Source: Fastidiosibacter lacustris (GTDB taxonomy: Bacteria > Pseudomonadota > Gammaproteobacteria > Francisellales > Francisellaceae). Taken from it: DNA of 32,000 nucleotides. The notes under the pieces were generated by a model. That model worked only from the letters and a program-made list of their open reading frames with translations, did no database searches and was not told where the DNA came from. The DNA is taken from positions 60,539-92,538 of the forward strand of contig NZ_QLIR01000006.1 of NCBI RefSeq assembly GCF_003428155.1, in the 5' to 3' direction. A program made the position numbers and the translations under genes. This document shows positions 1 to 32,000 of this stretch, one piece after another (within the stretch, counting starts at the first letter, position 1; the number at the start of each line of letters is the position of its first letter).

Positions 1-515
1 CAGGTGAATGGGGTTATGGCATCAATGGTGGTTATCTTTATAATGTAAATGGTACAAATAATTCATTTAACGCTGCTACAAACCTTGGAACAACTAAAAC
101 ACGCATTGGTGCAGTAAACTTTGATGCAAGTCTAAATTACGATGTCTATGGTGTGGGCGCTGGTTGGGCTCAAACGACGAATAAATCTAGTATAACAAAC
201 AACGGTTATGCTGGTGCGTGGTATGTGCAGGCGGGGTTTTCTCCAGAGATCTATGGTCGCTCAACTAACTTTAATATCTCTTATAACGGTTCTTATAACA
301 CAAACGATATTCCAGTCACGCTAAGCGGTAGTGCGGTTAACGAGTATAAGCCCGCTAATGTTGTAGCAGGGGGTGTAAATAAAATGGTTGTAGCATCTGC
401 GCAACGTCCATTCTTTACTGAAAATGTATTGCTTGGTTTGGAGTACGCTTACATGCATATGTACAACAATCAGCATGCTAATGCCTATACGCTAGATATT
501 TCTGTGTATTTCTAA
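1..515 (+). CDS. Outer-membrane beta-barrel (porin-like) protein, C-terminal part; 5' end lies outside the window
   Basis: Frame 3 is open from nt 3 to the TAA at 513-515, so the track's GTG at 153 is internal. The sequence is Gly/Asn/Tyr-rich with alternating beta-strand-like composition. It ends ...AYTLDISVYF, and a terminal Phe is typical of OMP beta-barrels. Confidence 0.6.
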   Translation, partial: GEWGYGINGGYLYNVNGTNNSFNAATNLGTTKTRIGAVNFDASLNYDVYGVGAGWAQTTNKSSITNNGYAGAWYVQAGFSPEIYGRSTNFNISYNGSYNTNDIPVTLSGSAVNEYKPANVVAGGVNKMVVASAQRPFFTENVLLGLEYAYMHMYNNQHANAYTLDISVYF

Positions 516-525
516 TCTAATAGTT

Positions 526-545
526 GTGATCCTTTAAAGGATCAC
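526..545 (+). terminator. Perfect 20-nt palindrome (GTGATCCTTTAAAGGATCAC) just after the OMP stop; possible terminator hairpin
   Basis: Read directly from the sequence, 11 nt after the stop codon. No clear T-run follows, so terminator function is uncertain. Confidence 0.35.
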
Positions 546-758
546 TCTATCAAGATCGATTGCCAATTGTGTTATTGCTTGTAATGCTATTTTGCTACTA
601 AATGCATATCTTAAAATGGGGAAAAATATAAAGAGGAAAGAGCAAAGCAAATGATGAATTGAATCTCACCTGTAACGTGGCAACATATCAATTTCCACTG
701 GAATATATAAGTTTATGTCGAGAAACTCTGCCCCAGATATTGAAGTAATATCAAATTT

Positions 759-1685
759 TTATATGCTTACAGAGTCCGGAATGTAGGAACCAAATAAAGA
801 AAAAATGAAATAGAGTGCGAAAAAACTCACAAAGCCAGCAATTGGCAGAAACGTGACCAAAAAATCTTTATCTAAGCCTTGCTCTTCTGCAAAAATAATT
901 ACCAAAAAACTTGGTGGTAAGCATGCACTAATCAAAATTACCATTTTTGCATAACCGGAAACATCAAAAAGTGAAACAAAAGCAAAAGCAATTCCATACC
1001 CCACTAGCATTTTTACAAATAGTGTCACTATAGACGGAAGCACATGTTTAGGGAAATATATGAAACGATATCCTAGGACAAACATAACCGCAGGTAAAAT
1101 TAGATAACCAACGCTATTTAGCCCTTCGCTCAGGTAATAATTCATACCTCCAAAGATAAAATGTATAAGCAGACCACAAACTACTGAAAGAGGTATTGGA
1201 CCTAAAAAGAAGCTTCGAATAAATTTAAAGGACATGTGCTGCTTCGTGCCATAATAACAAGTAATAAAATAATTGAAGGTAAAAAGAATAATTGCATGTG
1301 TGATATCAAAAACAAAGAAAGTCGGTAGCGCTGGAGATCCATACAACAATAACACCAATGCTAAACCAATACTCCCTCCTTCTAAAGACGAGAAAGCCGC
1401 TACAAAAGAACCAGCTTCTATAGGTTTAATTTTTCTAATCCTAATATAGGCTATTGATACCACAAACAGCCCCAATACAACGCAAACAGTAGCAAGAGGT
1501 AGTAATATTAAAGACGGTGAGATTTTAATGTTCGCCATTGCTGATATAATCATACATGGCAATAGTAGGAAAGAAATACTTTGACTAATCCATTTCAAAA
1601 GTCGTTCAGAAACCCACGCACGCCTGCAACATAAAAATCCCAAAATACCAGCCAATACAGGAATAAGTAAGTTTAAAATTAGCAT
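759..1685 (-). CDS. Polytopic inner-membrane transporter, auxin-efflux-carrier (AEC)-like permease
   Basis: 308-aa ORF that is hydrophobic throughout, with roughly 8-10 predicted helices. The N-terminus MLILNLLIPVLAGILGFLCCRR...L resembles the AEC/Mem_trans family start. It begins 3 nt after the upstream HAD gene's stop. Confidence 0.55.
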   Translation of the reverse strand: MLILNLLIPVLAGILGFLCCRRAWVSERLLKWISQSISFLLLPCMIISAMANIKISPSLILLPLATVCVVLGLFVVSIAYIRIRKIKPIEAGSFVAAFSSLEGGSIGLALVLLLYGSPALPTFFVFDITHAIILFTFNYFITCYYGTKQHMSFKFIRSFFLGPIPLSVVCGLLIHFIFGGMNYYLSEGLNSVGYLILPAVMFVLGYRFIYFPKHVLPSIVTLFVKMLVGYGIAFAFVSLFDVSGYAKMVILISACLPPSFLVIIFAEEQGLDKDFLVTFLPIAGFVSFFALYFIFSLFGSYIPDSVSI

Positions 1686-1688
1686 TTT

Positions 1689-2393
1689 CTATACCGAGAA
1701 TAATTTATAAAGAATCTCAGACACCCCATACCCTGCGGGTTTTGAAGAGACGTGCCCCTTTCTATCGTACACTACTTTTTGTACGTCAGTTTTCGCATTT
1801 GAAACGGTACAAGGTATAATTCGACTGTCAGCGAGGAGTCCTATGTCATTTTCACCATCCCCCACATAGTAGATTTCAGCATCTTGCGGCAAATATTGGA
1901 GCAAATTCACTTTATCTATTCTTGGCGGAACGACGTCTAAACCGCCATCGCCATCTGGGTAGGAATAGACACAAAGGTTCCATCCTTCGTCACTAATAAA
2001 GTCTTTGATTTTTTTCTCAGCTATCAAGACTTGAGAACCAAATTTTTTAGACCAAATAGATCGCTTTGGCTCTTCTCTGTAGGGAGGTAAATTTAATTGA
2101 CCAATTTTTGCTTGAAAAGCTGATAAATCTGCGTTAGCAGGCTGTACGTAATCAATTTTGTCAGAGGGTATAACAATATGCCCGCCATTTTCCGCACAAA
2201 TCATCCATGTATTAAGTTGAATATTAGCAGCAATTTCCTTTAGCAAGGGATAATCCTTTCCAGAGGCAAGAAATAATTTTACGCCGATTTCTTCTAATGC
2301 CACAAATTGTTGCATTAATTTTTCTGGAATTGGGTATCCAGGCATTTCAAGCGTTCCATCACGATCAAATCCCACATAAATATTATGCAACAT
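1689..2393 (-). CDS. HAD-superfamily phosphatase (Cof/HAD-IIB-like)
   Basis: Motif I is FDRDGTL near the N-terminus and motif IV is GDGENDIGLL near the C-terminus. A cap-sized insertion lies between them. 234 aa. Confidence 0.75.
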   Translation of the reverse strand: MLHNIYVGFDRDGTLEMPGYPIPEKLMQQFVALEEIGVKLFLASGKDYPLLKEIAANIQLNTWMICAENGGHIVIPSDKIDYVQPANADLSAFQAKIGQLNLPPYREEPKRSIWSKKFGSQVLIAEKKIKDFISDEGWNLCVYSYPDGDGGLDVVPPRIDKVNLLQYLPQDAEIYYVGDGENDIGLLADSRIIPCTVSNAKTDVQKVVYDRKGHVSSKPAGYGVSEILYKLFSV

Positions 2394-2500
2394 AGCGTCT
2401 CCTTAATGTTAATTTTAAAATATCTGCTTTAATGCCGGTCACAGAATAGTACCTGATAAAGTACTTTTTGTGTTCTATATGTAATTTTTGTTATTTCTTT

Positions 2501-3697
2501 CTACTTTGTAAATGCCACAGAATCTCTTAAAAATAAAGATTCTTTGCGAGGGCTATCTTGAGTAATATGATTTAATGCAATTTTCCTATTGTTGTAGTGC
2601 GACAGAAGGAACTCCTGTTTGCCAAGCACAGGCGCTTGATTTGTCATTTTTACGCAACGGACAATCTCTTTTGCCGCTTCGAAAGCAAGACTTAGTTTTG
2701 TAGGCCACACACCAAGAATTCCTGGGGTTACTTGGTATATGTATGCTTGATTAGGTCGACCACCTTGCCCCAAGTCACTACTTTCTATTTTTGTGGCATT
2801 ATATACAAAAGCGGTTAACCCAGACAGTCCTTTCAATAAAGGGAAAAGCCTAAAGAGTGATTGAATCTGTTGATTGAGATGGGATTTATCATTTGTATCG
2901 TCTTGCTCTGTTTCAATAACAGGATCAGTTCCAAACGTATACAACCAGTAAATCTTATTGCCTTTGTATTGTGGCACAATAAACATTTTCAACCCTGGAA
3001 ATAGTACACTCAGATTTGGCAAATTTCCCTCTAGAACAAGTACCTGACAGCGTCTTTTTTGCATATTTTGAGGTATTTTCCCAGGGATGTCGATCAAATC
3101 TACCAAGGCATCGTTACCAGAACCAGCGCATAAAATAACATACTTGGCTTCTATTTTCTTTTGTTGCTTATTATTTACCAAAATTACCTCATGCAGCCCA
3201 CTAGAGCTTTCAGTAATTTTAGTGATGTTACCAACAATAAATGAATGAGTAAGTTCAAGACTGAGTCTATCTATCAATGATTGACCACTAAATAACATAT
3301 GGGGAAATTGATAAAAAGTGTTGCAAGCACTTCTTGCTAAGACATCAGGAACTCTTTTAGTCCTTTCAAAAGGGATAGATGCCCCGCGCCAAGAATCCAA
3401 CCACATAGCCTCATCATCAACAGAATTAAATCCAATATAAGATTGATTCACTGTTGTTTTTAACTGCAACTCCTGAAGTAGCGACTCCCAATGTTGATAG
3501 GTGTTATTTAGAGTACGAGCAAAATCTACCTCTCGGTAGAAATGACCTCGATGCAAATAAAATTGTGATCTAAGTGTCTGCATTCCACCGATATGTTCAT
3601 TTGTAACACATAGCACAGAAGCTCCTTCTGATCTGAGTTTTTTTGTAAGAATTAATCCTTGTATTCCTGCACCTACCACAACGACGTCAACTTTCAT
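2501..3697 (-). CDS. FAD-dependent oxidoreductase (DAO-like)
   Basis: The N-terminus has a Rossmann dinucleotide-binding motif, MKVDVVVVGAGIQGLILTKKL. The length of 398 aa is typical for the family. No specific substrate can be assigned. Confidence 0.7.
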   Translation of the reverse strand: MKVDVVVVGAGIQGLILTKKLRSEGASVLCVTNEHIGGMQTLRSQFYLHRGHFYREVDFARTLNNTYQHWESLLQELQLKTTVNQSYIGFNSVDDEAMWLDSWRGASIPFERTKRVPDVLARSACNTFYQFPHMLFSGQSLIDRLSLELTHSFIVGNITKITESSSGLHEVILVNNKQQKKIEAKYVILCAGSGNDALVDLIDIPGKIPQNMQKRRCQVLVLEGNLPNLSVLFPGLKMFIVPQYKGNKIYWLYTFGTDPVIETEQDDTNDKSHLNQQIQSLFRLFPLLKGLSGLTAFVYNATKIESSDLGQGGRPNQAYIYQVTPGILGVWPTKLSLAFEAAKEIVRCVKMTNQAPVLGKQEFLLSHYNNRKIALNHITQDSPRKESLFLRDSVAFTK

Positions 3698-4035
3698 AAA
3701 ATCACCCTTCCCCTAATTGTGTAGAAATTTGCTATCCATGAGCTACAAACCGTAGAGTATCCTTGCAATAGGGTTGCTAAAAAATCAGGCGTAGCTCAGT
3801 ATTTGATAATTTACAACCTTTGCTTATTAGCTTGCAAGAACTTTTCAAAATAAGTTATCGAAAGCGTAGGATCTATATTCCAAATCAGGTTAAGAGGGCT
3901 GTTCAAAATCTGACGATGAGGTCGATATTTTAATTGACGGAAGGGACTGGAGTGATTTAGTTCTACGAAGAGAGCTTAAAAAAGAGTTGATTGATCGTTG
4001 TAATGCTGTATATGGGAATATTTTTTCTTTAAATA

Positions 4036-4112
4036 TGGCGGAATGGACGGGACTCGAACCCGCGACCCCCTGCGTGACAGGCAGGTATTCTAACCAACTG
4101 AACTACCACTCC
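4036..4112 (-). tRNA. tRNA-Asp (anticodon GTC)
   Basis: The reverse complement reads GGAGTGGTAGTTCAGTTGGTTAGAATACCTGCCTGTCACGCAGGGGGTCGCGGGTTCGAGTCCCGTCCATTCCGCCA. It folds as a cloverleaf with a CTGTCAC anticodon loop, a TTCGAGT T-loop and an encoded CCA. It is near-identical to the canonical gammaproteobacterial tRNA-Asp. Confidence 0.92.
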
Positions 4113-4121
4113 GCGATTTTA

Positions 4122-4197
4122 TGGTGCCGACACCAGGACTTGAACCCGGAACCTGCCGATTACAAGTCGGCTGCTCTACCAGTTGAGCCATGTCGGC
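4122..4197 (-). tRNA. tRNA-Thr (anticodon TGT)
   Basis: The reverse complement reads GCCGACATGGCTCAACTGGTAGAGCAGCCGACTTGTAATCGGCAGGTTCCGGGTTCAAGTCCTGGTGTCGGCACCA. It has a 7-bp acceptor stem, a CTTGTAA anticodon loop, a TTCAAGT T-loop and an encoded CCA. Confidence 0.9.
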
Positions 4198-4208
4198 AAC
4201 AAGATGGC

Positions 4209-4236
4209 ATTCTATAGGTTTCAGAATATAAGTCAA
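4209..4236 (-). promoter_or_regulatory. Sigma70-type promoter for the tRNA-Thr/tRNA-Asp pair
   Basis: The minus strand reads TTGACT, a 16-nt spacer, then TAGAAT. The -10 element ends 11 nt before the tRNA-Thr 5' end. Confidence 0.5.
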
Positions 4237-4539
4237 CAGGTGAGTTTCAAAAAAAACATAAAAAATTTGAAGTTTAAGATCTCTTTGAAGATCGGAATTA
4301 TTGATGTTAAATTCGAGATTGGGTATAAGTTTTTTTATTTTTTAACGGGTTGTATATGAACAGGAATATCCCTTATAGAAAGTTTAAACACAATCTGGAT
4401 TTCGCATTTTTCAATCTAGCATTTTGGAATGATTGAGATCATACTTTTTAACAAAAAATAATAGTTTACCGAGGCTTTGAAATAGCAGTGCATAGGTATA
4501 TACTTGCTTACGAAAATTTGACAAAAAGGAGGAAATAAC

Positions 4540-5700
4540 ATGGATAACTTTATTTATTACAATCCAACATGCATTTTTTTTGGAAAGGGTGAAATTAAAC
4601 AACTGGCAATAGCAATTGATCGAAAACTTAAGGTATTGCTTGTCTATGGTGGTGGCAGCATTAAAGTTAATCGCGTTTATGATCAAGTCATGAATGCGTT
4701 AAAAGCACATCAAGTTTTGGAGTTTTCAGGGATCGAACCAAATCCTGAATACGAAACTTGTATGAAGGTAGTGGAATATATTCATGTCAATAACGTTGAT
4801 TTTGTTTTGGCTGTTGGCGGTGGTTCGGTAATTGACGCAGTCAAATTTATCGTTGCAGCTGCAAAATTTAAAGGAGATCCTTGGGATATTTTAGCTAAAA
4901 ATGCAGATATCACTGAAGTCTTGCCTTTTGGTTCAGTATTAACCTTACCTGCAACTGGTTCTGAGATGAATAATAATTCAGTCATTTCTCGTCGTGCGTT
5001 CAATAAAAAACTTTTTTTCTCACATGATAAAGTTTATCCCGTATTCTCAATCCTTGATCCAGAAACAACATATACCTTGCCATCAAGACAAGTAGCAAAT
5101 GGAATAGTCGATGCTTTTGTTCATGTAATGGAACAATATTTAACCTACCCACAGAATGCACCTTTGCAAGATAGATTTGCTGAAGGAATCTTGCAAACAT
5201 TAATTGAAGAAGGGCAAAAAGTGCTTATTAACCCTCATAATTACGATGTGCGTGCTAACATTATGTGGGCAGCAGCTCTGGCCTTAAACACACTTATTGA
5301 AAAGGGCGTTAAGACAGATTGGGCAACGCATATGATTGGTCATGAATTAACAGCGATTTATGGTTTGGATCACGCACAAACTTTAGCCATTATTTTGCCG
5401 AATGTAATGAAGTATAAGCGCGAGAAGAAAGCTGATAAACTTGTCCAATATGCTGAACGTGTTTGGGGTGTTGATAAAGCATTATCGAGTGAACAAAAAA
5501 TCAATTTGGGAATAGAGAAAACGCGAGCTTTTTTTGAGAAGATGGGCAATCCTACTACGATCAGTGCATACAGCTTAAGTAAAGGTAAATTCGATGCCAT
5601 TATAGAAAATTTAAGGCAAAATGGCAGATTTCAACTTGGTGAACATCAAGATATTACGCTCGAAGATAGTCGTAAAATCCTTGAAATGAGCTTTGAGTAA
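4540..5700 (+). CDS. yqhD: NADPH-dependent iron-containing alcohol/aldehyde reductase, YqhD-type
   Basis: 386 aa and colinear with E. coli YqhD as I recall it. Shared blocks include NPTCIFFGKGEI, LAVGGGSVIDAVKF, VLTLPATGSE, RQVANGIVDAFVH, NYDVRANIMWAA, DWATHMIGHELTAIYGLDHAQTLAI and LGEHQDITLEDSRKI. An AGGAGG SD precedes the ATG. Confidence 0.88.
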   Translation: MDNFIYYNPTCIFFGKGEIKQLAIAIDRKLKVLLVYGGGSIKVNRVYDQVMNALKAHQVLEFSGIEPNPEYETCMKVVEYIHVNNVDFVLAVGGGSVIDAVKFIVAAAKFKGDPWDILAKNADITEVLPFGSVLTLPATGSEMNNNSVISRRAFNKKLFFSHDKVYPVFSILDPETTYTLPSRQVANGIVDAFVHVMEQYLTYPQNAPLQDRFAEGILQTLIEEGQKVLINPHNYDVRANIMWAAALALNTLIEKGVKTDWATHMIGHELTAIYGLDHAQTLAIILPNVMKYKREKKADKLVQYAERVWGVDKALSSEQKINLGIEKTRAFFEKMGNPTTISAYSLSKGKFDAIIENLRQNGRFQLGEHQDITLEDSRKILEMSFE

Positions 5701-5811
5701 TATTTTTTTGATAACATACTAGTCAGCCCCCTTATTTTTGCTTTAAACTTTTAGTTGGAAAAGTTTAATGAAGCCTTCTGCGAATAACAGAAGAAGCAAA
5801 AAGGAGTTTAT

Positions 5812-6198
5812 ATGACCACAGTGACAAGACCAAAACGAGTGTATGCAGCCATTTGGATGCTCTATGCAGCAAGTATTCTTGGGCTTTTAGATTTGTTGAC
5901 TTCATCAACTTTAATTATTCAGCCTGAGAATTTGATCTGGATTGATGTCATTGCTTATCTTGTAATGATTGGAGCCGCTTTTGTGATTAGTTTAGGAGTG
6001 AAAGCTGCTAAAGTCGTTTATATTATTCTCGCTGTGATGTGGTATTTAGCTCTTATCTTCTACTTGCCTGAACGTTATGGTCATCCGCTTAATTTTTGGT
6101 TGGCGTTTATAGAAATCATCTTGATCATTGCTGCGTTTTATATCTTATACCAACCAAAAGCAATGCGTTGGTTTAAACATGTGAAAGCATCATCTTAA
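5812..6198 (+). CDS. Small hypothetical integral membrane protein (about 4 TM helices)
   Basis: 128-aa ORF with a strong SD (AAAGGAG, 7 nt upstream) and four hydrophobic stretches. I recognise no family. Confidence 0.6.
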   Translation: MTTVTRPKRVYAAIWMLYAASILGLLDLLTSSTLIIQPENLIWIDVIAYLVMIGAAFVISLGVKAAKVVYIILAVMWYLALIFYLPERYGHPLNFWLAFIEIILIIAAFYILYQPKAMRWFKHVKASS

Positions 6199-6385
6199 CT
6201 GCTTTTACATATTTCGTGCTTTTGCTAGATAAGCTTATTGTGTTCACGAGAACGGGACACTCATAGCCACAAGCTAACAAGGTGGTTTGTTTGTCATCGT
6301 GTACAAAACTCATTGTAGCCGACATTGTCAAATCATTCATAACTGATATACTTTTGCTACATTCGTTTATATGGATTTATAAGCT

Positions 6386-7273
6386 GTGCTTACGTTTCAA
6401 GAAATTATATTTAAACTTCAACAATATTGGGCTGAAAAAGGTTGTATGATTGTTCAGCCTTTAGATATGGAGGTCGGTGCAGGCACCTTTCACCCGTCGA
6501 CTTTTTTGCGTGCAATTGGTCCTGAGAGCTGGAATGCAGCTTATGTTCAGCCATCACGCAGACCAACGGATGGTCGTTATGGTGACAATCCAAATCGTGG
6601 GCAGCATTATTATCAATTTCAAGTGGTAATGAAGCCTTCACCAAAGGATTTTCAGGAGTTGTATTTGGGGTCGTTGTGTCTATTGGGAATTGATCCTCTA
6701 GAACATGATATTCGTTTTGTAGAAGACAATTGGGAGTCTCCAACTCTCGGTGCTTGGGGTTTAGGTTGGGAAGTATGGGCAAATGGTATGGAAGTGACGC
6801 AATTTACCTATTTTCAGCAAGTTGGGGGGTTGGAGTGTAAACCCATAACTGGCGAGATCACTTATGGTCTTGAGCGTTTGGCAATGTATTTGCAAAACGT
6901 TGATAGCATGTATGATTTATTATGGGCAAACACTGCAATGGGACCGGTTTATTATCGTGATGTATTCCAGCAAAATGAGCGAGAAATGTCACAATATAAC
7001 TTCGAAGAAGCAGATGTAGAACATTTGTTTAATGAGTTTGAGTTTTTGGAGAAGGAAAGTGCGCGTCTTTTGGAAAAAGGTTTAGCATTACCTGCCTATG
7101 AGATGATGTTAAAGGCCTCACATGCATTTAATATGCTTGATGCTCGCCATGCCATTTCAGCTACTGAGCGACAGCGCTATATCTTGCGTGTGCGTGCTTT
7201 ATCAAGAGCTGTAGCCGAAGTGTATTATAGATCACGTGAAAAACTAGGGTTTCCTGTTTTACAAAATATTTAA
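6386..7273 (+). CDS. glyQ: Glycine--tRNA ligase alpha subunit
   Basis: Highly conserved GlyQ blocks are present: [85 protein letters not shown] and [14 protein letters not shown]. The apparent start is GTG. Confidence 0.95.
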
Positions 7274-7337
7274 ATCTTATCCCCATATATCGTCTTTTAT
7301 GGCATCATAGCGAGCAAATTCGCTAAAAGGGACAATT

Positions 7338-8924
7338 ATGTTCATTATCTTCTTAATTCTTGCATTTATAATCGGTTTGACAGTCGGGATCATTGTCATA
7401 AGACTAAGTTCAAAAGAGCTTAAGAACAAACTTAAAATACTTGAGGTTTCAATTGATGATTTAACCAGAACGAATCTGGAAACAGCAGCAGAGCTTCAGC
7501 AAAAAAAAGAACAAAACTTAATACTAAATACCGAGCATAAGCATTATCAAGAACACCAACAAAAACTCATTCAAGAGTTAAGCTTATTTAAGCAAAAATT
7601 TGAAATTAGAAATGATGAAGTCATAAAACTACAAAATAAATCAGCCACTGATGATGCTAAGGCAGATGCTTTAAATTCAGAAGTTTTACGTTTAAAGCAA
7701 GAATTAGTTGAGCTTAAAAAACAATATCAAGAAACGATTGAGCGTGCAAATAATAAACTAGAAGCACTCGGGACAGAAAAGTCAAATTTGCAAGCAGAAG
7801 TATCTAAGCTTGGTAAACATATAGAAGCACAAAGCCAAAGTGCACAAGAGAAAATAACACTATTGGAAAATGCCAAGACAAGCTTAACCGAGCAGTTTGA
7901 AAATTTAGCTAATCGCATTTTTGAAGAAAAAGGAGAGAAGTTTGTCAATCAGAATAAGCTTAATCTTGCGGAGATACTACAACCTTTCAAAAACGATATA
8001 ACTGAATTTAAAAAGAAAGTTGATGATGTATATGTGCATGAAGCAAAAGAGCGTGCTTCACTGCAAAAAGAAGTCAATAAATTATTTGAACTTAATCAAG
8101 AAATGAATAAAGAAGCGAAGAACCTCACCAAAGCTTTAAAAGGAGATAAAAAACTGCAAGGTGATTGGGGTGAGGTGATATTGGAACGTGTGCTTGAATC
8201 ATCAGGTTTACGTAAAAGTTACGAATATGAAGTCCAAAATAGCTATAAAGCACAAGATGAAGAGGATAAAGATGTGCATTTGCGACCTGACGTCATTGTT
8301 CATTTACCAGATGGCAAAGATGTAATTATTGATGCTAAAGTATCACTTGTTAGTTATGAAGCGTACACGCGTTCAGAGTCAGAAGCAATGCGTTTAGAGT
8401 GTTTGAAAAAACATATTGGGGCGATTCGACAGCATATTAATCTATTATCAGATAAAGGTTATGAAGCCTTGTCAAGGCTTAACTCTCTTGATTTTATTTT
8501 GATGTTTATGCCAATTGAAGCAGCTTTTGTTGTTGCATTTCAGCATGATGATGCGCTTTTCCACGAAGCATTTAAAAAACGGATTATCATTGTGACACCC
8601 ACAACTTTGCTTGCTACATTAGGTACGATTAGGAATACTTGGAACTATGAAAGATTAAATAAAAATGCAAGTGAAATTACAGAACGTGCTACTAAGATGC
8701 TTGATAAATTTAGAGGATTTGTTGAGGATATTGAGTCTTTAGGTAAGCAAATTGATAAGTCAAAGGAATGTTATGAGGGTGCACTCAATAAACTCAGCAA
8801 AGGACGAGGAAATTTGATTTCTCAGGCACTACAACTAGAAAACATGGGTGTTCAAATGAGAAAAACGTTGCCTCAAGATATATTGGATCAAGCAGAAGTA
8901 GAACCTAATAATGAAGATAAATAG
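7338..8924 (+). CDS. rmuC: DNA recombination protein RmuC
   Basis: An N-terminal TM anchor is followed by a long coiled-coil and a C-terminal RmuC nuclease-like region. That region contains GDWGEVILERVLESSGL, RPDVIVHLPDGKDVIIDAKVSL and FILMFMPIEAAF. Confidence 0.88.
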   Translation: MFIIFLILAFIIGLTVGIIVIRLSSKELKNKLKILEVSIDDLTRTNLETAAELQQKKEQNLILNTEHKHYQEHQQKLIQELSLFKQKFEIRNDEVIKLQNKSATDDAKADALNSEVLRLKQELVELKKQYQETIERANNKLEALGTEKSNLQAEVSKLGKHIEAQSQSAQEKITLLENAKTSLTEQFENLANRIFEEKGEKFVNQNKLNLAEILQPFKNDITEFKKKVDDVYVHEAKERASLQKEVNKLFELNQEMNKEAKNLTKALKGDKKLQGDWGEVILERVLESSGLRKSYEYEVQNSYKAQDEEDKDVHLRPDVIVHLPDGKDVIIDAKVSLVSYEAYTRSESEAMRLECLKKHIGAIRQHINLLSDKGYEALSRLNSLDFILMFMPIEAAFVVAFQHDDALFHEAFKKRIIIVTPTTLLATLGTIRNTWNYERLNKNASEITERATKMLDKFRGFVEDIESLGKQIDKSKECYEGALNKLSKGRGNLISQALQLENMGVQMRKTLPQDILDQAEVEPNNEDK

Positions 8925-10809
8925 CTTTATTGCACATCGAGGTGCTAATCAGATTGCACCTGAAAATACGATGCTTGCATTTAAAAAAGCTTATGATGCG
9001 GGATGTAAATGGATTGAGTTAGATGTACAGCTAAGTGCAGATGACGTTTTATTTATTTTTCATGACAACAATGCCAAAAAATTAACAGGCATAGATGCAG
9101 ATATTACTACTTGGCAGTGGCATAAGATTGAAAGTTTATCGGTGTTAAGCGATACATTTTATGACATACATGTTCAAGGATTAAATCGTATTCCAATGCT
9201 TAAGACATATCTTGATTGGATGGCTGAAATCACTGATTTGCATACTAATATTGAAGTGAAAGTAAGGCAGAGTTTTGATGAAGTTTATGAAGTGCGTTTG
9301 GTTCAAGCATTGTTAAAACTATTAGCAGAATATCCGCAACTACATGATAGGATTTTATTGTCGAGTTTTTCAGAATACGTATTGGGACTGTTAGCAGGTA
9401 GTAAATTAGGAATAGCACGTGAGTTTTTATTAGAAATAGAAGATTGGCAGGTTGCTCATCGTGATGTGTTTGACCGCATCAAACAATTATATGGTCTTTG
9501 GAATTGTGTTGCGCTTGGCATTAATAATGCTGTTTTAACTCTAGAGCGGATAGTGGAGCTTAAAGCAAGCTTTGGCAAGTTATTGACTTACTCAAATAGC
9601 AAACTTACAGATGAGGTTGTTTTACAAATGCTAAAAGAAGGTATAGATGGTATTTTTATTGATGACTTAAACCTAGTAGAAAAAACATACAATATTACAA
9701 AAAATATAGGTTTTTTAGCAACAGGAGATGAAATTACAACTGGCGATGTACTTAATACTAACACTCCTGAGCTTGCCCAAAGGTTATATTCAGAAGGATT
9801 TGAAGTAGGCATACATTTGGCTTGTTTTGATAATAAAGATAAGCTAAAAACTAGTTTGAAATTCTTGCTTAACGAGCATGCTATTGTGATCACAGTAGGT
9901 GGCTTAGGACCAACAGAGGATGATAAGACAGTAGAAGCAATTGCAGAAGTTTTTGAGCAGCAGTTGGTGTTTAATGAAGCATCGTGGCAGCGAATATATG
10001 AACGTGTGGCAAAGCGTTTTGGTAGTGTTCCTGAAAATAATAAAAAACAAGCTTATTTCCCGCAAGGTGCGCAAGTTTTGATCAATGAAGTCGGTACAGC
10101 AGATGGTTGTTATATTCATCAGGGGGATAAGCACCTATTTATGCTGCCAGGACCACCTCATGAATGTTTGCCAATGTTTGAAAAACTAGTATTACCCATT
10201 TTGAGTCAATTACAAAACAAACAAAAGCCAGCACATTTTAATTGGCAGTTGATAGGAGTTTCTGAAGCGCATATTGCATGTCAATTAAAGCCCTTGGCAG
10301 ATAAGTATCAAGTTGAGCTTGGATATAGAGCAGCTTATCCTTACCTTGAAGTTAAGCTACATTTAGCAAGTACAAGTGAAGGTACAATACAATTGGTAAA
10401 CGAAATAGATGCCCTTATTGAACCATTTGTGGTAAGTAGAAACAAACAGTCTGCCAGCAAGTTATTAAAGAGCTATTTACGTTCAGGAGAGGTTGTATTG
10501 ACTATGCAAAAAGACGTCACCAAGGGATACGTCTATAGTCATTTAGCAGAAATGATGCCTGTCTGTGAATCGCAACCTAGGTTATCTATTCAATTACAAA
10601 CGAATGGTATGACAATATTTTGGCAGAAAACGGATGCTCCAGTGGATGATCTGTCACTACTTGTTAAAGTTGAGGATCATGTCGATAAGCGTGAATTTGA
10701 GCAAGAGTTACATGTGCGTTTTAGTAATAAAGGCAAACATAGTCTTAATTTTGTTTATGAATGGATTTGTGCTCAGGTCGTGCGTTTAATTCAAAAGGAG
10801 ATGAAGTGA
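8911..10809 (+). CDS. Fusion protein: N-terminal glycerophosphodiester phosphodiesterase (GDPD) domain plus a C-terminal CinA-N/MoCF-biosynthesis (YfaY-like) domain and an uncharacterised tail
   Basis: aa 5-252 show GDPD hallmarks: [31 protein letters not shown] and GIDGIFIDD. aa 266-435 show CinA-N hallmarks: [31 protein letters not shown] and LPGPP. The frame is open for a continuous 632 aa. It overlaps the rmuC stop by 14 nt and the purE start by 1 nt. Confidence 0.75.
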
Positions 10810-11297
10810 TGGAGAATGCTCTTGTTGGTGTTGTAATGGGTTCCAAGTCTGATTGGGAAACAATGAGAAATGCAACAGAAACGCTGAGAGTTTTAGGTAT
10901 TCCTTATGAAGCGCAAGTAGTGTCTGCTCATAGAACGCCTGATCTTTTATTTGAATATGCTGAATCGGCCGAAGTAAAAGGCTTAAAAGTCATTATTGCC
11001 GGTGCTGGAGGAGCTGCACATCTACCTGGGATGCTTGCCGCTAAAACACATATTCCGGTGTTGGGTGTGCCTGTGCAATCCAAAGCTTTATCAGGTCAAG
11101 ATTCATTGTTGTCAATTGTGCAAATGCCAGCAGGGGTGCCTGTGGCAACTTTTGCAATTGGAAAAGCAGGCGCAATTAATGCCGCACTCTTTGCTTGTAG
11201 TATATTGGCTAATCAGCATGAAAAATACAATAAGGCGATAAAGACCTATCGTAAACAACAGACACAAATGGTGTTGAGTAACACTAATTTGGAGTAA
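10809..11297 (+). CDS. purE: N5-carboxyaminoimidazole ribonucleotide mutase
   Basis: PurE blocks are present: [37 protein letters not shown] and PVLGVPV. I chose the ATG at 10809 (MENALVG...), which overlaps the upstream TGA by 1 nt. The track's 10761 start would run through the preceding gene. Confidence 0.9.
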
Positions 11298-11417
11298 ATT
11301 TAGCAGTGTTGACAGGTGTGCTTGAGAGTCTGTTCATCTAACTGTGTAAATTTTTCATAATTCTAAATTCTGCCTTCAAGTTTGATTAAAAAATGAGGCA
11401 TAGCTTCACTCCAATTC

Positions 11418-11617
11418 AAATTTATTTCTGTACACGAAGAAAAAATTACAAAATACCGACAAGCATTATTTTTTCTTGATTTGTAGATTTGCAATATATG
11501 AAAAAGCATTTCAATCGGGTATTACAGTTAAGGACTTTAAGTTACGTTTGAAAACTCTACAAGATCCATTCTAAGGTGCTAGTCAAATGAAGAAATCTTC
11601 GTGTACAGAGCAAATTT
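11418..11617. repeat. About 200-bp segment bounded by imperfect 22-23-nt inverted repeats (MITE-like element or long closing stem of a structured RNA)
   Basis: The left arm is AAATTTATTTCTGTACACGAAGA (11418-11440). The right arm is TCTTCGTGTACAGAGCAAATTT (11596-11617). The 13 inner bp are perfectly complementary and 6 outer bp also pair, separated by a 3-4 nt mismatch. Confidence 0.5.
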
Positions 11618-11628
11618 GTGTACAACTG

Positions 11629-11657
11629 TTGATGTTTGAATCAGTTTGCGTTAGAAT
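11629..11657 (+). promoter_or_regulatory. Candidate sigma70 promoter for the rplC-led ribosomal operon
   Basis: TTGATG, a 17-nt spacer, then TAGAAT, about 330 nt upstream of rplC. Confidence 0.45.
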
Positions 11658-11770
11658 GCGCTACCATTTAACTGTGTCAAAGCCTTAAAGGTGTTGTTGT
11701 AATGTGGGTGGCTCCTTATTAATTAGGAGGTTAGTCTTTTATTGGCGCATGTTTTAAGGTAAATTTTGAG

Positions 11771-11822
11771 CTGTTTTATATGGCGTTTGTAATAAATGTC
11801 ATATAAAACAGTTCACTTTTTT
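11771..11822 (+). promoter_or_regulatory. 12-bp hairpin followed by a T6 run inside the rplC leader (possible attenuator)
   Basis: CTGTTTTATATG (11771-11782) pairs perfectly with CATATAAAACAG (11800-11811) around a 17-nt loop. TTCAC then TTTTTT (11817-11822) follows. Confidence 0.4.
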
Positions 11823-11988
11823 GTGAGTTGTGTCTTTGCATTTGCCTAAATTGCAAAGAACTTGCTAAAGCATATTTTTTGTTAAAAGTAATTGCTTTAG
11901 TTGAGCTGCATGAGTTTTGTGCAGATTAAAAGCGTTTCACGGTCAATTGTAATCGTGAAAGTAAATAATAATAAAGTGAGGATAAAAG

Positions 11989-12633
11989 ATGTCTTTAGGT
12001 ATCGTAGGTCGCAAATGCGGCATGACTCGTGTATTCACTGAAGATGGCACATCTATCCCTGTAACAGTTATTCATGTGGAGCCAAATACGGTAACGCAAG
12101 TAAAAACTACTAAAACAGATGGATATAGTTCTATTCAGGTGACAACAGGTGTTAAAAAGCGCTCTCGCGTAACTAAACCAGAAGCGGGTCATTTTGCTAA
12201 GGCAAATGTTGAGCCAGGTCGTGGTTTGTGGGAGTTTTGTCTAGGTGCTGAGCAAGTTATCGAATTTGAAGCTGGTAAAACAATTGACGTTTCAATGTTT
12301 GAGGCTGGTCAAAAAGTAGATGTGACAGGCACATCAAAAGGTAAAGGTTTCCAAGGTGGTGTTAAGCGTCATAATTTCAGAACGCAAGATGCAACTCATG
12401 GTAACTCTCTTTCGCATCGTGTACCTGGTTCAACAGGTCAAAACCAAACACCAGGCCGTGTTTTCAAGAACAAGAAAATGGCTGGTCACTTAGGTAATGT
12501 TAAAACCACTATTCAAACTCTTGAAGTCGTTAAAGTAGATGTTGAAAATGGTTTATTGCTGCTAAAAGGTGGCATCCCAGGCGCAACAGGCGGTGATGTT
12601 ATTGTAACACCTGCTATTAAAGTTAAAGCTTAA
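11989..12633 (+). CDS. rplC: 50S ribosomal protein L3
   Basis: Contains [34 protein letters not shown] and [33 protein letters not shown] is present. Confidence 0.97.
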
Positions 12634-12647
12634 GAGGGAGAAGTTAC

Positions 12648-13271
12648 GTGGATTTAAATATTAAAACATTAGCGGGCGACAATCATTCGGTATTGAATGT
12701 TGCAGATAGCGTGTTCTCTAGAGACTATAACGAAGCGCTCATTCATCAAGTTGTTGTTGCTTATATGGCAGGTAGTCGTCAAGGTACAAAAGCGCAAAAA
12801 ACACGTGCCGAGGTTTCAGGTGGTGGCTCTAAGCCTTGGAGACAAAAAGGTACAGGGCGTGCTCGTGCGGGGACAATTCGTTCACCTTTATGGCGTAAGG
12901 GCGGTGTGATATTCGCTGCTAAACCAAGAAATTATGAGCAAAAAGTCAACCGTAAGATGTATCGAGCTGCCATTCAATCTATTTTATCTGAGCTGTTAAG
13001 AGCGGAGCGTTTGTTAGTGATTGAAGGCTTTAAAGTTGAGACGCCAAAAACAAAAGAATTTGTTCAAGCTTTAAAACAATTAGATATAAAAGAAGCATTA
13101 ATCGTTGTAAGTCCTGAAGAGTTTACCGAAGAGCTTTATCTAGCTTCAAGAAACATTAAAAACGTAGCCGTTGTTGATTCACAAGAAATCAATCCAGTTG
13201 CTTTAATGTGTTTTGATAAAGTAATTATGACTCAAGAAGCAGTTAAGCAAGTTGAGGAGCGTTTAGTATGA
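12648..13271 (+). CDS. rplD: 50S ribosomal protein L4
   Basis: GTG start after a GAGGGAG SD. The L4 block [30 protein letters not shown] is present. Confidence 0.95.
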
Positions 13272-13564
13272 ATCAAGAAAGATTGCTTAAAGTGTTGCTA
13301 AGTCCGCATGTGACTAATAAGGCATATGAGGTAGCTGAGCGCTCTTCTTATGTTGTATTTAAAGTCGCAACTAATGCAACTAAAATAGAAATTAAAAAAG
13401 CGGTTGAAATGCTTTTTGAAGTAAAAGTTGAAGATGTGAAAACTGTCAACGTGAAAGGTAAAGCGCGCCGTTTTGGTCGTATTGAAGGTAGAACTAAGGA
13501 CTGGAAGAAAGCTTATATTAGACTTGCTGAAGGTCATGACATCAATTTTATTGGTGCTGAATAA
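13268..13564 (+). CDS. rplW: 50S ribosomal protein L23
   Basis: 98 aa containing [14 protein letters not shown] and the [10 protein letters not shown] motif. A 4-nt ATGA overlap joins it to rplD. Confidence 0.95.
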
Positions 13565-13585
13565 GTTAGAGGTGAGGATAAATAA

Positions 13586-14407
13586 ATGAAAGTAGTTAAA
13601 GCAAAACCAACCTCTCCTGGTCGTCGCTTTGTTATTCAGGTTAAAAACCCTGACTTATACAAAGGTAAACCTTTTGCTGGATTAGTTGAGAAAAAATCTA
13701 AAAACTCAGGTCGTAATAACCAGGGTCGTATTACAGTTCGTCACCAAGGTGGTGGTCACAAGCAAAATTACCGCGTTATTGACTTTAAACGGGTCAAAGA
13801 TGATATTCCTGCTAAAGTTGAGCGTATCGAATATGATCCTAACCGTACAGCATACATTGCCTTGGTGTTGTATAAAGACGGAGAAAGAAGATACATGATT
13901 GCACCAAAGGGTTTGGTTGAAGGTATGGAGGTAATATCTGGTGAGCATGTCTCGATCAAACCAGGTAACTGTATGCCAATTCGTAACATTCCTTTGGGTG
14001 CGGTTGTTCACAACGTTGAGTTGAAGCCAGGTAAAGGTGCTCAATTAGCACGTTCAGCGGGAGCTTCAATGCAAATCGTTGGTAAAGACAATGCTTATGC
14101 GATCGTGCGCTTGCGTTCAGGTGAGATGCGCAAAGTGTTGTTAAGTTGTCGTGCAGTAATTGGTACAGTGTCTAATTCTGAGCACAACTTAAGATCAATC
14201 GGTAAAGCTGGAGCAAATCGTTGGCGTGGTATTCGCCCGACCGTACGTGGTGTTGCAATGAACCCTGTTGATCACCCACATGGTGGTGGTGAGGGTCGTA
14301 CATCTGCTGGGCGTCATCCTGTGACGCCGTGGGGTGTGAAGACTAAGGGTAAAAAGACACGTACAAACAAGCGCTCCAATAAGCTGATTGTACAAAGACG
14401 TAAATAA
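13586..14407 (+). CDS. rplB: 50S ribosomal protein L2
   Basis: Contains [27 protein letters not shown] and [14 protein letters not shown]. Confidence 0.97.
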
Positions 14408-14423
14408 TTAAAGGGAGAATATT

Positions 14424-14702
14424 GTGGCTCGTTCATTAAAGAAAGGACCTTTTGTTGATCATCACTTATTAAAGAAAGTGTTTGATGCGCAAGAGGCTAA
14501 TTCAAAAAAGCCAATTAAAACTTGGTCGAGAAGATCCATGATTGTGCCGGATATGATTGGTTTAACAATTGCTGTGCATAATGGGCATCAACATGTGCCA
14601 GTGCTTGTCACTGAAAACATGATTGGACACAAGTTAGGCGAATTTGCTGTGACTCGTAATTACCGAGGTCACGCAGCAGATAAAAAAGCTAAGAAAAAAT
14701 AA
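14424..14702 (+). CDS. rpsS: 30S ribosomal protein S19
   Basis: GTG start. Contains [17 protein letters not shown] and the [10 protein letters not shown] motif. Confidence 0.95.
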
Positions 14703-14714
14703 TTGAGGTTTTCA

Positions 14715-15050
14715 ATGGAAGTTCAAGCTAAATTAAAACATGCGCGAATTTCAGCTCAAAAAGCGCGTTTGGTTGCTGATCAAATTCGCGGTTTGCCAGT
14801 TGAAAAAGCGTTAAATCTTCTTTCTTTTAGCAATAAAAAAGCTGCTAGTCTGATCAAAGGTGTCTTAACGTCTGCTATCGCTAACGCTGAGCATAATGAT
14901 GGGTTGGATATTGACGAATTGTATGTTTCTACAGTTCATGTCGATGAAGGTCCAACTATGAAACGTTTTGAAGCTCGCGCTAAAGGTCGTGGTAATCGTA
15001 TTTTAAAACGCACTTCTCACGTAACCGTGAAAGTAGCAGAAAAAAATTAA
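14715..15050 (+). CDS. rplV: 50S ribosomal protein L22
   Basis: Begins [27 protein letters not shown] preferred the ATG at 14715, which has a GAGG SD, over the track's TTG at 14703. Confidence 0.93.
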
Positions 15051-15060
15051 GGGGCACTAA

Positions 15061-15756
15061 ATGGGTCAGAAGGTACATCCTACCGGTATACGCTTAGGTT
15101 TTATCAAAGACTGGCGTTCAGTATGGTATGCAGGTTCCAAGGACTATGCAGATAAGTTAAACACGGATATCGAAGTGCGTACTTATCTTCATAAGAAATT
15201 GGAAAATGCTTCCGTTAGTCGTATTAAGATCGAAAGACCAGCGCAAAATGCTAAGGTCACTATTTTCACTGCGCGTCCTGGTATCGTGATTGGTAAAAAA
15301 GGTGAAGATGTAGAAATATTGCGTAATGAATTAACTAAAAAAATGGGTATTCCCGTTCAAATCAATATTGAAGAAGTTCGTAAGCCTGAACTAGATGCGC
15401 AGTTAGTTGCAGATGGCATTTCACAACAGCTTGAGAAGCGTGTAATGTTTCGTCGTGCGATGAAGCGTGCGATTCAAACAGCGATGAAAATGGGTGCTGA
15501 GGGGATTAAGGTATCGATTGCTGGTCGCTTGGGTGGTGCTGAGATTGCGCGCACTGAGTGGGCAAAAGAAGGTCGTATTCCACTTCATACTTTCCGTGCT
15601 GATATTGATTATGCAACATCTGAGGCTTTAACAACTTATGGTATTCTAGGTGTTAAAGTGTGGATATTCAAAGGCGAAATTCTTCCTGGTCAAGAGCGTA
15701 AGCCTGAAGCAGAAGATAAAGCGCCTAAAAAAGCAAAAAGAAGAGGGGCTAAATAA
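15061..15756 (+). CDS. rpsC: 30S ribosomal protein S3
   Basis: Contains [25 protein letters not shown] and [13 protein letters not shown]. Confidence 0.97.
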
Positions 15757-16169
15757 TGTTACAGCCTAAGCGTACTAAATTCCGTAAACAGCAAAAGTTA
15801 CGTAATCGTGGTCTTGCTCTGCGTGGTAATAAAGTAAGTTTTGGTGATTTCGGTTTACAAGCGATTGGTCGTGGTCGCTTAACTGCTCGCCAAATTGAAG
15901 CCGGTCGTCGTGCAATTAATCGCCACGTACGCCGTGGTGGTAAGGTTTGGATCCGTGTATTCCCAGATAAACCAATTACTGAAAAACCATTAGAAGTTCG
16001 TATGGGTAAAGGTAAAGGTAACGTTGAGTACTGGGTGGCCCAAATTCAGCCAGGAAAAATGCTTTATGAAATCCAAGGTGTGAGTGAAGAAATCGCAAGA
16101 GCTGCGTTTGCGCGTGCTGCTGCTAAACTTCCAATTGCAACCACATTCACAGAAAAGACGGTGATGTAA
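15756..16169 (+). CDS. rplP: 50S ribosomal protein L16
   Basis: Contains [11 protein letters not shown] and [15 protein letters not shown] 1-nt TAATG overlap joins it to rpsC. Confidence 0.97.
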
Positions 16170-16378
16170 TGAAGGCAAGTGAAAAAATTAAAGAATTGAA
16201 AGCAAAGTCTGCTCAAGAGCTAAAAGCGCAAAAAATTGATTTGTTAAAAGAACAGTTTAATTTGCGTATGCAAAAGGGCGCTGGGCAGTTAACGAAAAAT
16301 CATATATTCAAAAACATTCGTCGTGATATTGCTCGTATTAATACAATTTTGTCTGAAAAACAAAAAGTAGGTGCTTAG
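16169..16378 (+). CDS. rpmC: 50S ribosomal protein L29
   Basis: 69 aa containing [10 protein letters not shown]. Both position and size fit L29. A 1-nt overlap joins it to rplP. Confidence 0.9.
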
Positions 16379-16380
16379 AA

Positions 16381-16632
16381 ATGAGTGATAAAATTAGAAC
16401 GTTACTTGGAAGAGTAACCAGCGACAAAATGGACAAAACTATCACGGTTGTAGTTGATCGTAAAGTTAAGCATCCATTATATGGTAAGTTTGTCACTAAG
16501 ACGACTAAGTATCATGCGCATGATGAAGGTAATGAGTGTAAAGAAGGCGATACAGTAGAAATTACTGAAACAAGACCTTACTCAAAGACTAAAAAGTGGC
16601 GTTTGGTTTCAATCGTAGAGCGTGCAAAATAA
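16381..16632 (+). CDS. rpsQ: 30S ribosomal protein S17
   Basis: Contains [11 protein letters not shown]...R.VKHP.YGK and YHAHDE.N. Confidence 0.95.
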
Positions 16633-16633
16633 G

Positions 16634-16664
16634 GAAATTTGCATTTTATGTGCAGATTTCTTTC
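16634..16664 (+). terminator. Hairpin after rpsQ (end of S10-type operon; terminator or attenuator)
   Basis: GAAATTTGCA (16634-16643) pairs with TGCAGATTTC (16651-16660), with one G-U pair. TTT follows. Confidence 0.45.
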
Positions 16665-16715
16665 GTTGTGAAAAGCGCGAAATGTGTGTTAAAGCAAAGT
16701 TAGAAACTGCTTAAA

Positions 16716-16743
16716 TTGCATTTTTGATTTTTGTTGTTATAAT
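16716..16743 (+). promoter_or_regulatory. Candidate sigma70 promoter of the spc-type operon
   Basis: TTGCAT, a 16-nt spacer, then TATAAT, about 50 nt upstream of the rplN ATG. Confidence 0.55.
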
Positions 16744-16795
16744 AGTGCGTCTTTTTGACGCCACTACTTAGAAATTGACGTAAGTGAGGTATAAA

Positions 16796-17164
16796 ATGAT
16801 TCAGATGCAAACTGAACTTCAAGTTGCTGATAATAGTGGCGCTCGTCGGGTAGAATGTATCAAAGTGTTGGGTGGCTCCCATCGTAGATACGCAAGTATA
16901 GGTGATGTGATTAAAGTTTCTGTTAAAGAAGCTAACCCACGCGGTAAGGTGAAAAAGGGTAGTGTTTACAGTGCAGTAGTGGTTAGAACAGCTAAAGGTG
17001 TTCGTCGCCGTGATGGATCTGTTTTGCGCTTTGATGGTAATGCAGTTGTTCTTTTGAATAACCAAAACCAACCGATTGGCACACGTATATTTGGTCCTGT
17101 GACACGCGAGCTACGTAGTGAAAAGTTTATGAAAATTGTTTCACTTGCCCCAGAAGTGTTATAA
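16796..17164 (+). CDS. rplN: 50S ribosomal protein L14
   Basis: Begins with the canonical [18 protein letters not shown] used the ATG at 16796, which has a GAGG SD, rather than the track's 16784. Confidence 0.96.
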
Positions 17165-17181
17165 GTTGGAGTATAACAGTA

Positions 17182-17505
17182 ATGAATAGACTGAAGAAAG
17201 GCGATGATGTAATCATTATTGCTGGTAAAGACAAAGGTCGTAGAGGAACGATAGTTACTGTGCTTTCTGATGAAGATCGCGTAGTAGTGGAAGGTGTGAA
17301 TCTAGTAAAACGTCATGTGAAGCCTAATCCAAATAGAGGGGTTGAGGGTGGCATCGTTGAGAAAGAAGCATCTATCCACGCATCTAATGTTGCTTTATAT
17401 AACCCTGCTACAAAGAAAGCTGACCGTGTTGGTATTAAATTTGTGGAAGATGGTAAGAAAAAGGTTCGCTATTTCAAGTCAAATGGCGAATTAGTAGATC
17501 TATAG
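17182..17505 (+). CDS. rplX: 50S ribosomal protein L24
   Basis: Contains the KOW motif [18 protein letters not shown]. Size and position also fit. Confidence 0.94.
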
Positions 17506-17515
17506 GTAGTAAAAT

Positions 17516-18055
17516 ATGGCAAGGCTAAAAGCTTTCTATCAAGAAAAAGTAGTTGCACAGCTTAAGAATGAGCTTGGTATTGCTAATGTGATGGAGATTC
17601 CACGCATTACCAAAATCACGCTAAATATGGGTGTTGGTGAAGCTGCAAAAGATAAAAAAGCGATCGAGAATGCAGTTAAGGATCTAGAAGCAATCGCAGG
17701 TCAAAAAGCAGTGATTACTAAAACTAGAAAATCGATTGCAGGCTTTAAGATTCGTGATGGTTGGCCAATTGGTTGCAAAGTGACTTTACGTGGTAACCGT
17801 ATGTATGAATTTTTAGATCGTTTGATTACAATTGCAATCCCTCGTATCCGTGACTTTCGTGGTTTGAATCCTAAATCGTTTGATGGTCGTGGTAACTATA
17901 GCATGGGTATGCGTGAGCAAATTGCTTTTCCTGAAATCGAATATGATAAAGTTGATAGTATTCGTGGTTTAGATATCACTATTACAACAACTGCAAAAAA
18001 TGACGAGCAAGGCAAAGCATTGTTAAACGCATTTAACTTCCCATTGAAATCTTAA
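17516..18055 (+). CDS. rplE: 50S ribosomal protein L5
   Basis: Contains [35 protein letters not shown] and RDFRG. Confidence 0.97.
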
Positions 18056-18069
18056 GGAGTTACTAGACA

Positions 18070-18375
18070 ATGGCAAAACTTGGAATGATCCAAAGAGAAT
18101 TGAAAAGACAGAGGTTGGTTGAAAAGTATGCTCAAAAAAGAGTTGAGCTTAAAGCAATTATTTTAAGCTCAACTGCCTCTGATGATCAAAAATGGGATGC
18201 ACAAATTAAATTGCAAAAACTTCCAGTTAACTCATCGCCTTCACGCCTTCAGACACGTTGTCGTATTACAGGCAGAGCACATGCTGTATACAAGAAATTT
18301 GGGCTATGTCGTAATAAATTGCGTGAACACGCAATGGTTGGTGATGTTCCTGGCTTGAAAAAAGCTAGTTGGTAA
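18070..18375 (+). CDS. rpsN: 30S ribosomal protein S14 (long form)
   Basis: 101 aa containing [24 protein letters not shown] and ending in W. Confidence 0.95.
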
Positions 18376-18392
18376 TAGAAGGATTAATTTTT

Positions 18393-18785
18393 ATGAGTAT
18401 GCAAGATCCTATTGCAGATATGTTAACAAGAATTAGAAATGGTTTGTCTGCACATAAGACAACGGTTTCTATGCCTTTGTCTAATAAGAAGAAGGCTATT
18501 GCTGATCTTCTTGTAAGTGAAGGTTATATCGAAAATGTTAATGTGTCAGAAGAGAATAATGGCACACTAAATATTGAACTTAAGTATCATCAAGGTCAAC
18601 CTGTGATTGAAATGCTAAAACGTATAAGTCGCCCTGGCCTTCGTATATACAAAACGGCTGCTGAACTTCCAAAAATATATGGTGGTTTCGGTGTGGCAGT
18701 GATTTCTACTTCTCGTGGCTTAATGAGCGATAGACAAGCACGCGCTCAAGGTGTTGGCGGTGAAGTGATTTGCTACGTAGCATAA
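18393..18785 (+). CDS. rpsH: 30S ribosomal protein S8
   Basis: Begins with the canonical [18 protein letters not shown] used the ATG at 18393 instead of the track's upstream start. Confidence 0.96.
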
Positions 18786-18800
18786 AGCAGGAGATATTCG

Positions 18801-19337
18801 ATGTCTAGAATTGGTAAAAAGCCTGTTGCTATTCCTAGTGGTGTAACGGTTGCAGTGGCAAGAGATAATTTTGTGACTGTAAAAGGTGCTAAAGGCGAGT
18901 TAGTTAAAAAAATTAATAATGCGGTAACAATTGAAGTTGCAGATAAAGTGGTTAACGTTAAAGCGAATGACGACTCTAAAAGTGCAAACATGCAATCAGG
19001 TACAGCGCGCGCCTTGATTAACAATATGATTGTTGGTGTGAGCCAAGGCTTCGAGAGGAAATTACAATTGGTTGGTGTGGGATACCGTGCTAAAGCCCAA
19101 GGTAATAGTGTCAACTTAACGCTTGGCTTTTCCCATCCGGTTGATCACGAATTACCTAAAGGTGTAACAGTTGAGACGCCTTCTCAAACTGAAATTGTTT
19201 TGAAGAGTGCAAATAAAGAGCTACTTGGTAAAGTTGCAGCAGACATTCGTTCATATCGTGAACCTGAGGTTTATAAAGGCAAAGGTGTTCGTTATGCGAA
19301 TGAAAAAGTCATAACCAAAGAAGCTAAGAAAAAATAA
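18801..19337 (+). CDS. rplF: 50S ribosomal protein L6
   Basis: Contains [23 protein letters not shown] and YKGKGVRY. Confidence 0.96.
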
Positions 19338-19351
19338 GTGAGTAGAGAGCT

Positions 19352-19705
19352 ATGGATAAAAAAAATGCTCGTTTACGTCGTGCGAAGCGTACGCGAATCA
19401 AACTAAAAGAACTAAATCAAGTTCGTCTATGTATACATAGGACTCCAAGACATATGTATGCACAAATTATTTCTGGTGATGGTTCACAGGTTTTGGTGCA
19501 GGCGTCAACACTTGAGGAAGCTGTGAAAAAAGATTGTGCTTATACTGGTAACGTTGCTTCTGCAACGGTTGTTGGTAAATTCATTGCACAGCGCGCTATT
19601 GAAAAAGGTATTGAGCAAATTGCTTTTGACCGTTCAGGTTTTAGATATCATGGGCGTGTTAAAGCATTGGCTGATTCAGCTAGAGAAAATGGTTTGAAAT
19701 TTTAA
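19352..19705 (+). CDS. rplR: 50S ribosomal protein L18
   Basis: Contains [42 protein letters not shown]. Confidence 0.96.
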
Positions 19706-19721
19706 TTAAAGGCGACTGATA

Positions 19722-20222
19722 ATGGCAGATAATATGCAAAAAACTGACGGCTTGATTGAAAAGTTAGTCAGTGTTAAAAGACATGCCAAAACAGTAAAAG
19801 GTGGTAGAATCATGAGCTTTGCTGCCTTAGTTGTTGTTGGTGATGGAAGTGGTCGAGTGGGTATTGGGCGTGGTAAGTCTCGTGAAGTACCGGTTGCTAT
19901 TCAAAAAGCGATGGAAAATGCGCGTCGTAATATGGTAACAGTGAACTTAAATGGTGATACATTATGGTATCCAACAACTGCAAGTCATGGTGCTTCTAAA
20001 GTATTTATGCAGCCAGCTTCCCCTGGTACAGGTATCATTGCAGGAGGAGCTATGCGTGCAGTATTTGAAGTAGTGGGTGTTCATAACGTTTTAGCTAAAA
20101 CCTATGGTTCAACCAACCCAATTAACGTTGTTCGTGCAACAATCAATGGTATGACTAAGCTTAAATCTCCAGAAGAGATTGCTGAAAAGCGTGGTTTGTC
20201 TATTGAAGAAATTCAAGGGTAA
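19722..20222 (+). CDS. rpsE: 30S ribosomal protein S5
   Basis: Contains [36 protein letters not shown]. Confidence 0.96.
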
Positions 20223-20227
20223 GGACT

Positions 20228-20413
20228 ATGACTGATAACAAAACATTTAAAGTAACCCTTATTAAAAGCTTAATAGGTCGTCACGAAAAGCACAAGGCAT
20301 GTGCAAACGGCTTGGGTTTACGTAAAGTTCACCAATCTGTAGAAGTGATTGATACACTTGCTAATCGTGGCATGGCGAATAAAATCTACTACATGGTGAA
20401 AATAGAGGGGTGA
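20228..20413 (+). CDS. rpmD: 50S ribosomal protein L30
   Basis: 61 aa containing KVTLIKS.IGR......A..LGLRK. The position between rpsE and rplO also fits. Confidence 0.92.
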
Positions 20414-20418
20414 TTTCA

Positions 20419-20850
20419 ATGAGATTAAATACGATTTCTCCAGCTGAAGGTTCAAAATCTGCAGCTAAACGCCTTGGTCGTGGAATTGGCAGTGGTTTTG
20501 GTAAGACTGCTGGTCGTGGTCACAAAGGTCAAAAAGCACGCGCTGGTGGCTACCATAAAGTTGGTTTTGAAGGTGGTCAGATGCCACTTCAAAGACGATT
20601 GCCTAAGTTTGGTTTTACTTCACGTAAGGCAAAATACGTTGCTGAAATTAGGTTACATGAATTAAATGCAATTGAAGCAGATGTAATTAATTTGGATGCG
20701 TTAAAAGACGCAGGTATAGTTCGTAAGGATATGCTTGCAGCACGTATTATTGCAAGTGGTGAAATCAACAAGGCAGTAACCATTAATGGTCTACACTGTA
20801 CTAAAGGTGCGAAGGCTGCTATTGAAACAGCTGGTGGAAAGGTAGAGTAA
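20419..20850 (+). CDS. rplO: 50S ribosomal protein L15
   Basis: Contains [12 protein letters not shown] and [20 protein letters not shown] used the ATG at 20419 after a GAGGGG SD. Confidence 0.95.
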
Positions 20851-20857
20851 TATTGCT

Positions 20858-22189
20858 ATGGCAACAAAAAATCTTAAAAGAGGTGGTGGTCTTCGCGAAT
20901 TAAGACAACGCCTTCTTTTTGTCTTATTAGGCATTATTGTCTTTAGACTAGGTGTCTATATCCCTATTCCGTACATTGATGCAGATCAGCTGGCTAAGCT
21001 TATGTCAGCACAATCAGCAGGTGGTAATGGCTTACTGAGTATGTTTAATATGTTCTCAGGTGGTGCGCTTGAAAAGTTGAGTATATTTGCGTTGGGTGTA
21101 ATGCCCTATATTTCTGCATCGATTATCTTCCAAATGATGAGTGCTGTATCGCCAAAGTTGATGGAGCTTAAAAAGGAAGGCGAGTCGGGACAAAAGAAAA
21201 TAACGCAATATACCAGATATGCAACTTTTGTTTTGGCGCTAATACAGTCATTTGGTATTGCAGTGTATACTTTTAATCAGCCTGGATTAGTGGATATTGA
21301 TTCAAGATTTTTGTTCTATTTTGCTGCTATTGTCTCAATGACTACAGGTAGTATGTTCTTGATGTGGTTGGGTGAACAGATGACTGAGCGAGGAATTGGT
21401 AATGGTATTTCATTACTGATTTTCTCAGGGATCGTTGCCAATTTACCATTTGAGGTGAGTACAACAATTTCACAAGCAAACCAAGGAATGATTTCGTACC
21501 TGACTGTTTGGGTGTTGTTAATTATTTTGTTGGCTGTTGTTGCTTTTGTCGTGTTTGTGGAACGTGCGCAGCGTCGTATTACGGTAAATTATGCTAAACG
21601 TCAGCAAGGTCGTAAAATGATGGCGCCACAAACAAGTCATTTACCATTAAAACTAAATATGGCAGGTGTGATCCCACCAATTTTTGCTTCATCTATTTTG
21701 ATGGTTCCTGGCATGCTTTCTAATTGGTTTGCTTCTTCGCCATCATTGGGATGGTTAGCAGAAATAGGCGAAGCACTACAACCAGGTAGCTTGCTGTATA
21801 CTTTAATTTTTGCAGCAGCGATTATATTTTTCTGCTTTTTTTATACAGCGCTTGTTTTTAATCCAAAAGAAACGGCAGATAACCTTAAAAGATCCGGTGC
21901 CTTTATTACTGGCGTGCGTCCAGGTGAGCAAACAGCAAAATACATTGATTCAGTGATGAGTAAATTGACTTTGATTGGTTCAATTTACATTACTGCAATT
22001 TGTTTGCTACCAATTTTCATTATGAATTTTTTTGGTCATGGGTTGTCATTTACATTTGGTGGAACTTCATTATTGATCGTGGTTGTGGTAATCATGGATT
22101 TTATGGCACAAGTTCAATCTCATATGATGTCAACGCAATATGATTCATTATTGAAAAAGGCAAATTTAAGTAATTACGGTAAATTATAG
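20858..22189 (+). CDS. secY: Preprotein translocase subunit SecY
   Basis: 443 aa with about 10 TM helices. Contains [40 protein letters not shown] and GAFI.G.RPG..T..YI. Confidence 0.97.
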
Positions 22190-22213
22190 TTTTAACAAAA
22201 ATGAGGTAATACA

Positions 22214-22327
22214 ATGAAAGTCAGAGCTTCCGTAAAGAAGATGTGCAGAAACTGTAAAGTGATAAAGCGCAATCGTGTGGTTCGTGTGATTTGTACTGAT
22301 CCAAGACATAAACAGCGTCAAGGTTAA
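22214..22327 (+). CDS. rpmJ: 50S ribosomal protein L36 (below the ORF-track size cutoff)
   Basis: My manual translation gives [37 protein letters not shown] (37 aa). A GAGG SD lies upstream. It occupies the canonical position after secY. Confidence 0.93.
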
Positions 22328-22437
22328 TAATTAAACATGGCGACTTGCTTTTTCAACTGAAAAAAGGTATCTTTGTCCGCCGTGAGAATTTTACTAACAA
22401 TTTTAAGATATTAATAAAGTAAAACGGAGTATTGTGA

Positions 22438-22794
22438 ATGGCTCGTATAGCTGGGATTAACGTTCCTGATCATAAACATGCTGATATTGCCTTAACAGCA
22501 ATCTATGGTATTGGACGTCCGCGTGCACTTAAAATTTGTGCAGCATGCAACATTGAACCAAGCAAAAAAGTCAAAGACTTGACAGAAGAGCAGATCGAGT
22601 TATTGAGAACTGAGATTGCTAAGTTTACAGTAGAAGGTGATCTACGTCGTGAAGTATCAATGAACATTAAGCGTTTAATGGACTTAGGTACATATCGTGG
22701 TCGTAGACATCGTCGCAATCTGCCTGTAAGAGGTCAACGTACGAAGACAAATGCTCGTACACGCAAGGGACCAAGAAAGCCAATTAAGGCATAA
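22438..22794 (+). CDS. rpsM: 30S ribosomal protein S13
   Basis: Contains [39 protein letters not shown]. Confidence 0.97.
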
Positions 22795-22829
22795 GTACAA
22801 TTATAACAAAACAAATAGGAATCGAACTT

Positions 22830-23216
22830 ATGGCAAAAGCTGTAAAGCCTAAGAAAAAAGTCAAAAAGAGCGTGCCTGATGCAATTGCACACATTCATGC
22901 TTCTTTTAACAACACGATTATTACTATTACAGATCGTCAAGGTAATGCCTTATCTTGGGCAACTTCTGGCGGTAGTGGTTTTAGAGGTTCTCGTAAAAGT
23001 ACACCTTTTGCAGCACAGGTTGCTGCTGAGCGTGCAGGTGAACTAGCGCTTGAATATGGTGTAAAAAATGTTGATGTATTGGTGAAGGGTCCGGGTCCTG
23101 GACGTGAATCTGCAGTACGTGCTTTAAACGCGAAAGGCTTTAAGGTAACAAGTATTACAGACGTAACACCATTACCACATAATGGTTGTCGTCCTCCGAA
23201 AAAACGTCGTGTGTAA
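22830..23216 (+). CDS. rpsK: 30S ribosomal protein S11
   Basis: Contains [33 protein letters not shown] and [15 protein letters not shown]. Confidence 0.97.
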
Positions 23217-23233
23217 GATTTAAGGTAAGTAAA

Positions 23234-23854
23234 ATGGCTAGATACTTAGGACCTAAGTGTAAGCTTTCTCGTCGAGAAGGCACGGATCTTCAGCTAAAAA
23301 GCGGTGTGAGATCAATTGAAGAGAAATGCAAAATTAATACGCAACCTGGTCAGCATGGTGCAAAAAGAGCGCGTCTTTCTGATTATGGTTTGCAATTGCG
23401 TGAGAAACAAAAAGTGCGTCGTATTTATGGCATACTTGAGAACCAATTTAAAAAATATTATACAGAAGCAGCAAGGCGTAAAGGTAATACAGGTGCTAAC
23501 TTGTTAGAGCTTTTAGAAGGTCGTTTGGATAACGTTGTTTATAGAATGGGCTTTGGATCAACGCGTGCAGAGGCACGTCAGTTGGTGACTCACAAAGGTG
23601 TTTTAGTAAATGGTAAGACTTGTAACATTCCTTCTTTTAATTTAAGCGCAGGTGATACGATTGCTGTGCGTGAAAAATCTAAGAAGCAACTGCGCATTCA
23701 AAGTGCGTTAGAGTTATCTAAGCAACGTGGATCTGTTTCTTGGATTGAAGTAAATGAAGCCAAGCTTGAAGGTGTATTTAAATCTAAACCTGAACGTGCT
23801 GAATTACCTGCAGACATCAACGAGCAACTTATCGTCGAGCTATATTCTAAATAA
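23234..23854 (+). CDS. rpsD: 30S ribosomal protein S4
   Basis: Begins with the canonical [20 protein letters not shown] used the ATG at 23234, because the track's start at 23186 overlaps rpsK. Confidence 0.96.
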
Positions 23855-23875
23855 TAGATAAACGGAGAGCAGTTA

Positions 23876-24853
23876 ATGCATACTTGTCCAACTGAAGTTT
23901 ACAAACCACAAATTAGCAGTATTACTGAAGTTAAGCGCAACTGCTTTAGCATTGTGCTTGAACCATTTGCTGTTGGTTTTGGTCATGTAATGGGGAATGC
24001 TCTCAGAAGAATTTTACTATCTTCCATTCCAGGTGCTGCTATTACTGAAGTTCAAATTGAAAGGGCTTTACATGAGTACTGCACACTGGAAGGTGTTCAA
24101 GAAGACGTTGTTGAGATTCTACTTAATTTAAAAAAGCTTGCTGTTAGTTTGGAAAATGACGTTGAAGAAGCCTATTTAACTCTGGAGAAAAAAGGGTCTG
24201 CAAAAGTTACTGCTGCAGATTTAGGAGCAAGCGGTAATGTGGATGTGGCTGATCCTGATTATGTGATTGCGCATTTAAACGAAGGTGGACATATCAATAT
24301 GTTGGTCAAAGTAGCGCAAGGTCGTGGATTTGTACCTTCAACGGTATATAGTCAATCACCTGAAGAAGAACTTTTGGTTGGTCACATCCCATTAGACGCT
24401 TCTTTTAATCCAGTGTTAGATGTTTCTTTTACTGTTAAGGCTTTAGATAACAGTAGTGAAAAGCTCGAAATTTTTATGCGTACTAAAGGTACGATTAAGC
24501 CAGAGGTGGCAATCGAGACGGCGATGACTTATTTCTATGAGCAAATTGCTGTTTTTGTAGATTTAAAAGCACCTTTGGGTCGTAAGATGACTCAGGATAC
24601 GCCTGAAATCGACCCTTTACTACTTAGACCGGTTGAAGATTTGGAGTTAACGGTTAGATCAGCTAATTGCTTAAAAGCACAAAATATCCGCTATTTGGGT
24701 GATTTAGTGCAATTCCCTGAATCTGACTTAATGCGTATCCCTAATTTAGGGCGTAAGTCTTTGAATGAAATTAAATCTGTGCTGGCAGAACGTGGCCTTT
24801 CTTTGGGTGTTAGAATTGACAACTGGCCGCCAGAACAATTGAGTAATAAGTAA
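23876..24853 (+). CDS. rpoA: DNA-directed RNA polymerase alpha subunit
   Basis: Contains [26 protein letters not shown]...LHEY....[13 protein letters not shown]. The C-terminal domain contains [19 protein letters not shown]. Confidence 0.96.
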
Positions 24854-24880
24854 TATAATTTTAACTAGAAGGAAATTACT

Positions 24881-25324
24881 ATGCGTCATCGTAAGAGTGG
24901 TCGTAAGTTTAATAGAACAAGCAGCCATCGCAAAGCGATGTTTAGAAACATGTCAGCGTCTCTATTAAAGCACGAGCTGATTAAAACTACGCTTCCTAAA
25001 GCAAAAGAGCTAAGGGGTTTTGTTGAGCCTTTAATTACTCTAGCTAAGCGTGAAGTTGAATTGCGCAAGAGCGATATTGACCTGGCCAGCAATGAGTTTA
25101 AAGCACAAGTTGTTGCTTTAAGACGTCAAGCGTTTAGCTTTTTGCGTAACAAAGAGGCAGTCAAAAAGTTGTTTGAAGAAATCGCTCAGCGTTATGAAGC
25201 ACGTCCAGGTGGTTATACACGTGTGCTTAAGTGTGGTTATCGTTTTGGTGATAAGGCGCCAATGGCATTTATTGAGCTTGTTGATCGTCCTCAATCAGAA
25301 ATTGAAAATGTTGTAGAAGCATAA
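24881..25324 (+). CDS. rplQ: 50S ribosomal protein L17
   Basis: Contains [27 protein letters not shown] and F.ELVD. It carries a somewhat longer internal and C-terminal region than E. coli L17. Confidence 0.94.
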
Positions 25325-25348
25325 TCAATATAAGCTTACTAAAATATT

Positions 25349-25372
25349 AAGCCCACTTAAGTGGGCTTTTTT
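25349..25372 (+). terminator. Rho-independent terminator of the alpha-type operon
   Basis: AAGCCCAC-TTAA-GTGGGCTT followed by a T-run, 25 nt after the rplQ stop. Confidence 0.8.
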
Positions 25373-25452
25373 ATTTCTAATTCTCTTGACATTGACTAAG
25401 TTCAGTCTCAGGCTTATTCAAATTATTTAGGTGTAATCATGAAGATAACTGG

Positions 25453-26352
25453 ATGAAGAGAATATTAATTGCTGGTGGTTCAGGTTTTATTGGTAGAAAT
25501 TTAGTACATCATCTAAAAAAAGAGGGTTATTTTGTAATACTTTTAAGTCGTACACCAAGGTTGATTAATGGGTATGATCAAGTGATAACTTGGGACGAAA
25601 TTATACCTGAACAAATAGCGACATTTGATGTTGTGATTAATTTGTGTGGTTACGGCATCAGTGAAAAAAAGTGGTCACCACAAATTAAAAATAAGATTGT
25701 TAATAGTCGAGTTGAGACGACAGAATACTTAATTAAACTGATTGGGGATAATGATATATGGCTTATTAATGCCAGTGCAATTGGCTTTTACCCTTTTTCT
25801 TTTAAGCTCCAAAATGAAGATAATATTGAGGTATTATCAAAGCATAATACAGGCTTCTGTCAATATATTGCAAAGCAATGGGAGGCAGTAGTTATAGGTT
25901 CAAGACTAAGACGCAAGACTATCTTGCGCTTTGGAGTAGTCTTGGGGAAAGGTGGTATGCTTAATCAGTTATTATCTAGTGTTAAAATGGGCATGGGTGC
26001 AAGAATTGGTGATGGTCAGCAGTTGATGTCTTGGGTGCATATCAATGACTTATGCCGTGCGCTGCTATTTTTACTAACAATAGATGCTGTTAATACAACT
26101 TTTAATATCGTCGCGCCTAATGCCTGTACACAAGCTAAATTTATGCGAATACTTTGCCAAAAAATGAATAAGCGTCAATGGTTTGTTATCCCAAAATTTA
26201 TGGTCAAACTCATGTTTGGACAAATGGGAAATGAGTTGCTATTAGCTTCGCATTGTATCGAACCTAAACGGTTACAAAATTTAGAATTTAAGTTTATATA
26301 TCCAACCATTGAATTAGCATTAGAAAGTATTGTAAAAGAGACCCAAACTTAA
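25453..26352 (+). CDS. TIGR01777/YfcH-like NAD-binding epimerase-family (atypical SDR) protein
   Basis: The N-terminus is ILIAGGSGFIGRNL. Colinear YfcH-like blocks are INLCG..I.....W and RFGVVLGKGGML. GDGQQLMSWVHINDL also matches. 299 aa. Confidence 0.8.
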   Translation: MKRILIAGGSGFIGRNLVHHLKKEGYFVILLSRTPRLINGYDQVITWDEIIPEQIATFDVVINLCGYGISEKKWSPQIKNKIVNSRVETTEYLIKLIGDNDIWLINASAIGFYPFSFKLQNEDNIEVLSKHNTGFCQYIAKQWEAVVIGSRLRRKTILRFGVVLGKGGMLNQLLSSVKMGMGARIGDGQQLMSWVHINDLCRALLFLLTIDAVNTTFNIVAPNACTQAKFMRILCQKMNKRQWFVIPKFMVKLMFGQMGNELLLASHCIEPKRLQNLEFKFIYPTIELALESIVKETQT

Positions 26353-26445
26353 ACTCGAGAATTGGTTCAAATTGACTTAATTAGTTATCCTGTAAAATTT
26401 GCATTATTAATTGATACAGGAGAAAGAGAAGCAAGTAGGTGATAT

Positions 26446-27435
26446 GTGAAAACAGTAACGTCACAATATAGAGAATATGATAAATACGCAGTCTTATTAG
26501 TTAATCTAGGCACTCCAGACTCGTACACAGTAAAAGACGTAAAACAGTATTTAAAACAATTCTTATCGGATAGACGAGTTATTGAATTAACCCCTTTAAT
26601 TTGGCAATTGATTTTAAGATTATTAGTTCTGCCATTTCGTTCTCCTAAAACTGCAAAGCTTTATCAAAAAGTTTGGTTGAAAGAAAAAAACCTTTCACCG
26701 CTTATGTATTACACTCAAATGCAAACTAAGAGGCTAGCACAAGCAATAGATAACGATGTTATCGTTGACTTCGCCATGCGTTATGGTGAGCCTTCAATAG
26801 AAGCAAAAATCCATAGCTTACAAGCACAAGGCGTAACAACAATTAAAGTATTTCCTTTATACCCACAGTATTCTGCTACAACGACAGCTTCTGTTTATGA
26901 CGAAGTGTTTCGTGTGCTCAAAAAAATGCGTAATCAGCCTAACATTATTGGAGTTAAACCATATTACGCTCATCCACAGTATATTGAGGCATTAAAAAAG
27001 AGTGTTTTAACCTATATACCTAAGCTTAATTTTGCCCCAGATATTATTTTATTCTCTTTTCATGGCATACCTAAACAATGCGTGGATAAGGGTGACCCCT
27101 ACTATTGGCAGTGTCAAGAAACTTATCGTTTAGTTAAAAATGCGCTTTCTAACCTTAATATTGAGCTTAGGATGTCTTTTCAGTCGCGTTTTGGACCTAA
27201 AAAATGGTTAAGCCCTTATACAACAGATGTTTTAAAGATCCTTCCAACTGAAAATAAAAATAAAATTTTACTTGTTACTCCAGGGTTTGCGGCAGATTGT
27301 TTAGAAACATTAGAGGAGCTTAATGAAACCGAGCGTAAAACTTTTCTTCAGGCAGGGGGTACGCATTATGCAGTTATGCCATGCTTAAATGATAGTGATG
27401 AACATATGGAGTTGTTAAAAACCTTGGCAAAATAA
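26446..27435 (+). CDS. hemH: Ferrochelatase
   Basis: Contains [47 protein letters not shown] and [16 protein letters not shown] start after an AGGTGA SD. Confidence 0.93.
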
Positions 27436-27481
27436 CAAAACTTTTATAGAATTGACCAGCTTTAAAACCTTGGAGAATGCT

Positions 27482-27694
27482 ATGGCTCGTGTAACAGTAG
27501 AAGATTGTTTAGAAAAAATAGATAGCCGTTTTGAGTTGATTGTATTAGCAGCAAAAAGGGCACGTAATTTAATGTTAAGTGGTCAAGAACCGCGTGTCGA
27601 ATGGGACAATGATAAAGCAACAGTTGTTGCTTTACGTGAAATTGCTGGTGGCAAGATATCTAAGTCAGAATTACGAGCACAGCAAGAATATTAG
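27482..27694 (+). CDS. rpoZ: DNA-directed RNA polymerase omega subunit
   Basis: Begins with the canonical [29 protein letters not shown] used the ATG at 27482, which has a GGAGA SD, rather than the track's TTG at 27452. Confidence 0.93.
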
Positions 27695-27721
27695 AAAGTT
27701 CAAAAATAATAATTTTAGTGA

Positions 27722-27749
27722 TTGACTTTGTTTTTTTTGGCTCTATAAT
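27722..27749 (+). promoter_or_regulatory. Sigma70 promoter for tRNA-Val
   Basis: TTGACT, a 16-nt spacer, then TATAAT. The -10 element ends 14 nt before the tRNA 5' end. Confidence 0.65.
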
Positions 27750-27763
27750 TTGGTTTCGTTCTC

Positions 27764-27839
27764 GGGTGCTTAGCTCAGCTGGGAGAGCATCGCCCTTACA
27801 AGGCGAGGGTCGGGGGTTCGAACCCCTCAGCACCCACCA
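27764..27839 (+). tRNA. tRNA-Val (anticodon TAC)
   Basis: The sequence is GGGTGCTTAGCTCAGCTGGGAGAGCATCGCCCTTACAAGGCGAGGGTCGGGGGTTCGAACCCCTCAGCACCCACCA. It folds as a cloverleaf with a CTTACAA anticodon loop, a TTCGAAC T-loop and an encoded CCA. Confidence 0.92.
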
Positions 27840-27847
27840 GAGATTTT

Positions 27848-27876
27848 AAAAGGCTTCTAAGTGGAAGCCTTTTTTG
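27848..27876 (+). terminator. Rho-independent terminator after tRNA-Val
   Basis: AAAAGGCTTC-TAAGTG-GAAGCCTTTT followed by a T-run. Confidence 0.8.
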
Positions 27877-28012
27877 TTTGCGTTATAAAGTGTATTTGCT
27901 TGTGTTTTGGGCACTTGTTTGTAACAATAACGCGACTCTTTGCTATTGTTTTATATTTAATAAAGCACTAGCTTATCGAGAGTAAGTACGATAAACCGAA
28001 AGGAGTAAAAAT

Positions 28013-28369
28013 ATGAAACATTATGAAATTGTGTTTATGGTTCATCCTGATCAAAGCGATCAGTTACAACAGATGTTGCAAAAATATCGTGAAATCATTG
28101 AGTCAACTGGCGGTAAGATTCATCGTCTAGAAGATTGGGGGCGTCGTCAACTTGCTTATCCAATTGCAAAACTTCATAAAGCACATTACATCTTGATGAA
28201 TATTGAATGTAATACTGAAGCATTGAATGAGCTAAATGATTCATTTAGATATAATGATGCGATTCTTCGTCGTTTAGTTTTGAGTACTAAAGGTTCAATA
28301 ATTGAACCCTCAGTGATGATGGCTAAAGATGAGAAAAAAGAAGTTAAAGAAACAGTTGATACTGAGTAA
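28013..28369 (+). CDS. rpsF: 30S ribosomal protein S6
   Basis: Contains [34 protein letters not shown] and an acidic C-terminal tail. Confidence 0.95.
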
Positions 28370-28379
28370 GGAGAGAACT

Positions 28380-28607
28380 ATGCGTGTAAATCGTCGTCGT
28401 AAAGTGTGTCGTTTTAGTGTTGAAGGCGTAAAAGAAATCGATTACAAAGATTTAAACACTTTAAAAGGATATATTACGGAAACCGGTAAAATCGTTCCAA
28501 GTCGTATTACAGGTACTTCAACTAAGTATCAGCGCCAACTTGCTACTGCAATTAAAAGAGCAAGATTCTTGGCGTTAATTCCATACTGTGATCGTCACTT
28601 TAATTAA
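28380..28607 (+). CDS. rpsR: 30S ribosomal protein S18
   Basis: Contains [53 protein letters not shown] used the ATG at 28380 after an AAGGAGAG SD. Confidence 0.95.
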
Positions 28608-28630
28608 TACCAGCTAAGAGGTCTTTCACA

Positions 28631-29080
28631 ATGCAAGTTATTTTAAAGGAAAAAGTAGAAAACCTAGGTGCTTTAGGTGATGTGGTAAATGTTAAGCCTG
28701 GCTATGCGCGTAACTATTTAGTACCTTATGGTAAAGCTGTTCAAGCAACTGAGCAAAACATTGCTACATTTGAGAAGCAAAAAGCAGAATTGCAACAAGC
28801 AGAAGCTGTCCGTTTGGCAGATGCTAAAGCAAAAGCAGAAAAAATTATAGGTCAAGTGTTCACAATTGTTGCTCCTGCCGGAGATGGTGGTAAGCTATTT
28901 GGTTCGGTGGGTACGAAAGAAGTAGCTGAAGTGATCGCCAAAACCGTTGGTGTTGAAGTTGAGAAACGCCATGTGCGCATGCCAGAAGGTATTATTCGTT
29001 CGTTGGGTGAGTATAGTTTATTGGTTCATTTGCATACAGATGTAGATGCGGATATTCAGTTAATTATTAAAGCTGAATAA
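28631..29080 (+). CDS. rplI: 50S ribosomal protein L9
   Basis: Contains [36 protein letters not shown]. Confidence 0.95.
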
Positions 29081-29109
29081 AAAAGATATATAAAACGCTT
29101 TTATTATTT

Positions 29110-29134
29110 AAGCCGCAATTTTGCGGCTTTTTTG
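29110..29134. terminator. Shared (bidirectional) terminator hairpin between convergent rplI and adk
   Basis: AGCCGC-AATTTT-GCGGCT is flanked by an A-rich 5' side and TTTTTT on the 3' side. It lies 30 nt after the rplI stop and 4 nt from the adk stop. Confidence 0.75.
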
Positions 29135-29137
29135 TAG

Positions 29138-29871
<734 letters not shown>

Positions 29872-30280
29872 ATTAAAGTCTGAGATTTTTTTGTCACATT
29901 GCTTATTTGGTTCCTAGCCTAGGTTGTAACCATTTGAAGATATTATGGAGTTGAAAATTCAAAAATTTTCCAACTTCGCGATGTAAATCACTTGATATAG
30001 CCATCAATTCAATTAAAGTTTCAATTTCCATATTCATCATAGCTTCACATTGTGAATTCATAATAAAGGGATTCTCACTTAATTAATAAAGCATTTCGGA
30101 AAAAAACTATTGCAATAGTATTCAATAATTGATACGCTTGATCGGAGTCATTATTAAGGTCACCCCCATACCTTAATGCTAAACACCCCTCCCTACATGA
30201 AAAGGATTTACTCAACTAGCAAGGAAATGACTCAAGTCCCATTATTACCTGAGAACTCTATCTTCTTTAAAGAAGATAAA

Positions 30281-30301
30281 AGGCATTATGCCTAATTTTT
30301 T
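30281..30301 (+). terminator. Right copy of the perfect 21-bp inverted repeat; hairpin plus T-run on the plus strand
   Basis: AGGCATTATGCCTAATTTTTT is the exact reverse complement of 29851-29871. A second hairpin, ATCTTCTTT/AAAGAAGAT (30260-30277), lies immediately before it. Confidence 0.45.
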
Positions 30302-30661
30302 GGATAACACAAGTTATTTTTTTGAAATTTATGTTTGTACAGGATGTTTTTTCATTTGAATAGCTTTATTGCACAAATTTTTCTATTCAATTAAAACCTG
30401 TTTATTGATGAATAAAGGAAATTAACCCATCACATCATGAATAAAGAAATCGACAACTTAAACATTACTGAAATAGATGCCTATCCCAAGATATTAAATA
30501 GACACCGATGCTATAAAACCACGATTCTGTATTTAGTAAATACTCATCGTTTAAGGTTAGACACCTTTTAATTGTAGAAGCATAGCTTGTAGCTGCCTTA
30601 CCCACCTTAATACTCTCCCCGGTAATCTTCGGTTCGCTCTCAGCTCCGCCATTTGCAACAT

Positions 30662-31303
30662 CTAACTATTAATAAAACTCGCTACTTCTTCATCATCGAT
30701 CTGCTCAAAACCAGCGGAATTTAACTCACTCTTTATTTTTTCTATTTGGTTGACTCTTCCGATTAATTGCATTGCTGCATGAGTCTCGCTATCGTCAAAA
30801 ACTCTGCAAAGCACAATATCGTTAGCGTTACTAAAAATAGAATTCACATTTTCACTTGAAATCCCATTTGTAGAATTATTAAAACAATCTAGTATGGATT
30901 GAGCGGATGTGTTTTTTGAGTTAAATACTAGAGATACATATCTATAGTGAGTAATTGAATTGAGAGGCAAACTTTTAATATCATTCGCCTCATTTTTTAC
31001 TAAAGAATATACGCCTGTAGACTCATTCCTTATTAATACATCTCCCTCGCTAAACCCTTCTTTCAGTTGTTTCTTTAGTTTCAACTCCTGAACTTTTGAA
31101 CCCGAAAAAGCTGTGCCAGTTGTTAGCCATTTAAAAACATATGGGAAAAAAGAGAGTAAAACAGGAAGAAAACTAGTCCATATTTTTGTCAGGCTATCGA
31201 TATCCCGCTGCAAGATAGTGATAGTAGCTAAACTACTATCGCCTGATTTTTTTGATTGTTCCCAAAGGTTTATACCTTCGTCGTACAAAAAAACTGGTTT
31301 CAT
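30662..31303 (-). CDS. Hypothetical protein; candidate cognate immunity protein for the upstream toxin tip
   Basis: 213-aa ORF whose ATG lies 2 nt after the upstream gene's TAA (TAA-AA-ATG), with an AGGA 6 nt upstream. One hydrophobic stretch spans aa 41-66 (IWTSFLPVLLSFFPYVFKWLTTGTAF). I recognise no family motif. Confidence 0.55.
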   Translation of the reverse strand: MKPVFLYDEGINLWEQSKKSGDSSLATITILQRDIDSLTKIWTSFLPVLLSFFPYVFKWLTTGTAFSGSKVQELKLKKQLKEGFSEGDVLIRNESTGVYSLVKNEANDIKSLPLNSITHYRYVSLVFNSKNTSAQSILDCFNNSTNGISSENVNSIFSNANDIVLCRVFDDSETHAAMQLIGRVNQIEKIKSELNSAGFEQIDDEEVASFINS

Positions 31304-31305
31304 TT

Positions 31306-32000
31306 TTAATCCTGCTTTATATAAGTATGGGAGTCAGCATTATTCTTTAAAGACTGCTTAATACCTTGAGCATTTCGCAGTTCACTGTTGAAATGAGAAC
31401 CATGATTACCAAATTTATGTCCTAACGTATGCTCACGAATCGTAGCTGTACTTTCATCAGCAATCTTAAATTCGTAAACTCGCCCTTCAACATGACCTTG
31501 TTGGTCTCTAATTTTTTCGTGATACGTATTGCTTGGTTGCTGGCTTCTAGGTATTCCAGCTTTTTCCTTGGCCTCTCTAAATGCCGCTTTTCTAAAGAGA
31601 GTGCTATCTGCCCCTTTTGGAACAGTAGTCACAAACTCACGTATTTTACCTGCTTCATGGCTAACTTGAGTTGTTTTCCCAGTTGCAACACTTGCCTTAA
31701 CATTCTCCACAACCATCTTTGGTACAGCAGCTTTAGCCAGAAACATTCCTCCTCTAACCGCTACTTTACCTATAGTGTAAGGAACTCCTATCACGGGGAT
31801 TGATACCCCTAAATACATAGATGCAGTAGTCCCTGCGTAATAAGCAGAAGCATTAACTATTCCATTTTCATAACCAAACCCTGTTAAGCCAAATGTCGTA
31901 TCATCCATAAAACCATTGGCAAAATGGGTGGCTAAACGTTTAATATAATCCGATAAATCTAGCCCTGTTTGTAGTTGAAGGCTATGTAACGGTCGACTAT
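31306..32000 (-). CDS. 3' part of a larger gene (5' end outside the window): polymorphic-toxin-like protein with a C-terminal HNH/EndoVII-fold (GH-E-like) nuclease module
   Basis: The minus-strand frame is open from the window edge to the TAA at 31306-31308, so the track's M at 31908 is internal. The last ~95 aa read AKEKAGIPRSQQP...GRVYEF...IREHTLGHKFGNHGSHFNSE. This matches the 'AGIPxSQ.P ... Y.F ... H..GH ... HFN' pattern I associate with GH-E-type HNH/EndoVII toxin domains. A Gly/hydrophobic segment and a VVENV motif precede it. Confidence 0.6.
   Translation of the reverse strand, partial: SRPLHSLQLQTGLDLSDYIKRLATHFANGFMDDTTFGLTGFGYENGIVNASAYYAGTTASMYLGVSIPVIGVPYTIGKVAVRGGMFLAKAAVPKMVVENVKASVATGKTTQVSHEAGKIREFVTTVPKGADSTLFRKAAFREAKEKAGIPRSQQPSNTYHEKIRDQQGHVEGRVYEFKIADESTATIREHTLGHKFGNHGSHFNSELRNAQGIKQSLKNNADSHTYIKQD

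Follow-up and report, generated by a model that had tools for sequence, protein, structure and literature searches.

The locus at the far edge of the 32,000-nucleotide stretch of Fastidiosibacter lacustris DNA analyzed here (the window) raises the question of what kind of gene leaves the sequence at this point, what its product and the ORF behind it would do and on which scaffold the product would be delivered. All features located below lie on the minus strand, and residue numbers refer to the 230-residue product that can be read from the window.

The open reading frame and its linker

A stop-free frame of 230 sense codons runs from nt 31998 to a TAA codon at 31308-31306 (partial toxin coding sequence, 31306..31998). 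The correct phase starts two bases in, at nt 31998; the frame beginning at nt 32000 contained many stops. At a G+C content of about 36 to 40%, 230 codons without a stop are by our estimate far beyond chance. The preliminary description of this DNA had held that the frame is open to the edge and that the 200-residue ORF listed there is only the tail of a bigger gene, and this was borne out. Met31 (nt 31908), the start of the listed ORF, is an internal ATG preceded by 30 open codons, and the NCBI record identical to the 230-residue product is annotated as [quoted passage not shown]. Since the preceding codons are open and identical to the coding sequence of a paralog, P0003, we regard the 200-residue ORF as an artifact of ORF listing. 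The NCBI record sits on an F. lacustris contig of 92,538 bp, so that the edge of the window is the end of the contig. The 5' end of the gene is lost there, and the gene cannot be extended within the current assembly. A polymorphic-toxin gene is interrupted here by the sequence edge, and the region holds its C-terminal end.

The remaining ORFs scanned, which are a part of those in the window, are housekeeping genes (glyQ, rmuC, purE, ribosomal protein operons, ferrochelatase, rpsR and adk), consistent with the earlier view that this is the sole accessory locus of the window. Neither the toxin gene nor the immunity gene was found a second time within the window. The intergenic region 29810-30661 showed no Rfam family and no similarity to any compared locus. 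About 370 nt beyond the stop codon of the immunity gene, a terminator-like palindrome, AGGCATAATGCCT, with a T-rich tail (30281..30293) possibly marks the end of the transcription unit.

The three strings quoted earlier from the product were all recovered. FGLTGFGY...AKAAVP corresponds to a Gly/Ala/aromatic-rich hydrophobic stretch (residues 36-93; 31720..31893), VVENV to residues 96-100 at exactly the coordinates first given for it (31699..31713), and REAKEKAGIPRSQQP...HFNSE lies within the toxin tip. The first two belong to a pre-toxin linker (residues 1-127; 31618..31998) that is homologous to P0003 up to REFVTTV (residue 126). The hydrophobic stretch reached a Kyte-Doolittle peak of 1.53, with no clear transmembrane helix, and P0003 has a 9-residue deletion within it.

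VVENV had been taken for a VENN-like junction between the conserved body and the variable tip, a proposal that the alignments contradict. The 230-residue product gave no Pfam match to PT-VENN even at E ≤ 10, the motif reads IAESV in P0003, and the homology to this paralog runs on for 26 residues, to residue 126. The switch from conserved to variable sequence was located at residues 126-128, with K128 lying 28 residues downstream of VVENV, because the homology to P0003 ends at residue 126 and blastn similarity to Sinobacterium begins at K128. On these alignments, the resemblance of VVENV to VENN is due to chance and marks no junction.

In the protein search the linker was found only in the window product (P0001) and in P0003, both from F. 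lacustris. In a metagenome scan for it, the only matches were generic Rhs core ends aligned to residues 2-40, with no F. lacustris extension among them; a contig scan with P0003 gave generic Rhs core ends and relatives of the different tip that P0003 carries, and no Fastidiosibacter contig. The analogous pre-toxin region of two relatives matched Pfam Ntox10 in its N-terminal part, suggesting that such a pre-toxin segment can be reused; the linker of the window showed no Ntox10 match.

The nuclease tip

The toxin tip comprises residues 128-230 (KGADSTL...YIKQD, 103 residues; 31309..31617). It matched the Pfam model Tox-HNH-EHHH (PF15657) with 38.1 bits, against a gathering cut-off of 25, and an E-value of 2e-9, with residues 165-225 on profile positions 5-67 of 69. 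This was the single Pfam match of the 230-residue product, and the domain is present in all eight non-self relatives that carry the tip. An HNH/EndoVII toxin tip had been proposed from the outset, and a score above the curated cut-off of PF15657, an outcome named beforehand as a test, upholds this. The narrower placement in the GH-E clade has to be given up: the Pfam profile search with the product gave no match to GH-E (PF14410) even at E ≤ 10, and PF15657 was matched instead. Judged by its profile match, the tip is an HNH/EndoVII nuclease of the Tox-HNH-EHHH clade.

E189, H190, H194, H202, F203, D222 and H224 are invariant in an alignment of eight sequences (A3). For the Tox-EHHH clade the motif "[ED]H, H, H" has been given (Zhang et al. 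2012, PMC3482391, Table 2), and the tip carries it as E189-H190, H202 and H224. Its possible function can be read from the only characterized member found, TseI of Aeromonas dhakensis, an Rhs-family T6SS effector whose C-terminal EHHH domain degrades plasmid DNA and loses both toxicity and nuclease activity upon the replacements H1497A and HFH(1507-1509)AAA (PMC7170923). The TseI tail, translated from the supplementary data of that paper, aligned with window residues 124-179 at an E-value of 3e-7, and its remaining part was aligned by hand. The two proteins share the PF15657 tip, an A(F/S)R.AKE.AGIPRS helix, a VYEF strand, the catalytic histidine and an HF(N/H) triplet. In the hand alignment, H190 of the [ED]H motif (E189-H190; 31429..31434) lies opposite H1497, and H202-F203-N204 (31387..31395) opposite the essential HFH triplet 1507-1509. 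The F. lacustris tip differs from TseI by a 2-residue insertion between the catalytic histidine and the HF(N/H) triplet and by N204 in place of H1509. By analogy, H190 is the predicted general base, and the third conserved histidine, H224 in DSHTY (31327..31329), is a probable metal ligand. It is likewise from TseI that we infer DNase activity and the catalytic residues of the tip. The two histidines that had been proposed for mutation, His164 and His172, are H194 and H202 in the present numbering; in the hand alignment, H202 lies opposite the first residue of the HFH triplet of TseI, and the counterpart of H1497 is H190, not H194.

An AF2 model of the tip had a mean pLDDT of 82.9, and a Foldseek search with this model matched no solved His-Me finger structure. 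Sequence searches of solved structures returned none for the toxin and none for the immunity family.

The probable immunity gene and the exchange of the cassette

A 213-residue ORF (30662..31303), the predicted cognate immunity protein, starts 2 nt past the toxin stop, and an AGGA sequence is found 6 nt ahead of its ATG, inside the final toxin codons. In TseI, too, toxin stop and immunity gene are tightly coupled. The coupled ORF had already been remarked on as sitting in the immunity position, and its homologs proved to be kept beside homologous tips in unrelated loci. They occur directly after the EHHH tip on Rhs proteins, with 39% (loci L049-52; E 2e-53) and 36% identity (L056-58), after that of CdiA-type proteins, with 67% identity (L053/54), and after the EHHH tip on a short TARA contig, with 69% identity (L059). 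In Pseudoalteromonas luteoviolacea (L055) the last 28 toxin residues are followed by an intact immunity gene (69% identity), an orphan immunity gene. Every locus with readable context had a family member directly after an EHHH tip or its remnant. In comparative analyses, linkage that is conserved in this way on scaffolds unrelated to one another is the usual mark of a cognate immunity gene. With its homologs placed behind the EHHH tips of Rhs as well as CdiA-type proteins, at several unrelated loci, the 213-residue ORF very likely encodes the immunity protein.

Its family is small: an exhaustive profile search of 1.84 billion representative proteins recovered about 60 cluster representatives (50% identity). 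The closest members, from Sinobacterium, P. luteoviolacea and metagenomes, are 67 to 69% identical to the F. lacustris protein and all exactly 213 residues long. The protein itself matched no NCBIfam model and no Pfam model except, below threshold, AP205_coat, and none of 40 family members matched any Pfam model. The immunity families given for Tox-EHHH are Imm8 and Imm50 (PMC3482391), whereas the 213-residue protein and 39 relatives fall into no Pfam family, and the family has no sequence relation to Imm8, Imm50 or TsiI. The latter, the immunity protein of TseI, has 154 to 155 residues; a BLASTP comparison with the 213-residue protein gave an E-value of 7.9, and the family profile scored it negatively, neither of which indicates similarity. 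A transmembrane anchor was considered for the immunity protein and rejected, as the hydropathy peak was 1.27 and the stretch contains charged residues in the L049 homolog. The predicted structure, obtained from a 5-sequence alignment, had a pLDDT of 44.5, too low for use. Codon changes were 70 non-synonymous versus 53 synonymous in the immunity gene and 8 versus 31 in the toxin tip.

Blastn against Sinobacterium caligoides delimited a segment of 963 nt (30657..31619; 78.6% DNA identity) that holds the tip and the immunity gene. It begins at the K128 codon (nt 31619) and ends at nt 30657, 5 nt beyond the immunity stop. At the Sinobacterium locus (L053) the tip is 92% identical (95/103 residues) and the immunity protein 67% identical, with the same length of 213 residues and equal gene order and spacing. 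The scaffold is different, however: the toxin is a CdiA-type protein of at least 3354 residues (TPS + Fil_haemagg), and the sequence upstream of K128 is unrelated. By these alignments, the tip and its immunity gene travel together as one discrete cassette, from one toxin scaffold to another and across bacterial orders. The Tox-EHHH clade as a whole has been described on RHS and FilH scaffolds with several export routes (PMC3482391), and the cassette relatives are likewise found on both scaffold types, Rhs in L049 and L056 and CdiA-type in L053. Homologous tips on Rhs proteins were seen behind DUF6531 and RHS repeats (L048), behind RHS repeats followed by the core end (L049) and, as an EHHH tip, behind an RHS repeat and RHS core (L056). 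Since the same cassette ends a CdiA-type protein in Sinobacterium, the tip alone does not fix the delivery type.

The module also occurs in "Ca. Nebulobacter yamunensis", an obligate ciliate endosymbiont with an ANI of 99.38% to F. lacustris (PMC9837558). A 1503-bp contig of this organism (JAMBMW) is 99% identical to positions 30233-31735 of the window, and the differences are concentrated in its first ~80 nt, within the linker, where it reads TQASH like P0003. As far as this mosaic can be read from the sequence, it points to recombination among linker-bearing paralogs.

Scaffold, delivery and competing readings

The delivery type had been called undeterminable from the window. This is correct insofar as the contig ends at nt 32000 and neither it nor the window contains the Rhs core or repeats of the gene, but an Rhs scaffold can be deduced from P0003, a paralog with the same linker and an Rhs core end. 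P0003 is annotated as [quoted passage not shown] from F. lacustris. Residues 1-46 of the window product (31861..31998) are protein-identical to P0003 residues 91-136, homology continues with the 9-residue gap to residue 126, and an unrelated tip follows. P0003 carries NNPVNVIDPTGL, a DPTGL Rhs core end, 50 residues upstream of the equivalent of the window start; the segment ...YAYASNNPVNVIDPTGL lies 50 residues ahead of the same point. Against the NCBIfam model TIGR03696 (Rhs_assc_core) P0003 scored 33.2 bits, a narrow pass of the 32.5 cut-off. By analogy with this one paralog and its marginal Rhs score, the delivery scaffold would be of the Rhs type. In keeping with this, wapA_3 and rhsC are among the Prokka-named pseudogenes in the Nebulobacter/F. 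lacustris comparison (PMC9837558).

We therefore consider it likely that the locus represents the C-terminal end of an Rhs-family toxin of F. lacustris, with a Tox-HNH-EHHH DNase tip, together with its immunity gene. In such a toxin, and by analogy to P0003, the missing upstream part would end in an Rhs core with a self-cleaving DPxGL motif about 50 residues before the window start, and the Rhs shell would enclose the C-terminal region. If TseI and Rhs proteins in general are a guide, an aspartyl autoprotease would cut after DPxGL and free about 280 residues, linker and nuclease together. Once delivered into a neighboring bacterium, the tip would degrade DNA as a His-Me finger nuclease with an active site formed by E189-H190, H202-F-N204 and H224, as modeled on TseI. 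In the cytoplasm of the producer, the translationally coupled 213-residue protein may bind and block the nuclease, as judged from the TseI-TsiI pair and from what is known of such families. The DPxGL core end before the tip is common to TseI and F. lacustris, where it is seen in the paralog, whereas the nuclease of TseI follows about 15 residues after DPLGL and that of F. lacustris after about 177 linker residues, including the hydrophobic stretch.

T6SS is the default delivery route for Gram-negative Rhs toxins. For F. lacustris, T6SS delivery of the Rhs toxin is unsupported: the literature searched on the species does not mention a T6SS, and the entries in Table S1 of PMC9837558, which draws on TXSScan, KAAS and Prokka and covers "Ca. 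Nebulobacter" as well, are T1SS, Sec-SRP, type IV pili and three types of T4SS, with neither T6SS nor T5SS among them, although absence from this table is weak evidence. TseI, in contrast, is encoded with hcp-vgrG-tecI, and no such genes were seen in the window.

Orphan rhs-CT/immunity modules and C-terminal displacement are known from Enterobacteria. The locus might correspondingly be an orphan Rhs C-terminal module, a displaced tip and immunity cassette with a stub of linker and core and no full-length upstream gene, which would be kept for immunity and as a recombination substrate for tip swapping. Several traits resemble the enterobacterial case: variable tips on a conserved upstream segment common to paralogs, the mosaic linker in Nebulobacter, where the module forms an isolated 1.5-kb contig with its 5' 80 nt mosaic with the paralog, and the decayed tip with an intact immunity gene in P. 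luteoviolacea. The direct vicinity of the housekeeping genes adk and rplI and the assembly break inside the linker common to P0003 also fit an orphan module. Judged from protein identity, the sequence shared with P0003 spans about 140 nt before the contig end, the length to be expected where a short-read assembly has broken at a repeat. Repeats mostly occupy contig ends in the F. lacustris assembly according to the Nebulobacter/F. lacustris comparison (PMC9837558), and the segment of residues 1-46 probably represents the repeat at which the assembly broke. Of the two F. lacustris tips, one is found on a large contig of 92.5 kb and the other on a different large contig of 247 kb, and both point into unique sequence. 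This mildly favors two rhs genes with collapsed near-identical cores and fits these better than one orphan array. Against an orphan also speaks the frame itself, which reaches the edge without a stop and lacks a convincing start, Met31 being preceded by no Shine-Dalgarno-like sequence. We regard the orphan module as the less likely reading, though it is the strongest of the alternatives.

Far less probable is a CdiA-type toxin of two-partner secretion (T5SS) with the VVENV region as its pre-toxin junction. It would account for the closest tip (92%) and the 67%-identical immunity protein being found at the end of the TPS/Fil_haemagg protein of S. caligoides, but the homology to that protein sets in only at K128, and everything ahead of K128 finds its match solely in the F. 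lacustris paralog that has the Rhs core end. PT-VENN is unmatched in the 230-residue product, no VENN was seen in the final 500 residues of the protein from Sinobacterium, and T5SS is absent from Table S1 of PMC9837558 for F. lacustris. Finally, that the 200-residue ORF is a complete stand-alone small toxin, as its listing from the ATG at 31908 would have it, is extremely improbable given the 30 open codons upstream, which are 100% identical to paralog coding sequence, the NCBI label as partial and the lack of a visible ribosome-binding site before this ATG.

In summary, the C-terminal end of a probable Rhs toxin, with its cognate immunity gene, remains our preferred reading. The tip itself is an ordinary polymorphic-toxin tip, already flagged by automatic public annotation. 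What is mildly new is modest in extent and consists of an uncatalogued immunity family, the precise sharing of a cassette between Rhs and CdiA-type proteins and the missing secretion system. For F. lacustris, the route and targets of its Rhs toxins become a testable question, with no T6SS listed for either genome. The cassette, with its nucleotide-precise edges, provides a clean case of exchange between Rhs and CdiA-type scaffolds. Tentatively, and with somewhat less confidence than we place in the Rhs toxin itself, we propose that the 213-residue protein founds an undescribed, EHHH-specific immunity family that is cassette-borne across Rhs and CdiA proteins and across gammaproteobacterial orders and diverges much faster than its toxin, and that the Rhs toxins might use an uncharacterized export route. 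The family, for which neither Pfam nor NCBIfam holds a model, is a candidate entry for toxin-immunity catalogs and would add a third, unrelated type of inhibitor for the EHHH nuclease clade.

Surroundings of the toxin module in the window

The DNA separating the toxin module from adk contains a 51-nt inverted repeat, the two arms of which (window 29825-29875 and 30277-30327) are 78% complementary and enclose about 400 nt that look non-coding. Each arm carries the palindrome AGGCATAATGCCT beside a run of T or A. A pair of bidirectional terminators could explain the repeat, as could the insertion of a small element. A 1503-bp contig of 'Ca. Nebulobacter yamunensis', 99% identical to window 30233-31735, ends inside the bracketed stretch at nt 30233, roughly 45 nt past the module-side arm, and over its final ~16 nt it showed several mismatches to the window.

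Two further observations concern other genes of the window. Directly after glyQ, which encodes the glycyl-tRNA synthetase alpha subunit, rmuC occupies the place of glyS (6386-8924). A 632-aa ORF (8911-10809) is an unusual fusion, in which residues 9-253 form a glycerophosphodiester phosphodiesterase domain and residues 268-432 a MoCF_biosynth/CinA-like domain.

Architecture and tips of related proteins

In two relatives, the locus L049 (24-2105) and the protein P0006, the end of the Rhs core and the EHHH tip were found on an ORF of their own of about 300 aa. This ORF starts with a hydrophobic segment resembling a signal peptide, exactly where the Rhs-associated core begins. At L049 a separate RHS-repeat ORF lies upstream, and its stop codon precedes the ~300-aa ORF by 16 nt. 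This arrangement may mean that an rhs gene has been split or disrupted, or it may be an alternative kind of architecture.

In two other relatives, P0002 and P0007, the hydrophobic linker running from the DPxG motif to the tip was matched in Pfam by the N-terminal ~90 positions of Ntox10 (PF15520). Since the toxin that follows this linker in both proteins is EHHH, that part of the Ntox10 model seems, as judged from these matches, to describe a shared pre-toxin segment and not a toxin.

The F. lacustris paralog P0003, encoded outside the window, bears a different tip (KPCVDCG...ADHKNPL...CPTCSARQG, residues ~212-311), for which a Pfam search to E ≤ 10 returned no match. Relatives of this tip are present in at least 40 genomes, one of them, in Halochromatium glycolicum, being 92% identical. 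Its pattern of CxxC, DH, CxxC and Q resembles, by motif alone, the one given for the NGO1392-like HNH clade by Zhang et al. (PMC3482391).

Toxin tip and immunity gene

At the Pseudoalteromonas luteoviolacea locus L055 (9813-10642), the toxin is reduced to its last 28 residues, FNSELRNAQGIKQSLKNNADSHTYIKQD, which are identical in protein sequence to the tail of the window toxin and differ from it by 12 synonymous codon changes. An intact 213-aa immunity gene follows directly, and because only these 28 toxin residues are left before it, we regard it as an orphan. A 3312-aa SpvB/RHS gene is located about 6 kb upstream of this immunity gene, with IS fragments in between.

Window 30665-31617 was set codon by codon against 9687-10639 of the Sinobacterium caligoides locus L053. 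Third-position identity was 66% for the toxin and 61% for the immunity gene, that is, a similar divergence, and at the protein level the two genes diverged very unequally. The toxin tip showed 8 non-synonymous and 31 synonymous codon differences (92% amino acid identity); the immunity gene had 70 and 53, respectively (67%). On these counts, purifying selection on the nuclease is strong, and the inhibitor is drifting or diversifying.
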